Assembly (NCBI GenBank): GCA_036504095.1
Contig: DASXVS010000024.1
Location: forward strand, 145,257-209,256
Length of the DNA stretch: 64,000 bases
Origin: Armatimonadota bacterium
GTDB lineage: Bacteria > Armatimonadota > DTGP01 > JAKQQT01
Direction of reading: 5' to 3'
The notes below the pieces were generated by a model. The model had not been told where the DNA came from. It was given only the letters and a program-made list of their open reading frames with translations, and searched no databases. Below are positions 1 through 64,000 of the stretch, in pieces. The position numbers were made by a program, and so were the translations under genes. Within the stretch, counting starts at the first letter, position 1. The number at the start of each line of letters is the position of its first letter.

Positions 1-450
1 GAACGCGATCATACGCTTGCGGCCGGTGGCGAACCGCGCGAGTTTGAAGGCGGCCTCCACGCTTTCGGTACCGCTGTTGGTGAAGAACACCCGTGTGTCG
101 TCGACTCCCCACGCCGTTGTCGCGGCAAGACGCTCCGCGAGGTTCGCCATGGGGGCGTACCAGAAGTCGGTGCCGCTCATATGCAGCAACCGGCTCGCCT
201 GCGCCTGAATCGCCTCAACAACCTTGGGGTGACAGTGCCCGGTGGAGCAAACCGCGATGCCGGCAGTGAAATCCAGGAACTCGTTGCCGTCCTCGTCCGT
301 GAGCCAGCATCCCTTGCCTGATGCGGCGACGATGGGATAGTCACGCGTGTACGACGGAGAGGTGAACCTGGCGTCCCTCGCGATGACTTCCTGAGCGCGC
401 GGCCCCGGCACATCCGTGACGATTCTCGGCTTTCGATTCGGTGTTTCCAT
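1..450 (-). CDS. Class-III PLP aminotransferase (GabT/ArgD-like), partial: N-terminal 150 codons; the C-terminus lies beyond the window edge
   Basis: The reverse strand from ATG (fwd 448-450) reads METPNRKPRIVTDVPGPRAQEVIARDARFTSPSYTRDYPIVAASGKGCWLTDEDGNEFLDFTAGIAVCSTGHCHPKVVEAIQAQASRLLHMSGTDFWY...FFTNSGTESVEAAFKLAR. This is a typical class-III aminotransferase N-terminus. It is absent from the ORF track because it runs off the window. Confidence 0.75.
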   Translation of the reverse strand, partial: METPNRKPRIVTDVPGPRAQEVIARDARFTSPSYTRDYPIVAASGKGCWLTDEDGNEFLDFTAGIAVCSTGHCHPKVVEAIQAQASRLLHMSGTDFWYAPMANLAERLAATTAWGVDDTRVFFTNSGTESVEAAFKLARFATGRKRMIAF

Positions 451-580
451 GTGATGTCCTTTCGAAATCAGTATCCCACACCATCGTCTGTTTGCCAACC
501 CCTGCTCCGTTAGCATTTTCCACGGTTTCCCAATCGTATAATGACCCGATGGCGCCAAAGCACAGAGATTTGGAGGAAAT

Positions 581-1879
581 GTGATGGTCCCGCAACCAGA
601 AACCACCGCCGGCGATACCTCCTGGTTCACGCACGATCGCTTCGGGATGTTTATCCACTGGGGCCTGTACGCCCTCGGCGCGCGCCACGAATGGCTCAAG
701 AGCATCGAGCGGATCAGCACGGAAGATTACGACAAGTATTTCAAACACTTCGACCCCGATCTCTACGATCCCAACCTCTGGGCGGAAGCGGCCTCCGGCG
801 CCGGGATGATGTACTTCGTCGTGACGACCAAACATCACGAAGGCTTCTGCCTCTGGGACACGGCCCTCACCGACTACAAGGCGCCCAACACGCCCGCCGG
901 TCGCGATCTTCTGAAGCCGATGGTGGATGCCTTCCGTGACCGCGACATGAAGGTCGGATTCTATCACAGCCTGCTGGATTGGCATCACGCGGACTACACC
1001 GTCGACCAGCACCATCCGATGCGCGAGAACGAAGCCTACATCGCCGGCGACTCGCAGCGCGACATGGACCGCTACGCCGCCTACCTGCGCGGCCAGACCG
1101 AGGAGTTGCTCACCCGTTACGGTAAGATCGATATCCTCTGGTTCGATTTCAGCGTGGCGGCGAACGAGCGGTTCGCCGGCAAGGGCAAGGACGCCTGGCA
1201 CAGCGAGGAACTGATCGCCCGCGTGCGGGAACTCCAGCCGGGAATCATCCTCAACGACCGCCTCCAGATCGACCAGGACGTGAAGACTCCGGAGCAGTAT
1301 CAGCCACGCGAGTGGGTCCGCGTGAACGGTAAACCGGTCGTCTGGGAGGCCTGCCAGACCTTCAGCGGCTCGTGGGGCTACCACCGTGATGAGGAATCGT
1401 GGAAAAGCGTGGACCAACTGGTCCAGATGCTGGTGGACAGCGTGAGCAAGGGCGGCAACCTGCTGCTGAACGTCGGCCCCACCGGCCGCGGCGAGTTCGA
1501 CGAGCGCGCCCTGAGCCGCCTGTCCGCGATGGGTGAATGGATGCGCCGCCACTGCCGCAGCATCTACGGCTGCACACAGGCGCCGGACGATTTCGATTGC
1601 CCGCCGGACTGCCGTTATACATACAACCCGGCCACCAACCGCCTGTACCTGCATCTCTTCGCATGGCCGTTCCGCCACGTCCACCTGGATGGCTTCGGCG
1701 ACCGCATCGAGTACGCCCAGCTCCTGAACGACACCAGCGAAGTGAAGATGCTGAGGAGCATCCCAGAAGCGAACTACGGTGCGATGAAGGAAATCCGCGG
1801 CGCCGAGACCGTGACGCTGGAACTGCCCGTGAAGAAGCCCAACGTAACGGTACCGGTGGTGGAGCTGTTCCTGCGGTGA
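581..1879 (+). CDS. alpha-L-fucosidase, glycoside hydrolase family 29
   Basis: FGMFIHWGLYA...HHEGFCLWDT...VGFYHSLLDWHH are GH29 hallmark motifs. GGAGG RBS sits before the ATG. Confidence 0.85.
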   Translation: MMVPQPETTAGDTSWFTHDRFGMFIHWGLYALGARHEWLKSIERISTEDYDKYFKHFDPDLYDPNLWAEAASGAGMMYFVVTTKHHEGFCLWDTALTDYKAPNTPAGRDLLKPMVDAFRDRDMKVGFYHSLLDWHHADYTVDQHHPMRENEAYIAGDSQRDMDRYAAYLRGQTEELLTRYGKIDILWFDFSVAANERFAGKGKDAWHSEELIARVRELQPGIILNDRLQIDQDVKTPEQYQPREWVRVNGKPVVWEACQTFSGSWGYHRDEESWKSVDQLVQMLVDSVSKGGNLLLNVGPTGRGEFDERALSRLSAMGEWMRRHCRSIYGCTQAPDDFDCPPDCRYTYNPATNRLYLHLFAWPFRHVHLDGFGDRIEYAQLLNDTSEVKMLRSIPEANYGAMKEIRGAETVTLELPVKKPNVTVPVVELFLR

Positions 1880-2009
1880 TTTCCGGATTCACCGGATAGG
1901 ACGCGGAGGAGCGCTTAGGTATCGCGGAGGGCGACCGGCGGCGAAGCCGCCCTCCAGACGGGTATTTCAATGCCAGGCACATTCGTGCCGATGTCCGGAG
2001 GTATCACCC

Positions 2010-2885
2010 ATGAAATGGACAATCGCTATCTGTTCCGCGCTGCTGGCTTCTGGCGGCGCCGTTGCTGCTCCCAAGCCCGCGCAGAGAGTCCCCGTCCCGC
2101 CGCCCATCCGAGGCGAGGGCTACGCTCTCGTCGAAGACTGGGACTTCGGGAAGACCATCAAGACCCTGGCCCAGCTGCGCGACCGGTTCTACACGCGCTA
2201 TGTCTACGACGACGGCAAGTGCGACACTCTTTCCGGGAACGGCGAATGGGAACGGTACCGGGACAACGATAATCACCGAATCGCGGGCGGCGACCTGCTC
2301 CTGATCGCGCGGGCGCAGGGCGGCTTGGTCAACGGCGGCATCGAGAGCGGCATGCTGCGCTCGAAGTGGACCGGCAAATACGGCTACTACGAGTGCCGTA
2401 TGAAAGTACCTGCCGGCCGCGGCCTGTGGCCCGCTTTCTGGTTGAACCCGCAGGATGCGAAGTGGCCGCCGGAGATCGACGTGATGGAGATTGTAGACAA
2501 CGGGCGAGACACCACGAAGAACAGCTTCCACAACGTCCACCCGGGCAAGTCCGAGACACCGGAGACTGTGTCCACGAAGCTCGACAAGTGGGGCTCCTAC
2601 CGCCCCGGCTTCGACTACAAGGACGGCTATCACACGTTCGCAGTGAAATGGACGCCGGACACCGTGTGCCATTACGTGGATGGGGTGATGGTCGCGGAGC
2701 GCCGCAATTACCATTGGCGCCACGATGACGGGACTGATGGCGGCACCGCTCACGTGCTGGTGAATCTCGCCGTCGGCGGCAGCTGGCCCGGGCCACCGGA
2801 CGCGGCGACCCCGTTCCCGGCCACCCTGGCGATCGACTATATTCGGGTGTGGCAAATGAAGGGCGCGGGCGGCTTACCACGGTAG
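2010..2885 (+). CDS. secreted glycoside hydrolase family 16 (beta-glucanase/laminarinase-like)
   Basis: Has a signal peptide. GH16 catalytic motif EIDVMEIV (ExDxxE) and GYYECRMKVPAGRGLWPAFWL are present. Confidence 0.8.
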   Translation: MKWTIAICSALLASGGAVAAPKPAQRVPVPPPIRGEGYALVEDWDFGKTIKTLAQLRDRFYTRYVYDDGKCDTLSGNGEWERYRDNDNHRIAGGDLLLIARAQGGLVNGGIESGMLRSKWTGKYGYYECRMKVPAGRGLWPAFWLNPQDAKWPPEIDVMEIVDNGRDTTKNSFHNVHPGKSETPETVSTKLDKWGSYRPGFDYKDGYHTFAVKWTPDTVCHYVDGVMVAERRNYHWRHDDGTDGGTAHVLVNLAVGGSWPGPPDAATPFPATLAIDYIRVWQMKGAGGLPR

Positions 2886-2912
2886 GTCGGGCACGGAGGC
2901 CCGACCTACCGT

Positions 2913-3830
2913 GTGAGGCATGGTCTGTTGAAACGTAAAGACCGCAGGAACCTCCTCTACTCCCTCCTCGGCGATCTGCCACCCCGGGACCGGCCGGTGT
3001 CAGCGGAAACCCTTCGCGTGGAGGAGCGCGGCAACTACACGCTGGAGGTTTTGCGGCTGGACCTGAACGGCGAGGAGCCGGTTCCAGCGTACTTCACCCG
3101 CCCGAAAACGCCCGGGCCGTGGCCGGCGGTGATCTATAACCACTCCCATGGCGGCAACTACGCCTTGGGCAAGGACGAGTTTCTCCATGGCCGGGAGTAC
3201 ATCGTGTCGCCCTGGGCGGATGAACTCGCCCTGAGGGGCATCTGCGCCCTCTGCATCGACCATCGCTGCTTCGGCGAACGGCGCGATTTGTCCGAGTCGG
3301 AAGCGTTCAAACTGGCGCTATGGCGCGGGCAGGTGTTGTGGGGCCTGATGGTCTACGACACTTTGAAGGCCACCGACTACCTCGTTTCGCGGCCGGACGT
3401 TTTCCCTTCCCGCATCGCGACGCTGGGGATGTCGATGGGCAGCGTGATGGCCCAGTGGCACGCCGCGCTGGACGAGCGGGTGGCCGCCTGCGTGGATATC
3501 TGCTGCCTCACGGATTACGCGTCGCTCATCGCGCGCCGGCGCCTCGACGCGCACGGTCTCTATTACTACGTTCCTGGACTGCTGAAGGAGTTCACCGCTG
3601 CCGATGTCAACGCGCTGATCTGTCCACGCCCGCATCTGGCCCTGGCGGGCAACATGGACGGTCTCACGCCGCCCGAAGGCCTCGACCGCATCGACGCGCA
3701 ACTGAGACAGGTGTATGCCGATGCCGGCGTGCTTCGGGCCTGGGAATTGGAGCGGTACCCGTGCGGCCACGTGGAGCTGCCGGAAATGAGAGAGCGGGCC
3801 ATCAGGTTCCTGGCAAATGCGATGCAGTGA
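2913..3830 (+). CDS. alpha/beta-hydrolase, acetyl-xylan-esterase/dienelactone-hydrolase-like
   Basis: Nucleophile elbow GMSMGS (GxSxG); overall AXE1-like arrangement. Confidence 0.6.
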
Positions 3831-3891
3831 TGGGGAAAGGGGAAATTGATGCGAGCCATTTTCCTCGTTTGCCCCTTCTCCCATTCCCGCA

Positions 3892-4938
3892 ATGACTATC
3901 CTGTCTTGCGTGAGAACCCTCGCGATGTTGATCCTTCTGGCCCTGCCGGCGGCCGCGGCGCCGCGGACCCAACCCGTTGCCCGTTTCGCGGACGAGATCA
4001 TCCGGAGACAGGCGCCGGATGGCGCCATCGTTCAGGATCGGCTGTCCCCCGCCACCAACCGGGTTGTCCCCTATTTCTCCAACCTCGCCGCCTTGGGCCT
4101 GTTGAGCGCGCATAGCGTCACCCACGATGTGCGGTACCTCCGATCCGCGAAGAAGTGGGCGGCCTGGTATGCCGCCCATATGAACGCGGATGGGACCGTT
4201 TATGACCACACCGGCGCGCCCGGCGCATGGAAGCCAACCGGCGAATACGATTCGACCGATTCCTACGCCGCAACCTACCTGGAGCTTCTGGATGGGATCG
4301 CCCGCGTTGACAAGCCCTGGGCGGTAGCGCGTTACGCTTCGGCCGGCAATGCGGTCAAGGCGATTATCCTGACGCTTCAGCCTGTCGGCCTGACGCTCGC
4401 GAAGCCGATGTGGCCGGTGATGTACGTGATGGATAACGTGGAAACCTCCCGCGGGCTGCGCGCCGCTGCCCACCTGGCGTCATTGTGCGGCAAGACGATT
4501 GACGGCAAGGACTGGGCTGCCAGGGCCGATCGCATGGAGAAGGCCATCGAAACGTCGTTGTGGGATCCCGGACGCAACTGCTATCTGGTGGGTCTCCAAC
4601 CCGACGGAGGGAAGATGCGAGCGGCTGGTGAATGGTATCCCGGAGTGATGGCGAACCTGATGGCGATCTCCTGGGCCGTTCCTTCAAAGCGCCACGCGAA
4701 ACTGTACGCCAATATGCTCAAGCAACCGTCCGCTGCGCTGCCCGCTTTGGTGAAGACCGAGGACGACATGGATCACCTTGTCTGGTGGGGGCTTGCGGCA
4801 CGCGCCGCGGGCGATGCGACGCGGCTCCGCGACATAGCGTCCAAGATTGAGGGCTGCGATCCTAAGGCGGTCCCACTACCCAATACGGCCCTGCTGGGCC
4901 AAGCGTGCCGCCTCTTGGCGTCGCGCAAGGAGAACTAG
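3892..4938 (+). CDS. secreted hypothetical protein
   Basis: N-terminal signal peptide LILLALPAAAA; no recognisable catalytic motif. Confidence 0.5.
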   Translation: MTILSCVRTLAMLILLALPAAAAPRTQPVARFADEIIRRQAPDGAIVQDRLSPATNRVVPYFSNLAALGLLSAHSVTHDVRYLRSAKKWAAWYAAHMNADGTVYDHTGAPGAWKPTGEYDSTDSYAATYLELLDGIARVDKPWAVARYASAGNAVKAIILTLQPVGLTLAKPMWPVMYVMDNVETSRGLRAAAHLASLCGKTIDGKDWAARADRMEKAIETSLWDPGRNCYLVGLQPDGGKMRAAGEWYPGVMANLMAISWAVPSKRHAKLYANMLKQPSAALPALVKTEDDMDHLVWWGLAARAAGDATRLRDIASKIEGCDPKAVPLPNTALLGQACRLLASRKEN

Positions 4939-6471
4939 ATGCAGGCAAGATCCCTCGCGCTCATCATACTATTGCCATTCGCGGCTCACGCCGCCCCGGT
5001 CATTCCGAAGGACGGGATGATCCTGAAAGAGAGCGCCACCTTGGAGCCGGGGACGTATGCCCTGCCCCACGGCATCGTCATCGGTGCGGACAACGTCACG
5101 CTGGATGCGAAGGGCGCGGTCTTCACCGGCGGAGGCGACGGCCAGGCCGTGTTCGTGAAGGGCAACAACGGCGTAACCATCAGGGGGCTTGAGGCATCAC
5201 GCTACAAATGGGGAGTGCGGGTCGAAGGCGGGAAGAACATCAAAGTGCAGGATTGCCGGATACGCGACACGCCCGAGGCTCCGCCGGACGACACCTGGCT
5301 GGATATCTGGCTCGGGCCGAAGGACGCCTACGGTGGTGCGATCATCTTGTTTGACGTGAAAGGCGGATTGGTGTCCGGCAACGACGTTCAGCACCAGCAG
5401 AACGGCGTCATGATGTACAGCTGCTCCGGGCTGACGGTGGAGAAGAACAACGCGTCATTCCAGAGCGGGTTTGGCATCCACATGTACGGCTCAAGCGACA
5501 ACATCGTCCAGGACAATATCGCGGACTGGTGCAACCGCATCCACAAACGCGGCGAACGATATTACTATCCCGGGGCCGATGCCACCGGAATCCTCATGGT
5601 TGTGAATTGCAGCCGCAACAAGATCCTCCGCAACTTCTTCCGGGGCGGTGGGGACGGCGTCTTTGTGGCGGGCTACAACCCCGACCTCGGAAAAGTACCT
5701 TGCAATGACAACCTCTTCGAGGACAATGACTGCTCCTATTCGCCGAACAACGCCTTTGAGGCAACCTTCTGCAAGGGGAACATCTTCCGCAACAATCGCG
5801 CGGGCTTCTCGAACTACGGGTTCTGGCTGGGCTACAGCATCGACACCAAGATCGAGGGGAATGAAGTGAGGCGCAACCGGATCGCCGGCATCGCGATTGA
5901 ACACGGTCTGCGGAACGAAATCGCGGATAACCACCTCTCCAGCAACGGCCGGGGGATCGCGCTCTGGGCGAACGCCGCCGCGCAATTCAATGCCGCGTGG
6001 CCGGACCAGGCCACCAGCGCGAACAATGTGATCCGCGGAAACTCCGTTTGTGCAAACGGCATTGGCCTTCTGGTGAAGGTTGAGGGCCAAGTCACCCCCA
6101 AGAGCCGCCCTCACGACGACACGGTTTCCGGCAACACCTTCTATGGGAATGATGTCGGCGCGTTGGTGATGAATGCGGACGCCGAAGTGATCAAGGGCAA
6201 CCGCTTCGAGAACAACACCGTCGCCGGTCTGCGCCTGGAATCCAACGCGAAGGCGTCTATCACGGGCAACGCGTTTGCGGATCAACCGCTGAACGCATGG
6301 TCGGACAGCGCCGGGGTCTGGGACGGCAACCAGTGGGCGGGAGCCGTAAACGGGCCTGTCAGTATTGCGGGAGGTCCAGGCAAAGATGAGCACCCGGCGA
6401 AGGAAGTAACGGCGCCGGCATCCACTACGCTTTCAACGATGATGGACGTGTTACGCGGAACGCCACGCTAG
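4939..6471 (+). CDS. secreted right-handed parallel beta-helix (PbH1/NosD/pectate-lyase-like) repeat protein
   Basis: Signal peptide. Multiple GN/NN-rich beta-helix repeat units (NNxxxGxxLxxxxN pattern). Confidence 0.7.
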   Translation: MQARSLALIILLPFAAHAAPVIPKDGMILKESATLEPGTYALPHGIVIGADNVTLDAKGAVFTGGGDGQAVFVKGNNGVTIRGLEASRYKWGVRVEGGKNIKVQDCRIRDTPEAPPDDTWLDIWLGPKDAYGGAIILFDVKGGLVSGNDVQHQQNGVMMYSCSGLTVEKNNASFQSGFGIHMYGSSDNIVQDNIADWCNRIHKRGERYYYPGADATGILMVVNCSRNKILRNFFRGGGDGVFVAGYNPDLGKVPCNDNLFEDNDCSYSPNNAFEATFCKGNIFRNNRAGFSNYGFWLGYSIDTKIEGNEVRRNRIAGIAIEHGLRNEIADNHLSSNGRGIALWANAAAQFNAAWPDQATSANNVIRGNSVCANGIGLLVKVEGQVTPKSRPHDDTVSGNTFYGNDVGALVMNADAEVIKGNRFENNTVAGLRLESNAKASITGNAFADQPLNAWSDSAGVWDGNQWAGAVNGPVSIAGGPGKDEHPAKEVTAPASTTLSTMMDVLRGTPR

Positions 6472-6502
6472 GGCGGAAGCGACCGGGGGGCGCGCTGCCG
6501 GA

Positions 6503-6868
6503 TCAGGGGCGGATGAGTTTGATCGCGTCCTCCACGTTCATAGCGACGTGCAGGACGTGGTCTACCTGAAGCACGCGAAGGCCTGTGAGCACAATGCCGG
6601 GCGATTTGACCGCCACGCTGAACAAAGCGTTATTGTCCGACGCCATCTTGGCGAGTCCAACCAGCATGCCGTAGCCCGCCGAGTCCATAAAGGCGACTTG
6701 CGTGAGGTCGATGACCACGGGCTGCCCCATCGTGAGCACCGGGGAGACCTCGAGGCGGACATAAGGCGTCGTGTGCATATCACAGTCGCCAATCAGGTGG
6801 AATACAGCGATGCCGTCCACGTCTTCGCGCTGCGTCTTCAGATGTTTGGTGGGGTCGAATTCATCCAT
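6503..6868 (-). CDS. STAS-domain anti-sigma-factor antagonist (SpoIIAA-like)
   Basis: STAS-like sequence VVIDLTQVAFMDSAGYGMLVGLAK. The start is taken at the internal MDEFDP, since the longer ORF N-terminus looks spurious. Confidence 0.6.
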   Translation of the reverse strand: MDEFDPTKHLKTQREDVDGIAVFHLIGDCDMHTTPYVRLEVSPVLTMGQPVVIDLTQVAFMDSAGYGMLVGLAKMASDNNALFSVAVKSPGIVLTGLRVLQVDHVLHVAMNVEDAIKLIRP

Positions 6869-7061
6869 GGTCTTGCGTCCGATGTGCCAAAAAACACTGT
6901 AACCAAATGCGACGCCGCTTGTAAAGCGGCGCGTTACTGGAGCGGGGCGGGCCGCACGCGATAAACTGAATTCAGCCAATGATTCAACGCCTCAACGAGT
7001 CCCTCATCCGTTGACCGCGGTTCCGGCCCGTGGGCCGGCATTTCGTAAGGAGAACACACAA

Positions 7062-7631
7062 TTGAAACGTCTCATTCCCGCGCTCCTGCTGGGCGCTTTA
7101 TGCTTGACCGGCGCCAAAGCCGCCGCGACCGACCCCACGGTGATTCTGACGACCAGCAAGGGCGTCATCACGATCAAGGTCTACCAGAACGAAGCCCCGA
7201 TCACGGCGGGCAACTTCCTCGACCTTGTGAAGCGGGGGTTCTACAGGAACATGGTCTTCCATCGCGTGGCCCAGGACCCGCCGGTCATCCAGACGGGCGA
7301 TCCGCTCGGCAACGGCACCGGCGGATTCATCGATCCGAAGACACACCGCGAACGGACCATTGCGCTTGAGACCAAGCCCTCCCTGAAGCATGACGCTGCG
7401 GGCGTGGTCGCCATGGCGCGTTCCCAGGAGCCGAATTCAGCGTCTTCGCAGTTCTACATCACAACGGCGCCCATTCCGTACCTGGATGGGGGTTATGCTG
7501 TGTTCGGCCGCGTGGTGAAGGGGCTGGACGTGGTGAAGAAGATCCGCGTGGGCGACAAATTCATCAGCGCCAGGCTCGTCGGCGGCAAGGTCTTGGTGAA
7601 GCCTGCCCCAAAGGCGAAGGCGAAGAAGTAG
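7062..7631 (+). CDS. ppiA: cyclophilin-type peptidyl-prolyl cis-trans isomerase, secreted
   Basis: Cyclophilin motifs FHRV...IQTGDP..GNGTGG and SQFYITT. AAGGAG RBS lies 9 nt before TTG at 7062, which gives a signal peptide. A longer ORF from 7011 is possible. Confidence 0.8.
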   Translation: MKRLIPALLLGALCLTGAKAAATDPTVILTTSKGVITIKVYQNEAPITAGNFLDLVKRGFYRNMVFHRVAQDPPVIQTGDPLGNGTGGFIDPKTHRERTIALETKPSLKHDAAGVVAMARSQEPNSASSQFYITTAPIPYLDGGYAVFGRVVKGLDVVKKIRVGDKFISARLVGGKVLVKPAPKAKAKK

Positions 7632-7719
7632 CGTTCCGGAGGGCCAATCGCGCCGGTTCCGGCCTGTCAAAGGCTGGAACCGGCGCTTTTTCATTTGCGT
7701 TAACACCCGCACTCCCGGC

Positions 7720-10074
7720 TCAGGCTTTCAAGCCCCGCATCAGCACATCGTAGGCGTAAACAGCGACCAGCATTTCCTCTCTGTCCGGGGGGCGGATGCG
7801 AGCCTGAACGGCGATCCAGTTCAGCGCATCGGCAGCCGGGTGAAGGTTCGGCGGAATCGAGCCCGCCTTGGCGGCGCTGAACCGCAGGTGGTGAATCGCG
7901 CGGGCCATTTCGTCCCTTCCAAGGGCGTTCAAGGCGGCCTCCGCCCGCAGCGCCGCTGAAAGGCGCCCCGATTTGCGGAGTTCCTTCGCGTGACCGGTGA
8001 GCATCTCCGACATCACCGCGTCCAACGCGTATTCGTCCATGGCCATCCACGCGTAGATCTCGCCTTCGGTGCCGATGAGTGTTGCCACCGCGTTGGCCAT
8101 TTCGCGCCGAAGCAGCACGGTGTCCACGGCCTCCAGCCGTTGGAGCAGCGGCACAACGGCGCGTTCGTCGCCCAGTTTGGCGAGCGCGTCGCCGAGGGCG
8201 CTCACCTCCTGCGGCTCCAGCGCTTCGTTCGACCTCAACATTTCCGTCAGCGGTTCCGCCATGCTCTCGTCACCGAGCTCACCCAGGGACTGGATGGCGG
8301 CGGCGCGTGCGGGGTGTTCCGGCTCTTCCGCGATTTCCAGCAGCGTTTCGGCGGCCTGCGAGGTTCCAAGCTTTGCGATCGCCTGTGCAGCCGCCTGTGT
8401 GAACGCGGAATCGTGCCCGCCGTCCTCTTCCATCGCCCGGATGATCGCGATCGCTGCGCGATCGTCGCCCAGTTTGCCGAGCGAGACGACCGCCTGGACA
8501 CGGATCCCCGCGCCGGGGTTGTTCAGCGCCGCCAACAGCGGCTCGATGGCGCGCGTGTCCTCCATCTCACCCAGCGCCAGCGCGGCCTGGCGTCGAACCG
8601 CGAGAACGGGATCGTCCAAAGCTTCAACGAGTTCTTCAAATCCGATGCGGGCCTTCATGTGCCCGAGCGCCCGCGCGGACCGGGCGCGTACGCCGGGCTC
8701 CGAGGCCCCGCGGATGCGCCGGACGTGCTTCAGTGTTCCCATCGGGCTGGAAGAAGCCATGCGGCCGAGCACGTCGCGCACATCCTCGGAGCGCGGCTCG
8801 GAGAGGGACCGAAGAAGCGGGATCAGCGCGAGGCGCAGGACCATCGAAATCAGCATCGAGATCTTGTAGTTGTTGATATCGATGATGCCGACGTGGATAT
8901 GCGCCTGCTTCGTCGCGGTGACCAGCAAGCCTCCGACCGTCGGGGCGATGAACCCCGCCATCCCGACAACCGCCGTCCATAGCGCGCTGTATCGCGGCAT
9001 GTTGTCCGACGGCGAGAGGCGCAGCATCAGGTTGAACTGGGTGATTCCGAGCATCGCGCCCGCGACACCGGAGACCAGCTGCGCCACCATCAAGATGCCC
9101 AGAGTGACCCCAGGCAACTGGTTCGGCGTAAGCGCCCAGAGCAGCGGCACGAAGCAGATGACGACGTAGGCGATCTTGTAGAGCGCGCGATTGCCGTACT
9201 TGTCCACCAGGTAGCCCACAACCGGCGCCGCGCACAGCGTGCAGAGCGTCGCGAAGCCGGATACCACCTGCACCTTGAACGTGGGGTACTTCAGCGTGTC
9301 CAGCATATACACGCCAAAGAACGGCCCTGCGACGCCTTGCGCGAACACCCATAATGCGAAATGCGTCAGGAACCTGCGGAATGGCGCATTGCGGAGCGGC
9401 ACGCGGAAATACTCCACGCTGAACTCGGAGCGTGTCTTCGACGGCGCCTTTAGCGGCTCCGGCTGGCGCAGCAGCGTGAGCATATTCACGATGCCGACCA
9501 GTCCCGCGCATCCGAACAGGGTTCCGAACGCTATCCGCGGGGAGAACTGTATGCTGGCGAAATCCAGGTATCGCGTGAAGATCAGCGCCGCGATCAATCC
9601 GGCGATGTTGAGCCAGATGCTGCGTCGCGCGAAATAGCGCCCGCGCATGCCGGCCGGCACGAGATCGTTCATCCACGAAGTCCATGCCGGTACGCCGATC
9701 TGTACGCCTGCCCACGACACGAACATCACGATCAGCAGAACGCCGATCGCCCCGGAGCGCGGTAGGGTAAACGCCGCCAGCGCAACCAGGAACCATGAGA
9801 TGCGCCCGCTCCCGGCGACGATCGCCACGAATTTCCGCCGTTCGGAACGGCGATCCACGAAGATGGCGGCCGGCAGCGTGGTGAGCCCGGCCAGCGCCTG
9901 GAAAGCCGCGATGAGGCCCTGCACGAGGCCGGATGCACCCAGGGAAAGCGCGAATGCCTGGGGGATGGTTCCGAGCGAAAGGGAGGTCCACACCGTCGCG
10001 AGGATGCCCTCGGTGGTGCTCATCTTCATTCCGTGCAGTTTTTCGAGGCGGGATAATTCCTTTGGCATGGTCAA
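7720..10074 (-). CDS. MFS transporter (12 TM, N-terminal ~420 aa) fused to a C-terminal HEAT/PBS-lyase-like repeat domain (~360 aa)
   Basis: The N-terminal half is hydrophobic with an MFS-like loop (FVDRRSERRK). The C-terminal half has repeated LGxxGDxRAxxPL-type HEAT units. Confidence 0.7.
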   Translation of the reverse strand: MTMPKELSRLEKLHGMKMSTTEGILATVWTSLSLGTIPQAFALSLGASGLVQGLIAAFQALAGLTTLPAAIFVDRRSERRKFVAIVAGSGRISWFLVALAAFTLPRSGAIGVLLIVMFVSWAGVQIGVPAWTSWMNDLVPAGMRGRYFARRSIWLNIAGLIAALIFTRYLDFASIQFSPRIAFGTLFGCAGLVGIVNMLTLLRQPEPLKAPSKTRSEFSVEYFRVPLRNAPFRRFLTHFALWVFAQGVAGPFFGVYMLDTLKYPTFKVQVVSGFATLCTLCAAPVVGYLVDKYGNRALYKIAYVVICFVPLLWALTPNQLPGVTLGILMVAQLVSGVAGAMLGITQFNLMLRLSPSDNMPRYSALWTAVVGMAGFIAPTVGGLLVTATKQAHIHVGIIDINNYKISMLISMVLRLALIPLLRSLSEPRSEDVRDVLGRMASSSPMGTLKHVRRIRGASEPGVRARSARALGHMKARIGFEELVEALDDPVLAVRRQAALALGEMEDTRAIEPLLAALNNPGAGIRVQAVVSLGKLGDDRAAIAIIRAMEEDGGHDSAFTQAAAQAIAKLGTSQAAETLLEIAEEPEHPARAAAIQSLGELGDESMAEPLTEMLRSNEALEPQEVSALGDALAKLGDERAVVPLLQRLEAVDTVLLRREMANAVATLIGTEGEIYAWMAMDEYALDAVMSEMLTGHAKELRKSGRLSAALRAEAALNALGRDEMARAIHHLRFSAAKAGSIPPNLHPAADALNWIAVQARIRPPDREEMLVAVYAYDVLMRGLKA

Positions 10075-10402
10075 TTAGAGTATGTAACGCACCTTCGTGC
10101 GCCACGCCTGCCCGGTGCGCTGGACGGTTGAACGCGGGACGCCGGCACGGGCCGGATTGAGCGTTGGCCTTTCCGGCTGGTACATCGCCCATTCATGAGA
10201 TTGATCGGCTGCGACACGCCGTTAGCTTTCGTTAGCCTGCCGCTCCCCCTACGCCATAGGATGACGGAACTGGTGCAATCATGCAAGGCCGGCACGCGTT
10301 TGCCGAACACGTTGTAACACCTCGCCTCAATGCCCGGCTGGGATAGCATGTCCTTGGCGCCAGGAAGGGCGTCACATATTCCCATCCCCTTCAATCCCAA
10401 GT

Positions 10403-11053
10403 ATGGACCTTACACTCATCCTCGGCCCCATGAAGAGCGGCAAGTCGTTCGACCTGATCAGCCATTTCGCGCCGCTGCAGTATACCGACATTTCGTTCGG
10501 GCTCTTTCAAAGCGCGCGAAATCAGCGCGACGCCTCGATCTTCAGCCGCACGGGGAGCAGCCTCGCAGCCACGAAACTCTCCTCCCTGGCGCCGCTGCTG
10601 GAGCAGCAATACGAGATCATCGGCATCGATGAGGTCCACATGTTCGCGCCGGAGGAGGCGGAGATCGTCAACACGCTCATCAACCGCGGGGTTCAGGTGG
10701 TGGCGAGCGGGTTGGATATGGACTACCGGGGCAAACTGATGCCGACGATTCAGAGGCTGCTGGAACTCGGACCCGCCGTCGTGCGGTACCGCCGCGCCGT
10801 GTGCGAGGTGTGCCGCCGGCCGAACGCGACCCACACCCAGGTCTACCGAGGCACGCAACCCCTGGTCGAGGGCGCCCCGCCCGTTCTGCCGGAAGACGGA
10901 ACGTACGTATACAAGCCTGTATGCCGTCAATGCTTCGTCCAGAAGAGCCTCGGGTTCATGCTTTTCGAGGACGCTTCCGCCGAAGAGGGCGCGTCGCCGC
11001 CTTCAGCCGGCCTCGGCGCAGCGACGCTCACATTCGGCTCGCGCTCCGGTTAA
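10403..11053 (+). CDS. tdk: thymidine kinase
   Basis: P-loop ILGPMKSGKS and IGIDEVHMF. C-terminal zinc ribbon CEVC...CRQC. Confidence 0.85.
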   Translation: MDLTLILGPMKSGKSFDLISHFAPLQYTDISFGLFQSARNQRDASIFSRTGSSLAATKLSSLAPLLEQQYEIIGIDEVHMFAPEEAEIVNTLINRGVQVVASGLDMDYRGKLMPTIQRLLELGPAVVRYRRAVCEVCRRPNATHTQVYRGTQPLVEGAPPVLPEDGTYVYKPVCRQCFVQKSLGFMLFEDASAEEGASPPSAGLGAATLTFGSRSG

Positions 11054-11192
11054 GTGAAACGATGAGTGATGAGCGATGAACGATGAATGCCCGGAATGTA
11101 GCGCGGGCGCCTCGCCCTCATCCGGCATCCATCACTCCTCTGTGCTCTGTGGCTTTGTGGCTGATCGTCCGAACGGATACAAAGGGGAGACA

Positions 11193-12116
11193 ATGACGCC
11201 AAACGTTGTGGTGGTTGGGAGCGCCAATATGGACCTCGTCGTGCGCGCTCAGCGGGCGCCGTGGCCCGGTGAAACGGTCCAGGGGCGCTCATTGGACTAT
11301 CTGCCGGGCGGCAAGGGCGCCAACCAGGCGGTCGCCGCCGCGCGCCTCGGCGCACGGACGCACATGGTATGCCGGGTGGGCGACGATTCGCTGGGCGAGC
11401 CAGTGCGGCGCAACCTCGCCGATAATGGCGTGGACGTTTCGCGCGTGCGAATCGCCGCCGGCGCCCCGCAGGGCCTCGCGATTATCATCGTGGACGATGA
11501 GGGGCAGAATCGTATCGTCCTTGCTGCCGGCTCGAATGGCATGCTCGTCCCGGACGATATCGACTGGGCCGCCGCGGTGTTCAGCCCGGATTCCCTGGTG
11601 CTTCTTCAGAACGAAATCCGCCTCGAAACAACCATCCGCGCCGCACAGGTGGCCAAGGCCGCCGGCGCCACGGTGTTATGGAATCCGGCGCCGGCGCCGG
11701 ACAGCCTGCCGGACGAGATGATCGGCTGCGTGGACGTCCTGCTGCCGAACGAAAGCGAGGCGGAGAGCCTGACGGGCATAGCCGTCCACGACTCGCCGGG
11801 CGCCCACCGCGCGGCGGCCGCGATCGTCGCGAAGGGCATCCCCAATGTGGTCATTACACTCGGTGAGCGGGGCGCACTCTGGTTCAATGAGGACGAGGTG
11901 TTTGAACTCCCTTCATTTCCCGTGTCCGTGGTGGACACGACCGCGGCCGGCGACACGTTTGCCGGAGCGTTGGCTGTCGCCCTTGCGGAAGGGCGCGAGT
12001 CGCGGGACGCGGTGCGGTTTGCCTGCGGCGCTTCAGCCCTGGCCGTCACCAAACTCGGCGCCCAGCCGGGCATCCCCACGCGCGCGCAACTGGAAGCGTT
12101 CCTGGCGGAGCGGTGA
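11193..12116 (+). CDS. rbsK: ribokinase (PfkB family)
   Basis: VVVVGSANMDL, GGKGANQA and DTTAAGDTFAGAL motifs. GGGGAG RBS before ATG 11193. The longer ORF from 11076 is unlikely. Confidence 0.85.
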   Translation: MTPNVVVVGSANMDLVVRAQRAPWPGETVQGRSLDYLPGGKGANQAVAAARLGARTHMVCRVGDDSLGEPVRRNLADNGVDVSRVRIAAGAPQGLAIIIVDDEGQNRIVLAAGSNGMLVPDDIDWAAAVFSPDSLVLLQNEIRLETTIRAAQVAKAAGATVLWNPAPAPDSLPDEMIGCVDVLLPNESEAESLTGIAVHDSPGAHRAAAAIVAKGIPNVVITLGERGALWFNEDEVFELPSFPVSVVDTTAAGDTFAGALAVALAEGRESRDAVRFACGASALAVTKLGAQPGIPTRAQLEAFLAER

Positions 12117-12315
12117 GGGGGTGACGCGGCGAGGGGGCGGGGGGGTGCCTTTGTGTAGCGCGGGCGCCTCGCCCGCCAAACCTGCCGGATAGACCTGACC
12201 CGCCGGATGAATCCGGCGTCAGTTCAGGAAATCTGCCGCTGCGCGGCAGGCGTCCCTGCCCGGAGGGCAGGTTTTGTGTTCAGCCGTCGGATTCATCCGG
12301 CGGAAACGCAACCCC

Positions 12316-13119
12316 TCACTTCGGCCCCGCGTCGCCCTCGAGCGCTTTCAACTCAATCCGGGACAGCACGGCGGCAACCCCGTTGACGACCACCACGAAC
12401 CCGAGGAAAGCGTTGGTCGCCAGGTGTGGCGCGGGAGATATCAGCAGGAGAACCAGGGCCGGAACAGCGATGCAGGCGGAGCTAGTCCATTTAGCGTGCT
12501 CCGTCGATAACATGCGGCCAAACTTGACCGTCGCCCAACATACAAGGGCCACCCACGGCAGGGTGCGTGCCCATAGTCCGGCCAGGCCCAGCTCCTTCGA
12601 CATACAGAGCCAGAAAACCCATGCGATAATACCCGCAGTGATGATGCTGTTGGTCCACGATCGCGTCGCATCGATCAGCTTCAATACGACGTGAGCCACC
12701 AGTCCTAATAGGGCTGACTCGATGAGCAGGGCCCATCCGCGATCTGGCGGCGCATTGTTTGGAAACCACGCCCTGGTCAGATCCAAGACGATCACCGCCG
12801 CGAGGAAGGCGAGAGGCACAGGACCGACCTCCCGATGCACCCAGTTCACGATGAGTTCCCACGCGGTTGCCGTCAATCCCTTTCGACGCCCGAATACTCG
12901 CTCCTGGGTTGCATTCACCAGCGTATCGCTTAAGGTTCGCGCCCACAGCCCTATCAGACCGGCGGTTCCGGCCCACTGCCAGGCGGCGCGGGCAGCGTCA
13001 CGGAAGGCGCGCGCCATTTCGTCCCCGTACTGCTCGCGGAACGCGGGCGGATAGGCCCGCAGAAGCCGGCGGTACATCGCCAGGGAGCGTTCGACCGCTG
13101 ATGGTTCGGAGTGCTGCAT
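12316..13119 (-). CDS. PadR-associated integral membrane protein
   Basis: Multi-TM hydrophobic segments. Lies immediately downstream of padR in the same orientation. Confidence 0.55.
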   Translation of the reverse strand: MQHSEPSAVERSLAMYRRLLRAYPPAFREQYGDEMARAFRDAARAAWQWAGTAGLIGLWARTLSDTLVNATQERVFGRRKGLTATAWELIVNWVHREVGPVPLAFLAAVIVLDLTRAWFPNNAPPDRGWALLIESALLGLVAHVVLKLIDATRSWTNSIITAGIIAWVFWLCMSKELGLAGLWARTLPWVALVCWATVKFGRMLSTEHAKWTSSACIAVPALVLLLISPAPHLATNAFLGFVVVVNGVAAVLSRIELKALEGDAGPK

Positions 13120-13133
13120 CGTTACGCCTCTGT

Positions 13134-13505
13134 TCAGCCGATCATGGACTTGTGGGGCAATAGCTTCCGGCGGCGGGCTATCTCCACGAGGGTTTCGAGC
13201 CGTTGCGATTCTGCGCCGAGAGCGCGGCGTCCTTCGTCCGTCAGGCGGTAATAGCGGCGGCGCTCATCGTCCTGCTCTGGGTCAGGGCGTTCTTCGGTCT
13301 CTTCCAACAGACCCGCACCGGTCAGCCGCTTGATGTTCGTATACAGTGTACCGGGTCCCAGTCGCATCGCGCCGCGAGTGAGGGCGGCGACTTCCTGCAT
13401 GATCGCGTAGCCGTGGCGTTCGCCGTCGGCGACCGAGAGCAGTATGTGAAATGCCGCCGGCGCCATCGGCGAGGCGGGATCAGGCTGTGTTTGTGCGTGA
13501 GCCAT
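13134..13505 (-). CDS. PadR-family transcriptional regulator
   Basis: HGYAIMQEV...LGPGTLYTNIKRL is a PadR winged-helix signature. Confidence 0.85.
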   Translation of the reverse strand: MAHAQTQPDPASPMAPAAFHILLSVADGERHGYAIMQEVAALTRGAMRLGPGTLYTNIKRLTGAGLLEETEERPDPEQDDERRRYYRLTDEGRRALGAESQRLETLVEIARRRKLLPHKSMIG

Positions 13506-13536
13506 CGAGGCGCTCCCTTCAATGTGTCTTTAGAGG

Positions 13537-13557
13537 TTATATCCGATACGGATATAA
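13537..13557. promoter_or_regulatory. perfect 9-3-9 inverted repeat TTATATCCG-ATA-CGGATATAA just upstream of padR; candidate PadR operator
   Basis: Read directly from the sequence. Sits 32 nt upstream of the padR start codon. Confidence 0.5.
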
Positions 13558-13987
13558 TACCACAGCTCTCCAGGATTCGTCCAACCACGCGCGATCGCGC
13601 TGCCCGGAGTTGAGGGGGCGAAGCGGCGAGGGGGCGACAAGGTGACGCGGTCTACCGCAATTGGAAGCCTCATAGGTTATGGCGTACAGGGCGCCGCTCG
13701 GGCGCCAGATCGGTATCCGTGTCCGTGATCAGGATGCTCTTCGGTTTCGAGGGGCGTCTGCAAGGGTACATACGGATTACTATGGTGTACCATGCTTTGG
13801 AGACGTCCGTCGCATATGCCTGCCCGCCGGCGACCGATTTGCAGCCTACACCACGTTGTTAGTTTTATGGGGCATGGTGTCGGTCAGCTGGGTTTGCGCC
13901 GGCCCTGTTGCATCAGGCGCGCACCATTCGCGCACGCCATCCGAACCGGCGGAACGACGTTCCGCGTTGACTGAGGAGGTAGTGGTG

Positions 13988-14434
13988 ATGAATCGTTTGA
14001 TTTCCCTGCTGGCGGTCGCCGTGCTTGCCGCCGGCCTTTCGCCCGGCGCGCACGCATTTCCGAAAGAGGCCGCGAAGAAGCCGGTCCTCAGGAAGAATAT
14101 GCGGCCGGGCATGAACCCGGGCATGATGCCCGGGAAGAAGGCGCCGGGCCGGCAGATGATGGGCAGGGCGGTTTACGTTTGCAGGAAATGCGAACAGGCG
14201 TGGACGCCCGCGCAGGCCCGCAAAATGGGCTACAAAGACCCGATGGGCCACAGGCTGTTCAGGGTGGCCAAACTCCCGCCCGGCATGAAGATGGGCCGCA
14301 TGATGAGCGGCGACAAGATGCCGATGATGGGAAACATGCCCATGAAAGGCCAGAAGCCGCCGATGAAGGGCAGGAAGGGCCGCATGAAGGGCGATATGCC
14401 CATGAACGGGCGGATGCCGCCGAAGCCGCGGTAA
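13988..14434 (+). CDS. small secreted Met-, Lys/Arg- and Pro-rich protein (MxM/MMG repeats), putative periplasmic metal-binding protein
   Basis: GAGGAGG RBS then ATG at 13988. Signal peptide. Repeats PGMNPGMMPGKK, MPMMGNMPMKGQKPPMKG. CRKCEQ pair. Confidence 0.6.
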   Translation: MNRLISLLAVAVLAAGLSPGAHAFPKEAAKKPVLRKNMRPGMNPGMMPGKKAPGRQMMGRAVYVCRKCEQAWTPAQARKMGYKDPMGHRLFRVAKLPPGMKMGRMMSGDKMPMMGNMPMKGQKPPMKGRKGRMKGDMPMNGRMPPKPR

Positions 14435-14486
14435 TCGGCAGCCCGAAGACAGGGGGCCCGGTCCGCGCGGATCGGGCCCCTTATTG

Positions 14487-15809
14487 TTACGCGGCCTGCG
14501 TTGCCACCTTCGCGATCACGCGCTCCCGCACCGGCCGGATGAGCGCCACACCGGCGACGAAGTAAAGGATGACCATCAACAAGGCGATGCGGTATCCGAA
14601 TCCAGGCCCCGTGTTGTATCCCAGGATCGTGTGAATCCGGGTGTTGAACAGGTAAGCCACCGGCCCTCCGATCATCGGCGCAATCACCTGCGGCACCGTG
14701 AATGAGACGTGCCACACACCCATGAATTTCGCCTCATCGTGCTCCGGAAGCAGGTTGGTGGCCAAGGCCCAGTCGACCGCCGCGAATGCCCCGAATCCCA
14801 TGCCGAAGATGAAGGCCGCCACAAATGCCACATGGATGGAACTGGTGAGCAGGAACACCAGCGCCGCGACAGCGGTGATGCCCGCCGACGCGTAAACTAT
14901 CCGCTTTTTGGGCATTCTGTCGCCCAGGAAACCCGCGGGGAAATTGCCAACCAGACCCGCTACGGTGGTAATGAGGAAGATGGTGGTGACCGTATCCTCC
15001 GGCTTGGGCGCCCCCAGCGTGTCCCCAACGTAGTACAGCAGGAACTCCGTGGCGGTGTAGAACCCCATGTTGACCATGAAGCGGGACGCTATGAGCCAGA
15101 AGAAATCAGGGTGTTCGCTCGGTTTGACGTGGAACGACTGGACGAGCGTGCCCCACATGCCGATACGGGGCGCCGGGTTCTGCGCGGCGGATTGCTCCGG
15201 GATGCGTATCACCGTATAGATCATCGCCACGACGAGAAGCACTGAGAGCGTGACCATGATGATCCAGAGGCCGCCCGGCTTGCGGATCAGGGTGCCACAG
15301 AGAACGAGTCCCCCGAGTTGCCCCAGCAGGCTCGACATTCCCATATAGGCGGACGCGGCGCCCTGACGTTCTTTCGGCACCATGTCCGGAATCAGCGCCT
15401 GGTACGGTGAGGTCGCGACGTTTACCCAGAACTGGATCAGGCAGAACGCGCCGAGCATTGCCGGTATGCTCTGAACACGGGCCAGCCAGAGAAGCCCCGG
15501 CACGGAGAGCAGCGTACCCACGATCATATACGGACGGCGGCGCCCCATCACCCATCGCGACCGATCGCTCATCGCCCCTGTGATGATGACCACCACGGTG
15601 GAGATCATCGCGCCGATGCCCAGCGTCCAGCCCAGCGTGAGGTCCTTGGTGGGGCCGGCCATGTGCTTCACCAGCGTCTGGATAACGATGGTGATCATGC
15701 CCGCCCACAGGAACGAGAGCGCGAACCAGTACACGCTCAGCTCCAGGTAGAAACGCCCCGACTGCCGCTCGGAGTAAGCCCGCTCCATCGCCGTGCTGTC
15801 TTGTGCCAT
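14487..15809 (-). CDS. MFS transporter, glycoside-pentoside-hexuronide (GPH/MelB-like) family
   Basis: 12 TM. GAMSDRSRWVMGRRRPYMIVG is typical of GPH symporters. Confidence 0.75.
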   Translation of the reverse strand: MAQDSTAMERAYSERQSGRFYLELSVYWFALSFLWAGMITIVIQTLVKHMAGPTKDLTLGWTLGIGAMISTVVVIITGAMSDRSRWVMGRRRPYMIVGTLLSVPGLLWLARVQSIPAMLGAFCLIQFWVNVATSPYQALIPDMVPKERQGAASAYMGMSSLLGQLGGLVLCGTLIRKPGGLWIIMVTLSVLLVVAMIYTVIRIPEQSAAQNPAPRIGMWGTLVQSFHVKPSEHPDFFWLIASRFMVNMGFYTATEFLLYYVGDTLGAPKPEDTVTTIFLITTVAGLVGNFPAGFLGDRMPKKRIVYASAGITAVAALVFLLTSSIHVAFVAAFIFGMGFGAFAAVDWALATNLLPEHDEAKFMGVWHVSFTVPQVIAPMIGGPVAYLFNTRIHTILGYNTGPGFGYRIALLMVILYFVAGVALIRPVRERVIAKVATQAA

Positions 15810-15962
15810 CTCGTTACCTCCCGAGTGAACTATACGCTATACGGCAGCGTGCGGCGAGGTACCTTCGGCCCATTTCGGGAGACGGAAAGAAGGAAATGAG
15901 GAAATGAGGAAGCGACCGGACAATGGTCGTTTCCCCATTTCCTCGCTTCCTTCTTCCCGTCC

Positions 15963-17465
15963 TCACTCCGTTCCGTTGAACAGCGCCTGCGCCTTTTGCC
16001 ACACGGCGGCGCCGACCTTGTGCCCCACTTTACGGCCCTCAAGGTCGCCCGTGCTGAAGTGGATGCCGCCGTAAAGGCGCGAGATGCCGGCCTGGTTGGC
16101 GGCGTCCGTAAAGGTGGGCCAACTCAGGGTGACCGGCCGGGCCGGAACCAGCCCTGCTTCGAATTTGGAGGACCCCGCCGGGAACGTCACCGAACCGCCG
16201 AATGCATCGCTGCCGGTGTACAATTTCAGCACCTCGGAGGCGGCGCCGCTGAACGTGCTGTGTCCCGACACGCACTCCGGGAAAGAGGGTGTCACCACGT
16301 TCGGCGCCTGGTACGGCTGCCAGTTCTCTCCCCTCACCCACTGAGTTCCCTTGAGCGGGCCGCCCCAGGCCCGGATCCACTTGCCCTTGTACAGGTAGTG
16401 AATCGCGGTGATCGGCCGAGCGTAGTCAAAGGCGCGCTTGCAGTCCCACGCGGCGATACCGGCGTCAAACACCGCGTTGCTCACGGCAAAGAACATCTTC
16501 ACATCGTCGTCCAGTGTGTGCTGATCCCGGCGCGAGACATACTGGGCGACGAGGCACCAGTGCCCCGGCGGAAGCTCCGAGGCGGGGCCGTCCGCCCAGT
16601 ATTCAGCGATCATCTTCTGTTCATCCGTGAGGTTGGAGCTGATATCCACTATCTGCCGGGCCTGGTCGATGTACGCAATCGTCGATCTTTCGGTATCGCG
16701 TCCGGTCAGGCGCGTCGAAATGAACGCGAATGGGGCGCCCGGCATACGGAACTGCGAGCCGGATTTGAGGGCGAAAGGTGTGACCCCTCCCCACTGCGGC
16801 GTGAAATACTTCTGGATGGCGAAGCCGCCTTTGCCGTCCGGTATGCGCAGCGGCTGCCAGTGGTTGGGATTGACGATATGGTCCGGGTCGTTCACCGGCT
16901 TGTAGCCGGTGTAGTCGCTGTAGGCGCCGGCGTGCAGATCGCCCAGCTGGTTCGAACCGTCGTGATGGCGGAACTGGAGGAGGGCCTCGGCGCAGATGTT
17001 GCCCGTTCCGGCCGGTGTGGAAGCGTCCTGCAGGGAGTAGCCGGGATCGTATCCGAGGCTCACCATCAACGCTGCAAACTTCGCGACTTCGGCCGTCTGC
17101 GGGAAGAGATCGACCAGTGCGGCGAAAGCCGCGTAGGAGATCGCCTCGGCCTTATTGGCCTCGGTTCGCTCCGAAGCAGGGTGGCGGAGCGCTCCCCCGA
17201 GGCGCGTTCCGTGAGCGACGGCGTCGTATGTCGCCCAGGCGTCATACATCGCCGTGTGGACGATGGCCAGGTCACGTGCAACGACGGTTGGACCCGGTTT
17301 CGTGTCGCGAATTGCCTGAAGCAGCGCATTGTCCCACCGAACGACGATGGAATCGTGGTATTCCGGCGCGCCGGCGGGAATCGCGCTCGCCGCACGACCG
17401 GGAGTGGCGAATGAGTATGAGAGCGCCGCCACGGCGGCAAGAAAAAGAACCGCTCGATAACGCAT
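15963..17465 (-). CDS. secreted vanadium-dependent haloperoxidase / PAP2-superfamily protein
   Basis: PAP2/haloperoxidase motifs ARP, SGHSTFS, SRLYGGIHF. Signal peptide. Confidence 0.7.
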   Translation of the reverse strand: MRYRAVLFLAAVAALSYSFATPGRAASAIPAGAPEYHDSIVVRWDNALLQAIRDTKPGPTVVARDLAIVHTAMYDAWATYDAVAHGTRLGGALRHPASERTEANKAEAISYAAFAALVDLFPQTAEVAKFAALMVSLGYDPGYSLQDASTPAGTGNICAEALLQFRHHDGSNQLGDLHAGAYSDYTGYKPVNDPDHIVNPNHWQPLRIPDGKGGFAIQKYFTPQWGGVTPFALKSGSQFRMPGAPFAFISTRLTGRDTERSTIAYIDQARQIVDISSNLTDEQKMIAEYWADGPASELPPGHWCLVAQYVSRRDQHTLDDDVKMFFAVSNAVFDAGIAAWDCKRAFDYARPITAIHYLYKGKWIRAWGGPLKGTQWVRGENWQPYQAPNVVTPSFPECVSGHSTFSGAASEVLKLYTGSDAFGGSVTFPAGSSKFEAGLVPARPVTLSWPTFTDAANQAGISRLYGGIHFSTGDLEGRKVGHKVGAAVWQKAQALFNGTE

Positions 17466-17603
17466 CTTGAGACCTCCCTATGGGCTTGACATGATATCAA
17501 TGTGCTTGATACCCATAATTCCGTTCGATCGTTACCATTTATCGGCGCAGGGAGCTTTGGCCGGCCGTGGGCGGGAAGTTGCTTTGGCGGTTGATCGGGG
17601 AGA

Positions 17604-18452
17604 TCACCCTGCGTCGCCGGAGCGCTCCTTCCAGTCCCCTGTATACACGATGTAGGCCGGACCGGAGAGGGTCACCGCATCGTCCCCGTCCCAGGAGGCC
17701 TTCACTTCGCCGCCTTTGGAGACGACGGTGACCGGGTTCGCCGAGATCCCGAGCAGGTGGCCGATAACCGCAACCGCCGCGGCGCCGGTTCCGCAGCCCA
17801 GCGTTTCCCCCACGGCGCGCTCCCATATGCGGATCTCCGCCCGGTGCGGTGATGTGAAATGGGTCCATTCCAGTGTCGTGCGCTCCGGGAACAGAGGGTG
17901 GTTCTCGATGAGGGGGCTGGCCGTCTGGAACGTCGCTTCATCAGGCATTTCGTCGACGAGGATGATCGCGTGGGGCGTGCCCGTTGAGCACGCGTGCAGG
18001 ATAAGGTTGCGGCCCGCGACCGTGACGGGGACGTTGAGCGCCCGGTCGCCGGCAACGGACATCGGAATGGCTATCGGGTTCAGCGCGGGGGCGCCAAGGT
18101 CGACGGTGACCGTGCAATCGTCCTCTTCGCACTTGTGGATCCAGAGGTGGACCGTCCCCCCGAAAGTATCGACAGCGACGTGGGTTTTCTGCGTGATGTC
18201 CTCGTCATGCAGGAAGCGCCCGAGGCACCGGAGGGCGTTGCCGCAACGGTCCTCGGAACCGTCCGGGTTGAAGAACAGCATCCGGACGTCGGCTGTATCC
18301 GAGGGGAAGGCGACGAACAGCCCGTCCGCGCCGGCGCCGTAGTGACGATCGCACATGTCGATCGCCAACTGCCGCCAATCGTGGGGCGGCAGGTCGTATC
18401 CGTTCAGGGCAATGAAGTCGTTGCCCAACGCGTGCATTTTCGTGAATCGCAT
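17604..18452 (-). CDS. dapF: diaminopimelate epimerase
   Basis: MRFTKMHALGNDF N-terminus and GNALRC/GCGTGA active-site regions. Confidence 0.85.
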   Translation of the reverse strand: MRFTKMHALGNDFIALNGYDLPPHDWRQLAIDMCDRHYGAGADGLFVAFPSDTADVRMLFFNPDGSEDRCGNALRCLGRFLHDEDITQKTHVAVDTFGGTVHLWIHKCEEDDCTVTVDLGAPALNPIAIPMSVAGDRALNVPVTVAGRNLILHACSTGTPHAIILVDEMPDEATFQTASPLIENHPLFPERTTLEWTHFTSPHRAEIRIWERAVGETLGCGTGAAAVAVIGHLLGISANPVTVVSKGGEVKASWDGDDAVTLSGPAYIVYTGDWKERSGDAG

Positions 18453-18462
18453 ACGATCATTC

Positions 18463-18566
18463 TAGTTCCGAGTTCCTAGTTCCGAGTTTCGAGACCCAAA
18501 ACCCGGAAATCGAAACCCGGCACTCGAAACCCGGAACTCGAAACTCGGAACTCGGAACCCGGAACT
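18463..18566. repeat. ~100 bp imperfect palindrome built from 7-mer units (AGTTCCG/AGTTTCG/CCCGGAA/TCGAAAC); candidate intergenic terminator or REP-like element
   Basis: Left arm agttccgagttcctagttccgagtttcgag. Right arm ctcgaaactcggaactcggaacccggaact. Lies between the serine-hydrolase stop and the dapF start. Confidence 0.6.
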
Positions 18567-20796
18567 ATGTCAGCGAGTCCGCGACGCTTGTCAGGAACTG
18601 CTTCAGGTACTCGTCGTATTTCGGGCCGGCTGTCGCGCGTATCTGCGCGATGACCAGCTCGTGATCCAGATCGACGCGGAGTATGCAGGCCGTCGCCGAG
18701 CCATGGCCGATGACACGATTGCCGAGGATCATGTCCTTCGGGTCTGTGGAGTTGGTTGGCGCCCCCGGTTTCGTCTCCCGGAACCACGTGAGACCGATGC
18801 CCCATTCCACGTCAACTTCCGGGTAGAACTCCTTCAGGCTTCGCGGAAGCATCTGGGCAAACGTCTCCTCGGAGACGAACTGCTTATCGCCATACCTTCC
18901 GTGATTCGCGAGAACCTGGCCGAGCGCCCCGAGCTGGTACGCGGTCAGCCGCGCCCCGTAGGCGAGGTCCGCCATCGGGACGTCGCCGATACCGAGCGGG
19001 CGATACAGGTTGTCGTGGAACAGCCGGATGATGCTCTTGCCGGTCATGGCCTCCATCGCCTTGCCGGCCAGGTCGTAGCCCATCCCGTTGTAGTTATGGG
19101 CGGCGCCCGGATCCAGGCTGTCGAGGCCGTTCAGCACCACGTTGTCCAGGTACGGGTTGTGGATGCCGCCCCACTCGCCGTGGCCAGCGAGCCCGCTCGT
19201 GTGGGTGAACAGATGGCGAAACGTGAGCGCCTTCTTGCCCTTGGTGGGGAACCCGGGGAGGTACTTGCCGATGGGATCGTCGATAGCGGTGAATCCCTGG
19301 TCAACAAACTGACTGAACAACATGCCGCTGACGGCCTTTGTGATCGAGGCCACATCATGGCGGTAGTCGAGCGGCAACGGGGTTCCGTCTGCCGACTTAC
19401 CGAACGCTTGATGCGTGATGATGGCGCCATGCCGCGCCACGAGGATGGTGAACGGCTCGCCGGAGTCCTCGGCCCACTTGCGGCATACGGCGTCGATTCG
19501 CTCTTTGGCATCCGCCTTCACGCCGGCCTCTGCCGGCGTTCCGGCGTGAAGCACTTCGGCCGGGCTGCCGGACACCGTTTTCGGCGGCGCCAACGGACGA
19601 ACCTTGTCCGCGCGCTTCTCGAGTTTCAGCCTGAGGGCCAGGTGATAGTCATCGTACTTGACGTCCGGGCCATCGAGGACGCCCGCCGGCGATCCCGTAG
19701 GCTTGGCGTCGATGAGCGCCGCAAGCACGCCCGCGCCGGCCTGGGACGACAGAAACGACTCCCGGAAGATGCCGCCGGCGGCGTTGGCGACATTTATCCG
19801 CTGCTCATCCCACACTTTTGGATCGATGGGCGAACCCAGATACGGCACGTCCAGACCCCATTCCGCGCCAAAGAGCGAAGCTGCTGACACGCCGCAGAAC
19901 GTCATCGCCCGCTTCACGACCATACCGTCCTTGGTTTTGCCTTCGATATATGCCCCATAGCGGCCGGGAGCCTTTGGCGCCTTCACCTCATTCAGGTCTT
20001 TGTCAAACCATCGCACCGTTAGCGGAACGTCGCCGGCCAGTTCCCGCACATGGTCGACATCACGCCATACGATTCTGGGGAAGCGGCCCTCCTCCGCCGA
20101 GAAGGCGTAGCCGGGCCACATGGTGGCCGGCACAACCTCCTGGTTCTGGAAATCGCGGTTGTCTTCGGCCTTTTTGAGCGCGAGAGTGATGTCTTCGGCC
20201 TCTTTACCGGTGAACGCTTCCATCCCCAGGACCCAGGCTCCGGTGGCGTTTTCCACTTTCGCCAGAATGGTGTTCGTGCCCTTGCGCAAGCGAACGTTGA
20301 ACCGGTCCTGGCGCGCGACGTAACCCCGGCCCGGGAATAGCAGTGTCTCGAAGACGTTCTTGCCATTGACGAATACCTTGACGCCATCGTCCGATCCCAG
20401 GAAGAAGACCGCTTCCTGGTCCGCCGGAGCGTTCAGTTCCGCGTAGGCGTAGGCGAGCTTGTGGTCGGTGAACGGGTAATGAAGGGCGAAATCCAGCGTG
20501 TTTCCGGAAAGCCGAACGCTTTTGGCGGAGACGGTATCGCCGCCTGGCGTGGCCAATGTCGTTTCCGGCCGGATTCTGGCCTTCGCCTCTCCGCCGATGG
20601 GCGAGAGGTAATCGGTATCGAAAGCGCCCCGGTCGTCCGGTCCCGATCTCTCGGGATTCTGGAAGGGGCCGATGATCACCCAGTCCTTGATGAACCCGCT
20701 GAACGGGGGAGGTGTCTCAGCGGCCAGGGCAGGAGCAGCGATCGCCGAGACGGCAATCACAGCCGGAATCAGCAGGGGAAGTGTGCCGATACTCAT
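18565..20796 (-). CDS. secreted serine hydrolase of the beta-lactamase/PBP-like family with a large N-terminal domain
   Basis: SxxK motif VASITKAVSG. Signal peptide. Confidence 0.65.
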   Translation of the reverse strand: MSIGTLPLLIPAVIAVSAIAAPALAAETPPPFSGFIKDWVIIGPFQNPERSGPDDRGAFDTDYLSPIGGEAKARIRPETTLATPGGDTVSAKSVRLSGNTLDFALHYPFTDHKLAYAYAELNAPADQEAVFFLGSDDGVKVFVNGKNVFETLLFPGRGYVARQDRFNVRLRKGTNTILAKVENATGAWVLGMEAFTGKEAEDITLALKKAEDNRDFQNQEVVPATMWPGYAFSAEEGRFPRIVWRDVDHVRELAGDVPLTVRWFDKDLNEVKAPKAPGRYGAYIEGKTKDGMVVKRAMTFCGVSAASLFGAEWGLDVPYLGSPIDPKVWDEQRINVANAAGGIFRESFLSSQAGAGVLAALIDAKPTGSPAGVLDGPDVKYDDYHLALRLKLEKRADKVRPLAPPKTVSGSPAEVLHAGTPAEAGVKADAKERIDAVCRKWAEDSGEPFTILVARHGAIITHQAFGKSADGTPLPLDYRHDVASITKAVSGMLFSQFVDQGFTAIDDPIGKYLPGFPTKGKKALTFRHLFTHTSGLAGHGEWGGIHNPYLDNVVLNGLDSLDPGAAHNYNGMGYDLAGKAMEAMTGKSIIRLFHDNLYRPLGIGDVPMADLAYGARLTAYQLGALGQVLANHGRYGDKQFVSEETFAQMLPRSLKEFYPEVDVEWGIGLTWFRETKPGAPTNSTDPKDMILGNRVIGHGSATACILRVDLDHELVIAQIRATAGPKYDEYLKQFLTSVADSLT

Positions 20797-20998
20797 TTCG
20801 TGGTCCTCGTACTAACGTTTCAGCGATGCGGTTACCTGTGACCGGCGGGTGGATCGCAGCCGGTTATTGTCCTCGTGACCCGTCGGGGCCAGGAGGAATA
20901 TCGTATGGCAGGCGACCGATGCTCAATGACAAACGATATCACTTCCGGCTTGGCGGTTCCAACCGGAAGGGCGGCGGGCGGCACGGTGAGGGGTGAAT

Positions 20999-21301
20999 TT
21001 ACCGGCCGAATCGGACGGCTGAGCGCGCTCTGGCCTTGGCGGCCTCTCCCTGGCGGTCTTTCGGCGCGGAGGTTGATTCCAAGGACGTAAGGAGGCGGCC
21101 GGAAGCCGCGGCGATTTCATCAACAGCCCGTGCGAAGGCGGCATCGTTTGCCTTCGACGGGCTGTTGAACCCGCTGATTTTGCGAACGAACTGCAGCGAC
21201 GCGGCGCGAATCTCGTCGTCCGTGGCCGGCGGCTCGAAATTGTACAGCGTTCGGATATTCCTGCACATACCTTCCTCCTCCGCCGGCCCGTATCCACTCA
21301 A
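20999..21301 (-). CDS. DUF2277-family protein
   Basis: N-terminus MCRNIRTLYNFEPP is characteristic of DUF2277. Confidence 0.6.
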   Translation of the reverse strand: MSGYGPAEEEGMCRNIRTLYNFEPPATDDEIRAASLQFVRKISGFNSPSKANDAAFARAVDEIAAASGRLLTSLESTSAPKDRQGEAAKARARSAVRFGR

Positions 21302-21314
21302 ACGCCAGTGTCTC

Positions 21315-21728
21315 TCACTCCGGTTTGTCGCAGTTGATCATCCAGGGGATGCCGAACCGGTCCACGAGCATGCCGAAACGCGCAGCCCAGAAGGTCTCCT
21401 GAATCGGCATCTTGATCGTACCGTTTTCGGCCAGTAGGCCGAATATGCGATCGGCTTCGGCCGGTGAACCGGCCGAAAGTGATACCGAGAATCCTTTCGG
21501 CGCCTCATACCATTCCGGCGGGGAGTCGGAGCCCATCAGTACCGTGCCGCCCAGTTCAAGACGAGCGTGCATGATCTTGTCCTGCCATTCCGGGGGCGTC
21601 TGCGGCCCAGCCGGGGTTTCCCGGTGAGTGTGCATGGCTGTGATCTTGCCTCCCAGGCACTGCGCATAGAACTTGAAAGCCTCTTCGCACTGACCGCTGA
21701 AAAACAGGTAAGGTTCAACTTGCATCAT
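21315..21728 (-). CDS. VOC/glyoxalase-superfamily protein, PhnB-like
   Basis: YLFFSGQCEEAFKFY is a PhnB/3-demethylubiquinone-methyltransferase-like N-terminus. Confidence 0.65.
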   Translation of the reverse strand: MMQVEPYLFFSGQCEEAFKFYAQCLGGKITAMHTHRETPAGPQTPPEWQDKIMHARLELGGTVLMGSDSPPEWYEAPKGFSVSLSAGSPAEADRIFGLLAENGTIKMPIQETFWAARFGMLVDRFGIPWMINCDKPE

Positions 21729-21770
21729 ATTTTCCTTTCACGGAGTTCAAATGAACGACCCGGACCAGGC

Positions 21771-22067
21771 TTAACCCCCGGCTATGGCGCCTATCACGAG
21801 AAACGGTTCCTTCCCCGAAGCCACGTCGTCCGGCAGCGGGGCGTCCGGCGAATCCAGCGACAGGTCCTGACCGCACGCGAAGAAGCGGATGAACGCGCGG
21901 CGCGCCAGCGTGCCGTGGTCCCGTATTGTGCCCCGCAGCATGGGGTAGCGGGCCTCGAGGGCGTCGAGGACCGATCGCTGTGTGACCGGTCCTTCCACCT
22001 CCAATTCCAATTCCCCGTGGACGCCGGCCAGAGTCCGCAGGTTGGCCGGCAGCTCTAGCCGTATCAT
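21771..22067 (-). CDS. MoaD/ThiS/CysO-family ubiquitin-like sulfur-carrier protein (C-terminal Gly-Gly)
   Basis: [11 protein letters not shown]...[11 protein letters not shown]...VLDAL...[22 protein letters not shown] is a MoaD/CysO pattern ending in GG. The start ATG overlaps the upstream gene's TGA (ATGA). Confidence 0.7.
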
Positions 22068-23230
22068 TGAAGTGTTTGGACCTCCACCGACAGGACCGCC
22101 GGCAAGTCTCGCACGATGGGAGCCCACGTATCGCCGGAGTTTGCGGAAGCGTAGACCTGCCCGCCGGTTGTGCCGAAATAGATGCCGCAGGAATCGAGCG
22201 AATCCACGGCCATCGCGTCGCGCAGGACGTTCACGTAGCAGTCACTCTGCGGCAGCCCGTTGGTCAGGGCCTCCCATTCGTTGCCGCCGGTGCGGCTGCG
22301 GTAGACGCGCAGTTTGCCGTCGGGCACGAAATGCTCGGAATCGCTCTTGATCGGAACGACGTAGATCGTGTCCGGCTCGTGTGCGTGAACGTCGATCGGG
22401 AACCCGAAGTCGGACGGCAGGTTGCCGCTCACCTCGTACCACGAATCACCGGCGTTGTCGCTTCGCATGATGTCCCAATGTTTCTGCATGAAGAGCACGT
22501 CCGGGCGCGACGGGTGCATCGCGATCCTGTGGACACAGTGTCCGACGTCGGCGTCTTGATCCGGGATGTACTCGGAGCGCAGTCCGCGGTTGATCGGTTT
22601 CCACGTCGTGCCGCCGTCGTCGGTCCTGAACGCTCCCGCGGCCGAGATGGCGATGAACATCCGCCCCGGGTTGCCCGGATCCTGGATGATGGTGTGCAGA
22701 CACATTCCGCCCGCTCCCGGCTGCCAGCGCGGCCCCGACTCGTGCTGCCGCAGGCCGGCAACCTCCTGCCAAGAGGCGCCGCCATCGGCCGATTTGAACA
22801 ATGCGGCGTCCTCCACGCCGGCGTAAACGGTGTTCGGATCGGTGAGCGACGGCTCCAGGTGCCAGACCCGCTTGAACTCCCAGGGGTGCTGTGTGCCGTC
22901 GTACCACATGTGGGTGCCCGGCGTGCCCTCGTAGACGAACTTGTTGCTCTCTCCCATGGGCATGCCATCCGGCGTCGTCGACGGCCCGCCGCCCGGCGTT
23001 TCCCACGACTTGCCGCCGTCGCTCGATCGCTGGATCACCTGGCCGAACCAGCCACTGGTCTGCGAGGCGTATATCCGGTCCGGGTCGGCGGGCGAGCCCT
23101 TCATATGGTAAATCTCCCAGCCTGTGAACTGGGGGCCTGAAACGTCCCACTTTGCACGCTTTTCGTCCGATGTCAGGATGAAAGCGCCTTTCTTTGTGCC
23201 AACCAGCACGCGTACTCCGCTCATTGTCAC
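22064..23230 (-). CDS. BNR/Asp-box repeat protein (sialidase/xyloglucanase-like beta-propeller)
   Basis: Five Asp-box repeats: [39 protein letters not shown]. Confidence 0.75.
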
Positions 23231-23492
23231 TCCTCTCTATCCGGTTCCTTCTACGGGCCGAAAATCACTCCGGCCGGACCGTAAAACGTCGCGCATTTGC
23301 CACGAGTCACTAATGATGCCACGGGAGGCGGCGTTGTGGCTACATGAAGAAACACGGCGTCATCCAGCGGTGCTCCGGGTAATGGGGGATGAAAAATGGA
23401 GCGTGCAAAATGAAAAGTGGCGGACCGGGGCTGGTCCGCCACTCTGCACGATCTGTCATTCAGGCCGGGTTTGCCCGGTTTCAGTCAGGGTC

Positions 23493-23819
23493 CTACACGT
23501 TGTCTGCAATCGACACATGCGTGACTGCCCCATCGGCGTCAGGCTTCTTGGGCCGGATGACGATCTCAACATCCTGGTCGAGCGCATTCAAGCACTGGAA
23601 CAGCCGTTCAAGCGTAAAGCCTTTCAGCCTCCCACGCGTGATGTCCGAGACGTTCGGCTGTGTAAGGCCAGTTCGACGGGCCGCCTGCGCTTGGGTCAAA
23701 CCCAAGGAGGCGATGACCTCGTGAATACGATAGGCAACGCGCGCCTTGGCCAGGCGCTCCTCTGGTTCCGGCAGACCGAGATCGGCGAAAACGTTACCGC
23801 TTCCTGTTGTGAACTCCAT
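23493..23819 (-). CDS. higA: HigA-like XRE-family HTH antitoxin
   Basis: HTH LTQAQAARRTGLTQPNVSDI. Immediately downstream of the toxin gene with a 1-nt overlap. Confidence 0.7.
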   Translation of the reverse strand: MEFTTGSGNVFADLGLPEPEERLAKARVAYRIHEVIASLGLTQAQAARRTGLTQPNVSDITRGRLKGFTLERLFQCLNALDQDVEIVIRPKKPDADGAVTHVSIADNV

Positions 23820-24208
23820 CAGACCCTACCCCCAAAGTGCTCAGAGTGGTGCTTCGCGGCGTCGGCCAGTCGTTGTCGGATCAGTGCGAGGTCGTGCTGG
23901 CTTGTCTTGCGCCCAACACGGCTCTTCTTCTGGAACGCGTGCAACACGTAGATCGCATCAGCGAATCTCACCGTGAACACGGTCCGGTATGTGTCCCCAT
24001 CAAAGTCGTCCCGGATCTCGAGGACGCTCGCTCCACCGAACCCGCGCAACGGCTTGACGTGAGGCGCCGTGCCACCCTCCTGGACGATCTGAAGGGCATA
24101 GCCGAAGGTATCCTTCACGTCCTCGGGCATCCGGCGCAGGTCGTCGAGGGGCGAGCCAAGCCAAATCAGCGGTCGGTCTGCATCCATTCCGTGTAGTGCA
24201 TCGCTCAA
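23819..24208 (-). CDS. higB: RelE/ParE-superfamily toxin (HigB/Gp49-like)
   Basis: KPL.GFGG.SVLEIR...YRTVF...IYVLHAFQKKS is the Gp49/HigB signature. Alternative start at internal MDADRP (24187). Confidence 0.7.
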   Translation of the reverse strand: MSDALHGMDADRPLIWLGSPLDDLRRMPEDVKDTFGYALQIVQEGGTAPHVKPLRGFGGASVLEIRDDFDGDTYRTVFTVRFADAIYVLHAFQKKSRVGRKTSQHDLALIRQRLADAAKHHSEHFGGRV

Positions 24209-24298
24209 GGCATTATACCATTTCTAATATAAACCTGTCACTTTGGCAGCAGCGTGTCTCGAACCCAGTCTCTCGGAACTCGAAACCCCGAACCCCCC

Positions 24299-25582
24299 TT
24301 ACCACCTCGGCTGTTCGGCCTCGCTGGGCTTTGGGAGCACGGCTTCCGGCGCTTTCGCGTCCGGCTGCGGGGCTCGGAAGTCCGGGACCGGGACCTTCTG
24401 CTGGTACACTGTCTTGAGCAGCGTGTCCAGTTTGCTTGCGTCCTTCACCGTGGACTCGGGGTCCTCGCCCATCAGGCTGTCGAACGCGAAGAAGCTGATG
24501 CCCTGGACGCCCAGCGTGCGACCCACCTTCACCTTCTCGGCGTCGCTTGCCCCGGTGAGCAGCCAGTCGCCGATGCCGGCCCAAAGGTGCGTCTTGTGCC
24601 GGTTCTCCATCGCGGCCTTCACCCAACCGGCCCACTGGCCGGTATCCGTGTGGTACGTCATCGGGATAGCGATATCGAGGATGCCCTCTCGCATCCAGCC
24701 GAACCAGTCCTGGAACGTGCTGTTGTACGGCTCCGAATCCTCCCATTTAGTAAACGCGCCCCACGGGATGAGCGCGGCGGAAACCGCCACGTTGGGCTTG
24801 ATGGCCTTCACGTCCTTGTAGATGCGGCGCACGAGGCCCGTCACGTTGTCGCGCCGCCACTGCGCCCATTTCGCCGGGTACATCGCCGGCCAGGCGTCGC
24901 GTGCCGGCATCAGGTCCATCGCCTCGCGCTCTTCGGGAGTCAGCGCGGGCAGGATGGTCGATTTGAACGCCTTGATGTCGCTGTCATTGAAACCCATGTC
25001 GCGGTTAGGGTAGCGGACGTAGTCAAAGTGGATACCGTCCACGTTGTAGCGCCGCGCCACGTCCAGGAAGACATCGTGGATGTGCTTGCGGGCATCCGGG
25101 TTGCCGGGATCGAGGAACGCGCCTTCGAGGTTGGGGCTGGCGACGAGCGGCACGCTGCCCAGGCGGTCGGCCATCAGCCACTCGGGGTGCGCGTTGACGA
25201 CGTGCTTCGGATCCTTCGGTTTGGAGGTACCGCCCCACACGTAGCACGTGTTCAACCACGCGTGGACCTGGAGGCCGGATTTGTGGCCCAGGTCGATGGC
25301 GGTCTGCAGGGGGTCGAAATCGGCGGGCTGCTTGTCCAGCGCTTCTGCGCGCGGTTCGAGGCCGTTCAGGTAGTAGGCGTCGCCGCGGCCGCGCACTTGT
25401 ACGATAATCGCATTGAAGTTGTACTTCACCGCGGTATCGACCACGCGCTGGATATTCTGCGGGGTGGTCATGTCGTAGCGCACGACCCAGATTGCGCGCG
25501 CCTCCGGCTTGGTCGAGACGGCGTCTTCCGCCATGGCGAACCCTCCCATCAGGAGCAGGAGCGAGAACAACAGAACCTTCAT
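24299..25582 (-). CDS. secreted glycoside-hydrolase-like family 10 (GHL10/DUF187, YngK-like) protein
   Basis: Signal peptide. IWVVRYDMTTP...FNAIIVQVRGRGDAYY is typical of GHL10. Confidence 0.6.
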   Translation of the reverse strand: MKVLLFSLLLLMGGFAMAEDAVSTKPEARAIWVVRYDMTTPQNIQRVVDTAVKYNFNAIIVQVRGRGDAYYLNGLEPRAEALDKQPADFDPLQTAIDLGHKSGLQVHAWLNTCYVWGGTSKPKDPKHVVNAHPEWLMADRLGSVPLVASPNLEGAFLDPGNPDARKHIHDVFLDVARRYNVDGIHFDYVRYPNRDMGFNDSDIKAFKSTILPALTPEEREAMDLMPARDAWPAMYPAKWAQWRRDNVTGLVRRIYKDVKAIKPNVAVSAALIPWGAFTKWEDSEPYNSTFQDWFGWMREGILDIAIPMTYHTDTGQWAGWVKAAMENRHKTHLWAGIGDWLLTGASDAEKVKVGRTLGVQGISFFAFDSLMGEDPESTVKDASKLDTLLKTVYQQKVPVPDFRAPQPDAKAPEAVLPKPSEAEQPRW

Positions 25583-25726
25583 GCGGGCCTCCTGAGGAGA
25601 TGATAGGTGGTATTTTCACCACGGAGGAAACGGAGTACACGGAGGTGCACGGAGGAATTCGATGTCTGAATTGATCCTCTATGAACCTCCGTGCCCTCAG
25701 TGTCCTCCGTGGTTCATTTCGGAGCC

Positions 25727-25843
25727 TACAGGGTTCGGCCCAGCGCTTCCGCCAGCGGTTTCAGTTCGCCCATCAGGCGGTTGAAGTCGCTGAACGTGAG
25801 GCTCTGCATGCCGTCTTTCAGCGCGGTCTTCGGCCTGTCTCAG
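25727..25843 (-). pseudogene. 3'-terminal remnant (~38 codons, no start) of a second DAHP synthase gene
   Basis: The minus strand reads DRPKTALKDGMQSLTFSDFNRLMGELKPLAEALGRTL*. The C-terminus of the intact DAHP synthase at 27311.. reads NPKTALKDGMQSLTFSDFRRLMGELKPLVEALGRTM*. The two share ~80% nucleotide identity over ~110 bp, and a stop codon lies immediately upstream of the remnant. Confidence 0.8.
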
Positions 25844-26727
25844 TCTGCTGCGGGAGACACAGAGCCATCCTGATTGCTCGAAAGCAACCATTCGCCCGAC
25901 GCAGGATCATTCTCAATGAGCCCCTTCTTCTTCAGGGCCTGTTGCGCATGTCGCAACCGGTGTTGCCAAATCACGCGGCGATCTCCGCTGATGATCCGGG
26001 AAACTGAGTCGTCGCACAGATCTGGATGGATAGCAGGGACCATCTCGTAGAGGTCCTGCGTTGACAGACGGCGATCCGACAACAAGTAGAGTACCGTGTC
26101 AGCGAAAATGCTCTGCAGGGATCTGCCCTTTAGGCGGATACGGACGAGGTCGTCTTGAGCGTTCTGCCGCAATTCCGACGACGCGGCTCGAAGTTTCGCC
26201 CTGATTGACCTCTGTTCTTCGGAAACGGCAACGCGGATTTCGGTCACTTGGCTCTGAAGACTCAGCAAACGATCTGGGCTGACCAATCCGCCAAGCCGAG
26301 CGTAGCGCCGTATGTCGTGGTTTACGCGCTTCACGACTGACTCTTCAGTCACCCGCACGCCATACTCGAGGTTGCCTCGGAACCCGCCCTCTGTGAAGTT
26401 CGCAGAGCCGATCAATGCCAAAGAGTCTCCGGAAGTGAACACCTTGGCGTGAATACGTGGCAGGTAGATTAGTCGCGTCTTCGGCAGATGCTCGCACAGA
26501 TAGATTAACGCCGCGACATCGGTGCTTCCCTGGACCAAGTTGGATGCCGAGATGTCCGTGACAACAGTCACAGATACAGCATTCTGCGCACCCTTTTCAC
26601 GGACTCCATCTACCAACAGGCGCATTGGGCCTTGCGTGATGTATGGGGAGCAGATTACGCAGCGCGTCTGGACGCTGTCGATGAACGCGCCGAATGCCGA
26701 CGCAAACGGCGAGGCCATTAGTTCCAA
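25840..26727 (-). CDS. phospholipase-D-family nuclease with a single HKD motif, a coiled-coil middle region and a C-terminal putative winged-helix domain
   Basis: HKD motif IHAKVFTSGDSLALIGSANFT (HxKx4Dx6GSxN). C-terminal LYEMV...VIWQHRLRHAQQALKKKGLIE. Local GC is lower than the flanks. Confidence 0.7.
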   Translation of the reverse strand: MELMASPFASAFGAFIDSVQTRCVICSPYITQGPMRLLVDGVREKGAQNAVSVTVVTDISASNLVQGSTDVAALIYLCEHLPKTRLIYLPRIHAKVFTSGDSLALIGSANFTEGGFRGNLEYGVRVTEESVVKRVNHDIRRYARLGGLVSPDRLLSLQSQVTEIRVAVSEEQRSIRAKLRAASSELRQNAQDDLVRIRLKGRSLQSIFADTVLYLLSDRRLSTQDLYEMVPAIHPDLCDDSVSRIISGDRRVIWQHRLRHAQQALKKKGLIENDPASGEWLLSSNQDGSVSPAAD

Positions 26728-26892
26728 TGGTGTTTAACCTCTCGGTCCGGATTTAGCGGTTAGTTGTGTGTGTCCACCGCTCGGTCAGCGGTTTGGCAGG
26801 CATCTCCCGAGAATCGGCGTGGCCGATCCTGACGCTCAATGTGCTGCGCCAACGAGACTCCCCCCACGGCGGAACAAGCGCAAGATCCGTGC

Positions 26893-27138
26893 TCATTCAC
26901 CAAAGACGACTTCCACCGGTTCCTCTTCGAGGATGGACACGGCGACCTCATCGTCCAATTCGCCCTCCAAGTCGTCGTTCAGATCGACTACGACCGTTCC
27001 ATCCTCGGTCTCAAATTCCGTCCATACGTCCCCCATCGAGTCGTAATGGTCGCAAATCAGAATCCCATCTTCCCCGAGTACTAACGTCGCTCGGTCTACT
27101 TCCACGCAGGCACCGGGCTTGAGGATGATCCTTGCCAT
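26893..27138 (-). CDS. small (81 aa) highly acidic protein (D/E-rich C-terminal half)
   Basis: AGGAGGAG RBS 5 nt before the ATG. Sequence MARIILKPGACVEVDRATLVLGEDGILICDHYDSMGDVWTEFETEDGTVVVDLNDDLEGELDDEVAVSILEEEPVEVVFGE. Same strand and immediately upstream of the PLD nuclease. Confidence 0.6.
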   Translation of the reverse strand: MARIILKPGACVEVDRATLVLGEDGILICDHYDSMGDVWTEFETEDGTVVVDLNDDLEGELDDEVAVSILEEEPVEVVFGE

Positions 27139-27310
27139 GCTTCTTCTCCTCCTAGACTGTGCCCAGAGGTGAAGCCGCCGCGCTCGATCCGCTGTTTTCA
27201 GCGCGATTGTAACGCCCGCTGAGCGGCCGTATTATGACATAGTGCCGAGCGCCATGGCAAGGTGATTGTTCGTCTGCACGTCCCCGCGGCCTCCGCGTTG
27301 AAACCGCAGC

Positions 27311-28333
27311 CTACATGGTTCGTCCAAGCGCTTCCACCAGGGGTTTCAGTTCGCCCATCAACCTCCTGAAATCCGAGAAGGTGAGGCTCTGCATGCCGTC
27401 CTTGAGGGCGGTTTTCGGGTTGGGGTGGGTTTCGATCATCACGCAGTCGGCGCCGGCGGCCAGGGCGGCCTTGGTGCTGCCGCCAACCAGTTGCCAGCGG
27501 CCCGTTCCGTGGCTGGCGTCGCCGCAGATCGGCAGGTGGCTGCGCATGGCGACCTCGCCGATGGCGTTCACGTCCAGTACGTTGCGGTACGCCGTCTCAA
27601 ACGTGCGAATGCCGCGTTCGCAGAGGATGATGTCGTAGTTGCCGCGGCTGGCGATGTATTCCGCCGCCTGCAGCCACTCCTCGATGGTGCTGGCCATCCC
27701 ACGCTTCAGCATCGCCGGGATGCGCGTCTGGCCGATCTCCTTCAGAAGGCTGAAGTTGGACATGTTGCGCGTGCCGATCTGGAAGATGTCCGTGTACTCT
27801 CCCACCAGTTCCACGTCGCGCGTGTCCATCACCTCTGTAATGATGGGCAGTCCGGTCTCCTGCTTGGCTTCGCGGAGCAGTTTCAGGCCCTCGATGCCCA
27901 TGCCGTGGAAGGAGTACGGCGAGGTGCTGGGCTTGTACGCGCCGCCGCGCAGGATGCGCGCTCCCGCGGCCTTGACCACTCGCGCCGCCTCAAGGATCAT
28001 CTCGGGGCTCTCGACCGTACACGGCCCCGCCATGACGACGACCTCCGGTCCCCCGATCTTCACGCCGCACACGTCAATGACCGTTTTCTCCGGGTGGAAA
28101 TCGCGGTTGACGAGTTTGTACGGCTTCGCGACGATGACCACGTCCTCGACCTGCGGCAGGCCGATCAACTGGTCCTTCAGGACGTTCTTGTCCTTGTCCG
28201 TGAGGCCGACGGCGCCCATGATGGTCTTCTCCGCCCCCTGCGAAAGGTGGATGGAGAATCCCTGGCTTTCGAGAAAGGCTCTGACCTCCTGTATCTCCCC
28301 TTCTCCTGCACCTGTTTTCAGAATGACAATCAT
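27311..28333 (-). CDS. aroF: 3-deoxy-7-phosphoheptulonate (DAHP) synthase, type I-beta, with an N-terminal regulatory domain
   Basis: KPYKLVNRDFHPEKTVIDV...VMAGPCTVES...GAYKPSTSPYSFHGMG...ICGDASHGTGR are DAHP-synthase signatures. Confidence 0.85.
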   Translation of the reverse strand: MIVILKTGAGEGEIQEVRAFLESQGFSIHLSQGAEKTIMGAVGLTDKDKNVLKDQLIGLPQVEDVVIVAKPYKLVNRDFHPEKTVIDVCGVKIGGPEVVVMAGPCTVESPEMILEAARVVKAAGARILRGGAYKPSTSPYSFHGMGIEGLKLLREAKQETGLPIITEVMDTRDVELVGEYTDIFQIGTRNMSNFSLLKEIGQTRIPAMLKRGMASTIEEWLQAAEYIASRGNYDIILCERGIRTFETAYRNVLDVNAIGEVAMRSHLPICGDASHGTGRWQLVGGSTKAALAAGADCVMIETHPNPKTALKDGMQSLTFSDFRRLMGELKPLVEALGRTM

Positions 28334-28750
28334 AATCGCTTTCCCCTTTATGTTCAGACCTGCGTTATTGACTCATTCTAGCGCGAGCAGACCGGCGGCA
28401 TCGGCCCGGAGGGTTGGCGACAAGCGGCGTGGGGCACGCGCGCACGAACTACTGCCCTCAGCCCTTCTTGATCACCAATACGTTGGACGACGCATTCGAC
28501 GGCGTGGCGCCTCCGTCCAGGTTCGTGATGATCCACATCGATGCCGACGTGAAGTAGTACACGCTGGATTGACCGCGTACCCCGCCCGCTGCCAAGGATT
28601 AGTGTCGAAGGGAAAGCGTGACCGTGCCGTCTGGATTATCTCCTGATTTTCGGCTGCGGAAAAGTCGAAAGCGTCGATTGCGTGTGGACACGGAAAACGG
28701 CTACCAGACAGGCATGTGAGAGACGACCTGCAGGCTCGGGGAACCCCCGG

Positions 28751-29626
28751 TCAGCGCCTCGACTGTGCGGAGGGGATGATGATGCGTGGCGCCTGCGTGT
28801 GCGTGTTCCGCCATGCTCCAAACAGCAGGACGGGTATGAGCGCCAGGAGGGCGGAGGCTTTGGCCCGGCGGGGAAGCGGTTCCGTGCGGTCCCAGCGGAA
28901 CAGCCGCGTGGCGATTGTGAAGGCCGTCGCGGCCATCAGCGCCAGGGCGCACAGCGCCACGCCGTCGCTCTCCAGCGAAAAACCGCCCAGCATTACGTGT
29001 TTCAGCGGCGTTACCAGGTGGGTGGGAGGCAGAAATTGCGCGAACTGGCGGACCCGCAGGCTGTACATCTCCAGCGGAAAGGTGAGTCCGCTCAGAAAAA
29101 GCGTGCCCATGAAGGACATCTGCATGAGCAATTGGGCTTCCTGCATGGTCGATGCTATCGCCGCGATGACGAGGCCCAGGCTGGCCATCGAAATGGCCCC
29201 GACAACAGTCACGAGGAGAAAAGGTCCCACGGGGAAGTCGAGCGGAGCGTGGTATACGACCTTGAGCATCAACAACTGCACGCCCAACGTGAAAGTGAGC
29301 ATGGCCAGTCCCGCGAGCACCGTGCCGGCGAGCAGCCCTCCGGCGCCGAGCGGCGTCAGGCGATATCTCCGCAGCATCCCGCGCTCCCGCTGGACCACAA
29401 CGCCCAGACCCTGACCGAAGAACGAGCTTGTGATGATCGAGAGCCCCACGAGCATGGGCATGATCTCACGGACCTCTTCGCGCCCGCCCTTGCCCAGCGC
29501 GGCGCCGAATGCCACGGTGAAGAAGAGCGGAAACAGCAGGCTGAGCGCCATTGCTTTCCTGTCGCGCATATAGAGCTTCAGCGTGATTCGCGCGAGAGCG
29601 ATCGCGTTGGAGAGGACCCGGATCAT
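28751..29626 (-). CDS. ABC-2 type transporter permease
   Basis: 6-TM hydrophobic protein. Start MIRVLSNAIAL overlaps the ATPase stop (ATGA). The longer ORF N-terminus is spurious. Confidence 0.7.
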   Translation of the reverse strand: MIRVLSNAIALARITLKLYMRDRKAMALSLLFPLFFTVAFGAALGKGGREEVREIMPMLVGLSIITSSFFGQGLGVVVQRERGMLRRYRLTPLGAGGLLAGTVLAGLAMLTFTLGVQLLMLKVVYHAPLDFPVGPFLLVTVVGAISMASLGLVIAAIASTMQEAQLLMQMSFMGTLFLSGLTFPLEMYSLRVRQFAQFLPPTHLVTPLKHVMLGGFSLESDGVALCALALMAATAFTIATRLFRWDRTEPLPRRAKASALLALIPVLLFGAWRNTHTQAPRIIIPSAQSRR

Positions 29627-30585
29627 GGGGCAGCCTCCTCGGCGCCCGTGAGTTCCAGGTAGAGGTCCTCCAGCGTCGGTTGGATGATGGATATGCTCTC
29701 CAGCGATGATTCGCGGTTGTCGAGCATCCGCACGAGCGCGGCGACGGTCTCGGCCGGCCGCCGTGTGCTCAGCCATGCGATATCGTCTCGCAGCGTCACA
29801 TCCGCCACCGTTGGCAGGCTGCGCAGAACGTCCTCCCCAACTCCGGGAACGATTCGAACGCCAATCCGGGCCAGGCTGGACGCCCGCGACCGCAGTTCCT
29901 CGGGCGTTCCGATGGCCTTCAATTCACCCTGAGCGATGATCGCCACGCGGTCGCATAGCCGCTCGGCCTCCTCGATGTAGTGCGTCGTCAGGAGAACAGT
30001 CTTCCCGTCCGCGCGAAGTTGAAGTATGATCTCGTGCAGGTCGCGCCGCACCTGGGCGTCCAAGCCGGCTGTGGGTTCGTCGAGGAAAACGAGATCCGGG
30101 TCGTTCACCAGCGTCAGCGCGAGGGCCAGGCGCTGCTTCTGTCCGCCGGACAGCGTTTCGTAGGTGGCGTTGCGCTTGGCCTTCAGATCGAACCGGGCCA
30201 TCAGCGCGGAAAGGTCCACTCGGCGGTCATAGAACCCGGCATAAAGGGACAGCGCTTCGCCGACCTTGATCTTGTCCGGCAGCATAGTGTCCTGCAAGGC
30301 CGCGCCGATACGTTGTTTGAGATCCTGGGTCTGGCGCCATGGATCGAGGCCCAGAACGCTCACGCTGCCTGCATCGTAGGCGCGCAAGCCTTCCATGATT
30401 TCGATCGTGGTGGTCTTGCCGGCGCCATTGGGCCCCAGCAAGCCGAAGATCTCCCCTCGCCTGAGGTCAAAGGAGAGTCCGCGCACCGCCTCGACTTCCT
30501 TGTAGCGTTTGCGCAGGTCGCGAACGCTGGCGACGGCTGCGCCAGCCGTCTCTCGTTCTTCAGTGATTATTCGCGTGTCCTCCAT
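29623..30585 (-). CDS. ABC transporter ATP-binding protein
   Basis: Walker A GPNGAGKTT, signature LSGGQKQR, Walker B LVFLDEPTAGLD. Confidence 0.85.
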   Translation of the reverse strand: MEDTRIITEERETAGAAVASVRDLRKRYKEVEAVRGLSFDLRRGEIFGLLGPNGAGKTTTIEIMEGLRAYDAGSVSVLGLDPWRQTQDLKQRIGAALQDTMLPDKIKVGEALSLYAGFYDRRVDLSALMARFDLKAKRNATYETLSGGQKQRLALALTLVNDPDLVFLDEPTAGLDAQVRRDLHEIILQLRADGKTVLLTTHYIEEAERLCDRVAIIAQGELKAIGTPEELRSRASSLARIGVRIVPGVGEDVLRSLPTVADVTLRDDIAWLSTRRPAETVAALVRMLDNRESSLESISIIQPTLEDLYLELTGAEEAAP

Positions 30586-30610
30586 GCGCTGCGTAATGCT
30601 CCGCTACCTG

Positions 30611-31309
30611 TCAGCTTTCTGTCGGCATGTGGATGTACATGCTCTGGATGCCGAGTCGTCCGGGGCCGGTGAACCGGTTGAAGACGAATGAACCCGCGCT
30701 GGCGAAGAGCCCTGTGGCCAGCCCCTGCCGCACGGTCTCCATCTGGACGCTCTGATCCTTGTAGATCCAGCCGCCGGGCTCAACGTCGATCTGCTCGCCG
30801 GGCCCCAGGTTCACTTCAAATACGTTTCCGTATCCGTGCAGCCACAGGATGCCTTCGCCCGAGACGCAGCGAAAGGTGTCGATGAAGAAGCCCGTTCCGC
30901 CGAACATCATGTTGGCGATTCCCTTCACGCGCTGGAAGGAATAGTCCACGTTATCCGTGGCGGCGAGGAATTGATGCTCGCGGACGTCGATGCGCTGGCC
31001 CGTCGCGAGGTGCATCGCGAATACGTGGCCGGCGCCGTCCCGGCTGAACGCAATCTGGCCGACGCCTGTCGCCTGCGTCACGAATACCTGCATCCCGGCG
31101 AACATCCTCCGCATCGCGCCGGCCAGCGGCTTGACCCCCACGTTGACCTGGGGCGATTTCCACAACAGCGTGTAATGCTCGAAATAGATCGGCATCCTGC
31201 CGTCCAGTTCAACGTGCAACGCCGGCACGAGTTCGCCCTCGATGTGGTACGTAATATCCCCGAAGCGTTCATTCTGCAAGCTGGTTGGCAACAAACCTGG
31301 GAACTGCAT
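30611..31309 (-). CDS. AIM24-family (TIGR00266/DUF124) protein
   Basis: MQFPGL...ITYHIEGELVPALHVELD...FAGMQVF...GFFIDTF is an AIM24 pattern. AGGAGG RBS before the internal ATG. The upstream ORF extension is unlikely. Confidence 0.65.
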   Translation of the reverse strand: MQFPGLLPTSLQNERFGDITYHIEGELVPALHVELDGRMPIYFEHYTLLWKSPQVNVGVKPLAGAMRRMFAGMQVFVTQATGVGQIAFSRDGAGHVFAMHLATGQRIDVREHQFLAATDNVDYSFQRVKGIANMMFGGTGFFIDTFRCVSGEGILWLHGYGNVFEVNLGPGEQIDVEPGGWIYKDQSVQMETVRQGLATGLFASAGSFVFNRFTGPGRLGIQSMYIHMPTES

Positions 31310-31487
31310 CCATCTCCTCCTGATTCCATGAACAGTAATGCGTGGGCGCGGACGCCCAGCCTGATATCGGGCGCGCACGGCGCCATCTAGACGCTTCGGC
31401 GTCCAGCCATTTTTCGCGGTTCGCCCGCGCCGGGTTGCAGGCGATCGGCCATAGACGCCGCAGGCGTCGATACTGGAGCAATAACGT

Positions 31488-32759
31488 ATGTTGGGACGAA
31501 GATCGGCCCTTTCCGAGTATATCCCCTTGGCCCTCGCCGGAGCGCTCTGTGCAGGCTGTTCCGCCTCACGGCCCGCCCGCGCGCTGCCGGCAGCGACCGG
31601 TGATTCCGCCGCCGTTTCCCCGGCGGAAGGCAGGCCAGTGTCGCTTCCCCCACCGTTTGCGACGCCTTCGGCGAACAACGGCCCGCGCGTTGTGCCGCCG
31701 CCGGTCGATGCACTGCCAAAGGTCCCGGCCGGCTACACCGTGGCCTTGTGGACCGCCGATGCACACAACCCGCGCAACGTGGTGCTTGCGCCCAATGGCG
31801 ATGTGTTTGTGGTCGAATCCAACCGCGGCCGGGTTCGGGTCTTCAGGCCGGCGAAAGGCGATTACTCGAAGCCCGGCGAGCAGTTCGTGTTCGCCCAAGG
31901 CCTTCGTCAGCCGTTCGGGCTCACGTTCTATAAGAACTGGGTCTACATCGGCGACACCGACGCGGTTGTCCGGTTCCCGTACAAGCCGGGGCAGACGAAG
32001 GCAGTCGGTGAACCACAGCGCATCACGGAACTGACGCCGGGCGGTTACAACCAGCACTGGACCCGGAACGTCTTGGCCGATGTCCGTAACAACAAGCTAT
32101 TTGTCAGCGTCGGCAGCCGAACGAACGTGGATCCGGAGGAACCGCCGCGGGCGAGCATATTACAGATGAACCCGGACGGGTCCGCCCGCCATACATATGC
32201 GAGCGGACTTCGCAATCCCGTGGGACTTGCGATCAACCCGGATACCGGCCGACTGTGGACGGCTGTGAACGAGCGCGACAATCTGGGCGACGATCTCCCG
32301 CCGGATTTCGTGACGGAGGTCAAGCCCGGCGGTTTCTACGGCTGGCCGTACGCGTACATCGGGCCCCACGAAGACCCTCGGCGCAAGGGTGAGCGCCCCG
32401 ACCTGGTGGCGAAGACCATCGTGCCCGACGTGCTCGTCGGCGCCCACGTCGCCGCCCTGAACCTCGCCTTCAACCCCGGGAGAATGCTTCCCGGGAAGGG
32501 AGACGCGTTCGTCGCTCTCCACGGCTCGTGGAACCGCGCCCGGCGGGACGGATACAGCGTCATCCGCATCCCGGTGAGGGCCGGCCGCCCGGCCGGTCCG
32601 CCGTCGGCTTTCCTCACCGGGTTCGTACTCCCGGACGACAACGTCTGGGGCCGCCCGGTCGGCATCTGTTTTCTGCCGGATGGGTCCTTACTCGTCAGCG
32701 AAGACGGCAACGACCTTATCTACCGCGTAACGTACGGGAAGCGTCCAACCCGCCGCTAG
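31488..32759 (+). CDS. lipoprotein, PQQ-dependent soluble sugar (glucose/sorbosone) dehydrogenase family
   Basis: Lipobox LCAGCS. sGDH-like beta-propeller motifs (RNPVGLAINPDTGRLW, GGFYGWPY). Confidence 0.7.
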   Translation: MLGRRSALSEYIPLALAGALCAGCSASRPARALPAATGDSAAVSPAEGRPVSLPPPFATPSANNGPRVVPPPVDALPKVPAGYTVALWTADAHNPRNVVLAPNGDVFVVESNRGRVRVFRPAKGDYSKPGEQFVFAQGLRQPFGLTFYKNWVYIGDTDAVVRFPYKPGQTKAVGEPQRITELTPGGYNQHWTRNVLADVRNNKLFVSVGSRTNVDPEEPPRASILQMNPDGSARHTYASGLRNPVGLAINPDTGRLWTAVNERDNLGDDLPPDFVTEVKPGGFYGWPYAYIGPHEDPRRKGERPDLVAKTIVPDVLVGAHVAALNLAFNPGRMLPGKGDAFVALHGSWNRARRDGYSVIRIPVRAGRPAGPPSAFLTGFVLPDDNVWGRPVGICFLPDGSLLVSEDGNDLIYRVTYGKRPTRR

Positions 32760-32777
32760 GCCGTACTACAGCGCTTC

Positions 32778-35312
32778 TTGAGAGGAACTGAGCCCATGGA
32801 TTCTGGCGCGCCGACACCCACCCGGGGAAAGCTGCGGATGACGCTGGCATGCGCCCTTTCCCTTGTGATGCTTCACGGACCGCACTCCGCGGCTGCCGTA
32901 AACGTCCTGACATACCACAATGACAACGCGCGCACGGGGGCGAACGCGGCTGAAACCGTGCTGACGCCTGCCAACGTGAACGCGTGCGGGTTCGGGAAGG
33001 CCTTTTCGCAGGCGGTTGACGGCCAGATATACGCGGAACCTCTCTACATGGCGGACATGCCGATCAGCGGAAAGGGAACTCACAACGTCGTGTTCGTTTG
33101 CACGATGCACGACACGGTGTATGCCTTCGACGCAGACAGCGCGTCTGGCGACAACTCCGCGCCGCTGTGGTCGCGCACATTCACAAACCCGCCCGGTGTA
33201 ACGTCCGTGCCAACTACCGATCTGGGGAACGGCTACGGGGACATAGAGCGGGAGATTGGCATCTGTGGCACGCCGGTGATCGACGCAGGCACCAACACGA
33301 TGTACCTCGTGGCCAAGACGAAAGAGACCTCCGGCGCCACACCCGCCTACGTTCAGCGCCTTCATGCGCTTGATGTAGCCTCGGGAGCCGAGAAGTTTGG
33401 CGGCCCCCTCACGATCTCGGGTTCCGTTTCCGGCACGGGTTACAACGGCGCGTACGGGGTCATTGAAGACGTCTCGCACGGGGTTGCGTTCGATCCTCGC
33501 AATGAGAACCAGCGCTCAGCCCTCCTGCTTGTGAACGGGATCGTCTATGTCGCGTGGGCCGCGCACGAAGATCACGACGCCTATCACGGCTGGGTCATGG
33601 CTTTCACCGTCAACCAGCCCACTCAGACCCTGACCCGCTACGCGGTCTTCTGCGCGACGCCCAACGGCGGACGGGCGGGCGTCTGGCAAGGAGCGGGCGG
33701 ACCGGCGGCGGACGGATCGGGCGCTATCTATTTCGCCACCGGCAACGGCTCTTTCTCGCCCGCGACATCCAATTACGGTGATTCCTTCCTGAAGCTCAAC
33801 CAGGGAGTCGGCCCGCTGACGGTATCAAGTTACTTCACGCCGTCCAATCAGGCCGGCCTGGATGCCGCGGACGCGGACGTAGGTTCCGGCGGCCCCCTTC
33901 TCCTTCCCGATCAACCTGGAACACACCCTCACGTCATGGTGGGCTGCGGAAAGGAAGGCAAGATCTACCTTTTGAACCGCGACAGCCTCGGCGGATATGG
34001 CGCGGTGGATAACGTGTTGCAGGAGATCGGAGGGGCTAATAATGGCGTGTGGGGAGTGCCCGCATACTGGAATTCGCACGTCTATTTCGGCTCACAGGGG
34101 GATGCGCTCAAGTCATTCGCCCTAGCCAATGGCCAGCTGTCAGCCGGTCCGGACTCAAGGTCGGCGGCGACCTTCGGCTACCCCGGCGCCACGCCGGTGG
34201 TCTCGGCTAACGGGAACACCAACGGCATTTTGTGGGCCCTCAACGTGGGATCCTATGGCTCGGATGGTCCCGCGGTGCTGTACGCCTATGACGCCAGCAA
34301 CCTGGCGAGCGAGCTGTACAATTCGAACCAGGCCGGCGCGCGGGACGTCATGGGCCAGGCCATCAAATTCGCCGTGCCCACGGTGGCGAACGGCAAGGTC
34401 TACGTCGGCACGGGCACTGAATTGGACGTTTTCGGGCTTGGCGCGCCCCTTGGCATCGTGAACGCCGTCCCGATGGGTAACACCTCGGTCCGCGTAACGT
34501 TCACGTGCCCGTTGGACAGCACGACCTCGCAGGCTGCGTCGAACTACGTCCTGGACAATGGCGCCGCCGTCATCGCCGCGAATCTGGATTCAAGCGGCAC
34601 GGTTGTAACGCTGACGACATCGCCTCTTCTGACGTTTGTCCCTTATACCTTGCGCGTCACGGGCGTTCTTGACCGTTCCACCCCGCCCCGGGCCATTCCA
34701 CCCGGCGCCAGCGTCACGCTGTCGCTTTCCGGTCTTTCCGGTCTGACAGGGTCCTACTTCACGAACATCAACCTCAGCGGCTCGCCCGCCATTGTCCGCG
34801 TGGATCCGATCATCGATTTTGACTGGAATAACTCGCCTCCCGATCCGGCGATCGGGATGGTGACGTATAGCGTCAGGTGGACCGGATATTTGCGAGCGCC
34901 GACGTCGGGGCCTTACACGTTCTACACGGTGACGGACGACGGAGTGAGGCTGTGGGTGAACGGATCGAAGCTGGTGGATGCGTGGGTCGATCAGGCTCCA
35001 ACCGAGCACTCGGGCGCCATCACGCTTTCGGCCGGCGTGCGGTACCCTGTCACCGTCGAATTCTATCAGAACTACGGCGGTTCGGTGGCCCGGCTGCTCT
35101 GGAGCGGGCCTTCGATCGCCAAGGCCGTCGTTCCGTCCGCATCGTTGCTTGCGCGCGGTTACAACTATATGGACGTTGCCTACGCATTGAATGCAGCGGG
35201 CGGCCTTCAGAATGCTATGAGTGCGCCCGCCCTGATTTCCGGCGGACAACTCGATATTCGCGGCGTGACGCTGCTGATTCGCAAGGCCGCCGGACTGGAT
35301 GCCAACCCGTGA
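32778..35312 (+). CDS. large secreted protein: N-terminal PQQ-like beta-propeller, C-terminal PA14 domain
   Basis: Signal peptide [14 protein letters not shown] (a start at 32838 is possible). Propeller-like GS/GT-rich repeats. PA14-like segment [13 protein letters not shown]...[17 protein letters not shown]. Confidence 0.6.
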
Positions 35313-36019
35313 TAAACAATCCAGAGACCGGACGACGTGGTTTCACGCTCATCGAACTGCTGGTGGTGATAGCCATCATCGCGATTCTCGCCGCGATACT
35401 GTTCCCGGTTTTTGCGAGGGCGCGCGAGCAAGCGAAACGCTCCGCCTGCGTGAACAACCTGAAGCAGATCGGCACGGCGATGGTCATGTACCTGGACGAC
35501 AACGATCTCCGGATGCCGGACCGCCGCGATCTGAAGACGTCGCTCCCCGGCGGATACCACCCGTGGACATCCTGGCCGGCGTCTGACCCGCGTTGCGGAT
35601 GGGCTGCGCTCGTGCTCGGGCCCTACATCCGCTCTAACGATATATGGAACTGCCCGTCGATCGTCGGGTCGCCATTGGGAAAGGCCGTTCAGGTGGTCCA
35701 GCGACTGTCCAATACCGATACCGCGACGACGAGCTACTGGATGTGGAGGTTTGACCGCCCAGACGACCCGACGCCGCCGACGGATATGTGGGGCAAGACT
35801 CCGGAGCACGCCATTGCCGACCTCCGCGCGGCGAACGACCCGAACGCGGGGGTTCCGAACAGCGCCGCCGATGTCGAACTGGTGGTGGATCCGTACTTTC
35901 CGAAGACCATCCCGACGGTGGCGGCCGAGCTGAAAGGGCGGTCCGTGCATATGGGCGGGCGGAACCGCCTGTTTCTGGACAGCCACGTCGCATGGCTGCA
36001 GGACGCGCGCACGATGTGA
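35309..36019 (+). CDS. prepilin-type N-terminal cleavage/methylation domain protein with DUF1559 (H-X9-DG) C-terminal domain
   Basis: [25 protein letters not shown] pseudopilin N-terminus. C-terminal [17 protein letters not shown]. Start at GTG 35309 is uncertain. Confidence 0.65.
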
Positions 36020-36047
36020 TGGCGCCGCCGCCGGCGAACGCGACATA

Positions 36048-36686
36048 ATGCCCTTGATGAAGAACGATAAGCACGCGACTGAACACGAGGTGCGCGAGGC
36101 GCTCGCCCGCGGCGGGTGCGCTATCTGCGGGCTGAATCGACGGGCCGTCGAGGGCTGGATCCAGAGCCTGCTGCGCGAGGGCATCACGGATGTGAAGGCG
36201 CGGCTCCGCTTCCGGGAGGCGGGAGGGCTCTGCGGAGAACACACGAGGCTGCTTGAGGACAACGGCAGCCCGCTCGGCGTCTCCATCCTGCTTCACGATG
36301 TGCTTACCCAGACCTCCCCGGCGTCGTCCGGCCGGCGCCCCGCACCGAGGTGCGGCGCCTGCGCCTACCTGAAGGAGACCGAAGCGCGCTACGTGGACGC
36401 GCTCGCCACCGCCCTCGTCTGGCCGGAGGTTCAGGCATCGTTCCAGTCCTCACCAGGACTCTGCGTGCCGCATATCCAGCGCCTCGTCCGCCGCGCCCGC
36501 CGCGGGACCGACCACTGGGTCCGCATGGCCTGCGCCGCACATCTGGAGCCGCTTATCTCGGAACTCGCCGAGATCATCCGCAAGCACGATTACCGCTACG
36601 CCGCGGAGGCATGGGGCGACGAAGCAGATGCCTGGCGCCGTGCCGCCGCGCGCTGGAGCGGCGAATGCGTGGCGACTGAGAAGTGA
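36048..36686 (+). CDS. hypothetical Cys-rich protein with two internal repeats of CxxC-(x32-34)-CxxH (putative zinc binding)
   Basis: GGCAICG...GGLCGEH and PRCGACAY...PGLCVPH. Confidence 0.5.
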   Translation: MPLMKNDKHATEHEVREALARGGCAICGLNRRAVEGWIQSLLREGITDVKARLRFREAGGLCGEHTRLLEDNGSPLGVSILLHDVLTQTSPASSGRRPAPRCGACAYLKETEARYVDALATALVWPEVQASFQSSPGLCVPHIQRLVRRARRGTDHWVRMACAAHLEPLISELAEIIRKHDYRYAAEAWGDEADAWRRAAARWSGECVATEK

Positions 36687-36689
36687 GAG

Positions 36690-36760
36690 TTGAGTATTGA
36701 GAATTGAGGGTGACCGCCTGGCCTCAAATCTCAATTCTCAGGTCTCAGTTCTTGTTTAGC
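36690..36760 (+). terminator. stem-loop (11 bp stem TGAGAATTGAG/CTCAATTCTCA) followed by a T-rich tract; candidate intrinsic terminator
   Basis: gagtattgagaattgagggtgaccgcctggcctcaaatctcaattctcaggtctcagttcttgttt, directly after the 36048..36686 gene. Confidence 0.5.
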
Positions 36761-36882
36761 AAACCTCGCCCCCCGTTCTATATGTCTTTGAATGCGCGCG
36801 ATATCGCGCGCTATCATATTGCTTGCATCCGGCGGAATCACCCGCCGTGCGGCAAACCCACCGTCGGAAAGGAGACGAGAAA

Positions 36883-36948
36883 CGTGAAGAATATCTTGGT
36901 CAATGCAGCCCCCTGTTGCTCGCCCCGTTCCGGCAATCCCCGGCCGTA
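36883..36948 (+). CDS. candidate small ORF (21 aa) MKNILVNAAPCCSPRSGNPRP
   Basis: Strong RBS GGAAAGGAG 8 nt before the GTG start. Intergenic position upstream of the ECF sigma gene. Confidence 0.3.
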
Positions 36949-37069
36949 GGTTTCCCTTGAGGCGCTGATCGCCTCATACACCTCCCGGCTCTCCATTTCG
37001 AACCGCTGGAACGCGGGCCAAGCGCTCGTGCGTCGTATTCGTTCGTCTTGTATTGGAGAGTTACCCGGG

Positions 37070-37615
37070 ATGAATCCCCTGTTGGACAGCGCACGGACCG
37101 GTCATATCCGGCCGTGCTACGAAAATGCCAGAAACGGTGATCCGCGCGCCACGCGTGCCGTGGTGGATGCGCTGCGTCCGCGCGTCTCACGCCTGGCCCA
37201 GCACTATGCCCGCGTCACGGGCGAGGACGTGGACGACTTGCTGCAGGACGCGATGGTCGGCCTGCTGGAAGCCCTGCCCGTGCTCGATACGCGCATCGGG
37301 CAGCCGGAGCCGTACCTGATTCAGCGCGCCAAGTGGCGGATGCTGGACACGATCAAACGGCAGCGCCTTCGGCGCTGCGTGCCACTCGATGACGCCGTGC
37401 ACGAAGTGACAACCTCTCGCAGTGACGGCCCCGCCGCCACAGTCCACGTCCGGGAGTTCACCGGCCAGCTACCGGAGAACCAGCGCGCCGTCCTCGACTG
37501 CCTGATGGACGGAATGACGTGGCGTGAGGCCGGCGACGTTCTCGGCTGCACGTCCGCCAACGTCGCGTACCACGTACGCCGGATCCGGATGGCCTACGAA
37601 AAATGGTGTGGATAG
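37070..37615 (+). CDS. RNA polymerase ECF-type sigma-70 family factor
   Basis: Region-2 like VDDLLQDAMVGLLEA. Region-4 HTH MTWREAGDVLGCTSANVAYHVRR. Start chosen at MNPLLD. Confidence 0.7.
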   Translation: MNPLLDSARTGHIRPCYENARNGDPRATRAVVDALRPRVSRLAQHYARVTGEDVDDLLQDAMVGLLEALPVLDTRIGQPEPYLIQRAKWRMLDTIKRQRLRRCVPLDDAVHEVTTSRSDGPAATVHVREFTGQLPENQRAVLDCLMDGMTWREAGDVLGCTSANVAYHVRRIRMAYEKWCG

Positions 37616-37675
37616 CACGCATGCGGGGGGACGCCTCCCGTATGCGGGCATCTGGATCGGCAACGGAGGATCGAC

Positions 37676-38188
37676 ATGATCATCAGAACAGAAACCAGCG
37701 ACGATTTCCCGCGCATATACGAGTTGGTCAAAGTCGCGTTTCAGACGGCGAAGGTGAGCGGTGGAACCGAACAGGACTTTGTGAACCAGGTCCGGAGCGG
37801 CGATGCATACATCCCGGAACTGGCCCTGGTGGCCGAGGAAGGTGGGCAACTTATCGGCCACATTATGATGTCGAAGATCGACATCGTGAACGGGACCGGC
37901 AAGTCGGGTTCGCTCCTTCTGGCGCCCGTCTGCGTCGCCCTGGAGCATCGTGACAATGGAATCGGTTCCGCTCTGATCAGGGAGAGCATGGGGCTGGCAC
38001 GCGAGATGGGTTACACCTCCGTGCTGCTTCTTGGCGACCCGGCCTATTACCACCGGTTCGGCTTCAGAACGTCCACGGATTTCGGCATCACGTTCGCGCA
38101 CCAGACCCCGGAGATCGAAGCGAACGTAATGGCCTGCGAACTGAAGCCGAACGCCCTGGCTGGCGTCAACGGGTCTTTCGACTGCTGA
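37676..38188 (+). CDS. GNAT-family N-acetyltransferase
   Basis: Acetyl-CoA-binding motif (Q/R)xxGxG/A as HRDNGIGSALI. Confidence 0.7.
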   Translation: MIIRTETSDDFPRIYELVKVAFQTAKVSGGTEQDFVNQVRSGDAYIPELALVAEEGGQLIGHIMMSKIDIVNGTGKSGSLLLAPVCVALEHRDNGIGSALIRESMGLAREMGYTSVLLLGDPAYYHRFGFRTSTDFGITFAHQTPEIEANVMACELKPNALAGVNGSFDC

Positions 38189-39323
38189 GCCGTGGGGCCG
38201 CGCCGTCGATCTGCACGGTGTCGCCGCCGTAGTGGGTCGCGATGAAGAGCCCATTTCGCTCTCCGTATAGGCGTTCGGCGACGCGGTCGGCAACCGGCAG
38301 GACCGTCTGCTCGTGGGCACACACGATCGGGGAGACGCGCTCGAGGCGGCCGGTGGTCTGCTTGTTCTGGCAACCACAGGAGTGCATGCAGCGCGGGCGG
38401 ATGGCGCACTCGAGGCACTCCGGCGGGTCCTCCGTGCTAAGGTCTCGCAAGCGCGCGCGGGCGGCCTCATCAAGGCCCGTCCTCACGTCGCCGATGGCCC
38501 ACGCGTCCCCCTCGCCGTCATCAACGAACTGGACGCATGGGTAGAGACGGCCGTTCGGCGCAACCGAAATCTGCCGCTGCCCCAGATGGCACTGAGCGAG
38601 ATGGCCGCGATCCGGCCGTATGTGGGACTGGATCTTGTGGTCGAAAGGGCTGAACCGGACGGCCGTTCCGTCGGCGTAAGCCTGGTAATACCAGTCGGCA
38701 ACCAACTCGTACTGGTGCTCCAGCGTGCGGAAATGCCGCAGTTCCCACTTCGCGCCGTGATCGAGCGTGCTGACAATCGACCGAAAGCCCATGGAATGCA
38801 GACACTTCACCGACGCGGCGAGCCAGCGGGCGGTGAACGGCGTGACGACCATCTGCGCCTGAGCGTCCGGTTGATGCCGTAGCAGGAGTTCCGCTGCGCG
38901 CGCTACGGTCCCAAAGGAAGCGCGGCCCACCGCGTCCACCCGGTTGGCGTCGTGGGCGGATGGGGTGCCGTCGATGCTGAGGGCGACCTGGATCTCACGC
39001 GTGTCCTCGCCCGTGAGGAACGCCTCATCCAGAAGCAGCCCGTTGGTGGGCATATGGAAGACGAATCGGCGACTCGTCTTCCGCGAGACCTGCCGGCAGT
39101 ACCTTACCGTTTCCGCGATAAGGTCCCGGCGCAGGAGTGGCTCGCCCCCGAAGAACACGATCTCGACCGGCCATGCGGGCGTTTCGCGCTGCGTGATATC
39201 GACCCCCAGGTCCACGGCCGCGCGGGCTGTCTCGACGGTCATATCGCCACCCTGGTGGGTGGATTCGTAGCAGTACCGGCAGCGCAGGTTGCAGCGGGCG
39301 GTCAGGTGCAGGGACAGGTCCAA
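38166..39323 (-). CDS. radical SAM enzyme with C-terminal SPASM domain (anSME-like peptide/protein maturase)
   Basis: CNLRCRYC (CxxxCxxC). SPASM cluster CLECAIRPRCMHSC (CxxCx5Cx3C) with an upstream Cys cluster. Confidence 0.8.
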   Translation of the reverse strand: MDLSLHLTARCNLRCRYCYESTHQGGDMTVETARAAVDLGVDITQRETPAWPVEIVFFGGEPLLRRDLIAETVRYCRQVSRKTSRRFVFHMPTNGLLLDEAFLTGEDTREIQVALSIDGTPSAHDANRVDAVGRASFGTVARAAELLLRHQPDAQAQMVVTPFTARWLAASVKCLHSMGFRSIVSTLDHGAKWELRHFRTLEHQYELVADWYYQAYADGTAVRFSPFDHKIQSHIRPDRGHLAQCHLGQRQISVAPNGRLYPCVQFVDDGEGDAWAIGDVRTGLDEAARARLRDLSTEDPPECLECAIRPRCMHSCGCQNKQTTGRLERVSPIVCAHEQTVLPVADRVAERLYGERNGLFIATHYGGDTVQIDGAAPRLSSRKTR

Positions 39324-39354
39324 ATGAACGATCCTTCTATCCGGAGCGAACAGG

Positions 39355-39954
39355 CTACGGTCGGGGTAACCTCGGAGGCCCCATCATGCCCGGCGCCGGA
39401 GGGAGTTTGGGTGCGACGTTCTGAAGGACCAGCGCCTTGCGCCCCGTCGCGGAGAAAATCGCAACGTTTGCGCCACGCTTCGAGACGTTCAGACCCAGCG
39501 CCGACCCAACAGCCCGCGCCGGCACAAACAGCTCGCCTCGAATCAGGCGAGGCGCTTCCGAGAACCGCATCACCCGGCCGTTCACGGTGGAGGTTGTCTG
39601 TCCCGGCGCCAGGACAACCGTCGTCTCGCCGAGTTTCAGGGTCCAGGCCGGTGGATTCCCAGCGTGAGCCAGACGAACGTCCAGCGCGTCCCGCAGGACT
39701 GTAACCGGGACGAACGTGGTGCTCGACACCAGGATCCCGAAGCTGTTGAACACTCGCGTGGGAGGAACCGGGGCGGCGACCTCGCCGAGGAGTGGCATCG
39801 GCTTGGTCTCAACGGGCGGCAGTTTCGGGGGCGCGGGCCTTCCCTTGACGATTAGATTCGCCCCGTTCGCGGCGGCACCTGTACCGGCGAGTGCCGCCAG
39901 GAACATGGCCGGGTAATTAGGGGAGCTATAGTGTTTGGTGGGTCGTAGCCGCAT
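39355..39954 (-). CDS. secreted protein with a copper-amine-oxidase N-terminal-like (PF07833-like) domain, paralog 1
   Basis: ELFVPARAVGSALGL fits the CuAO-N tlvPlRavaealG consensus. Pro-rich flanking linkers. Confidence 0.55.
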   Translation of the reverse strand: MRLRPTKHYSSPNYPAMFLAALAGTGAAANGANLIVKGRPAPPKLPPVETKPMPLLGEVAAPVPPTRVFNSFGILVSSTTFVPVTVLRDALDVRLAHAGNPPAWTLKLGETTVVLAPGQTTSTVNGRVMRFSEAPRLIRGELFVPARAVGSALGLNVSKRGANVAIFSATGRKALVLQNVAPKLPPAPGMMGPPRLPRP

Positions 39955-40002
39955 GATGTCGTACCTCTATCCCGTTGTGCCGTGTCTGGCACGTTCTTCG
40001 AA

Positions 40003-40620
40003 CTAGCGCTTCGGCAGCGGCGGCGGGGCGGGGGTGCCCTGAAGCGGCTGTGGCGCGGCTGGTCCAGTCTTGTCCACAGGAACGGCCTTCAGGATGAGCA
40101 TTTTACGCCCCTTCGATGTGCTGAGGGCGATGTCCAACCCGCGTTGCCCGATGGTGAGTCCTAGCGCTTCACCCACAGCCCGCACAGGAACGTAAAGCGA
40201 TCGGCCCTGCATGAACGGGCGCACCGGCAACCGGATGGGCTTGCCGTTGGCGATCGCTTCGAGTCTCCCCTGAGTCAGAACGACGCGCTTAGTACCGAGT
40301 TCAAGCGTCCAATCGCTCTTGCTGGCAGGGTGGATCACGCGGACGCCCAGTTTATCCGCCAGCATAGCTGTTGATACGAATGCCGTATCGCTCCACAGGA
40401 CCGGCGCGCCGTCTACACCGTTCTTCGGCAGGAGCGGCGCGGCGATTTTTCCAAGCATAACCGGCGCTTTGGGCTCTGTCTGCGTGGTCTTCGGTGGCTT
40501 GGGCCCGCTCTTAATGATCAGGTTTGCCGCATTCGCATTGGCGCCCGCTGCCACGAGCGCTGCCATCGCAATGGCCGGGTAGCCTGGAACCGCGCACCGT
40601 GATACTGGTCGAATCTTCAT
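40003..40620 (-). CDS. secreted protein with a copper-amine-oxidase N-terminal-like domain, paralog 2
   Basis: SLYVPVRAVGEALGL. Same architecture as 39355..39954 (tandem duplication). Confidence 0.55.
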   Translation of the reverse strand: MKIRPVSRCAVPGYPAIAMAALVAAGANANAANLIIKSGPKPPKTTQTEPKAPVMLGKIAAPLLPKNGVDGAPVLWSDTAFVSTAMLADKLGVRVIHPASKSDWTLELGTKRVVLTQGRLEAIANGKPIRLPVRPFMQGRSLYVPVRAVGEALGLTIGQRGLDIALSTSKGRKMLILKAVPVDKTGPAAPQPLQGTPAPPPLPKR

Positions 40621-42206
40621 CTTCGTTCCCTCTTCGTGAGCGTTTGTCTTGTCTGACCCTTTGCCCGCGCGGAACCTTCAATCCGTTTTGGAGACGCTGC
40701 CTGGCCGGTTGCGTTCCACCGCTTCCCTATGGCCTGCAGGATACGGTTCTCGAGGCCGCCGGTGTACAGGTCCATATGATCGCGCCCGGGCACAATCTCG
40801 ACGTAGGCATCGCTATGGACGGACTTCAGGTAGTCTCGAAGAAGAACGACCGCTTCGTTGAGGTGGAAATTGTCACGGTCGCCCACGATGATATGGAGTT
40901 TCCCTTTTAGCTTCGCCATGAGCGGTTTCCCGCCGGCCGCGAGCACGCGGTGGATGTCGTAGCGGCGCCATGCGCGAGCCACGGCCGGATCGATGGCGCC
41001 GGTGTGGCGGTTGAACAGGCGCATCGGGCGGCCGTCCTGGCCTCGAGGGCTGAAGACGGCTTCGAACGACGCCATCTGTCCGCCGTACTCGCCAGCAACC
41101 ATTTCGTACCGCGCGAAGTCGCGGAACGACATAGTGTCCGCGCCGCCGAAGCGCACGAGGTTGCGGGCCGCACCGTCAGGACGCACGTAAGCGTTCTCAA
41201 GGGGCTTTGCATCGATGTTGATCGTGCAGAACGAGCGGAAATCGACCGGATCCGGCCCGGTGGACCACGTTCCGTTGAAGAACGTCGGGTAGTTCACCTG
41301 CAGCCAGAGCGTGCTCCATCCGCCAGACGAGTGGCCGGTAAGGAAGCGCCCGCGGGCGTCGGTTAGCAGGCCGAACCGCTTCTCCAGGAACGGGATGAAC
41401 TCGCGGGTAAGCGCGGCGCCCCAGGGTCCGTTGTTGACGGAGTCCGCGAACTCGGTATGCCCGAGAGATGTCTCCGGGTCAAGGAACACGTGCGCCATCG
41501 ACGGGATGACGCCGCGCTTCATCCGGTCCCTGAGCGATCTTGAGCTCCAGAATGCTCCTTCGTCTCCGCCGCCGAAACCGGGCACGCGGTAAACAGCGGG
41601 CCACCGCCGTTTCGAGGCGTCCGGCGGCATCACGACAGCGGCCCGCATCGTGACGGGGCGCCCCCAGAACCGAGACAAAATGGGGCTGGTGAACTTGACT
41701 TCGGTTACGCCGTCTACCGTCCGCTTGCGCGGAGCGGGCGTCACACGGGTCAGCAGAAGGGGAATCGTCCCGGCGTGCGCCGAATCCAGGTTCGAGAGTT
41801 TGACGACTGCGCTTGTGATGTCCCCCGGACCCTGCTCCGAACGCGCGAAGGAGTGGTCGGCATCCAGCAGCGCCATGGCCTGCCAGTCGCCCTTTGGAGC
41901 CGAGGAGAGTGGCGCCGGATAGGCCAGCGTGTCCGGGTTTATCACCACTGCTTCGCCGGGAGCCAGGCCCTCGACCTCCTGCGCGGCGGTGTATGTGGAA
42001 GCGCCTCCGAAGGCGCCGCCAAAGCCGGTGCTGATGGTATCCAGCGGCTGTTTGACGTTCGTGATGAAGACCAGCAGGCGGCCCGAAACCGGAGCGGAGG
42101 CCGCTTCCCTTGCCAGCTGAACCTCAAACCGGAGGGGGGCGGCCGTTTGTGTCCGCGCGCCTGAGGCCGCAAGGGCGAAGGCTGCGATTGTGATTCCCCA
42201 GCGCAT
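40617..42206 (-). CDS. secreted esterase (enterochelin-esterase/'putative esterase' alpha/beta-hydrolase family)
   Basis: Signal peptide. Nucleophile elbow GHSSGGW. Confidence 0.65.
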   Translation of the reverse strand: MRWGITIAAFALAASGARTQTAAPLRFEVQLAREAASAPVSGRLLVFITNVKQPLDTISTGFGGAFGGASTYTAAQEVEGLAPGEAVVINPDTLAYPAPLSSAPKGDWQAMALLDADHSFARSEQGPGDITSAVVKLSNLDSAHAGTIPLLLTRVTPAPRKRTVDGVTEVKFTSPILSRFWGRPVTMRAAVVMPPDASKRRWPAVYRVPGFGGGDEGAFWSSRSLRDRMKRGVIPSMAHVFLDPETSLGHTEFADSVNNGPWGAALTREFIPFLEKRFGLLTDARGRFLTGHSSGGWSTLWLQVNYPTFFNGTWSTGPDPVDFRSFCTINIDAKPLENAYVRPDGAARNLVRFGGADTMSFRDFARYEMVAGEYGGQMASFEAVFSPRGQDGRPMRLFNRHTGAIDPAVARAWRRYDIHRVLAAGGKPLMAKLKGKLHIIVGDRDNFHLNEAVVLLRDYLKSVHSDAYVEIVPGRDHMDLYTGGLENRILQAIGKRWNATGQAASPKRIEGSARAKGQTRQTLTKRERR

Positions 42207-42269
42207 GTTTCCACCTCGATATGTGCTCGTGCGCGTTACCTGTGGATAATATGTAACGGAGGAGCCGCT

Positions 42270-43277
42270 ATGTCGAACTCGGAACGCCGGGGCATTGCCG
42301 CCGCCGGCAACTGGATTGTGGACAACGTCAAGATCATTGACACATGGCCCGAGCAGGAAGCGTTGGCAAACATACTGGACGAACGGAAGGGCACCGGCGG
42401 CGCTCCGTACAATGTCCTGATGGACCTTGCGGCGTTGCAGGCACCTTTTCCACTCACGGGAATCGGCGTACTCGGTTGCGACGAGGACGGCGACGCGATT
42501 GAACGCGATATGCGCGAGCGCGGTGTCCGGTGTTTCCTCCGCCGAAGCGAGACAGGCAGAACATCATACACCTGCGTCATGACGGTCCGCGGCACGGGGC
42601 GCCGAACGTTCTTTCACAATCGCGGGCCAAATGCCGAATTCGCACCGCGGGATGTGCCGCTGGACATGCTTGATTGCCGCATCCTGCATCTGGGATACCT
42701 GCTTCTGCTGGAGTCGATGGACGCCGAAGACGAAGAATATGGCACCGCGGCGGCGCGGTTGCTCGCCGATGCGCGGCGTCGCGGCATCCACACTTCCGTG
42801 GACGTTGTGAGCGAGTCCAGTGACCGGTTTCAGCGCATCGCGCGGCCGGCTCTTCCGCACATCGATACGCTCATCTGCAACGAGATCGAGGGCGGTCGCA
42901 TCGCGGGCATCGACATCCGTGTGGGAGATGCGCTGGATAGAGACGCCATGTCGCGCGCGGCAGCCACACTGTTGGAACTCGGGGTGAACGAGACGGTTGT
43001 GCTTCATGCGCCCGAAGGCGGTTATGCTCGCGACAAAGCCGGCCGGGAGTGGTTCAGGTCCAGTCTGCGTCTGCCTCCGGGATACATTCAAGGCTCCGCG
43101 GGCGCGGGCGATGCGTTCTGCGCGGGATACCTTTACGGCGCCCACGAAGGCTGGGGGATGGAAGATCGGCTGACGCTGGCCGTCTGCGCGGCGGCGGCCA
43201 GCCTGAGCGACCCGACCTGCTCCGCCGGCATGCGCCCGCTGAACGAAGTGCTGGCCCTGGCCGGACAATATGGTTAG
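42270..43277 (+). CDS. PfkB-family carbohydrate kinase
   Basis: C-terminal GAGDAFCAGYLYG motif and N-terminal GG pattern. Confidence 0.7.
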   Translation: MSNSERRGIAAAGNWIVDNVKIIDTWPEQEALANILDERKGTGGAPYNVLMDLAALQAPFPLTGIGVLGCDEDGDAIERDMRERGVRCFLRRSETGRTSYTCVMTVRGTGRRTFFHNRGPNAEFAPRDVPLDMLDCRILHLGYLLLLESMDAEDEEYGTAAARLLADARRRGIHTSVDVVSESSDRFQRIARPALPHIDTLICNEIEGGRIAGIDIRVGDALDRDAMSRAAATLLELGVNETVVLHAPEGGYARDKAGREWFRSSLRLPPGYIQGSAGAGDAFCAGYLYGAHEGWGMEDRLTLAVCAAAASLSDPTCSAGMRPLNEVLALAGQYG

Positions 43278-43394
43278 GACGGGGGGCGAGCCACAGGAGT
43301 GCGCGACAAGGCTGCATGATTCTGTGTTGGTAGTTCCTGCTTCGCCGTTCGGGCGCCGGAACTATGGCGCGGGTCTTGCCGTCGGAAAAGGTAT

Positions 43395-45389
43395 ATGAAG
43401 ATGTTTAGACCGCGCTTATTGGCGCTTCTGGCCTGCTTCGGCGCCGTCGCCGGAGCGAACGGCGCGTTGCCGTATCTCTCGCGGTCCGAGCGGCCGTGGA
43501 CCACAGACCGCATCATGGTCAAGTGGCGCGACGGCAGCCCGCCCGTGCGCTTCCACTTCCCGGTCATCGGCACCCATACTCAGGGGGCCATGTCGATCCT
43601 CAGACTGCCCAGGGGCGCGCAGATGAGCGCCGCCCTGGCTGAGCTACGCGCCGATCCGCGCGTGCTGCGCGCGGAGCCCAATGTGCGGCGTCGGATTCTC
43701 ACCCTTAACCCGCCGAATGAGCCGGGTTGGACAGCCACCGACCCGCAGCCCGATTACACCACGCGGACCTACGGCGAGTCGATTGCCGCCGCGGACCAGA
43801 AAACCTACATGTGGGCGCTCCAGAAGATCAACGCTCTGGATGCCTGGCGCGATTACCCTGGCACATACTACATGTCCGCCACGAAGCCGGCGAACCCCGT
43901 CAAGATCGCCGTGATCGACACCGGGTGTGACCTGGCGCATCCGGACTGGCTGAACGTGGGGGGCAGCAGCGCTAACGCCGCGCAGGGGGGACAGCTCGAC
44001 CTGGCCGATGCCGTTTCGTTCCTCGGAGGCACCGGACAGGCGCAGCCGCTGACCGACGATCAGGTTGGGCACGGCACGTTCACAGCGGGAATCGTGGGCG
44101 CTGCCGCCAATAACGGCGGAACGGTCAACCCCGTCGGGGGGGCCATCGGGATCGCGTACGCCGCACAGGTGATGCCGATCCAGGTCCTGAACGACGCGTC
44201 AACCGGTTCGGTAGACGACGAGATCAGCGGCATCTACTGGGCGGTGGACCACGGCGCGCAGGTGATCAGTCTCAGTCTCGGCGACTATACGTACTCTTCC
44301 TTCGAGCAGGATGCGGTGGACTATGCCTGGCAGCATAACGTCCTGGTTGTCGCCGCGGCGGGCAACGATGGAGGCGCCGACGCGCTCGGAAACCCCGGGC
44401 AGAACCGTCCCCTGTACCCCGCGTGCGACAATCACGTGCTCGCGGTTGGCGCCACCGACCACTATGACACACCTGCCTCCTACTCGAATCACGGGCAGTA
44501 TCTGGGCATCGCCGCTCCGGGAGGCGATCTGGACCCGAATGTGACGGTGCCCATCTACGGGGTCCTGGATGTACCCGTTCAGTTCACCGTATGGTCCTGT
44601 ATGCCCACCCATCCGTTCCAATTGCAGGTGCAATCCGACGGTATGGGGGGTACTATCAACGATTACCTGCACGAGAACTATGACTACGCGCCGGGTACGT
44701 CGGCCGCGTGTCCTTTCGTGGCCGGCCTCGCCGGTCTGTACGCGCAGAAATTCGGGATCACCCGCAACACCCCCAACGCCGCCGCCACCCTCTACCAGGC
44801 GCTTCAGCGGAGCGCGGTCAATACCCAGGCCGTTGCCAATGGTGGATGGAGCGAGTACGGTGGTTTCGGGCGGATCGACGCGGCGAAAACACTCGGTAAC
44901 GTCGATACGCGCAACGCGACAGTTGGGTGCATTGTCGGTAAGGTGACGACCAATGCCAACGCCGAAACGGGAATCCGCATCACGGCGACCATGGGTACGG
45001 TAACGAAGAGCGTAAACACACGCAGCCCCGACGGCGGCTTCCGGATCGCCAACCTCGCGCCGGGACAGTGGGCAGTTACAGCGTCCACCACAACGTCCAT
45101 CGGCACTGTGGTAGTGACGGTTCGGCCCGGCGTGGACAATTTCGGTGCGGACTTCAACTTCCCATGGCCGTATGGCGATATCGATCACAACGGCATTGTG
45201 GATATGCGCGACGCGGTTGAGGCGGCGCGGATGATCGCCGGGACGGACCCCATGGACCCGTACGGCCAACAGCGCCTCGACATCTACCCATGGGCGGGTG
45301 TGGGCGGCCCCCTCCACGGGGACGGTACGCTGGACTATCGCGACGTTGCGCAGATCATGCGCATCGCGGCCGGCCTGCGGCTTCTGTGA
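43395..45389 (+). CDS. secreted subtilisin-like (S8) serine peptidase with a C-terminal dockerin-like module
   Basis: Catalytic triad regions AVIDTGCD, HGTFTAGIV, GTSAACPFVAG. C-terminal DIDHNGIVDMRDAVEAARMIAG...DGTLDYRDVAQIMRIAAG resembles dockerin repeats. Confidence 0.8.
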   Translation: MKMFRPRLLALLACFGAVAGANGALPYLSRSERPWTTDRIMVKWRDGSPPVRFHFPVIGTHTQGAMSILRLPRGAQMSAALAELRADPRVLRAEPNVRRRILTLNPPNEPGWTATDPQPDYTTRTYGESIAAADQKTYMWALQKINALDAWRDYPGTYYMSATKPANPVKIAVIDTGCDLAHPDWLNVGGSSANAAQGGQLDLADAVSFLGGTGQAQPLTDDQVGHGTFTAGIVGAAANNGGTVNPVGGAIGIAYAAQVMPIQVLNDASTGSVDDEISGIYWAVDHGAQVISLSLGDYTYSSFEQDAVDYAWQHNVLVVAAAGNDGGADALGNPGQNRPLYPACDNHVLAVGATDHYDTPASYSNHGQYLGIAAPGGDLDPNVTVPIYGVLDVPVQFTVWSCMPTHPFQLQVQSDGMGGTINDYLHENYDYAPGTSAACPFVAGLAGLYAQKFGITRNTPNAAATLYQALQRSAVNTQAVANGGWSEYGGFGRIDAAKTLGNVDTRNATVGCIVGKVTTNANAETGIRITATMGTVTKSVNTRSPDGGFRIANLAPGQWAVTASTTTSIGTVVVTVRPGVDNFGADFNFPWPYGDIDHNGIVDMRDAVEAARMIAGTDPMDPYGQQRLDIYPWAGVGGPLHGDGTLDYRDVAQIMRIAAGLRLL

Positions 45390-45766
45390 GTTAGCTGGAA
45401 ACGCCACGGCACGCCGTGGCGATTCCAGCCGCGGTTTCAAGCGCGCGGGGCGGTTCGTCCTCCGTGTGACATTGAGCTTCCACGGTCACGGCTGGACTCC
45501 GGTCTTCGTATCCCCTTCGCCGAAAACGGCTACCATGCCCGCGCGATCGGTATGGCTCCGCATCCGTCATCTCGACTCTCCTGAAAAAGCACAGACTCAC
45601 CACCACGCCTACCGAGGCGTCAGCCAAGCCTGGTGTTCTCCGCCCGGATGCCCGATTCCGTTCCCGGCGGATGAATAACACGGCTGTCTCCACCTGTAGT
45701 AATCCATGTCAGGCATACACGCACCGCTCAGCGGGGCAGGAACTACAGGAACCAAAGGAGAATCAG

Positions 45767-46267
45767 ATGAACAACGTCAGTTCGGGAAAAGCGATGGTAG
45801 GGGGCTTCGTCGGGACAGCGGTGATGACGGTTATGCTCTACGCCGCGAATATGATGGGCCTGGTCCAGATGGACCTTGCCGGGATGGTCGGATCGATGAT
45901 GAACGGCGGGCACCACCCGCCGATGATGAGCGGGATATGGTGGTTGGGTATGATGGTGCACTTCGTGAATGGCTCCATCGTCTTCCCGCTCGTCTACACG
46001 CACTTCGTTCACCGTATACTTCCCGGTGCTCCCGTTGTGCGCGGTCTGTTGTGGGGCACGGCGCTGTGGCTAGGCATGGAGACGATGGCCTTCCCCATGG
46101 TGGGGCTGGGCTTCTTCGGCACCAAGACCCCGAGTCCGATGATGATGGTTGCCGGGCCCATGATGTTACACATAGTCTACGGCGCCATCCTCGGCGCGAT
46201 TGCCGGCGCGCCGGCAAAGGACCACGGCGGCGAGTGGTCGAGTGGCGCGCCGATGTTGGCACACTGA
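45767..46267 (+). CDS. hypothetical Met/Gly-rich integral membrane protein
   Basis: AAGGAG RBS before ATG 45767. About 4 hydrophobic segments. The longer ORF from 45671 is unlikely. Confidence 0.5.
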   Translation: MNNVSSGKAMVGGFVGTAVMTVMLYAANMMGLVQMDLAGMVGSMMNGGHHPPMMSGIWWLGMMVHFVNGSIVFPLVYTHFVHRILPGAPVVRGLLWGTALWLGMETMAFPMVGLGFFGTKTPSPMMMVAGPMMLHIVYGAILGAIAGAPAKDHGGEWSSGAPMLAH

Positions 46268-46351
46268 GAGCGATTGACCAAGGATGCGGATGCTGGGGGC
46301 GAGATGCTTGTTGGCCGTTGGCCAGATGCGCCTCGCCCCCTGATCGCGCCT

Positions 46352-46921
46352 TCAGCGAGCCGCTTTCCGCACAGCATCGAGCACCTCTTCCGCCGCAGCG
46401 CGGATCCTGTAGTCCTCATTTTCATAGGCGAATGAAATGCGCCGCTTGCGGTCAATAACAAACGTGCCCGGCTTCAGTACCCCGTTCGTGTAGACCCCGG
46501 CGTACTTCCGTGCGGCTTCGCCGTTCCGGTCCGACAGGAAGGTGATGAAGTCAGCCTTCTCCCTGTCCTGCATCTGCTTCAGGGCGGTCCCGTCCTCATT
46601 CGAGATGGCGATAACGGCGGCTCCCGACTTCTGAAACTCTTGTTTGAGCCGGCCCAACTGGGCCAGTTGCGCATGGCAGTACGGTCACCACACACCGCGA
46701 TAGAACACAAGGACGATGGGTTTCCTGCCCATGATCCTCCCGATGTCCACCTTACGCCCGTCCTCATCCGGCAGCGAGAAGGCTGCTGCCTTCCGGCCGG
46801 TGAGGCTCTTTGGCGCCGAATCTGTCCCCGCCGGTTTCTGAGTATACCCCGGCTGCGCTGCCAGCAGCAATAGAACCGGAACCGCCATACCCGGTGGCTT
46901 GATGTGATCTCGCATCCCCAT
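46352..46921 (-). CDS. secreted thioredoxin-fold redoxin (AhpC/TSA-redoxin family); candidate selenoprotein with an in-frame TGA (fwd 46685-46687) in a UxxC motif
   Basis: One continuous frame: ...GRKPIVLVFYRGVW-[TGA]-PYCHAQLAQLGRLKQEF... is the canonical WCxxC position. AAGGAGG RBS before MGMRD plus a signal peptide. The ORF track splits it into 46352..46657 and 46685..47023. Confidence 0.6.
46649..46666 (-). promoter_or_regulatory. SECIS-like hairpin 19-36 nt downstream of the in-frame UGA
   Basis: mRNA cuggccc-aguu-gggccgg. 7-bp stem including one G.U pair. GU in the apical loop. Confidence 0.4.
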
Positions 46922-47035
46922 ACAACCTCCTTTGATTGCCGTCCGAGGCCTGTCACGTTCGGGGACCAATGTCGGTGATGAGACACAATCCCCAAGCATG
47001 GTTACACGCGGCGGCGGGTACATTATTCACGTTTC

Positions 47036-47069
47036 TTTTTTGAACAATCGGCCCGAGCGAGCCTGTAAG
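47036..47069 (+). promoter_or_regulatory. candidate ECF-sigma-dependent promoter TTTTGAACAAT-N14-CTGTAAG
   Basis: Shares TTTTGAACAAT-N14-CTGTA with the promoter in front of the ECF sigma gene at 47989. Confidence 0.5.
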
Positions 47070-47147
47070 ACCCTGTGAAAGCACGAGCGGCACGAGCCGC
47101 CAAGTCCCGGCCCGCTAGATGCGTGGGCCGAACGAAAGGAAACCGAG

Positions 47148-47927
47148 ATGAGACATATACCATTCCTGCTCCGAGCCGGCGCAGCCGTCGTCGCAGTATC
47201 CGCCCTCCAGGCCGCATCCGCATCAGCCGATCCCGGCGGGACCACGCCGACTCCGACAGGGTTCAACAAATACCTGGTCTACATGGCTGAATCCAGCGCC
47301 GCTCCAGGGGAATCCACCCTCGGCATGGATCCCGCCACGGTGAACTACTTCCAAAGCCATGTGATGGGCCGGACCCCGGCGCAGATCGCGGCCGACAAGA
47401 CCGCAGCGAAGGAGTTCTTCTTCGATCGCTTCGGCCTCGACTTCCGAAGCACCCAGGCGGACGCCATGGGCCAGGAGATGATCCCGGGCGCCATGTTCAC
47501 CGGCTTCTATCAGAGTCCGCAAGTGAACTACCGCGCTTACACCATCTCCGGTGAATCCGTTCCGGCGAGCGGTTGGGAGGTGCGGGATGGTGGCTGGGCC
47601 GTAATGCTGACTCAGGAAACGGTGGTCCACGGCGCGTTTGGCGGGCCGGACGGAAAGACGCTGCCAGCCGGTGCGATGTTGGTCTACGGGAACTACAACA
47701 TTCGAGTGGAGAAGCCCGGGAACCAATCCTCGCGACGGCCTCACCCGCAACCTGAACCGATCGTGATGCATTACCAGTCCTTCACTCCCATCGTGGCGGA
47801 CGCCAACGGGAATATCGGGTTCATCTGCGACCTCTTCCACCCGGTCTGGGGAGTGGGACGCGCGCGGGGTGTGGTGCAGGGCGGCTCGATTCGCAGCGTA
47901 CTCAGCTTCCCTCCCGGCCGTTCTTGA
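47148..47927 (+). CDS. secreted hypothetical protein
   Basis: Signal peptide AVVAVSALQAASASA. No recognisable motifs. Confidence 0.5.
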   Translation: MRHIPFLLRAGAAVVAVSALQAASASADPGGTTPTPTGFNKYLVYMAESSAAPGESTLGMDPATVNYFQSHVMGRTPAQIAADKTAAKEFFFDRFGLDFRSTQADAMGQEMIPGAMFTGFYQSPQVNYRAYTISGESVPASGWEVRDGGWAVMLTQETVVHGAFGGPDGKTLPAGAMLVYGNYNIRVEKPGNQSSRRPHPQPEPIVMHYQSFTPIVADANGNIGFICDLFHPVWGVGRARGVVQGGSIRSVLSFPPGRS

Positions 47928-47988
47928 TCGACGATGGCGGGGAGGCGCGTAGCCGTCTCCCCGCCAATCGGAGAACATCCTCAGTTAA

Positions 47989-48020
47989 TTTTGAACAATT
48001 TCCCTGGCGCACACTGTACA
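47989..48020 (+). promoter_or_regulatory. candidate autoregulated ECF promoter TTTTGAACAAT-N14-CTGTACA
   Basis: -35-like TGAACA and -10-like CTGTA with the same spacing as at 47036. Confidence 0.5.
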
Positions 48021-48063
48021 TTGAATGAATGCCGCTGGGAGAACGTGCGCGGCGAACAAACGA

Positions 48064-48636
48064 ATGATCTTTCAAGCTCCAGATGAAGTGCTGGCCCGCC
48101 GCGCGGCGGAAGGTGAGCAGAGCTGTTTCGAGAAGCTCATTGCCCGCCACCGCGACCGGGTCTACCGCATCTGCTATCGATGCGCGGGGAACTCGGAGGA
48201 TGCCGAGGACTGGGCCCAGGAGTGTTTCATACGCGGGTACACTCAGCTAGGCTATTATGACGCGTCCCGGCCGTTTGCGCCGTGGTTTTACAGGGTGGTC
48301 TCGAATGTCTGTATCAACCTGGCACATTCTAGGAACCGGTGGCGGGCAACTGTGGACCTGGGACTGCCGGACGACGGCGGCGAAGTGGCGGCTGAAGGAA
48401 CCGATCCAGCGGCAGCCATCCTCTCGATCGAGACACGGCGCGCAGTGCTCGAAGCCGTCGAGTCACTGGACCCGAAACTGCGACAGGTTGTGATCTTGCG
48501 CGTGCTGGACGGTATGTCGTTCAAGGAGCTTGGTGAGACCTTCGGGGTACCGCTCGCCACAACTTCGACCTGGTTACGGCGGGCGCTGGTGCAGGTGAGA
48601 CAACAACTTGCCCGGAAAGGCGTGGGGATAGGCTGA
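48064..48636 (+). CDS. ECF-type RNA polymerase sigma factor
   Basis: Region 2 FEKLIARHRDRVYRICYRCAGNSEDAEDWAQECF. Region 4 MSFKELGETFGVPLATTSTWLRRAL. The ORF may begin at 48025. Confidence 0.8.
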   Translation: MIFQAPDEVLARRAAEGEQSCFEKLIARHRDRVYRICYRCAGNSEDAEDWAQECFIRGYTQLGYYDASRPFAPWFYRVVSNVCINLAHSRNRWRATVDLGLPDDGGEVAAEGTDPAAAILSIETRRAVLEAVESLDPKLRQVVILRVLDGMSFKELGETFGVPLATTSTWLRRALVQVRQQLARKGVGIG

Positions 48637-48914
48637 TGGTAACGTGCGGCTGGGTGCAAAACCGAATACTGGCCTACTTATCCGACGAACTCGGCGTGTC
48701 CGAATCCAGCAAGTTGTACCGGCACGTCCAGAAGTGCCTCCGGTGCCAGAAGGCGATGGAACTCCTCTCCGAGACCCAGGACGTGGCAGGCGCAACCCTC
48801 ATGACCAACGTCCGAGCTCCGGCAGCGATCGACGCCCGTATCATGGCGGCCATCTCCGGCCGCCGGCCGGACCCGGTGCGGCGTTTCCGCTTCTGGAACT
48901 GGTGGAGAAAATGA
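48636..48914 (+). CDS. zinc-finger (zf-HC2, HxxxCxxC) anti-sigma factor, short cytoplasmic type
   Basis: HVQKCLRC motif. Start overlaps the sigma stop (TGATG). Confidence 0.65.
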   Translation: MVTCGWVQNRILAYLSDELGVSESSKLYRHVQKCLRCQKAMELLSETQDVAGATLMTNVRAPAAIDARIMAAISGRRPDPVRRFRFWNWWRK

Positions 48915-48999
48915 GCGCATCGCCGCGAAAGCTGGCCGCTCCCGAAGCCGGGTGGGAGCCGCACGGAGTTGACCCGGCAATGAGCCTCAGGAGGCAAAT

Positions 49000-49437
49000 A
49001 TGAAACGGTTCGCGATGCTCGTGTTGAGCGCGGCTATGGCCGCAGGAATAACGGGTTCGGCTTCGGCCGCGCCGAAGGACCAGCAGTCCACCCAGCGCAA
49101 GGTGGCGCAGGGTGGCACGATAAAAGCCATGCCTATGGGCGGAATGAAGGGCATGAAGGGCGGCATGGGCATGATGATGACCCCGGACGCCAGGAAGCTG
49201 CGCAAGCATGTAGATGCCGTCAAGGTTAAGGCGGCGAAGAACGGCCGATACGATTGCTGCATCGGCCCTTCGTGTGACTTCTGTGCGACGCATATGGGCT
49301 CGTGTTCCTGTGCGAAGGGCGTCGCCAGTGGGATGGGCAATTGCCGGGAGTGCAAGGGTGGCTGGGAAGCCGGTCAGGGCGATGTTCCTGGCAAGACGAA
49401 GGCAGACGTCCGCAAGATGAAGACCGTGGGAATGTGA
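49000..49437 (+). CDS. small secreted Met/Gly-rich and Cys-rich (9 Cys) protein, putative metal-binding
   Basis: AGGAGG RBS. Signal peptide. AMPMGGMKGMKGGMGMMM and CCIGPSCDFCATHMGSCSCAKG...NCRECKGGW. Confidence 0.6.
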   Translation: MKRFAMLVLSAAMAAGITGSASAAPKDQQSTQRKVAQGGTIKAMPMGGMKGMKGGMGMMMTPDARKLRKHVDAVKVKAAKNGRYDCCIGPSCDFCATHMGSCSCAKGVASGMGNCRECKGGWEAGQGDVPGKTKADVRKMKTVGM

Positions 49438-49636
49438 TCCCGCAGCGTGAGGGTGTCTCCCGGCGGGTCCAATCATCTACCGGGAGACCTTCATCTGCGC
49501 CAACCGCAGAGTGGTCCCGTCGGACATCTCCAGGTTTCGCCTAGCTCGTCCTTAAGATGCCGCGAAAACTGCTACCATACCCGCGGGAGCGGCATGGCTC
49601 CGCATCCCTCATCTCCACGCTAGAGAGGAAGCATCA

Positions 49637-51142
49637 ATGCACACCCGTTTGACGCTTGCCGCCTTCGCCATGGCGGCTTTCCTGCCTTGCACCGCAGGCG
49701 CACAGGCTCCCCGCGGCGGATTCGGCGGCGGCTCCGGAAGTCCGCTTGCCGGGCTAGCAAACCCCCACGCCGGCACGGCCAAACATGAAGGCTCCTGGGA
49801 TCGCTCAGGCGGCAATGCCGATATGCGTTTCATCAAGCCCGGAGAAACGCTGACCATCTTCGACGCGAAAGGCCCCGCGGTGGTCCACCGTTTCTGGGTG
49901 ACCATCGCCCCGCGAACCGATACGGAAATCCTGCGACAGACCATCATCCGCATGTACTGGGACGGCGAAAAGGACCCCAGCGTGGAATGCCCCATCGGCG
50001 ATTTCTTCGGGGTGGGCTTCGGGCAGCAGGTAGACTACCAGTCCATGCCGCTCAACGAAACCAGCGGCGGTTACAACTGCTACTGGCCGATGCCGTTCCA
50101 CCAGTCGGCTAAATGGACCATTGAGAACCGCAGCAAGAAGAATCTGGATGCATTCTACTACAACATCGATTACACTGCCCTCGAGACGATGAACCCGAAC
50201 ATGAGGCATTTCCACGCTTCGTGGCGGCGCGAGAACCCCACTTCTCCCGGCAAGAACTACACGATCCTCGAGGCCGAGGGCGACGGCCATTACGTTGGTA
50301 CCGCGCTCTTCATGCAGAACCGGCGGGGCCATGGTCTCGGCTTCCTCGAGGGGGACGAGATGGTTTACATCGATGGCGAAACCACGCCCAGCATCAACGG
50401 AACCGGCACTGAAGACTACTTCTCCAGCGGCTGGTACTTCGATCGAGGCACCTACTCCGCCAACTACCACGGCGTACAGATCAAAGATGAGACCCTCGGG
50501 CGCGTGAGCACCTATCGATGGCATATTGAGGACGCGATCCCGTTCCACAAGTCCATCAAGTTCACCATCGAGCACGGCACCAACAATGACCACGTGGCGG
50601 ACTACTCCAGCGTTGCCTATTTCTATCAGAGTGAGCCGCACAAGGCCTACCCGCCCCTGCCTGCCAACGCAGCCGACCTGCTGCCGACCGTTCCGCCGCC
50701 CCCGATGAAGATCCAGGGCGCCATTGAAGGCGAGAACCTCGTGGGCTCGGCAAAGGCCACCGTCGGCAACGTCCTCACGCAAGAACTGACGTCGGACGCG
50801 GGCGCCTGGAGCGGCGACAACCAGCTTTGGTGGATTCCCGAACGGGCCAACGGGGTCCTGACCTTTCAGCTTCCGGTCGCCAACGCGGGCACATATGATG
50901 CGACGGCCTACCTCACGAAGGCCCACGATTATGGCATCTTCCGCGTCTCGGTGAACGGCGTCTCCATTCCCGGCGAGATCAACCTCTACCACGATGGCGT
51001 GATGCCCTCCGGTCCGATTCCCATTGGCAGTGTGAAGCTGAAAGCCGGCGACAACGAGATCAAGGTCACCAATGCCGGCAAGGACCCCCTCTCCAGCGGG
51101 TACCTCTTCGGCCTCGACTGCGTCGTGCTCAAGCCGCAGTAA
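49637..51142 (+). CDS. glycoside hydrolase family 172 (DUF2961) protein, secreted
   Basis: WDRSGGNAD and DUF2961-like core. Signal peptide. Confidence 0.7.
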   Translation: MHTRLTLAAFAMAAFLPCTAGAQAPRGGFGGGSGSPLAGLANPHAGTAKHEGSWDRSGGNADMRFIKPGETLTIFDAKGPAVVHRFWVTIAPRTDTEILRQTIIRMYWDGEKDPSVECPIGDFFGVGFGQQVDYQSMPLNETSGGYNCYWPMPFHQSAKWTIENRSKKNLDAFYYNIDYTALETMNPNMRHFHASWRRENPTSPGKNYTILEAEGDGHYVGTALFMQNRRGHGLGFLEGDEMVYIDGETTPSINGTGTEDYFSSGWYFDRGTYSANYHGVQIKDETLGRVSTYRWHIEDAIPFHKSIKFTIEHGTNNDHVADYSSVAYFYQSEPHKAYPPLPANAADLLPTVPPPPMKIQGAIEGENLVGSAKATVGNVLTQELTSDAGAWSGDNQLWWIPERANGVLTFQLPVANAGTYDATAYLTKAHDYGIFRVSVNGVSIPGEINLYHDGVMPSGPIPIGSVKLKAGDNEIKVTNAGKDPLSSGYLFGLDCVVLKPQ

Positions 51143-51149
51143 GGGAGTT

Positions 51150-51192
51150 TCAGGTTCCGAGTTCCGGGTTTCGAGACCCGGAACCCGGAACC
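51150..51192. repeat. 7-mer-based palindrome GGTTCCGAGTTCCGGGTTTCGAGACCCGGAACCCGGAACC; candidate terminator or REP-like element
   Basis: Directly after the GH172 stop. Same family as 18463..18566. Confidence 0.55.
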
Positions 51193-51347
51193 CTCCTCTT
51201 TGGTACCCGGGTACTTCGAGACGGTGCAAATTACCCGTTTTGGATTCGGCTTTCTGCAGGGTAATAAACGCCCAAGGCGCTTGGGGCGGGGCTGCTTCTT
51301 CTCTTAGGCTGCCTGTCTTGATTGTCGCGTCGGAATGGGGGGCCCGG

Positions 51348-52157
51348 ATGAATCGTTTGGCGCTGTGTTCCGCTGTCGTTATTGGAGCATTTGAGCTGAT
51401 GCTGGGCGGCGACGCTGCCGCCGCGACCGTCACTTCGACCGGCGCCGGATCGTCTGTATCGTCGATTGACCGCTCCGCGACGTTCGACCGGCTGGACTGG
51501 ACGCACAACGGAACGCCGCTGAGCGACTACACCGAGGGCCTCCTCTTCATCGGCACTGATGGTGACAGCACCGTCGGATGGGGGCCAAGCGTCATACCCC
51601 CGTTTAATCCGTTCCATCTGCCGATGGACCCGGCTACCCAGGCCTTCTTTTTCCCTGACTTCGGTAACACGACCCAGGCCACTATTCGCACCACCGACCA
51701 GAAGCGGATCTACGCCATTGAGTTCCTGTACGGCAATGGTTGGACCACCGGCGACATCTACGGAGTCCCGTGGGGCGATAACCTCGGCTGGCTCGTGTGG
51801 GAGACGCTGCGGGGGACCGCCGTTGTGTCTTCGGGGCAGATCGGGCCTAACCCTTCTCTACCGGTCGGGACGATCGTCGGCTGGTATGATCCCGAAGGTT
51901 TCGATGAGCTGCACGTGAAGTGCGTGGTAGAGAACCCCACCCCTCCGAATTTCCAGGAACTCGCCCTCGATGATGTCCATGTTCAGTTGACAGCCGTGGG
52001 GGCGTATTCCGCGGCAGACGCCGTGCGTGCGCTGGAGGTCGCGCTCGGCTTCAACGTGGCGACGCCCGTTGATATGGCGCGTCTCAACGTGACGGGCGGC
52101 CCGTCCATCGAAATGGACGACGCAGTGTGGATTCTCCGAAAGACGCACGGCCTGTGA
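51348..52157 (+). CDS. secreted hypothetical protein with a C-terminal dockerin-like segment
   Basis: Start MNRLALC. C-terminal AADAVRALEVALGFNVATPVDMARLNVTG...MDDAVWILRKTHG. Confidence 0.5.
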   Translation: MNRLALCSAVVIGAFELMLGGDAAAATVTSTGAGSSVSSIDRSATFDRLDWTHNGTPLSDYTEGLLFIGTDGDSTVGWGPSVIPPFNPFHLPMDPATQAFFFPDFGNTTQATIRTTDQKRIYAIEFLYGNGWTTGDIYGVPWGDNLGWLVWETLRGTAVVSSGQIGPNPSLPVGTIVGWYDPEGFDELHVKCVVENPTPPNFQELALDDVHVQLTAVGAYSAADAVRALEVALGFNVATPVDMARLNVTGGPSIEMDDAVWILRKTHGL

Positions 52158-52220
52158 GAGTATTGAGTTTCGAGTTCCAAGTTCCGGGTCTCGAAACCCG
52201 GAACTCAAAACTCAATACTC
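52158..52220. repeat. long palindrome GAGTATTGAGTTTCGAGTTCC...GGAACTCAAAACTCAATACTC between convergent genes
   Basis: Read from the sequence. 7-mer units. Related to the elements at 51150 and 36690. Confidence 0.55.
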
Positions 52221-52244
52221 AAAACCTGTCACCCGTCGTCCAGC

Positions 52245-53555
52245 CTACGCCTGGCTGGCCGCGAGCGCCTGGTCCAGGTCGGCGATAATGTCGTCCACGT
52301 TTTCCAGACCGACGGACAGGCGAACGTAATCGGCGGAAACGCCGGAGTTCTTCTGTTCCTCGGGCGTCAACTGCTGGTGAGTTGTGGACGCCGGGTGGAT
52401 GATCAGGCTTTTCGCATCGCCGATGTTCGCCAGGTGTGAGAACAGCTTCACGTTGTCGATGAGTTTGGCGCCGGCCTCACTGCCACCCTTAATGCCGAAT
52501 CCGATGATCCCGCCGAAGCCGTCTTTCAGGAACTGCGTCGCGCGGGCGTGGTCCCTGTGGCTGGCCAGCCCGGGGTAGTTTACCCAGGCTACGCTCGGGT
52601 GCTTCTCCAGCCACTCCGCAACCTTCAACGCGTTGGCGCAGTGCTGGCGTATGCGGAGCGGCAGCGTCTCGAGACCCTGCAGGAAATAGAAGGCGTTCTG
52701 CGGCGCCAGCGTGGGACCGATGTCTCGAAGCAATTGAACGCGCGTCTTCAGGATGTACGCGATGCCGGGTACCACCGCCTTGTCGTGATTGCCGAAGGCC
52801 GCCCAGTAGGAGACTCCGTGGTAAGACGGGTCGGGTTCCGTGATCTCGGGGAATTTGCCGTTGTCCCACGGGAAGGCGCCCAGGTCCACGATCGCGCCGC
52901 CGATGCTGGTGCCGTGCCCGCCGATGTATTTGGTGAGGCTGTACACGATGATGTCCGCGCCAAGTTCCTTCAGGCGCAGGATCGGCGGCGGCGCCACGGT
53001 GTTGTCCACAACCAGCGGAATGCCGTGTTTGTGCGCGATCTCGGAGATCGCCGGGAAATCATCCACATTGTTGGCCGGATTGCCCAGCGATTCCGTGTAG
53101 AGCAGGCGCGTGTTCTCATCGATCGCCTTCTCGAAATTGGCCGGATCCGACGAATCGACGAACCGGACATCGATGCCCAGGCGCGCCAGCGTGTAGTGGA
53201 AAAGGTTGTAAGTTCCGCCGTAGATATTGCTCCCGGAAACGATGTTCTGCCCGGCGCTGGTGATGTTCAGGACCGCCAGTGTTATCGCTGCCTGCCCCGA
53301 GGAAAGCGCCAGCGCGCCTGTACCGCCATCCAACGCGGCCAGGCGTTTCTCCAACACGTCGGTCGTAGGGTTCATAATGCGGCTGTAGATATTGCCGAAA
53401 GCGCGCAACCCGAAGAGGTCGGCCGCATGCTGAGACGAATCGAATACGTACGATGCCGTCTGGTAGATCGGCACGGCGCGCGCGTTGGTGGCCGGGTCAA
53501 CAACCTGGCCGGCGTGAAGGGCGAGGGTTTCCACCCCCTGGTTCTGAGTGCTCAT
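52245..53555 (-). CDS. metY: O-acetylhomoserine (thiol)-lyase / O-acetylhomoserine sulfhydrylase
   Basis: PLP-dependent Cys/Met-metabolism family. LALHAGQ...[23 protein letters not shown]. Confidence 0.85.
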
Positions 53556-53629
53556 ATCTTGTATGTTCCTTTTCCCTAGTGTGGCGCCGGCCCCCGCGTC
53601 TGTCGCGCGGCGCCAGCCTCCGTGCCGGC

Positions 53630-54784
53630 CTACCGGCTTGAAACTGCCGCCTTAAGCGCGGCGTCCAGATCGTCAATGAGATCGTCCGAATCCTCGATGC
53701 CGACGGACAGCCGCAGTGTTCCGTCGGTGATGCCCCGGCGCTCGCGCTCCTCGCGGGCGACCGAGGCGTGGGTCATTTCCGAGGGGTAACAGCAGAGGGA
53801 TTCGACGCCGCCCAGGCTCTCCGCAAAGGCGAAGACCTTCAGGCTGCTCGCAAACGCCTCCACCGCCGGGCGGCCGCCCTTGATGGCGAACGATACCATT
53901 CCGCCGAAGCCGTCCATCTGGCGTTTCGCAAGCTCGTGCTGAGGGTGAGCCGGCAGCCCGGGGTAGTGGACGGCATCCACCTGCGGGTGGGTTTGCAGGA
54001 ATTCAGCGATCCGCTGGGCGTTCTGGCCATGCTGCCGCATACGCAGCTGCAGCGTCTTGACGCCGCGCAGCGTGAGCCAGGCGTCGAACGGCCCCGGGAC
54101 CGCGCCCGCGGCGTTCTGGTAAAACTGGATATCACGGTGCAGGACCGCGTCGTTCACCACCACCGCGCCGCCGATGACATCGGAGTGGCCGCCGATGTAC
54201 TTTGTGGTGCTGTGCACGACGATGTCCGCTCCCAGGGCGAGGGGTCGCTGCAGGGCTGGTGTAGCGAACGTGTTGTCCACGGCCAGAGGCACGCTGTGCG
54301 CGCGGGCGATAGCGGCAACCGCGGCGATATCGACGAGTTGCAGCAGCGGGTTCGTGGGCGATTCGATCCATATCAGTTTCGTGGCGGGCGTCAGCGGCGC
54401 CTCGAAATTGGCGGGGATCGCCCCGTCCACGTAGGAAAAGCTGACGCCCTGCGGCGTCAGAACTTTTTCGAAGAGACGGTAAGTCCCCCCGTAGATGTCC
54501 GCGGCGGAGACTACGTGGTCTCCCGGACGTAGAATCGAGAGAACAGCGGTCTCGGCCGCAAGCCCTGACGCGAACGCGAGGCCGTTCCCCCCACCCTCCA
54601 GGGAGGCGATGCATTCCTCCAGGGCGGCCCGCGTCGGGTTTCCCGAGCGCGAATACTCGTAGCCCTTGTGCTTGTGAACCCCCGCCTGCGTGTACGTGGA
54701 CGTCTGATAGATGGGAACAATAGTGGCTCCGGTGGATTCGTCCGCCGCCTGCCCCGCGTGTATAGCCTTCGTTGCGAATTTCAT
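53630..54784 (-). CDS. metB: cystathionine gamma-synthase / beta-lyase family PLP enzyme
   Basis: [36 protein letters not shown]. The long upstream ORF extension is spurious. Confidence 0.8.
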
Positions 54785-54886
54785 GCCGCTGCCTCCCGGA
54801 ATACAATGACCCGAATCCGACAATCGCCCTGGTTGACGTCGGCGCAATCCCTGGGGGACGCGTCGCCGACCGCTCTGGTTAAGTAA

Positions 54887-54916
54887 TATGATAAAGTAAC
54901 TCAGGTATATTGTCAA
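54887..54916 (-). promoter_or_regulatory. sigma-70-like promoter TTGACA-N17-TATCAT upstream of metB (~100 nt leader)
   Basis: The minus-strand reading is ttgacaatatacctgagttactttatcat. Confidence 0.4.
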
Positions 54917-55021
54917 GGATTCAGATTTGATTTTTCGCCGCCGTGCGCCCTGCCCCGTCGGCGATTTGGCTCCCATGTGGAGTGTGACGTATCCTTGGTC
55001 GTAGCGAAGAGTATATCCACT

Positions 55022-55438
55022 ATGAAGCCCGTACACACATATATCGAACTGGTGCAGTGCCCGCAGTGCCGGGACACGTTCATGGCGCTGGGGGATGATT
55101 GCTGCTGGCGGTGCGCCCCCGAAGGGCCGCCGCCCACCCACGCTGAGCTTGCCGCTGCCCGTCTCAATCGGGTGGGCGCCGAGATCGCGGAAGGCTCTCC
55201 GGGGAGCCTCGCCGGCCTGGGTTTCGCGCCCCTTGGATCGGCGCCGGTCGTCTTCGGCCCTCCGCAACCGCTGCGCGTCCCGACTCCACCCGGTGATGAG
55301 CCTGAACGGTTGCCGCGCGCTGAACCTTCCGACCCCTTGGCGATCCCTCGCTGGGCGGCCGTCATCGGATGGTTGCTGCTGATGATACACGCCGTCCAGG
55401 TAATCCTTCGCCAACACCCGCTCATCGGACCGAAGTAG
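55022..55438 (+). CDS. hypothetical zinc-ribbon protein with a C-terminal transmembrane helix
   Basis: CPQC...CCWRC, then a hydrophobic segment AAVIGWLLLMIHAV. Confidence 0.45.
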   Translation: MKPVHTYIELVQCPQCRDTFMALGDDCCWRCAPEGPPPTHAELAAARLNRVGAEIAEGSPGSLAGLGFAPLGSAPVVFGPPQPLRVPTPPGDEPERLPRAEPSDPLAIPRWAAVIGWLLLMIHAVQVILRQHPLIGPK

Positions 55439-55449
55439 GGGCAGACTCA

Positions 55450-55989
55450 GTGCCAACCTCAGACACCGGAATCACCATCCGGCTCGCATCTCTCGCCGAT
55501 GCCTTTGGGATCGCACGCGTCCACGTCTCTTCGTGGCGCTCGACCTACCGTGGCATCGTGCCTGAGGCGGTCCTGGACGGGCTTAGTGTGGAAGACCGCT
55601 CGGTGCGCTGGACGCAGAACCTGGCCCAGGACGTGGACAAGGGCTGGTTCACGCTCGTGGCAGAGGACGCCGGCCGCGTTGTCGGCTTCGCCAGCGCCGG
55701 GCCGGAACGAAGCGAAGACCCGGTGTTCACTGGAGAGCTTGGGGCCCTCTATCTCCTCGCGACGCACCAGCGCCTTGGCCTCGGGCGGCGCCTCGTATCG
55801 GAGGCTGCGCGCCGGTTGCGCGAAGCCGGGATGGACTCGATGCTGATCTGGGTTCTCCGCGACAACCCGTCGCGCGGTTTCTACGAGGCGCTTGGCGGCC
55901 AGTACGTCCGCCGACGGGTGCTCGCCATTGGCGGCGTGGACCTCGTCGAAGTGGCGTACGGGTGGAAGGACACGGCGGTGGTGCGGTGA
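55450..55989 (+). CDS. GNAT-family N-acetyltransferase
   Basis: ITIRLASLAD...RLGLGRRLV GNAT motifs. GTG start assumed; ATG 55369 would overlap the upstream gene. Confidence 0.6.
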   Translation: MPTSDTGITIRLASLADAFGIARVHVSSWRSTYRGIVPEAVLDGLSVEDRSVRWTQNLAQDVDKGWFTLVAEDAGRVVGFASAGPERSEDPVFTGELGALYLLATHQRLGLGRRLVSEAARRLREAGMDSMLIWVLRDNPSRGFYEALGGQYVRRRVLAIGGVDLVEVAYGWKDTAVVR

Positions 55990-56039
55990 CAATCGCCCTC
56001 GAGGGGCACCGACGGCCGGTATTGAGGCGCCGCTGTGAA

Positions 56040-57089
56040 TCACGGTACCCCACAACACCGCTCGATGTGCTCGATGGCCCTGAGGTCCGCATCGCGAATT
56101 CGGCGGATCGCGTCCGCGTAGGCCAGGCGGGTGGTGCGGTCGGCGACGCTTCTGGTCGTCGCCTCGCTGAAGTCCTCCGGCAAGACCGAACGCGCCTCGT
56201 CGCGCGCGGCGGCTGTGGACTCGTAGCAGGAGGCGGCGGCGAGGGCTTCGCCCGCCATGTCCGGTTCGTCGGAGGCAACCTGGTGGAGGAAGGGAATGGC
56301 GGCGCGGCGGTCATCGACCATCATCATATCGCAGAGCAGGCAGAGGTATCGGAAACCGAGGGTTTCCATGTCCCCGGGCGGGTACAGGCTGTCATCGAGG
56401 AGATCGTCCACCAGCGCATCGTAGCCCTCGAGGCCGCGCACCCAGTCGTCAGCCCGCGGGTATCGCACCAGCTCAACCGCCCAGCGAAGGGTATCGAGGA
56501 TCATCTCCCGGCGTGGTGGCGGGGCGACGGCCTCTCCAATCAGGATGAAGCCGCGTGTGTTGGCATGCCATTGCGACTTGCGAAAGTAGCCGGACTCGTC
56601 GGCGGGCTCGTTGTGGTCGACAGGGATGTCCTGGTACGTGCTCCAGCCCATCAGCACTTCGCCGCCACAATCGTAGCCGGTGATGAGGCTGTAGTCGGCC
56701 GGGCCGACAACGCCGGACGCGATGACGGGCACACCCCGGTCGATGCTCTCCGTGATGGAGGCCGCATCGCGTTTGGCATCGCCGCACTGGACCCACGTGT
56801 ACGGTCGGCCCACCATACGGAAGGCGCGGTCTGTGGGAGCACGAGGATCGGTGGTAATGCTGTCGACGCTGTAGTTCCCGGGGTTCCAGTGGTCCGGCGA
56901 GAGCGTGAATCGGAACGCGGCGCCGCAGGCCGCCATCACATCGTGGTACGGCACCGTCTGGCCAAGGCAGTCCAGGGCGGAGACCAGGCACGAGGCAAAC
57001 TCACACATCTGGCCGGTGTCCCACGTCACGCGCGGGGCGCCCTCGATGAAGACCCTCCCGCCGTCGCGCCGTATTTCCCGTGTTGGCAT
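56040..57089 (-). CDS. hypothetical protein
   Basis: ORF with start at MPTREIRRD. No confident family assignment. Confidence 0.45.
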   Translation of the reverse strand: MPTREIRRDGGRVFIEGAPRVTWDTGQMCEFASCLVSALDCLGQTVPYHDVMAACGAAFRFTLSPDHWNPGNYSVDSITTDPRAPTDRAFRMVGRPYTWVQCGDAKRDAASITESIDRGVPVIASGVVGPADYSLITGYDCGGEVLMGWSTYQDIPVDHNEPADESGYFRKSQWHANTRGFILIGEAVAPPPRREMILDTLRWAVELVRYPRADDWVRGLEGYDALVDDLLDDSLYPPGDMETLGFRYLCLLCDMMMVDDRRAAIPFLHQVASDEPDMAGEALAAASCYESTAAARDEARSVLPEDFSEATTRSVADRTTRLAYADAIRRIRDADLRAIEHIERCCGVP

Positions 57090-57169
57090 GATATCCTCCT
57101 CACCCAACGAGCGTTCCCCGGCATGGTGAACTGCATTGAGGCCCGGCGGCAAGCAGAACGGAAGCAACA

Positions 57170-57700
57170 TCACCCGGTTATGAACACGCGAATCCGCGCC
57201 AATGCTTCTTCGACCCCGCGCCGGGCGGTCTCAGTGAGGCCTTCGCGGAATCCCATGTCTTCGGCCGCAACGGTGACATACCACGCGGGCGGGCACTTCC
57301 CAAAAACGACCTGGGCCAGGCCGAGGAGCCTGGCCGGATCGCCCGAGTGAGCCGAAGATGCCGTGGGGTCCATCGGGTCCACTTCGGCTACGGTCACTTC
57401 CCCGGGGCTGCCCGGTGACGCGGCATCGGCAAAGATCACCAGACCGGCTTCCGAGATGTCTTCCGCGAGTTCCGGCGTGAGTTGATGACAGGCGATGACG
57501 CGGACGTCCGGGAGGTTCCACGCGTCAACGGCCTCCGCAATGATGATGCCGATAGCATCGTCGCCGCGAAGGCCGTTGCCGTAACCAATCAGGAGAACAG
57601 GATTCAGGATTCGGGATTCAGGATTCAGCCCAGCCACGGTAGGTCCGGCGTCTCGCCGGACAACTGGATCCTGAATCCTGAACCCTGAATCCTCGCTCAC
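57170..57700 (-). CDS. hoxW: [NiFe] hydrogenase maturation endopeptidase (HoxW/HybD-like)
   Basis: VLLIGYGNGLRGDDAIGI motif. The N-terminal 35 codons are encoded by the GGATTCAGG repeat element, so the start is uncertain. Confidence 0.7.
   Translation of the reverse strand: MSEDSGFRIQDPVVRRDAGPTVAGLNPESRILNPVLLIGYGNGLRGDDAIGIIIAEAVDAWNLPDVRVIACHQLTPELAEDISEAGLVIFADAASPGSPGEVTVAEVDPMDPTASSAHSGDPARLLGLAQVVFGKCPPAWYVTVAAEDMGFREGLTETARRGVEEALARIRVFITG
57598..57695. repeat. palindromic repeat of GGATTCA(G/C)G 7-mers with a central hairpin CCGGCGTCTCGCCGG
   Basis: Arms caggattcaggattcgggattcaggattcag and ctggatcctgaatcctgaaccctgaatcctc. Confidence 0.6.
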
Positions 57701-57706
57701 TAACTC

Positions 57707-59131
57707 CTATCCTCGCGTGATCGAGTCCGCCACGGTGCCGTCCGGGTTTACCAGCGTGATGATCATCGGCATCTGGCCGGCGGCGTGGGTGGAGCACGAG
57801 AGGCACGGATCGTAGCACCGGATCACCGCTTCTACGCGGTTCAGCATCCCCTCGTGGAGGTTCTTGCCATCCACGAAGCGCTGAGCGACCTGCAGGACGC
57901 CCTTGTTCATCGCCAGGTTGTTGTGACCGGTGGCGATGATGAGGTTGGCCTTGGTGATCAGGCCGTCGTCGTCGATTTCGTAGTCGTGGATCAGCGTGCC
58001 GCGCGGGGCTTCGGAAACGCCGATGCCGTGGCTGGCGTTCGGCGCGGCCTTAGCGCGAACGTGCGTATTCAGGATGTCCGTCTGGGTGAGCAACTCCTCG
58101 ATCTTCTCCAGCGCGTAGAGGATCTCGATGAGGCGCGCGGTGTGGTAGTGGAACGAGCTCAGGATCGAGCCCGAAGCCATTGCACGGAACTCGTGGAGAG
58201 CGGCGTCCGCTTCCGGCGTGCCGCACTTGTCCACGGTGTTCAATCGGGCAAGCGGGCCGACGCGGTAGAGACCGTACGGGTAGCCCAGCGGCTTGTAGTA
58301 CGGCATCTTCAGGTAGGTCCACTCCTCGGCGGCTTCCCCGATGATGTCCGCATAGTCCGCGGGGGCGACGCCGTCCGCAACGATCTTGCGGTCCGAGTCC
58401 ACCACGCGGAACTTGCCGTCGTAATGCTCCAGTTCGCCCTCTTTGCCCACGATGCTCATAAACAGCGACGGGAAGTTGGCGAAAGAGTCCAGTTCGTCGG
58501 CGAACTTGGGCGCGGTGCGGCGGAACAGGTCCAGCGCCAGGCGTGTGGTGTCCTTGGCTTCCGGCAGTCCGGCGAGGATGCGATCGCGTTCCTCAACGGT
58601 CAGCGGGTCGTTGACGCCGCCGGGGACGATCCACGCCGGGTGGATTTTGCGGCCGCCCAGCGTTTCGATGATCTCCTGGCCGTATTTGCGCAGGCGGATG
58701 CCGGCCAGCGCCAGGTCCGGGAACTTCTCGGCGAGGCCGAAGACGTTTCGGGTGGCGGGGTCGGAATCCATTCCCAACAGGAAGTCCGGCGAGGAGAGGT
58801 GGAAGAACGACAGCGCGTGGCTTTGCGTGATCTGTCCAAGGTTCATCAAGCGGCGCAGATTGGCGCCGGTTTCCGGTACCTTCACCGCCAGCAGGCCGTC
58901 GCAGGCCTTGGCGGAGGCTACCAGGTGACTCACCGGGCAGATTCCGCATATCCTCGCCATCAGGGAGGGCATTTCGTAGAAGGGGCGGCCCTCGGCGAAT
59001 TTTTCGAAACCGCGTACTTGCGTTACGTGGAACCTGGCGTCCGATACGCGTCCATCGTCACCCAGGGTCAGCGTAATTTTCGCGTGACCCTCAATGCGGG
59101 TGACGGGGTCTATGGTTATTGTTTGTGCCAT
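57707..59131 (-). CDS. hoxH: bidirectional NAD(P)-linked [NiFe] hydrogenase large subunit (group 3d)
   Basis: N-terminal [10 protein letters not shown] and C-terminal [10 protein letters not shown] Ni-binding motifs. N-terminus very close to the HoxH consensus. Confidence 0.85.
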
Positions 59132-59144
59132 TATTTTCCTTCCG

Positions 59145-59666
59145 TCATCCGAACTTGGGCGCCGGCGCGTCTTCGCGCTTCTGGCCGGCCAGCAGGTTGC
59201 TGATCGTATCGAAGATCAGGTCCGCGGGCGGCGGGCACCCCGGCACGTAGACGTCCACGTTCACGAACTCGTGGATCGGTCTTGATTTCCTCAGCAGCGT
59301 GGGAACGGGTCCGCCGCCCAGCGGGATGACCCCGTCGCCGTAGATGGCGTGGAGCATCCTGTTCGGTTCGAACTGGTTTCGCATGCTGGGCACGTTTGAC
59401 GTTACGCTGCAATCGCCCAGCGCCACCAGGATTTTGGAGCGCTCGCGGATTTTGAGGATCTTCTCCTCATCTTCGTCGCTGCTCACAGCGCCTTCCACCA
59501 GGGCGACGTCAACGTTCTCCGGGAACTCCTTCACGTCCGCGATGGGACTGTGGACCAACTGGATGAGCGGCGCGATGTCCAGCAGGCGCTCGTCCAAGTC
59601 CAGAAAGGACATATGGCAACCGGAGCAGCCATCCAGCCACACCGTTGCAACACGGGTTTTGCTCAC
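59145..59666 (-). CDS. hoxY: [NiFe] hydrogenase small subunit
   Basis: [11 protein letters not shown]...GCPP Fe-S ligands. Confidence 0.85.
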
Positions 59667-60376
59667 TTCTTCCCCTCCCGCATTTGCGTCAGGTAAGGCA
59701 GGAATGCCTTGCGTTTCACCATTTCACCCACGGACCGGCCCTTTTCGAAGAGCGCGCCGGTGGGGCATACGTTCACGCACTTGCCGCAGCTAGTACACGA
59801 CTCGGATTTGCCCCATGGCTCGTTCATGTCCGTGATGACCTTGGCGTCTATGCCGCGGCCCATGACGTCCCACGTGTGCGCGCCTTCGATTTCGTCACAA
59901 GCGCGCACGCATCGGGTGCAGAGGATGCAGCGGTTGTGGTCCAGCACGAAGCGTTCGTGCGAGGCGTCCACCGGCAGCGTCGGGTAGCGGTATGGCACCC
60001 GCATGTGGTCCACGCCGAGCCGCATGGCCATGGCCTGCAGTTCGCAGTGACCGTTGGACACGCAGACGGAGCAGATGTGATTGCGCTCGCTGAACATCAG
60101 CTCCACGATCGTCATGCGATAGTGCAGCAGACGCTCTGAGTCGGTGGTCACGCTCATGCCTTCGCTCACTTTCGTGACGCAGGCGGGCAGGAGCTTCGGG
60201 ATCCCTTTGACCTCGACCATGCAGAGGCGGCACGCGCCTACGTCGCAGAGGCCTTCGAGGTGGCAAAGGGTCGGTATTTTAACGTTCGCTTCCTTCGCGG
60301 CATCGAGGATGGTATAGTCCTCGCGCGCGCTGACGTCTCGACCGTCAATCGTCAGGGTTATGACTTTGGCAGGCAT
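59663..60376 (-). CDS. hoxU: hydrogenase diaphorase subunit HoxU (NuoG-like 2Fe-2S/4Fe-4S)
   Basis: [15 protein letters not shown], CxxCxxCxxxC clusters. Confidence 0.8.
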
Positions 60377-62007
60377 CAGGCCACCTCCGCGTGGATTTTA
60401 CTGGGCGATTTCATTTTGCAGACGCCGGCCGGGCACACGTGATCCCTGATGTGCGCGAGGTACTCGTCGCGGAAATAGCGCAGCGTGCTGAGAACGGGAT
60501 TCGGGGAAGTCTGGCCAAGGCCGCAGAGGCTAGAGAAGCGCACGACTTCGCAGAGTTCCTCCAGGAGGTCGAGGTCCTTCATAGACGCCCGGCCCTGGGT
60601 GATCTTTTCCAGGAGTTCGTGCATCTGCATGGTACCGACCCGGCAGGGTACGCACTTTCCACAGGATTCCGTCATACAGAACTCCATGAAGTAGCGCGCC
60701 ACGTCCACCATGCACGAGGTCTCGTCCATCACGATCATGCCGCCGGACCCCATAATCGAGCCCGCCTGCGCCAATGATTCGTAGGTGACAGCCATGTCCA
60801 GGAACTGTTCCGGGATACAGCCGCCGGAGGGTCCGCCCGTTTGAACGGCCTTGAATTTGCGGCCGTCCGGAATTCCCCCGCCGATATCGAAGATGATGTC
60901 GCGGAGGACGGTGCCCATCGGCACTTCGATGAGTCCGGTGTTCTGCACCCGTCCGGCCAGCGCGAAGACCTTGGTGCCCTTGCTCTTCTCGGTGCCGATT
61001 CCGGAGAACCACTCGCCGCCGTTACGTATGATGGGCGCCACGTTGGCGAAGGTCTCCACGTTATTGATGAGCGTGGGGCAGTCCCAGAGGCCGGACGCCG
61101 CCGGGAACGGCGGGCGGGGCCGCGGGCTGCCGCGGTTGCCTTCGATGCTGGAGATGAGCGCGGTTTCCTCGCCGCACACGAATGCGCCGGCGCCGAGGCG
61201 GATATCAACCGTGAAGCGGAACGAGGACCCGCAGATGTTGCTGCCCAGGAACCCCGCGCGCTCCGCCTGGCGGATCGCGTTCTTCAGGCGCTTGACCGCC
61301 AGCGGGTACTCCGCGCGGCAGTAAACGTAACCGCTGTCCGCGCCGACGGCGTAGCCGGCGATGGCCATGCCCTCGAGGACGCGGAACGGATCGCTTTCGA
61401 GGACGCTGCGGTCCATGAACGCGCCGGGGTCGCCCTCGTCCGCGTTGCAGATTACGTACTTGCGGGCGCCATCGGCCTTGGCCACGGTGCCCCATTTGAG
61501 GCCCGAGGGATAGCCGCCGCCTCCACGGCCCCGGAGGCCGCTGGTGACCATCTCGGAGATGACCTCGGACGGCTCCATTTCGCCAACCGCCTTGGCCAGG
61601 GCGTCATAGCCGCCCACCGCCGTGTAATCGTCCAGTTTGTCCGGGTCGACTTCACCGGAGTTCTCGAGGACGATCTTCACCTGTCGGGTGAAGAAGGACT
61701 GCTCGGCGTCACACTCAAGGCGCTTGACCGGCTTCTTGCCGATGCTTTCCACGATCTCGCCGGCGTCTTCCGGCACCATCGCCTGGTAGAGGATCCCGTC
61801 CGGGCTCACCCGGAGGAGCGGACCCGCCATGCAAAGGCCGAGACAGCCGACGCCGCGCACCGCAACCCGTTCCGCGAGACCGCGGGCGTCTATTTCCTTC
61901 TCCAGTGCTTCCTTTACGAGGTCGCCCTGGCAGGAGAGACAGCCGGCGGCGACGCAGATGTCCAGTGTTGTCTGGGCCTGCGTTCCGTTAGTGGTTTCTT
62001 CAGGCAT
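60376..62007 (-). CDS. hoxF: hydrogenase diaphorase subunit HoxF (NuoF-like, NAD/FMN binding)
   Basis: [23 protein letters not shown] and N-terminal thioredoxin-like Cys pairs. Confidence 0.85.
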
Positions 62008-62560
62008 TTGCCACCTCCGCTCCCGGCGATTCGAGCCAGTTCGTGATGCGTGCCTTCATATCGTTGTCGCCGATCCGTCCGACGACCTCGCCGTCCATCA
62101 CAACGGCGGGAGCGAGTCCGCAGGAGCCGAGGCAGCGGGCGCTGAGCAGCGACAGCTTGCCGTCTGCCGTGGTCTCGCCGGTGGAGATTCCGGCAACTTC
62201 GTTCACCGCGGCAACGAGTGTCGGCGCGCCCTTGATGTAGCAGGCGGTGCCCATGCAAACAACGCATGTGTGCTCGCCCTGCGGCTTCAGCGTGAAGAAA
62301 TGGTAGAACGTCGCCACGCCGTACACTTTGCTGAGCGGAACGCCCAGAGCGTGGGCTACCTGCTTCAGCGAGTCGTCATCCAGGTATCCATAGACTTCCT
62401 GAACGGTGTGCAGCGTCTCAATGAGGGCTTGCGACGAATGGCCGTGGCGGCGCATGGTAGCGCTTACGAGTTTCCACCGGCGGTCGTCGGAACCAGGCGC
62501 GCCTGGGGGCGCGGGGCCGGCTTTGCTTCCCTGAACCGTGGTTTGATCGCTTTGCATCAA
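62000..62560 (-). CDS. hoxE: hydrogenase diaphorase subunit HoxE (NuoE-like 2Fe-2S)
   Basis: [12 protein letters not shown]...CLGSCGLAP. Confidence 0.8.
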
Positions 62561-62918
62561 CAGAGGTCCTTTCGGTTGATATAGGAGTGCCCCGAGCCTG
62601 CGGGGTGCGTTTCAGCAGACGACCGGGGCGATGCGAGATCGCCGACCGCGAGCGAACCGTCGGGACGCCCGGCCGACCCCGATCGCAGACACGATTCCAC
62701 GGAGTCAACGGAGTCCAGCGGGCCGCACAGCCCCGGCACCAGCGTCAAAGGTTTATTCGTTCTGATTATCAATCTGGTCACCTGCCTCGTCATTTCGGAA
62801 TCTGCATGATTAGTCTCGTCATCTATGATGCCGAAGGTCAAGTCCTGGCGTGTTTATTAAACGGCGCGCCAACATGCGCGCGGTCATCGCGCGGGGAGAC
62901 CTTGGTCATAGCGAGGGC

Positions 62919-63986
62919 TTATGAATGCTTTGCCGGGAATCCCATTTCCTCAGCGTAGACGTCCTGAAAGCCCGGTTCTTCGCTGAGTGAAATGTGTTTT
63001 ACCCGGCCGAGGAGGTCCGCGAAATCGGGGTCGTGCGACCCATCCATGCAGAGCGCGATTTTAGCGCCGAGGAGGGCGCTGTTGCCTACCGGGGCGACCT
63101 GCTCCTTCGTGAACTTCAGCAGGCCGATGCGCTGCGCGCTGGCGCGGCTGATGTAATTGCCGAACGCGCCCGCCAGGTAGACCCGCTTGACGTCGCCCAA
63201 TCCGGCGCCCCATCGGTTCAACAACAACCGGATGCCGGCGGCGATGGCGCCTTTCGCCAGTTGCAGTTCGCGGATATCCGTCTGCGTGATGCGGATGGGC
63301 TCGCAGATGCTCATGTCCGCCTCGCCGTTCCAGAGGCGTCCGCCGGGTTTGATGCGCTGCTGGTCGAGGCCAACGGCCACCGCGTCCACCAGCCCGCTTC
63401 CGCAGATGCCCGTCGGTTCGACGCCCCCCAGAACCTCGCATTCCATCCGGCCATCCGATCCGGTGACCTTCCAGATGGCGCCGCTTGAAGCGCGCATCCC
63501 GCTGGAGATACGCGCCCCCTCGAACGCCGGGCCCGCCGCGGTGGAGGCGCAAAGCAGCCCCTCGCGGTTGCCCAGCACGATCTCACCATTCGTCCCCAGG
63601 TCTACCAGCGCGACGAGGTCCTCGCTCAGGTGCACGCCGGTCGCCAGCAGGCCGGCGAGGATGTCGCTGCCGACGAACCCGCCGAGGCAGGGAAGAAAAC
63701 GGACCTCCGGCTCGCCGATCCCGTCCCAGCCGAGTTCTTCGGCGGTCAGGATCTGCAGGCCGTCATCAACCGGCTCAAACGGCGTATGGGACAGCGGCTC
63801 CAAGGTGATGCTGCAAAACAGGTGATGCATCACCGTGTTGCCGACCAGCGCGACGGCGGCGATCCGTTCGCCGTCCTTCTCCGCGACGTGCAGCAACTGG
63901 TGGATGAGTTTCCCGATGGCGCCGCGAATCAGCGTCTGAAGGTGCTCCTGGCCGGGCGGGGTCATGGAGAACTCAACGCGGCTCAT
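62919..63986 (-). CDS. ASKHA-domain protein (DUF4445; C-terminal domain of corrinoid-activation RACo-like proteins)
   Basis: DLGTNGEIVLG...CGSGLVDAV...LAGAFGNYI are ASKHA ATPase motifs. An upstream gene ends at 63984 and may be the N-terminal part. Confidence 0.5.
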   Translation of the reverse strand: MSRVEFSMTPPGQEHLQTLIRGAIGKLIHQLLHVAEKDGERIAAVALVGNTVMHHLFCSITLEPLSHTPFEPVDDGLQILTAEELGWDGIGEPEVRFLPCLGGFVGSDILAGLLATGVHLSEDLVALVDLGTNGEIVLGNREGLLCASTAAGPAFEGARISSGMRASSGAIWKVTGSDGRMECEVLGGVEPTGICGSGLVDAVAVGLDQQRIKPGGRLWNGEADMSICEPIRITQTDIRELQLAKGAIAAGIRLLLNRWGAGLGDVKRVYLAGAFGNYISRASAQRIGLLKFTKEQVAPVGNSALLGAKIALCMDGSHDPDFADLLGRVKHISLSEEPGFQDVYAEEMGFPAKHS

Positions 63987-64000
63987 GACATCGCCCCCAT

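Follow-up and report, generated by a model that had tools for sequence, protein, structure and literature searches.

A horizontally acquired two-gene cassette beside the DAHP synthase gene aroF of an Armatimonadota bacterium, bracketed by two alleles of the gene's 3' end

Background

By what route does a two-gene islet come to sit directly behind a housekeeping gene, bracketed by two non-identical copies of that gene's last codons? This question is raised by an Armatimonadota bacterium (assembly GCA_036504095.1, contig DASXVS010000024.1), a 64-kb stretch of which, hereafter the window, was analyzed around the DAHP synthase gene aroF. The original prediction for this locus had read the islet as the scar of classic site-specific integration into a gene 3' end.

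A duplicated gene end downstream of aroF

The aroF gene of the window is intact and ends at 27311, as predicted; its length equals that in relatives and its ferredoxin-like domain is present (Table 1). Its last codons recur downstream in a direct repeat of 114 nt (27305-27418 versus 25720-25833), which has 94/114 identical positions (82.5%, where some 80% had been estimated) at a spacing of 1585 nt, and which constitutes the strongest self-match within the 64-kb window (blastn E = 3e-26). The downstream copy keeps 35 intact codons without a start codon, and its translation, PKTALKDGMQSLTFSDFNRLMGELKPLAEALGRTL*, runs in frame to a stop at the position homologous to the aroF stop. A start-less remnant had been predicted at 25727-25843 and is real, but its homology to aroF begins only with CCGAAG (Pro-Lys-Thr) at 25833, so that the preceding 'DR' codons are not aroF-derived, and it stops 6 nt past the stop codon. 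The possibility that the remnant belongs to a longer degraded paralog reaching beyond 25843 is excluded: tblastn with the whole aroF as query revealed no other aroF-like sequence in the window, and extension of the homology into 25834-25902 is not significant, this stretch being the end of a full-length PLD gene. No inverted terminal repeats were detected at the islet ends in the window. Nor was an RNA or tRNA target found by an Rfam E-value scan of 23-29 kb, a gathering-threshold scan of the window or ARAGORN.

Table 1. Features of the aroF locus, in positions of the 64-kb window
Feature	Position	Strand	Details
aroF, DAHP synthase, 340 aa	27311..28333	-	ORF; Pfam DAHP_synth_1 (7.9e-73) and DAHP_snth_FXD
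Gene-attached repeat copy	27305..27418	-	last 35 aroF codons, stop and 6 nt
Post-stop 21-mer TTCAACGCGGAGGCCGCGGGG	27282..27302	-	20/21 common to L168, after its attached aroF copy
Promoter-like site	27231..27260	-	TTGCCA, 18 nt, CATAAT; extended -10 TG
Acidic ORFan, 81 aa	26893..27138	-	24 D+E, 3 K+R; AGGAGG 9 nt 5' of ATG
PLD-family (HKD) nuclease, 292 aa	25840..26718	-	PLDc_2 (9.5e-12)
Inserted islet	25834..27304	-	1471 nt separating the repeat copies; absent from L169
Remnant (displaced native aroF 3' end)	25720..25833	-	35 codons (25729-25833), stop (25726-25728), 6 nt
Native long hairpin	25618..25713	.	inverted repeat I1; -65.1 kcal/mol, z = -6.7
GHL10-family glycosyl-hydrolase-like gene	24299..25582	-	Pfam GHL10 (6.9e-44)

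Empty and occupied sites in relatives

We compared about six genus-level contigs, all of them metagenomic. The nearest relative found, L169 (89.7% nucleotide identity in GHL10, about 93% in aroF upstream of the repeat), provides the empty-site allele that the original prediction had suggested seeking: a single aroF 3' end is followed by a conserved long hairpin and then by GHL10. The islet is an insertion polymorphism. The hairpin, which was correctly foreseen as a hairpin-rich region after the remnant, lies directly 3' of aroF in this empty allele and marks the ancestral downstream boundary; its structure is kept in L167, L168 and L169, with 12/29 pairs changed on both sides. It has no match in Rfam, and its interpretation as a genome-wide REP element was rejected, CACGGAGG being enriched at this locus only. 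On its right the hot spot is bounded by GHL10, a conserved flank that is the same neighbour in L167, L168, L169 and L176.

At the same place L167 and L168 carry different cargo, each bracketed by its own aroF 3'-end repeat (copies 91% identical over 100 nt and 90% over 146 nt, respectively), and L176, from a second sample, is identical to L167 across the analogous structure. Yet other genes stand directly 3' of aroF in L163 and L164, that of L164 being a PD-T7-4/DUF4145 defence gene. Of the occupied alleles, three are complete, with inserts of about 0.8-1.5 kb, and two more are cut off by the contig end; every one seen is a small, 1-2-gene cargo without an integrase, and in the three complete inserts the last cargo stop codon lies 0 to about 10 nt from the remnant. 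A Pfam search of the scanned cargo ORFs (the window's two and those of L163, L164, L167 and L168) found no recombinase domains, and the 13 kb surrounding the window's islet contain no recombinase gene. As all data are metagenomic contigs, one might suspect a mis-assembly of two strains, or a repeat arising by chance; we regard such an artefact as scarcely credible given the E-value of the repeat, junctions without shared k-mers, the recurrence of the structure in a JGI record and a Logan assembly (L001 and L002, possibly one sample) and the identity of L167 and L176 in two samples.

The boundaries of the duplicated segment are variable. Across the window, L167 and L168 the remnant measures 105-150 nt; its start in the window agrees to within 3 nt with that in L167 but lies 41 nt further upstream in L168, and on the 3' side the homology ends anywhere between about 0 and about +90 nt beyond the stop codon. 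Neither the window remnant nor that of L167 can be extended significantly to the L168 boundary (p = 0.29 and 0.18), and a candidate third, vestigial copy, 'TAGGCTCCG', located upstream of the remnant in L167, is not significant either (p = 0.2). The cargo-side 20-45 nt at these three junctions, the only ones available, show by eye no obvious common sequence. Perfect identity between the copies extends over at most 20, 23 and 29 nt in the three alleles; the 20-nt match is that of the window, and its block, GACGGCATGCAGAGCCTCAC, is nearly invariant across all copies. Each locus holds one remnant, without arrays of successive displaced ends, and near the other 160 aroF loci the only further double matches are full tandem paralogues. 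An apparently truncated aroF 3' end in a 79% relative, L178, proved to be a 1-nt frameshift with no cassette.

Comparable duplications occur at other genes. In L169 a 56-nt duplication of the GHL10 3' end surrounds a three-gene cargo (a PD-Lambda-5_A-like protein, a 329-aa ORF and a Dam-type methyltransferase), and in L175 a MutS2 3'-end duplication surrounds a cassette of a C-protein and a type II REase. The window has no GHL10 remnant in this second slot.

Composition and cargo of the islet

The GC and tetranucleotide check bore out the predicted compositional difference: the islet has 57.3% GC against 63.0% for the window, which is in the lowest 0.6% of same-size windows, all windows that low overlapping the islet, so that no other part of the 64 kb has a lower GC, and by tetranucleotide distance it ranks in the top 0.3%. 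Each cargo gene has a GC3 of 0.66, versus 0.87 in aroF and GHL10. The gene content is likewise as described before, an 81-aa acidic ORF and a PLD gene and nothing more. Directly behind the attached aroF end, the 21-mer TTCAACGCGGAGGCCGCGGGG matches L168 in a cargo-versus-cargo comparison (E = 4e-4) and starts a foreign-type hairpin region that arrived with the imported aroF end. The promoter-like site that follows has 10/12 matches, as a consensus match alone, and the acidic ORFan may share this promoter of the cassette's own.

The PLD protein consists of a nuclease domain, a helix of ~50 residues and a C-terminal winged helix, the last weakly resembling Mrr_N. It is full length against 24 homologues, and the RE_NgoFVII PLD domain is matched by 25/25 aligned members of the family, which is uncharacterised and comprises roughly 200 clusters with at most 52% identity to the window protein. 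A single HKD motif is present (HAK...D...GSANFT), with H90, K92 and the GSANFT block invariant in the alignment. The AF2 model (pLDDT 89) has SauUSI, Nuc, NucT, Zucchini and BfiI as its top Foldseek matches, with a probability of 1.0 to Nuc and SauUSI; the structures matched are 7clg, 1byr, 6ehi and 2c1l. The single motif is shared with the known PLD nucleases, namely Nuc, the N-terminal domain of BfiI/NgoFVII and the nuclease domain of SauUSI, whereas the C-terminal winged helix in the modelled architecture appears to set the window protein apart from them. Based on these features we propose that it is a putative solitary, restriction-type DNA nuclease acting in defence. An identity as DISARM DrmC was rejected (48.9 bits against an NCBIfam cutoff of 133; drmA, drmB and methylase neighbours absent). 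By tblastn the PLD gene had no match on plasmids or phages, and in IMG/VR a degenerate 24-mer from the repeat had 0 matches and the PLD profile one weak partial match.

The acidic ORFan matches no family and, among 1.84 billion representatives, finds itself alone. Single-sequence AF2 gives an all-beta model (pLDDT 70) for which no fold match was found. The idea of a conserved partner was dropped, nothing similar being present in the loci of PLD homologues; one might speculate that the ORFan modulates the PLD nuclease.

Two alleles of one gene end

The two copies in the window differ by a dS of 0.68 and a dN of 0.10 (dN/dS about 0.15), with 12/19 coding differences at third positions, and none of 20,000 simulations (0/20,000) of random mutation gave at most 3 amino-acid changes and no stop. 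These values agree with the earlier judgement that the repeat is not a recent tandem duplication. As the copies differ mostly at synonymous sites, each derives from a working aroF allele. Comparison with relatives suggests which is which. The remnant has a GC3 of 0.857 and 13/108 mismatches to L169, against 19 to its attached partner; the attached copy has a GC3 of 0.771, 19-25/108 mismatches to every relative and a run of AGG-AGG-TTG codons, AGG being absent from aroF codons 1-305. In L167 and L168, too, the attached copies are closer than the remnants to more distant lineages. By its sequence the remnant thus looks native, while the attached end looks imported with the cassette, in line with the predicted supply of a replacement 3' end and displacement of the original. 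We take aroF to be the target gene and its last ~35 codons to be an imported allele. The donor of the attached copy was not found, there being 25-30/108 mismatches from more distant lineages too.

Two other sources of divergence were tried and rejected. The aroF 3' end ranks 5-156 of 306 windows for divergence between genomes, which is raised but no clear hyper-divergent outlier, and a VR/TR pair of a diversity-generating retroelement does not fit, adenine making up 4 and 3 of the 20 mismatched bases per copy and the locus having no reverse transcriptase.

A different history would be duplication of a long target in situ, in which staggered breaks are filled in to give copies identical at birth, followed by allelic replacement of one copy. 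It would match the published class of such events for restriction genes, including solitary type IV genes, and in L167 and L168 the two copies are indeed each other's nearest or near-nearest relatives. The window copies, however, are no closer to one another than to other genomes, the dN/dS of 0.09-0.17 between copies in the window, L167 and L168 is a signature of purifying selection unexpected in a silent remnant, and an extra recombination event would be required in each lineage. We hence consider this course improbable.

Routes of insertion

The two genes of the islet were acquired horizontally, as a cassette that entered a recurrent hot spot between aroF and the native hairpin. With the cassette came a separate allele of the gene's last ~105 nt; aroF now ends in this allele, and its native end, displaced by about 1.5 kb, persists downstream as a silent remnant. 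The best explanation overall, toward which we lean with moderate confidence, is an insertion anchored by homology to the aroF 3' end, without a cassette-encoded integrase, of a cassette with a putative nuclease role in defence. It best fits the known kind of event called "3'-end displacement" or "long-target-duplication"; the enzymology that follows is a proposal. The most likely route would be a small circle, composed of an aroF 3' fragment and the cargo, recombining once with the chromosomal aroF 3' end; this Campbell topology would automatically duplicate the homologous segment and displace the old end, and recombination between the repeats would either free the circle again or delete the cassette with aroF left intact. 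Starting from linear DNA, homology-facilitated illegitimate recombination, a one-sided variant, would produce the same picture.

Several observations favor this mechanism: the 3'-end duplications at GHL10 (L169) and MutS2 (L175), the varying extent of the repeat at both ends and the lack of a recombinase in the scanned cargo. The longest matches of 20, 23 and 29 nt are near the minimum needed for homologous recombination. Against it, 82.5% identity with a longest match of 20 nt makes the window's repeat a poor RecA substrate, and the raised divergence of the aroF 3' end between genomes does not clearly stand out. Although their cargo differs, the window and L167 have remnant starts no more than 3 nt apart, which hints at site preference. 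Furthermore, in each of the three alleles most of the attached copy looks foreign, so that the crossover would have lain near the 5' edge each time, which a fixed site also predicts.

A fixed site would be expected of a CIME-like non-autonomous element, moved in trans by a recombinase of the tyrosine or serine type encoded elsewhere, with the repeats as attL and attR. Replacement end, displaced end and empty site are exactly the trace of such an element, the nearly coincident remnant starts beside unrelated cargo agree with it, and the block GACGGCATGCAGAGCCTCAC could serve as its core. We nevertheless view it as unlikely, since a recombinase gene is absent from the window's islet, the other scanned cargo ORFs and the 13 kb around the islet; the L168 boundary lies 41 nt upstream, and on the 3' side the homology reaches anywhere between 0 and +90 nt; by eye, the cargo sides of the junctions have no obvious sequence in common; cargo stops 0-10 nt from the junction leave no arm; coding constraint accounts for the block; and the duplications at the GHL10 and MutS2 ends would each require their own recombinase. 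Given the varying boundaries, the cargo-side flanks and the lack of room for arm sites, the classic site-specific integration first envisaged is likewise not supported, although three junctions make for a weak test.

That no integrase remains had been read as suggesting a decayed or minimal island; in the decayed version, a larger integrase-bearing island would have shrunk by deletion to two genes. Decayed islands are known to end as att-like repeats with no integrase left, and the presence of such repeats around a compositionally foreign islet fits this account. The absence of an integrase is upheld, but the decay we hold to be very improbable: all alleles are tiny and integrase-free, the three complete ones (0.8-1.5 kb) contain complete cargo genes ending at the remnant, and it is unlikely that three separate decays would converge on one minimal form with such tight boundaries. 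Stops within about 10 nt of the remnant are not what one would expect if an integrase had been cleanly deleted time after time, and neither the 160 aroF loci nor viral contigs yielded the intact, integrase-bearing element that was to be sought. As the remnant in the window is free of decay, the event is young.

Returning to homology-anchored insertion, we tentatively venture a generalization that may well prove too bold: the cassettes could be a class of recombinase-free mobile defence units, using ~100-150 nt of the 3' end of a conserved housekeeping gene as a portable 'address tag', looping out via the repeats, moving between related species and re-entering by a single homologous crossover with the essential gene left intact. 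If true, this would supply the life cycle that has been missing for 'long target duplication' insertions.

Significance

The locus is a clean natural example, from an uncultured phylum, of small, presumed defence genes placed beside an essential gene with no integrase and with the gene undamaged. One empty site and three independently occupied ones, with allelic, non-identical repeats, bear on a question open since 2000, whether the long repeats at restriction genes are target duplications or donor-supplied homology; at aroF they are donor-supplied. New defence genes of Armatimonadota can be sought in two hot spots, the aroF-GHL10 and GHL10-BNR intervals, the family of PLD and winged-helix nucleases and several ORFans being examples.

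Comparison with known systems

Neisseria minimal mobile elements consist of a conserved pair of flanking genes with alternative whole-gene cassettes between them, often for restriction or defence and without mobility genes, which are exchanged by double crossover in the flanks with no duplicated gene end. The aroF cassettes are like them in the alternative cargo between conserved genes and unlike them in the duplicated gene end. Integrase-less derivatives (CIMEs) are known of islands in gene 3' ends, such as fda of Streptococcus thermophilus. Integrase islands and CIMEs share with the aroF locus the replacement 3' end, the direct repeats (there attL/attR) and the existence of empty-site alleles; they differ in that the aroF cassettes, of about 1-1.5 kb, have no recombinase in any of the loci seen and no constant boundary or element-side half-site, and in that a comparable duplication lies at the GHL10 3' end of L169. 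The Neisseria elements are mentioned in PMC3787668 and PMC1797815.

A second parallel is the 3'-end displacement of rhs, CDI and T6SS loci, for which homologous recombination with a circular intermediate has been proposed at rhs tips (Jackson et al. 2009, PMC2935791) and homology-facilitated illegitimate recombination (HFIR) for T6SS effector-immunity modules (Kirchberger et al. 2017, PMC5361080). There, too, an intact gene is followed by its old 3' end with a conserved piece of variable length, and the new end arrives with linked genes of different GC and no integrase. In those systems, however, the new tip is a different toxin domain, itself the payload, and orphan tips form arrays, whereas at aroF the new end is an equivalent housekeeping allele, the payload is separate, presumed defence genes and there is one remnant per locus.

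Closest in outline are the restriction-modification genes 'inserted with long target duplication', of unknown mechanism (Furuta, Abe & Kobayashi 2010, PMC2853133; also Nobusato et al. 2000, Gene 259:99). Both involve a restriction-type gene and low-GC cargo in an insert below 20 kb (here 1.47 kb) with no mobility gene, and variable direct repeats longer than 30 bp (here 114 nt), often overlapping the 3' end of the upstream gene, that are single in the empty-site genome (here L169). As the cassette has no methyltransferase, it resembles the solitary type IV cases. In contrast to the published cases, it carries a lone PLD nuclease and an ORFan, and several alternative cargoes are found at the same site. 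The published repeats are mostly 93-100% identical and were taken as target duplications, from which the copies would be expected to be each other's nearest relatives; here the remnant is nearer L169, and the copies, 82-91% identical, are two functional alleles, so that one of them was imported.

Anatomy of the cassette behind aroF

The low-GC islet behind aroF is real: a foreign defence cassette entered fairly recently at a multi-allelic hot spot and displaced the native end of the gene. The window is matched by a JGI metagenome contig (3300035523 Ga0376481_000103, 231 kb), and its aroF product is also on deposit as a protein of an Armatimonadota MAG; that the arrangement is an artefact is hardly credible. 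All relevant genes lie on the minus strand. The duplication of the aroF 3' end proved genuine, its two copies being identical at 94 of 114 positions (82.5%) and forming the top self-match in the 64 kb (E = 3e-26), although the upper coordinate first assigned to it lay about 10 nt too far out: homology begins at CCGAAG (Pro-Lys-Thr) and extends to 6 nt past the stop. Nor does the remnant belong to a longer, decayed paralogue: directly upstream of it lies the C-terminus of the PLD gene, which 24 homologues match over its full length, and tests for additional aroF similarity upstream of the remnant were negative. The compositional deviation claimed for the intervening DNA was borne out on computation: the 1471-nt islet has a GC content of 57.3% versus 63.0% for the window, the lowest among same-size windows, its tetranucleotide distance falls in the top 0.3%, and GC3 is 0.66 in both cargo genes versus 0.87 in aroF and the GHL10-family gene. 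The PLD ORF and the remnant lie in one reading frame with a lone TGA between them (25834-25842), read-through of which would add 37 residues; this is probably a coincidence; the arrangement at the related locus L167 is out of frame.

Positions of the aroF-associated genes and of other features in the window
Feature	Position	Strand	Remark
aroF	28333-27311	-	first in transcription direction
Spacer after aroF, 172 nt		-	promoter-like site at 27260-27231
Acidic 81-aa ORF	27138-26893	-
PLD-domain gene	26718-25840	-
Start-less aroF copy (remnant)	25833-25720	-	last 35 codons, stop and 6 nt; 6 nt past PLD gene
Hairpin, 96 nt	25713-25618		after remnant
GHL10-family gene	25582-24299	-
Gp49/HTH toxin-antitoxin pair	24208-23493	-
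REP-like palindromes	18464-18508, 51145-51191, 52165-52206		similar motif at ~24250-24297
59-nt motif	45521-45579, 49563-49621		86% identical
79-nt direct repeat	52886-52964, 54157-54235		77% identical

A hairpin of about 95 nt natively follows aroF in the window and in the related metagenome loci L167 (4750-4850), L168 (5290-5390) and L169 (385-470). Short tandem motifs make it up, CACGGAGG being the one used in the window and GAGGAAA the one in L169, and its fold is kept, both partners having changed in 12 of the 29 pairs. It has neither an Rfam match nor a U-tract, and may serve as a stabiliser or terminator. Elsewhere in the window, intergenic REP-like palindromes are composed of GAGTTCC/GGGTTTC heptamers, one pair of them flanking an ORF (51072-52157). 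The 59-nt motif lies ~15-130 nt upstream of plus-strand ORF starts; it has a possible stem (CCATGCC...GGTATGG) and no Rfam match, and may represent a shared cis-regulatory leader. The 79-nt repeat falls within two adjacent minus-strand ORFs (436 and 608 aa) and probably reflects paralogous domains.

Allelic diversity at related loci

Scans for aroF recovered 160 loci, with remnants confined to a narrow clade sharing at least 90% aroF protein identity. As had been anticipated, a relative retains the empty site: in L169 the single aroF 3' end is followed by 125 nt containing the hairpin and then by GHL10. The L168 allele is instead occupied: behind aroF come a hairpin-like sequence and a 309-aa TPR gene, then a remnant spanning at least 146 nt, its own stop lost, and finally the native hairpin and GHL10. 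In its 5127-5423 region the TPR ORF ends at a TGA within the remnant, and the stop-less remnant gives rise to a spurious 91-aa ORF running through the hairpin. L167 bears two unknown ORFs of 48 and 190 aa, behind which lies a remnant of 108 nt; it is 100% identical over 2.87 kb to L176, a locus from a separate sample. Yet other genes directly follow aroF, up to the contig ends, in L163 (aroF 96% identical at the amino acid level) and L164 (85%), the one in L164 being a DUF4145/PD-T7-4 defence gene. Nucleotide identity of GHL10 is 89.7% between the window and L169, 91.0% between L168 and L176 and ~83% across the two subclades; hence, the relative closest to the window has the empty site, and two sister lineages differ in cargo as well as in the boundaries of the repeat. 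In more distant relatives the genes after aroF are ordinary ones (thrC or a cation-efflux gene). In one 79% aroF relative (L178, 1100-1180) a 1-nt deletion (T missing in GATTTCC) frameshifts the same 3' region, which may be a sequencing error or mark a pseudogene; its post-stop hairpin starts CACCGCGGAGG, resembling the foreign-type sequence behind the window's attached copy.

A second variable slot lies directly behind GHL10. Its occupant in the window is the Gp49 (HigB-like)/HTH pair, whose GC3 is lowered to 0.75 and 0.69; the GHL10 end is not duplicated there. Three genes fill the slot in L169 (2177-5102), namely one for a PD-Lambda-5_A-like protein, an ORF of 329 aa and one for a Dam methylase, and behind them stands a 56-nt stretch that repeats the GHL10 3' end at 79% identity. 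In L167/L176 (L167 6284-8959) the slot is taken by a GmrSD_N/NsnA-like gene together with an ORF of 422 aa. In the window and L169 alike, the cargo lies upstream of the native terminator of GHL10. On an unrelated metagenome contig (L175, 3600-5000), a cassette of a C-protein and a type II restriction enzyme (PADLOC REase_II, 2.6e-55) is bracketed by duplicates of the terminal ~80 nt of mutS2 (92-94% identity), the second of which lacks 21 nt. A homologue of the PLD gene in the window comes immediately downstream of this cassette.

Polarity of the displacement

Between the two copies in the window there are 19 coding differences, of which 12 fall at third positions (dS 0.68, dN 0.10), and none of 20,000 simulations of 19 random changes yielded three or fewer amino acid changes and no stop. 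In-place drift of the remnant would not give such a pattern, and the copies thus derive from two functional aroF alleles; dN/dS is also low for the copy pairs of L167 (0.17) and L168 (0.09). A true in-situ duplication with later allele replacement appears quite improbable as the source of this pairing. The remnant mismatches the single copy of L169 at 13 of 108 positions, and its dS to relatives (0.46-0.66) is near that of the rest of the gene (0.44-0.65). The attached end has 19-25 mismatches to every relative, a GC3 of 0.771 versus 0.857 for the remnant, and the codons AGG-AGG-TTG, AGG making up 6% of arginine codons in neighbouring genes and none of 16 in aroF codons 1-305. The 21 nt after the attached stop match the same place in the L168 allele at 20 positions and diverge beyond, indicating that the imported pieces reach slightly into a foreign-type downstream region. 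Judged by these comparisons, the remnant reads as the host-like copy and the attached end as foreign-like, which supports the original prediction that the element supplied a new 3' end and displaced the original. The attached copies of L167 and L168 are likewise nearer to more distant lineages.

Cargo proteins

The PLD protein carries the HKD signature HAK...D...GSANFT, with catalytic residues invariant across its family, and all 25 aligned family members match the NgoFVII restriction-endonuclease PLD domain. In its AlphaFold model (pLDDT 89), residues 1-147 form the nuclease domain, after which come a helix of ~50 residues and a C-terminal winged helix that weakly matches Mrr_N; among PDB structures the model best matches SauUSI, Nuc, NucT, Zucchini and BfiI. 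The family is uncharacterised; its ~200 clusters, most of them 285-290 aa in length, come from Acidobacteria, Chloroflexi and other groups, and their identity to the window protein nowhere exceeds 52%. It is absent from the plasmid and phage collections searched. Identification as DrmC was considered and rejected. As no methyltransferase lies beside the gene, our best guess is that its product acts in restriction as a solitary and possibly modification-dependent enzyme. In the acidic 81-aa ORF, AGGAGG lies 9 nt upstream of the ATG, and the ORF has no homologue, family or fold match; one might speculate that it is an inhibitor or partner of the PLD protein. In Acidobacteria (L170 5884-6135, also L172-L174) an 83-aa acidic ORF (21 D+E, 7 K+R) directly follows the PLD homologue; its sequence is unlike that of the acidic ORF in the window, and it may be an analogous partner.

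Mechanism of insertion and comparison with known systems

No recombinase is present among the ORFs scanned in the three complete occupied alleles and the visible parts of the two cut by contig ends, and the islet has no terminal inverted repeats. Relative to the window, the 5' edge of the repeat (at Pro-Lys-Thr) lies within 3 nt in L167 and 41 nt upstream in L168. The 3' edge is 6 nt past the stop codon in the window, approximately level with it in L167 and about 90 nt beyond it in L168. By eye, no common sequence is obvious on the cargo side of the three right junctions. The last cargo stop lies 0-10 nt from the remnant, or inside it in L168, leaving no space for recombinase arm sites. Repeated decay is not expected to produce such tight spacing, and the decayed larger island of the original prediction, its integrase lost, is accordingly very unlikely. 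Mobilisation of the cassettes by a site-specific recombinase acting in trans would predict both the boundary common to the window and L167 and attached copies that look foreign over most of their length; we nevertheless regard it as unlikely.

Small defence cargo set between duplicated 3' ends of its upstream gene recurs in two further cases (the GHL10 end in L169 and the MutS2 end in L175), and a generic homology-anchored route would explain all cases more simply than a set of dedicated integrases. We lean towards such a recombinase-independent insertion, whose enzymology we infer as follows: a small circle comprising an aroF 3' fragment and the cargo would undergo one crossover with the chromosome at the aroF 3' end, giving exactly the observed topology. 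Perfect identity between copies extends over at most 20, 23 and 29 nt, which is near the lower limit for homologous recombination, so that such events would be rare. Against this homology-anchored route stand the boundary shared by the window and L167, the foreign look of the attached copy over most of its length in all three alleles, and the fact that neither circle nor donor was seen.

Displacement of 3' ends and long-repeat insertion of restriction genes are already known as a kind. A single-crossover circle model was proposed by Jackson et al. (PMC2935791) for rhs C-terminal displacement, and a one-sided HFIR variant by Kirchberger et al. (PMC5361080) for T6SS modules; the Kobayashi group (PMC2853133) compiled cases of restriction genes "inserted with long target duplication" and put forward a cycle running through repeats of this type. 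The present instance is new, and is informative because its repeats are demonstrably allelic.

What the first reader, a model, noticed from the sequence alone, without database searches (positions are those of the whole stretch)
25840..27138. Operon of a tiny acidic protein followed by a single-HKD PLD-family nuclease: candidate nuclease-inhibitor (toxin-immunity or defence) pair
The nuclease has one HxKx4Dx6GSxN motif, so it presumably acts as a dimer in the manner of Nuc/BfiI. It also has a coiled-coil stretch and a C-terminal region resembling a winged-helix DNA-binding domain. The 81-aa protein is encoded immediately upstream on the same strand behind a strong RBS, and its C-terminal half is extremely D/E-rich. 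That composition suits a DNA mimic, an inhibitor or an antitoxin. Together with the islet context, this looks like a compact defence or addiction module of a kind I cannot place in a described family.
Basis: partly seen in the sequence, partly recalled or inferred. Interest (0 to 1): 0.75.

Follow-up and report, generated by a model that had tools for sequence, protein, structure and literature searches.

The report
Mobile PLD nuclease with acidic partner
A 1.5-kb piece of foreign DNA inserted into the end of an amino-acid biosynthesis gene carries a restriction-type DNA-cutting enzyme and a tiny, very acidic protein. Relatives of the enzyme in other bacteria sit next to unrelated small acidic proteins, so the small protein may hold the nuclease in check.

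Summary
Both ORFs are real and lie on the minus strand: an 81-aa ORF (26893-27138; 30% D/E, net charge about -21) and a 295-aa PLD gene (25840-26727). They are 165 nt apart, not adjacent.

The large protein is a single-HKD PLD nuclease domain, then one 49-residue helix, then a winged-helix domain resembling Mrr_N (AF2 pLDDT 91; best fold matches Nuc and NucT). It belongs to a well-conserved family found in at least 342 species' genomes across many phyla. The gene sits in low-GC islets, often beside N4/N6 DNA methylases, MTaX1-HNH or Mrr-type nucleases. A "PLD-wH" architecture has been published as a putative type IV restriction enzyme that is toxic and could not be expressed in E. coli.

The small protein is an ORFan. 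Even so, PLD clades elsewhere carry their own unrelated small acidic partners. One of these (c2, 91 homologues) overlaps the stop codon of the PLD gene.

The two genes form a 1,471-bp low-GC insert between two 114-nt copies (82% identical) of the 3' end of the DAHP synthase gene.

Verdict: the pairing idea is partly supported. This is a new variant of a known kind, of moderate interest.

The parts
25618..25713 (-). Long, very stable hairpin just downstream of the displaced DAHP synthase 3' end. It is probably the host gene's original terminator-like element and now closes the islet transcription unit.
   Evidence: Inverted repeat with 39-nt arms. RNA fold -62.8 kcal/mol, z = -7.3. No Rfam family matches it.
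25720..25833 (-). Direct repeat copy A: a displaced, promoterless remnant of the last 36 codons of the DAHP synthase gene. Its codon composition is host-like (GC3 0.86).
   Evidence: 114 nt, 82% identical to 27305-27418; translates to PKTALKDGMQSLTFSDFNRLMGELKPLAEALGRTL*; 21 identical codons, 12 synonymous differences and 3 replacement differences.
25840..26727 (-). Gene for a 295-aa nuclease made of a PLD domain (single HKD), a long helix and a winged helix. The start is TTG, supported by alignment with homologues that begin M-x-[DE]-L-[LI]-x-S-P-F.
26728..26892 (-). 165-nt spacer between the two genes. No terminator or promoter consensus and no significant structure were found. It contains a doubtful 47-codon ORF.
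26893..27138 (-). 81-aa highly acidic ORFan, the candidate partner or regulator of the nuclease.
   Evidence: composition, codon score. (no homologues). (no family match).
27148..27153 (-). Shine-Dalgarno box AGGAGG, ending 9 nt upstream of the ATG of the small ORF.
   Evidence: Read from the sequence.
27231..27260 (-). Sigma-70-like promoter inside the islet: TTGCCA, 18-nt spacer, CATAAT with a TG extension (10 of 12 positions match). It lies upstream of the small ORF.
   Evidence: This is a consensus match only.
27305..27418 (-). Direct repeat copy B: the 3' end that now completes the intact DAHP synthase gene (27311-28333). Its GC3 (0.78) is lower than copy A's, so it was probably brought in with the islet.

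Best explanation
The region is a 1.5-kb, horizontally acquired two-gene mini-islet inserted into the 3' end of the DAHP synthase gene.

The main gene encodes a restriction-type DNA endonuclease. An N-terminal single-HKD PLD domain must pair with a second copy to build one active site, as in Nuc and BfiI. A long helix probably holds or spaces the dimer. A C-terminal winged helix resembling Mrr_N directs the enzyme to DNA, most likely to modified or foreign DNA.

The upstream 81-aa acidic protein is most likely co-transcribed from the islet's own promoter, or by read-through from the DAHP synthase gene. I infer that it binds the basic nuclease, at its DNA-binding surfaces, and restrains or regulates it. 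This would resemble an immunity protein, an antitoxin or a DNA mimic.

Shown: the domain architecture, family membership, foreign origin, flanking repeats, and the recurrence of non-homologous small acidic partners in other clades.

Inferred: dimerisation, DNA cleavage, dependence on DNA modification, and any physical or inhibitory interaction with the small protein.
For: Nuclease identity:
- PLDc_2 scores above the Pfam cut-off.
- The catalytic H, K, S, N and E residues sit in family-invariant alignment columns.
- The AF2 model has pLDDT 91. Foldseek finds NucT, Nuc (TM 0.77 normalised to the target), the SauUSI nuclease domain, Zucchini and BfiI.
- The C-terminal domain folds as a winged helix. 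Mrr_N matches 9 of 20 family members.

Restriction or defence role:
- Relatives occur in 342 species' genomes spread patchily over many phyla.
- Neighbours recur: N6_N4 methylase in about 17 of 80 loci, MTaX1-HNH in about 18, and an Mrr_cat protein in 8.
- The modules are much lower in GC than their flanks in nearly every locus examined.
- PMC11037411 reports PLD-wH fusions from Anaerolineaceae and Chloroflexi as toxic putative type IV enzymes.

Mobility:
- 114-nt direct repeats flank the insert.
- Direct repeats that duplicate the end of a neighbouring gene also flank the PLD module in L016 (ahcY 3' end) and L074 (carB 5' end), and they abut neighbouring genes in L067 and L029.
- This matches 'insertion with long target duplication', described for restriction-modification units (PMC2853133).

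Partner:
- 18 of 81 loci have an adjacent same-strand small ORF that is net acidic, against 1.6% of all small ORFs in those loci.
- The c2 family has 91 homologues. Three of three tested on long contigs overlap the stop codon of the PLD gene.
- The two closest relatives share an acidic 83-94-aa ORF that starts 22-26 nt downstream of the PLD gene.
- The partner family tracks the PLD clade.
- The nuclease is basic (pI 8.7) and the small protein has a net charge of about -21.
- There is a precedent of an HKD nuclease paired with a rapidly evolving small regulatory protein: PbeA and PbeB (PMC10853773).
Against: - The 81-aa protein has no homologue in 1.8 billion representative proteins, apart from weak matches to repeat units. 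Its function therefore cannot be inferred from conservation, and it could even be non-coding.
- It is 165 nt from the nuclease gene, with no translational coupling.
- In the sister clade (group 14) most members show no recognisable partner. Several relatives are solitary, so the nuclease can evidently exist alone.
- Profile comparison finds no relation between the window's small protein and the other partner families.
- The winged helix shows no specific similarity to the DpnI 6mA-sensor domain, so dependence on DNA modification is a guess.
- Methylase adjacency in some clades could instead mean classical type II behaviour there.
- No empty insertion site was found.
Confidence: 0.5

Rival explanations
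1. The enzyme is a solitary modification-dependent (type IV-like) PLD-wH restriction enzyme that needs no partner. The 81-aa ORF is either an unrelated passenger gene of the islet or not a gene at all.
For: - The ORF is an ORFan.
- A 165-nt gap separates it from the nuclease gene.
- Four frames are open over this stretch, and an antisense frame scores almost as well on codon usage.
- Many family members, including close relatives, are solitary.
- PMC11037411 treats PLD-wH enzymes as single-chain type IV enzymes.
Against: - The ORF has a strong Shine-Dalgarno box and a promoter-like site, and its frame scores best of the six.
- Its GC3 equals that of the PLD gene.
- Small acidic partners recur in several other clades, one of them translationally coupled.
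- The PLD-wH enzymes tested in PMC11037411 were toxic or could not be expressed on their own.
Confidence: 0.3
2. The pair is a classical addiction (toxin-antitoxin) module. Its main effect would be post-segregational killing that stabilises the islet, rather than phage defence. The labile acidic protein would be the antitoxin and the nuclease the toxin.
For: - The layout is small upstream gene followed by a larger toxic enzyme.
- The unit is mobile and selfish, as shown by the direct repeats and low GC.
- A Gp49/HTH_37 toxin-antitoxin pair lies 1.6 kb away.
- Restriction systems are known to behave as addiction modules (PMC3874152, title and abstract as listed).
Against: - The small protein has no DNA-binding or antitoxin fold signature.
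- In other clades the partner is often downstream.
- The family's neighbours are restriction-modification components.
- No hit was found in 72,556 plasmid records, where addiction modules abound.
Confidence: 0.1
3. The islet is a decayed remnant of a larger integrative element or restriction-modification system whose integrase and/or methylase has been lost. The nuclease would be an inactive relic.
For: - The direct repeats duplicate a gene's 3' end, as at sites used by integrases, yet the islet has no recombinase.
- The two repeat copies differ mostly at synonymous sites, which implies an older or imported copy.
- In one relative a 77-aa ORF upstream of the PLD gene reads, by eye, like the N-terminus of a Dam-type methylase. 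This was not tested against a profile.
Against: - The nuclease ORF is intact, and every residue that is invariant across 90 homologues is present.
- Only 1,471 bp lie between intact repeats.
- Two-gene islets of the same size recur in many genomes.
Confidence: 0.1

Closest known systems
PLD-wH fusion endonucleases Aba4572I and CbaI (Front Microbiol 2024, PMC11037411)
   Same: - N-terminal PLD nuclease plus C-terminal winged helix.
- Source organisms are Anaerolineaceae and Chloroflexi, the taxa that dominate the homologue list here.
- Neighbours are described as an amino-methylase, a 'restriction endonuclease' and 'hypothetical proteins'. This matches the methylase, Mrr_cat and small-ORF neighbours seen here.
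- Both were toxic in E. coli and could not be expressed.
   Different: - Their sequences are not in the text or supplements held, so homology could not be verified.
- That family was defined through DpnI-like 6mA-sensing winged helices, and only 27 members were reported. The domain here matches Mrr_N and not DpnI.
- No partner protein was proposed in that paper.
Nuc (Salmonella) and NucT (Helicobacter), single-HKD PLD nucleases
   Same: - Best structural matches (Foldseek E about 3e-8; TM 0.69-0.77 normalised to the target).
- One HKD motif per chain, so dimerisation is needed to form one active site.
   Different: Nuc and NucT are roughly 150-160-aa stand-alone, non-specific nucleases. They have no helix or winged-helix extension.
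BfiI and NgoAVII, type II restriction enzymes of the PLD family
   Same: A PLD catalytic domain is fused to a C-terminal DNA-recognition domain. The RE_NgoFVII Pfam model gives a weak hit (18.8 bits).
   Different: - Their DNA-binding domain is B3-like, not a winged helix.
- They come with a cognate methylase, and the window's islet has none.
- The Pfam score is below the cut-off of 23.8 bits.
PbeA (HKD nuclease-helicase) with PbeB, a rapidly evolving small protein (PMC10853773)
   Same: An HKD nuclease effector is accompanied by a fast-evolving small protein that is predicted to be a negative regulator or a sensor of the virus.
   Different: - PbeA is a large helicase fusion within a four-gene system built around an ABC ATPase.
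- The PADLOC PbeA hit here is only a generic PLD match (E = 0.0056).
Nuclease-inhibitor pairs: colicin E DNase with Im proteins, barnase with barstar (from general knowledge)
   Same: A small acidic protein neutralises a basic nuclease encoded beside it.
   Different: - There is no sequence or fold relationship.
- Those nucleases are secreted toxins.
- Inhibition is unproven here.
Restriction-modification units inserted with long target duplication (PMC2853133)
   Same: A short insert without mobility genes is flanked by direct repeats of tens to hundreds of bp. The repeats overlap the 3' end of a host gene, and the insert's GC differs from the genome's. This has been reported for type I to type IV systems.
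   Different: The repeats here are only 82% identical and differ mostly at synonymous sites. One copy therefore seems to have come from another lineage rather than from a fresh duplication.

Membership tests
PLD superfamily, nuclease branch (Nuc/BfiI-like) | HxK ... GSxN catalytic motif and a Pfam PLDc_2 match above the gathering score | tested here: met
   H93, K95, S108, N110 and E121 are present and occupy family-invariant alignment columns. PLDc_2 scores 45.3 bits against a cut-off of 27.
PLD superfamily, nuclease branch (Nuc/BfiI-like) | PLD alpha/beta fold closest to the nuclease members | tested here: met
   AF2 pLDDT 91. Top Foldseek hits are NucT 6ehi, Nuc 1byr, SauUSI 7clg, Zucchini and BfiI 2c1l.
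PLD superfamily, nuclease branch (Nuc/BfiI-like) | Homodimer forming one active site, and metal-independent DNA cleavage | not testable with these tools
   Only a monomer model could be built. No biochemistry was possible.
PLD-wH type IV endonucleases (PMC11037411) | PLD nuclease domain fused to a C-terminal winged helix | tested here: met
PLD-wH type IV endonucleases (PMC11037411) | Winged helix related to the DpnI 6mA/GATC sensor | tested here: not met
   No Pfam family other than PLDc_2, RE_NgoFVII, Mrr_N and TBCC_N matched at E <= 1. No DpnI chain matched in the PDB sequence search at E <= 10. No DpnI entry appears in the top 50 Foldseek hits, which are generic winged-helix proteins such as PadR, Zur and IclR.
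PLD-wH type IV endonucleases (PMC11037411) | Sequence homology to Aba4572I or CbaI | not testable with these tools
   The sequences are absent from the paper, the preprint and the supplements. Names of cluster members gave no link.
PLD-wH type IV endonucleases (PMC11037411) | Methylation-dependent toxicity or cleavage | not testable with these tools
   This needs an experiment.
DISARM DrmC | NCBIfam or PADLOC DrmC model above its cut-off, and DrmA/DrmB/methylase neighbours | tested here: not met
   NF038319 scores 48.9 bits against a cut-off of 133. The islet contains only two genes.
Mrr-type type IV restriction enzymes | Mrr_N winged helix together with an Mrr_cat PD-(D/E)xK nuclease | tested here: not met
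   Mrr_N scores only 19-22 bits against a cut-off of 29.5, and there is no Mrr_cat domain. In 8 related loci Mrr_cat is a separate neighbouring protein.
Type II restriction-modification (BfiI/NgoAVII-like) | A cognate DNA methylase in the same unit | tested here: not met
   There is no methylase between the direct repeats. About 17 of 80 related loci do have an adjacent N6_N4 methylase.
Toxin-antitoxin or nuclease-immunity pair | A co-oriented adjacent small gene whose pairing with the toxin is conserved | tested here: inconclusive
   This small protein is an ORFan. Non-homologous small acidic partners recur with other clades, and c2 is coupled in three of three tested cases.
Toxin-antitoxin or nuclease-immunity pair | The small protein neutralises the toxicity of the large one | not testable with these tools
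   This needs co-expression or binding experiments, or multimer structure prediction.

The most novel reading that the evidence does not exclude
PLD-wH nucleases may in general be two-component systems. Each clade would have recruited its own fast-evolving small acidic protein, here an ORFan. That protein would occupy the enzyme's DNA-binding surfaces as a cognate inhibitor or DNA mimic, and the nuclease would be released on phage infection or on loss of the islet. If so, this would explain why the published PLD-wH enzymes were toxic and could not be expressed alone. It would also define a very compact (about 1.2-1.5 kb) self-mobile class of defence or addiction module that inserts at the ends of housekeeping genes.
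Probability: 0.25. Interest if true: 0.7.

Novelty: new variant of a known kind. Interest (0 to 1): 0.55.

Why it matters
If the small acidic proteins are cognate regulators, an enzyme class regarded as single-chain would become a two-component system, and a practical remedy for the expression failure reported in PMC11037411 would follow: co-express the neighbouring gene. It would also add a minimal nuclease-inhibitor module to the catalogue of defence systems.

Separately, the locus is a clean example of a two-gene restriction-type unit inserted into the 3' end of an essential biosynthetic gene. The insert supplies a replacement 3' end, with no recombinase gene present. This bears on the open question of how restriction genes move.

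If the small ORF proves irrelevant, the locus is simply a new member of a known family of restriction nucleases.

Tried and rejected
- Known families for the small protein. Pfam, PADLOC, NCBIfam and PHROGs gave nothing.
- Homologues of the small protein. The word-indexed search found only the protein itself. The exhaustive HMMER search added only matches to repeat units, whose scores are inflated by summing over repeats: a 508-aa protein with six repeats of a GADGILYCDHYDPTNGNWTW-like unit, and a 550-aa protein with tandem repeats of about 110 aa. I do not count these as homology.
- Relation between the small-partner families. hhalign of c2 and c15 against the window's protein and against each other gave nothing significant; the best result was E = 0.15.
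- DrmC, ZacB, MkoC, DpdK and PbeA. These were generic PLD hits far below family cut-offs, so I rejected membership.
- Link to the DpnI 6mA sensor. It was not found by sequence or by fold.
- Proof that the family is the published Aba4572I/CbaI family. No sequences were available. Locus L065 has a similar layout of an apparent aminoacyl-tRNA synthetase ORF (reads like glycyl-tRNA ligase; by eye, not profile-tested), Mrr_cat gene and PLD gene, but it is not the published locus.
- Empty insertion site. An exact-match scan of metagenome contigs found nothing. Eighty DAHP synthase loci (best 81% amino-acid identity) share no synteny with the window, and none carries the PLD gene.
- Second copies of the DAHP synthase C-terminus in L116, L118 and L119. 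These turned out to be tandem full-length paralogues, not islets.
- Plasmid and phage collections. No relative of the nuclease was found.
- Terminator or RNA element in the 165-nt spacer. None was found.
Full report
**What is at the coordinates.** Two co-oriented ORFs lie on the minus strand: an 81-aa ORF at 26893-27138 and a 295-aa ORF at 25840-26727. They are separated by 165 nt. The spacer has no terminator or promoter consensus and no significant RNA structure (z = -0.5). The small ORF has an AGGAGG box ending 9 nt before its ATG. A promoter-like site, TTGCCA-18-CATAAT with a TG extension, lies at 27231-27260. The protein has 24 D/E against 3 K/R, a net charge of about -21, and 41% D/E in its last 41 residues. 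Four frames are open over this stretch. The ORF's frame scores best on codon usage, but only narrowly ahead of an antisense frame. Its GC3 of 0.66 equals that of the PLD gene and is well below the 0.77-0.87 of host genes.

**The large protein.** Pfam PLDc_2 matches above its threshold (45.3 bits against 27). RE_NgoFVII and Mrr_N match below threshold. The motif is H93-A-K95-x5-D-x5-G-S108-A-N110. H, K, S, N and E121 occupy alignment columns that are invariant in 90 homologues, whereas the Asp is not conserved. An AF2 model built on that alignment has pLDDT 91. It shows a PLD alpha/beta domain at 1-149, a single helix at 151-199 and a winged helix at 204-282. Foldseek against the PDB returns NucT, Nuc (TM 0.77 normalised to the target), the SauUSI nuclease domain, Zucchini and BfiI. 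The helix has only weak heptad character. Modelled alone (pLDDT 83), the C-terminal domain matches generic winged-helix proteins such as PadR, Zur and IclR, not DpnI. Mrr_N matches 9 of 20 family members, best E-value 2.5e-6. DrmC, DpdK, ZacB, MkoC and PbeA give generic PLD hits far below family cut-offs.

**The family and its surroundings.** The word-indexed search found at least 196 full-length homologues of about 285-290 aa at 41-52% identity. A scan of one genome per species found relatives in 342 genomes. These span Acidobacteriota, Chloroflexota, Armatimonadota, Planctomycetota, Deltaproteobacteria, Nitrospirota, Zixibacteria and one archaeon. No relative occurs in the plasmid or phage collections.

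I clustered the neighbouring ORFs of 80 loci and scanned representatives against Pfam. The recurrent neighbours are:
- an N6_N4 DNA methylase, in about 17 loci;
- an MTaX1-HNH nuclease immediately downstream, in about 18 loci;
- a roughly 470-aa protein with a C-terminal Mrr_cat domain immediately upstream, in 8 loci.

In nearly all loci the PLD module is much lower in GC than its flanks, for example 0.39 against about 0.6. This is the signature of a restriction-type, horizontally mobile gene, not a housekeeping PLD.

**Published precedent.** PMC11037411 describes 'PLD-wH' fusion endonucleases, Aba4572I from an Anaerolineaceae bacterium and CbaI from a Chloroflexi bacterium, as putative 6mA-dependent type IV enzymes. 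They were toxic in E. coli and could not be over-expressed. Their listed neighbours were an amino-methylase, a 'restriction endonuclease' and 'hypothetical proteins'. Architecture, taxa and neighbourhoods fit the family studied here. I could not obtain those sequences, so identity is unproven. The winged helix here also shows no specific DpnI-like signal.

**The small protein and the pairing hypothesis.** The 81-aa protein matches no profile library. Its only homologue in the 5.8-billion-sequence search is itself, from an Armatimonadota MAG. An exhaustive HMMER search of 1.84 billion representatives adds only weak matches to repeat units, which I discount. This specific pair is therefore not conserved. 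At the level of the family, however, small co-oriented partner ORFs recur, and each belongs to a particular PLD clade:
- c2: 65-81 aa, acidic, with CxxC...CxxC. It overlaps the PLD stop codon by 16-22 nt in the ORF calls, in 10 of 11 loci of one clade.
- c15: 90-106 aa, about 20% D/E, upstream, in Dehalococcoidia.
- c28: 95-110 aa, acidic, overlapping the PLD start codon.
- c3: 71 aa, Cys-rich, 11-17 nt upstream.
- An acidic 83-94-aa 'FYVAQLTI' ORF that starts 22-26 nt downstream of the PLD gene in the two closest relatives of the window's nuclease.

Overall, 18 of 81 loci have an adjacent same-strand small ORF that is net acidic, against 1.6% of all small ORFs in the same loci. That background is dominated by spurious ORFs, so the comparison is crude. 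The c2 family has 91 homologues. All three that I examined on long contigs overlap the 3' end of a roughly 287-aa PLDc_2 gene, forming two-gene islets between unrelated housekeeping genes.

The partner families are unrelated to one another and to the window's protein by profile comparison. Against the hypothesis, most members of the window's sister clade show no recognisable partner, and several relatives are solitary. There is a precedent for an HKD nuclease with a rapidly evolving small protein predicted to be a negative regulator: PbeA and PbeB (PMC10853773).

**The islet.** A 114-nt direct repeat (25720-25833 and 27305-27418, 82% identical) brackets the two genes. Copy B is the 3' end of the intact DAHP synthase gene (27311-28333; DAHP_synth_1 E-value 8e-73). 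Copy A is a displaced remnant that encodes the same 35-residue C-terminus with three substitutions. It starts 6 nt beyond the PLD stop codon and is followed by a very stable hairpin (-62.8 kcal/mol, z = -7.3).

Of the 36 codons, 21 are identical, 12 differ synonymously and 3 differ by replacement. The synonymous set includes AGC/TCG and CGC/AGG switches. The two copies therefore diverged as functional coding sequences in different lineages. Copy A has host-like GC3 (0.86) and copy B has 0.78, so the islet probably supplied the replacement 3' end.

Direct repeats that duplicate the end of a neighbouring gene also flank PLD modules in L016 (56 nt, ahcY 3' end, islet GC 0.39 against 0.61) and L074 (90 nt, carB 5' end). 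Repeats that abut neighbouring genes flank them in L067 (71 nt) and L029 (29 nt). This resembles the 'insertion with long target duplication' reported for type I to type IV restriction systems (PMC2853133). Integration by a recombinase acting in trans is an alternative. I could not find an empty site.

**Mechanism and verdict.** The best-supported reading has three parts:
- The large protein is a dimeric PLD-wH restriction-type endonuclease. I put high confidence on the fold and the family, and low confidence on its specificity.
- It is carried on a self-contained mobile mini-islet.
- The upstream acidic ORFan plausibly acts as its regulator or inhibitor. I put the probability of this at about 0.4-0.5, resting on analogy with partner proteins in other clades and on charge complementarity (nuclease pI 8.7).

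The main rival is that the nuclease is a solitary type IV-like enzyme and the ORFan is irrelevant. The nuclease call and the islet context are right, and the pairing idea gains unexpected comparative support. However, this small protein is not conserved and not adjacent, and the nuclease architecture has already been described. I rate the locus a new variant of a known kind, with moderate interest (0.55).

Noticed in passing
window 23493-24208 (minus strand): A toxin-antitoxin pair of HigB/HigA type. A 129-aa Gp49/DUF891 toxin (E = 2e-24) is followed, with a 1-nt overlap, by a 108-aa HTH_37 antitoxin (E = 8e-26). It lies 1.6 kb from the PLD islet, beyond the GHL10 gene.
   Followed up: partly
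window 25618-25713: A near-perfect 39-nt-arm hairpin (-62.8 kcal/mol, z = -7.3) rich in CACGGAGG-like units, with no U-tract and no Rfam match. It could be the original DAHP synthase terminator or a palindromic repeat element.
   Followed up: partly
window 26753-26896 (minus strand): A 47-codon ORF whose ATG overlaps the stop codon of the acidic ORF (ATGA). It ends 25 nt before the PLD start codon. Its GC2 of 0.60 is atypical of real genes, so it is probably non-coding.
   Followed up: partly
window 26893-27138, residues 16-39 of the small protein: The segment LVLGEDGILICDHYDSMGDVWT resembles a unit (GADGILYCDHYDPTNGNWTW) repeated six times in a 508-aa metagenomic protein, P0122. This may be chance, or a hint that the N-terminal half forms a beta-hairpin.
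   Followed up: no
L170 3623-3856 and L171 686-919: Upstream of a close PLD relative (51% identity), between queF and queC, lies a 77-aa ORF that reads like the N-terminus of a Dam-type (D12 class) adenine methylase. It may be a decayed methylase beside a putative methyl-directed nuclease. I judged this by eye and did not test it against a profile.
   Followed up: no
L015, L033, L034, L074 (about 0.4-0.9 kb downstream of the PLD gene): In four unrelated taxa the PLD module sits next to carB. In three of them (L033, L034, L074) it lies just upstream of the carB start, and in L074 with a 90-nt duplication of the carB 5' end. This may be a recurrent insertion hotspot.
   Followed up: partly
L023, L040, L045, L058, L068 and related loci: One PLD clade shows a conserved operon of up to four genes: N6_N4 methylase, small Cys-rich protein (c3), PLD-wH, MTaX1-HNH. 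All four are present in L058 and L068. L023, L040 and L045 show the same layout without a detected c3. This looks like a distinct multi-component restriction system that I could not find described.
   Followed up: partly
L116 2300-4500; L118; L119 3926-6115: Some genomes carry two full-length DAHP synthase paralogues in tandem (about 83% DNA identity over 300 nt). This is unrelated to the islet.
   Followed up: yes
L084 3863-4878: Upstream of another close PLD relative lie an HTH_31 gene (72 aa), whose position suggests a controller protein, and a 263-aa ORF with a D...ExK-like motif. This suggests a restriction cluster regulated by a controller protein.
   Followed up: no

Follow-up and report, generated by a model that had tools for sequence, protein, structure and literature searches.

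A radical SAM/SPASM enzyme family that probably acts on exported proteins bearing a shared N-terminal tag

An operon in the window (the whole 64,000-nt stretch of DNA analysed here) encodes a radical SAM/SPASM enzyme and, directly upstream, two tandem, presumably exported paralogs that begin with the same short tag as the partners of related enzymes. The arrangement looks like an undescribed system of modification before export because the same tag precedes the genes of this enzyme family in about a dozen phylum-level groups. We therefore favor, at a probability of roughly 60%, a previously undescribed radical SAM system that modifies tagged proteins before they are exported. Gene context points to the partner as the probable substrate, and suggests the timing, site, and chemistry proposed below. 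The original prediction had the enzyme acting on the adjacent duplicated exported proteins, a proposal that comparative genomics supports. It had also regarded the pairing as undescribed; consistent with this, neither the searchable literature nor Pfam, NCBIfam, or PADLOC yielded a description of the system.

The window operon and its enzyme

The three genes are arranged in tandem on the minus strand, as originally predicted, in the order paralog 2 (205 aa; 40003-40620), paralog 1 (199 aa; 39355-39954), and the radical SAM/SPASM gene (385 aa, TTG start; 38166-39323). The spacers are 48 nt between the paralogs and 31 nt between paralog 1 and the enzyme gene, and neither contains a small ORF. 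The first gene of the operon encodes an esterase-like secreted protein of 529 aa (40617-42206, minus strand), the stop codon of which overlaps the start of paralog 2 by 4 nt (ATGA). Sequence inspection reveals a Shine-Dalgarno-like sequence before each start, and the four genes form a single operon. A sigma-70-like promoter match on the minus strand (42248-42276), 42 nt 5’ of the esterase-like gene, agrees at 9/12 positions and is weak evidence, with 2 sites found vs 0.7 expected by chance. The esterase-like gene is adjacent in one other locus (L082); L081 and L085 have it at another position, and the remaining loci lack it, placing it outside the conserved core. At the other end of the operon, the enzyme gene overlaps at its 3’ end with a convergent GNAT gene. 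There is no sulfatase among the eight annotated genes around the operon (Pfam, NCBIfam), and Rfam gives no match within the window. The possibility of a known defense system was ruled out, as PADLOC returned generic viperin-core matches only.

The domain content of the enzyme places it in the Radical SAM superfamily and the SPASM subfamily, as originally proposed. Specifically, it scores above the Pfam cutoff for both Radical_SAM (PF04055; 44.9 bits, cutoff 29.5), with an additional match to Fer4_12, and SPASM (PF13186; 23.6 bits, cutoff 21.5). The radical SAM cluster motif CxxxCxxC comprises C11, C15, and C18 (residues 11-18; 39270-39293, minus strand). The SPASM region (residues 245-335; 38319-38591, minus strand) contains seven motif cysteines plus C318, and its motif is complete: C245-x12-G258-x4-C263, C303-x2-C306-x5-C312-x3-C316, and C335. 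The motif cysteine positions are invariant in an alignment of 24 homologues and are predicted to be enough for two auxiliary Fe-S clusters. The window clade lacks an extra cysteine four residues before C245 (PDRGHLAQC vs PGSCxxERC in most relatives).

Profile searches place the enzyme nearest to PapB and CteB and below every family cutoff. The best NCBIfam match is PapB (NF047865; 208.4 bits, cutoff 340, E 1.6e-61); scores are 135.7 bits against the SCIFF maturase (TIGR03974; cutoff 425), 121.6 bits against QhpD (TIGR03906; cutoff 453), and 85.1 bits against anSME (TIGR03942; cutoff 349). The best PDB match is CteB (5wgg; E 7.5e-51), with enzyme residues 3-343 aligned to CteB residues 99-443. 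Because the match to SCIFF maturase/CteB starts at model position 99, the enzyme has no N-terminal RRE domain. The closest enzymes (PapB, nif11 maturase, SCIFF/CteB, QhpD, and anSME) are all peptide or protein maturases; there is also a distant profile match to the lipid-acting radical SAM enzyme 7tol (E 5e-5). Taken by its sequence relatives, the enzyme belongs to a large and widespread SPASM family that has no Pfam or NCBIfam model of its own. More than 570 species genomes contain a member, over a range that extends from Armatimonadota to Clostridia and Bacteroidales; cultured carriers include Pseudobacteroides cellulosolvens DSM 2933 and Anaeromassilibacillus senegalensis mt9. The window enzyme is 46-54% identical to main-clade members in the family alignment.

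Tagged partners upstream of the enzyme gene

The two window paralogs are 42% identical (phmmer 4e-39) and share one architecture. In agreement with their original description as Pro-rich, nearly Cys-free proteins with a copper-amine-oxidase-N-like domain, they contain 13.6% and 12.2% Pro and 0 and 1 Cys, respectively, and both match Cu_amine_oxidN1 (PF07833; 1.4e-13 and 1.4e-14; 51.2 and 54.3 bits, cutoff 24.2). Neither matches an NCBIfam family at E≤0.01. Paralog 1 consists of an N-terminal tag (MRLRPTKHYSSPNYPA, residues 1-16; 39907-39954, minus strand), a hydrophobic segment (MFLAALAGTGAAANGAN, residues 17-33; 39856-39906, minus strand), a Pro-rich linker, a stalk domain (residues 67-180; 39415-39756, minus strand), and a Pro-rich basic tail. 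The basic N-terminus followed by an Ala-rich hydrophobic stretch suggests that the paralogs are secreted, and the hydrophobic segment is presumed to be a Sec signal or anchor. Should this segment be a signal peptide that is cleaved, the tag would be lost, and a modification of the tag would be of no use to the mature protein.

In the AF2 model of paralog 1, confidence is low at residues 1-60, a short helix is formed within the hydrophobic segment (residues 17-23), and block-mean pLDDT is 72-90 over residues 71-180. The folded domain (residues 67-180; Pfam match at residues 75-163) resembles in Foldseek the stalk domain (D1) of the E. coli copper amine oxidase (1oac), with rmsd of 1.8 Å (74 columns aligned). 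The disordered region contains a linear motif, KPMPLLGEVAAP (residues 51-62; 39769-39804, minus strand), of which K51, L56, and G57 are invariant in an alignment of 6 window-type proteins; one relative (P0132) carries KPMPLEGDVAAP, with K51 and G57 kept and E at the L56 position. In paralog 2, the tag is MKIRPVSRCAVPGYPA (residues 1-16; 40573-40620, minus strand), and the Cu_amine_oxidN1 domain spans Pfam residues 70-158 (40147-40413, minus strand). The public gene call for paralog 2 (P0122) starts at Met19 and thus misses the tag.

The link between enzyme and paralogs, as first proposed, stands in part. In close relatives (enzymes 75-87% identical), one or two Cu_amine_oxidN1 proteins lie directly upstream even where other neighbors differ. 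However, the conserved element is not the Cu_amine_oxidN1 domain but a 16-residue tag. Most homologues (about 40-55% identical) have upstream a gene from a different, unannotated family, which goes halfway toward the outcome that the original prediction named as contrary to it, namely that homologues adjoin another substrate and never these proteins; nevertheless, members of that family in three loci (L012, L024, and L005) carry an inserted Cu_amine_oxidN1 domain.

This main partner family comprises exported proteins of ~230-310 aa, mostly lipoprotein-like as judged from sequence. A gene-neighborhood survey, suggested in the original prediction, finds the tagged partner directly upstream of the enzyme gene in 79/80 species-representative genomes, often with overlapping stop and start codons, and in 27/32 metagenome loci, defined as those with a family-level enzyme and at least 800 nt of upstream sequence. 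Together the 80 genomes represent about a dozen phylum-level groups; no further protein family is found repeatedly beside the enzyme across their loci. One locus (L072) and a few metagenome loci have the enzyme and no tagged partner. Each enzyme has 1-5 tandem partners, which range over all types from 130 to 400 aa. A lipobox-like cysteine is found in about 78% of partners, and many main-family members have a conserved cysteine in an F-G-C motif. The ectodomain and the exact C-terminus (..DF..WLKA.GVI) of the main family are strongly conserved. Its AF2 model is confident (pLDDT 84), with low confidence at residues 1-20; the best Foldseek match of the model in the PDB has E 0.14, and nine members searched against NCBIfam at E≤0.1 gave two spurious matches only (E 0.05-0.1).

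The feature common to the window paralogs and the main family is the tag, which starts at Met1 and has the consensus M-[KR]-Φ-x-P-Φ-x-x-Y-x-x-P-x-Y-P. In an hhalign comparison of a window paralog with the main family (probability 86%, E 4.9e-6), the confident alignment covers the first 17 residues only. The most conserved part of the main family’s N-terminal module (PELL..P-x-RW) is absent from the window paralogs, and a second similarity that had been considered (PVLWSD/LLGEVAAP to main-family PPVFLSE/FGCVAxxPP) was dropped because hhalign gives it no statistical support. The swapped ectodomain of the window variant narrows the shared element to 16 residues. With the tag HMM, paralogs 1 and 2 score 13.7 and 12.1 bits, both exactly at Met1; a single unrelated match attains 12 bits in 1.92 million residues. 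Taken one by one, the two scores barely exceed noise. The ortholog of the window paralogs in L081 reaches 22.5 bits. All 139 tag-bearing ORFs in the 1.66 Mb of DNA retrieved are within 2.2 kb of an enzyme gene, and 138/139 are on its strand. An ATG, GTG, or TTG codon occupies tag position 1 in 117/137 cases, and a Shine-Dalgarno-like sequence precedes the tag in 117/137.

We define the tagged-partner family by a good family-profile score of the enzyme together with a same-strand ORF directly upstream that has the tag at Met1. The window locus belongs to it, having a family-level enzyme and two upstream ORFs tagged at Met1. None of the full-length distant SPASM proteins (125-236 bits) has a tagged partner upstream. 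A metagenome scan with the window-clade enzyme alignment retrieved mostly the main family (positive controls) and distant SPASM proteins (negative controls), and no close relatives (best 52% identical). The six window-type partners diverge too much from one another to seed such a scan. A search of a 5.8-billion-protein database with the alignment of the 40-residue N-terminal module gave 9 candidates and no match.

The tag precedes varied ectodomains: those of the main family, with or without an inserted stalk domain; stalk-only proteins (the window, L081, L082, L085, and P0132); proteins with a short tail (L015 and L101); and a Peripla_BP_4 lipoprotein (L147). The window paralogs are a rare variant in which the stalk domain replaces the usual ectodomain; the tagged stalk-only version has about four relatives among 1.84 billion representative proteins. 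Within the tag, position 14 is mostly Y (F, I, or L in some sequences), position 12 is occasionally A or G, and position 10 is mostly K or R. Residues that are obviously reactive and irreplaceable are absent from all tag positions. A Ser/Cys-x-Pro target of the anSME kind, located two residues ahead of P12, was considered and rejected, since that position is mostly K/R.

Proposed modification before export and its alternatives

In the reading that we prefer, the basic, Pro-rich tag would be kept in the cytoplasm ahead of the signal peptide, like a RiPP leader, and would dock the RRE-less enzyme. The 5’-deoxyadenosyl radical would then modify a residue in the disordered N-terminal ~60 residues, either ahead of Sec export or in the course of it. 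The low AF2 confidence, over residues 1-60 of paralog 1 and residues 1-20 of a main-family partner, is consistent with a substrate region of peptide-like character. Possible sites are the tag and the conserved stretch K-P-x-x-L-x-G-[DEK]-[VI]-A-x-P; that KPMPLLGEVAAP is modified is speculation. A C-C or C-O cross-link, epimerization, and side-chain oxidation are candidate chemistries. In line with the original prediction, a thioether is unlikely in the window clade, given the 0 and 1 Cys of its paralogs. A more specific version, in which a Met1-anchored tag before Sec or lipoprotein signal peptides marks varied exported proteins for cytoplasmic modification, as a new, widespread pathway for secreted and cell-surface proteins of bacteria, with new non-thioether chemistry in the Cys-free window clade, is possible, although we lean somewhat against it.

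The tagged proteins could instead be membrane anchors or sensors, the cytoplasmic Pro-rich tail of which docks or regulates the enzyme, with the target elsewhere (for example, a lipid or envelope precursor or a peptide from an unlinked gene). The conserved tag positions, mainly prolines and a hydrophobic residue with no conserved reactive residue, resemble a docking motif; the ectodomains vary and include ligand-binding types (Peripla_BP_4 and stalk domains); and the match to 7tol would fit a lipid target. However, the nearest families, all of them peptide or protein maturases, score much more strongly than 7tol, and the 1-5 tandem partners per enzyme resemble precursor arrays. The lipobox-like cysteine in most partners implies that the tail is cleaved off and therefore not kept as an anchor, and one tag-like partner (L114) has no hydrophobic segment at all. 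We consider this alternative unlikely.

Alternatively, the product could be the N-terminal peptide (tag and signal peptide), modified by the enzyme and freed by signal peptidase, with the ectodomain as a mere carrier. A parallel is offered by enterococcal pheromones, which are released from the signal peptides of lipoproteins. The tag is the sole element present in every partner type, three partners (L015, L101, and L114) are nearly without an ectodomain, and in partners with the lipobox-like cysteine the tag would leave with the signal peptide. On the other hand, the strong conservation of the main-family ectodomain and C-terminus argues that the ectodomain has a function of its own, and the 80 genome loci show no conserved gene for a processing protease, an exporter, or a receptor near the enzyme. 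Such a released product is quite unlikely in our estimation.

It is highly improbable that the enzyme is a PapB/CteB-type thioether maturase for a ranthipeptide or sactipeptide, or an anSME-type formylglycine maturase, with an overlooked or distant Cys-rich peptide or sulfatase as its true substrate and the paralogs adjacent only incidentally: although its best matches are PapB and CteB and many main-family partners have the F-G-C cysteine, the scores are far under the cutoffs (208 vs 340, 136 vs 425, and 85 vs 349), the paralogs are nearly Cys-free, the gaps are too small for an ORF and the GNAT gene overlaps the 3’ end of the enzyme gene, neither a sulfatase nor another recurring family is found nearby, the PGSC cysteine of the enzyme and the F-G-C cysteine of the partner are uncorrelated (four cells: 24, 7, 2, and 2), and synteny with tagged proteins over about a dozen phylum-level groups cannot be chance.

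Relation to known systems and implications

To our knowledge, the known radical SAM/SPASM maturases mostly modify small peptides, and whole-protein cases, such as anSME and QhpD, are few. anSME is an RRE-less SPASM enzyme that modifies a full-size, export-bound protein before it folds or leaves the cell. The window enzyme matches its structures (PDB 4k36-4k39; about E 4e-25); in contrast, the window system lacks both a sulfatase and a (C/S)-x-(P/A)-x-R motif, and anSME genes are not known to follow tandem tagged substrates. QhpD is a SPASM enzyme that cross-links the leader-bearing small subunit QhpC in the cytoplasm before export. Its neighbors qhpA, qhpB, and qhpE are absent here, and the QhpC cross-links need Cys. 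The ESPR of autotransporters is likewise a conserved N-terminal extension ahead of an ordinary signal peptide, but it has no sequence similarity to the tag and is not known to be associated with a radical SAM enzyme, and its role is in export kinetics. The radical SAM/lipoprotein system (TIGR04133/TIGR04134) is absent from the 25 best NCBIfam matches of the enzyme, and the partners have no NCBIfam family match above noise.

CteB resembles the window enzyme in having a radical SAM core and a full SPASM domain with two auxiliary clusters, and it acts on an adjacently encoded ribosomal product, as we propose for the window enzyme. Unlike the window family, CteB has an N-terminal RRE domain of ~95 residues, and its substrate is a six-Cys peptide of ~45 aa, whereas the partners here are exported proteins of 200-300 aa with few or no Cys; the window locus encodes no SCIFF peptide. 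PapB, the freyrasin ranthipeptide maturase, aligns end to end with the window enzyme (residues 3-328 to positions 5-328 of the 330-position model, which also begins at the radical SAM motif). In the CX3D motifs of its leader-bearing peptide substrate, PapB joins Cys to Asp or Glu (PMC9413430). In contrast, the nearly Cys-free window paralogs have no CX3D motifs, and no short Cys-X3-Asp/Glu precursor adjoins the enzyme gene. As regards RiPP systems in general, adjacency and a leader-like tag are present, and the partners are 130-400-aa exported proteins with no conserved protease or exporter.

The substrates of this family appear to be exported proteins of full size, each with a portable tag before the signal peptide. 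If so, it would represent a new protein modification on the bacterial cell surface and a new mode of substrate recognition for an RRE-less enzyme, and the short tag could perhaps be used to steer radical chemistry onto chosen proteins.

The operon and its radical SAM/SPASM enzyme

Paralog 2 (205 aa, 40620–40003), paralog 1 (199 aa, 39954–39355) and the radical SAM/SPASM gene (rSAM; 385 aa, TTG start, 39323–38166) follow one another on the minus strand with intergenic gaps of 48 and 31 nt, with a Shine-Dalgarno-like sequence ahead of every start. The order and coordinates of these ORFs are exactly those of the original prediction, and Pfam gives the domains it had named: the enzyme matches Radical_SAM and SPASM, and the two paralogs each match Cu_amine_oxidN1. 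The end of a gene for an esterase-like secreted protein (PF00756; 42206–40617, minus strand) overlaps the start of paralog 2 (ATGA), indicating a four-gene operon. A convergent GNAT gene overlaps the 3' end of rSAM by 23 nt.

Just outside the operon, on the opposite strand, lie genes for a Cys-rich DUF6062 protein (36048–36686, plus) and an ECF sigma factor (37028–37615, plus), neither with conserved adjacency to rSAM homologues. A nearby S8 peptidase (43395–45389, plus) carries short C-terminal dockerin-like repeats (DIDHNGIVDMRD.., GDGTLDYRD..), which the C-terminal tail of an 844-aa secreted protein (32778–35312, plus) only loosely resembles. The S8 peptidase, a PfkB kinase and the esterase-like gene are still neighbours in L081, L082 and L085, loci of close rSAM relatives.

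rSAM contains a CxxxCxxC motif at residues 11–18 and a complete seven-Cys SPASM motif, and the motif Cys are invariant in an alignment of 24 homologues. The profile search proposed for placing rSAM among SPASM subfamilies upheld the SPASM assignment and yielded no subfamily: no NCBIfam model claims rSAM, every family score being below its cutoff. The best match is PapB (208 bits versus a cutoff of 340), the nif11 maturase is also among the best matches, and SCIFF, QhpD and anSME score 136, 122 and 85 bits versus cutoffs of 425, 453 and 349. In a search with the rSAM family profile, the closest solved structure is CteB (E 7.5e-51), followed by anSME structures (about E 4e-25). Because the alignment begins at CteB residue 99, the rSAM family lacks the RRE, the N-terminal recognition domain of CteB-type maturases. 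PADLOC returned only generic viperin-core matches for rSAM.

The rSAM family comprises 375 proteins at E ≤ 1e-10 among 8000 word-sharing candidates scored, and at least 570 matching stretches in species-representative genomes. Named relatives of rSAM suggest, no more than that, that the window belongs to an armatimonadotal organism. The record titles of the 80 retained loci assign them to Armatimonadota, Acidobacteriota, Verrucomicrobiota, Planctomycetota, Lentisphaeria, Polyangiaceae, Bacillota/Clostridia, Coriobacteriia, Bacteroidales, Ignavibacteriaceae, Eisenbacteria and Firestonebacteria. The window clade has lost one Cys just ahead of the first SPASM Cys; across the family, the Cys content of the partners shows no correlation with this loss.

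A conserved partner family and its N-terminal tag

Clustering of every ORF at the 80 genome loci placed one protein family directly upstream of rSAM, on the same strand, in 78 loci (79/80 counting L017, where masked bases conceal the partner), and no second family recurs beside rSAM in these clusters. Partner genes occur in 1–5 tandem copies, often with overlapping stop and start codons. A separate, independent collection of metagenome loci holds 32 family-level rSAMs whose upstream sequence is long enough for the comparison; 27 of them have the partner, and none of the distant full-length SPASM proteins there (125–236 bits) has it. Unique among the genome loci, L072 has a DUF6438 secreted protein without the tag (9149–9982) preceding a family-level rSAM (41% identical); it may represent a different substrate class.

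The main-family partners (~230–310 aa) are 'hypothetical' in every source that names them and have no significant match in Pfam or NCBIfam. Their N-terminal module, M-[KER]-Φ-x-P-Φ-[KR]-x-Y-x-x-P-x-Y-P-[TDE]-[KR] ... PELL..P-x-RW, is followed by a hydrophobic segment, a lipobox-like Cys (71/91 by regular-expression count), an alpha/beta domain and a long C-terminal helix. The domain is modelled confidently by AF2 (pLDDT 84), and Foldseek found no PDB match for the model. The C-terminus is exactly ..DF..WLKA.GVI-stop, in which Q, V, D, F, W, L and K do not vary across L001–L080, reminiscent of C-terminal rSAM targets such as the GVY of MftA.

The sole element common to all tagged partner types is the first 16 residues, hereinafter the tag (M-[KR]-Φ-x-P-Φ-x-x-Y-x-x-P-x-Y-P). 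The tag also heads main-family proteins into which a Cu_amine_oxidN1 domain is inserted (L012, L024, L005) and ~130-aa proteins with only a short tail (L015, L101). The ~90-aa partner of locus L114 (195–617) joins a tag-like start, VRPVLRYPAPYPE, to the family's C-terminal LRLQVRDFAEWLKGQGLL helix, with neither hydrophobic segment nor ectodomain. At locus L147 (1551–2738), the tag and a PELL-like module stop at a single in-frame TAA, beyond which the same frame encodes, immediately upstream of rSAM, a Peripla_BP_4 lipoprotein (Pfam 1.6e-41). This may be a tagged sugar-binding lipoprotein, a sequencing error or a pseudogene.

The tag is fixed to the initiator codon: of 137 instances, 117 have ATG, GTG or TTG at position 1, and 117 have an upstream Shine-Dalgarno-like sequence. 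The tag is specific to rSAM-linked arrays, since each of the 139 tag-bearing ORFs in the 1.66 Mb of DNA analysed lies within 2.2 kb of the rSAM gene, 138 of them on its strand. Tag-position values of 100% arise by construction, the input having been pre-selected with the P-x-Y-[PA] pattern; in an unbiased alignment, P12 occurs at ≥90%, and Y14 and P15 are majority residues. No tag position is chemically irreplaceable: Y, F, I and L all occur at position 14, and A or G is found now and then at position 12. This favours a recognition role over a reactive role.

The window paralogs and their close relatives

Paralogs 1 and 2 (42% identity, 12–14% proline) are strongly basic and, judging from sequence, probably exported. 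BLAST and phmmer place both outside the main partner family. They begin with the tags MRLRPTKHYSSPNYPA and MKIRPVSRCAVPGYPA, and in a search of every window ORF with the whole-partner-family profile they rank 1 and 2, the alignment being limited to the first residues. With a 20-residue tag HMM they score 13.7 and 12.1 bits, the match falling exactly at Met1. In 1.92 million six-frame residues, the top unrelated match scores 12.0 bits and the next 9.7; the L081 ortholog scores 22.5. A comparison by hhalign of six window-type versus 91 main-family proteins gives a probability of 86% (E 4.9e-6), carried by residues 1–17. PELL..RW, the most conserved part of the main-family module, is absent in the window clade. 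In the AF2 model of paralog 1, residues 1–60 are of low confidence except for a short helix (17–23). Residues 67–180 fold into a confidently modelled domain, which can be superposed on the D1 stalk domain of E. coli copper amine oxidase. Outside the domain, window-type proteins conserve only one linear motif besides the tag, K-P-x-x-L-x-G-[DEK]-[VI]-A-x-P (paralog 1 residues 51–62).

A gene-neighbourhood comparison shows that the co-location extends beyond this genome. L082 (rSAM 87% identical) has the identical four-gene arrangement; in L081 (79%) and L085–L087 (75%), the gene immediately upstream of rSAM encodes a lone tagged stalk protein, with the esterase-like gene several kb away on the opposite strand. 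Thus, the rSAM/partner pair is stable and its surroundings change. The rSAM ortholog of L085 (7836–8972) is split by a frameshift into an N-terminal fragment (7836–7958) and a remainder (8001–8972), as in L086 and L087, three separate samples; the split may mark a pseudogene or an assembly error that recurs.

Window-type proteins are rare: phmmer, run exhaustively against 1.84 billion representative proteins, found only four full-length relatives. One, P0132 (35% identical), has the tag, the KPMPLEGDVAAP stretch and the domain order of the window type. Another, P0122, is the window's own paralog 2 with a truncated gene call, which begins at Met19 and leaves out the N-terminal stretch (40567–40620) that holds the tag. 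The L081 partner ORF (7301–7987) is publicly uncalled, two minus-strand ORFs being called there instead. Automated annotation therefore hides the system.

Proposed docking and relation to known maturases

A cytoplasmic, oxygen-sensitive rSAM would meet an exported partner only before or during export, and the basic tag, which lies at the very N-terminus and precedes the hydrophobic segment, would be the part longest in the cytoplasm. From this we infer that the tag is a leader-like docking element for an enzyme without an RRE. Alternatively, the partner may dock with or regulate rSAM instead of being its substrate, or the true product may be a modified, cleaved signal peptide. If the tagged partner is the substrate, the modified residue would lie within its disordered first ~60 residues, with the tag itself and the residue 51–62 motif as candidate sites. 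Thioether chemistry is unlikely in the window clade, as originally argued, because the paralogs contain 0 and 1 Cys. The proposal that rSAM acts on a duplicated adjacent extracellular protein holds for adjacency, which is kept across loci; the conserved element, however, is the tag, and most partners belong to the main family instead of being stalk proteins.

The system would work like the leader-guided SPASM maturases CteB and PapB and resembles the protein maturases anSME and QhpD in that its proposed targets are exported proteins. rSAM scores below the NCBIfam cutoff for CteB/SCIFF, PapB, anSME and QhpD alike. The 'rSAM/lipoprotein system' models of TIGRFAMs are absent from the 25 best NCBIfam matches of rSAM and from those of the partners. 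In agreement with the view that the pairing is undescribed, we found no description of a tagged-partner rSAM system in full-text searches of literature drawn mostly from outside the subscription journals. The enzyme class and the adjacent-substrate logic are familiar, unlike the proposed substrate class, the tag and the putative chemistry.
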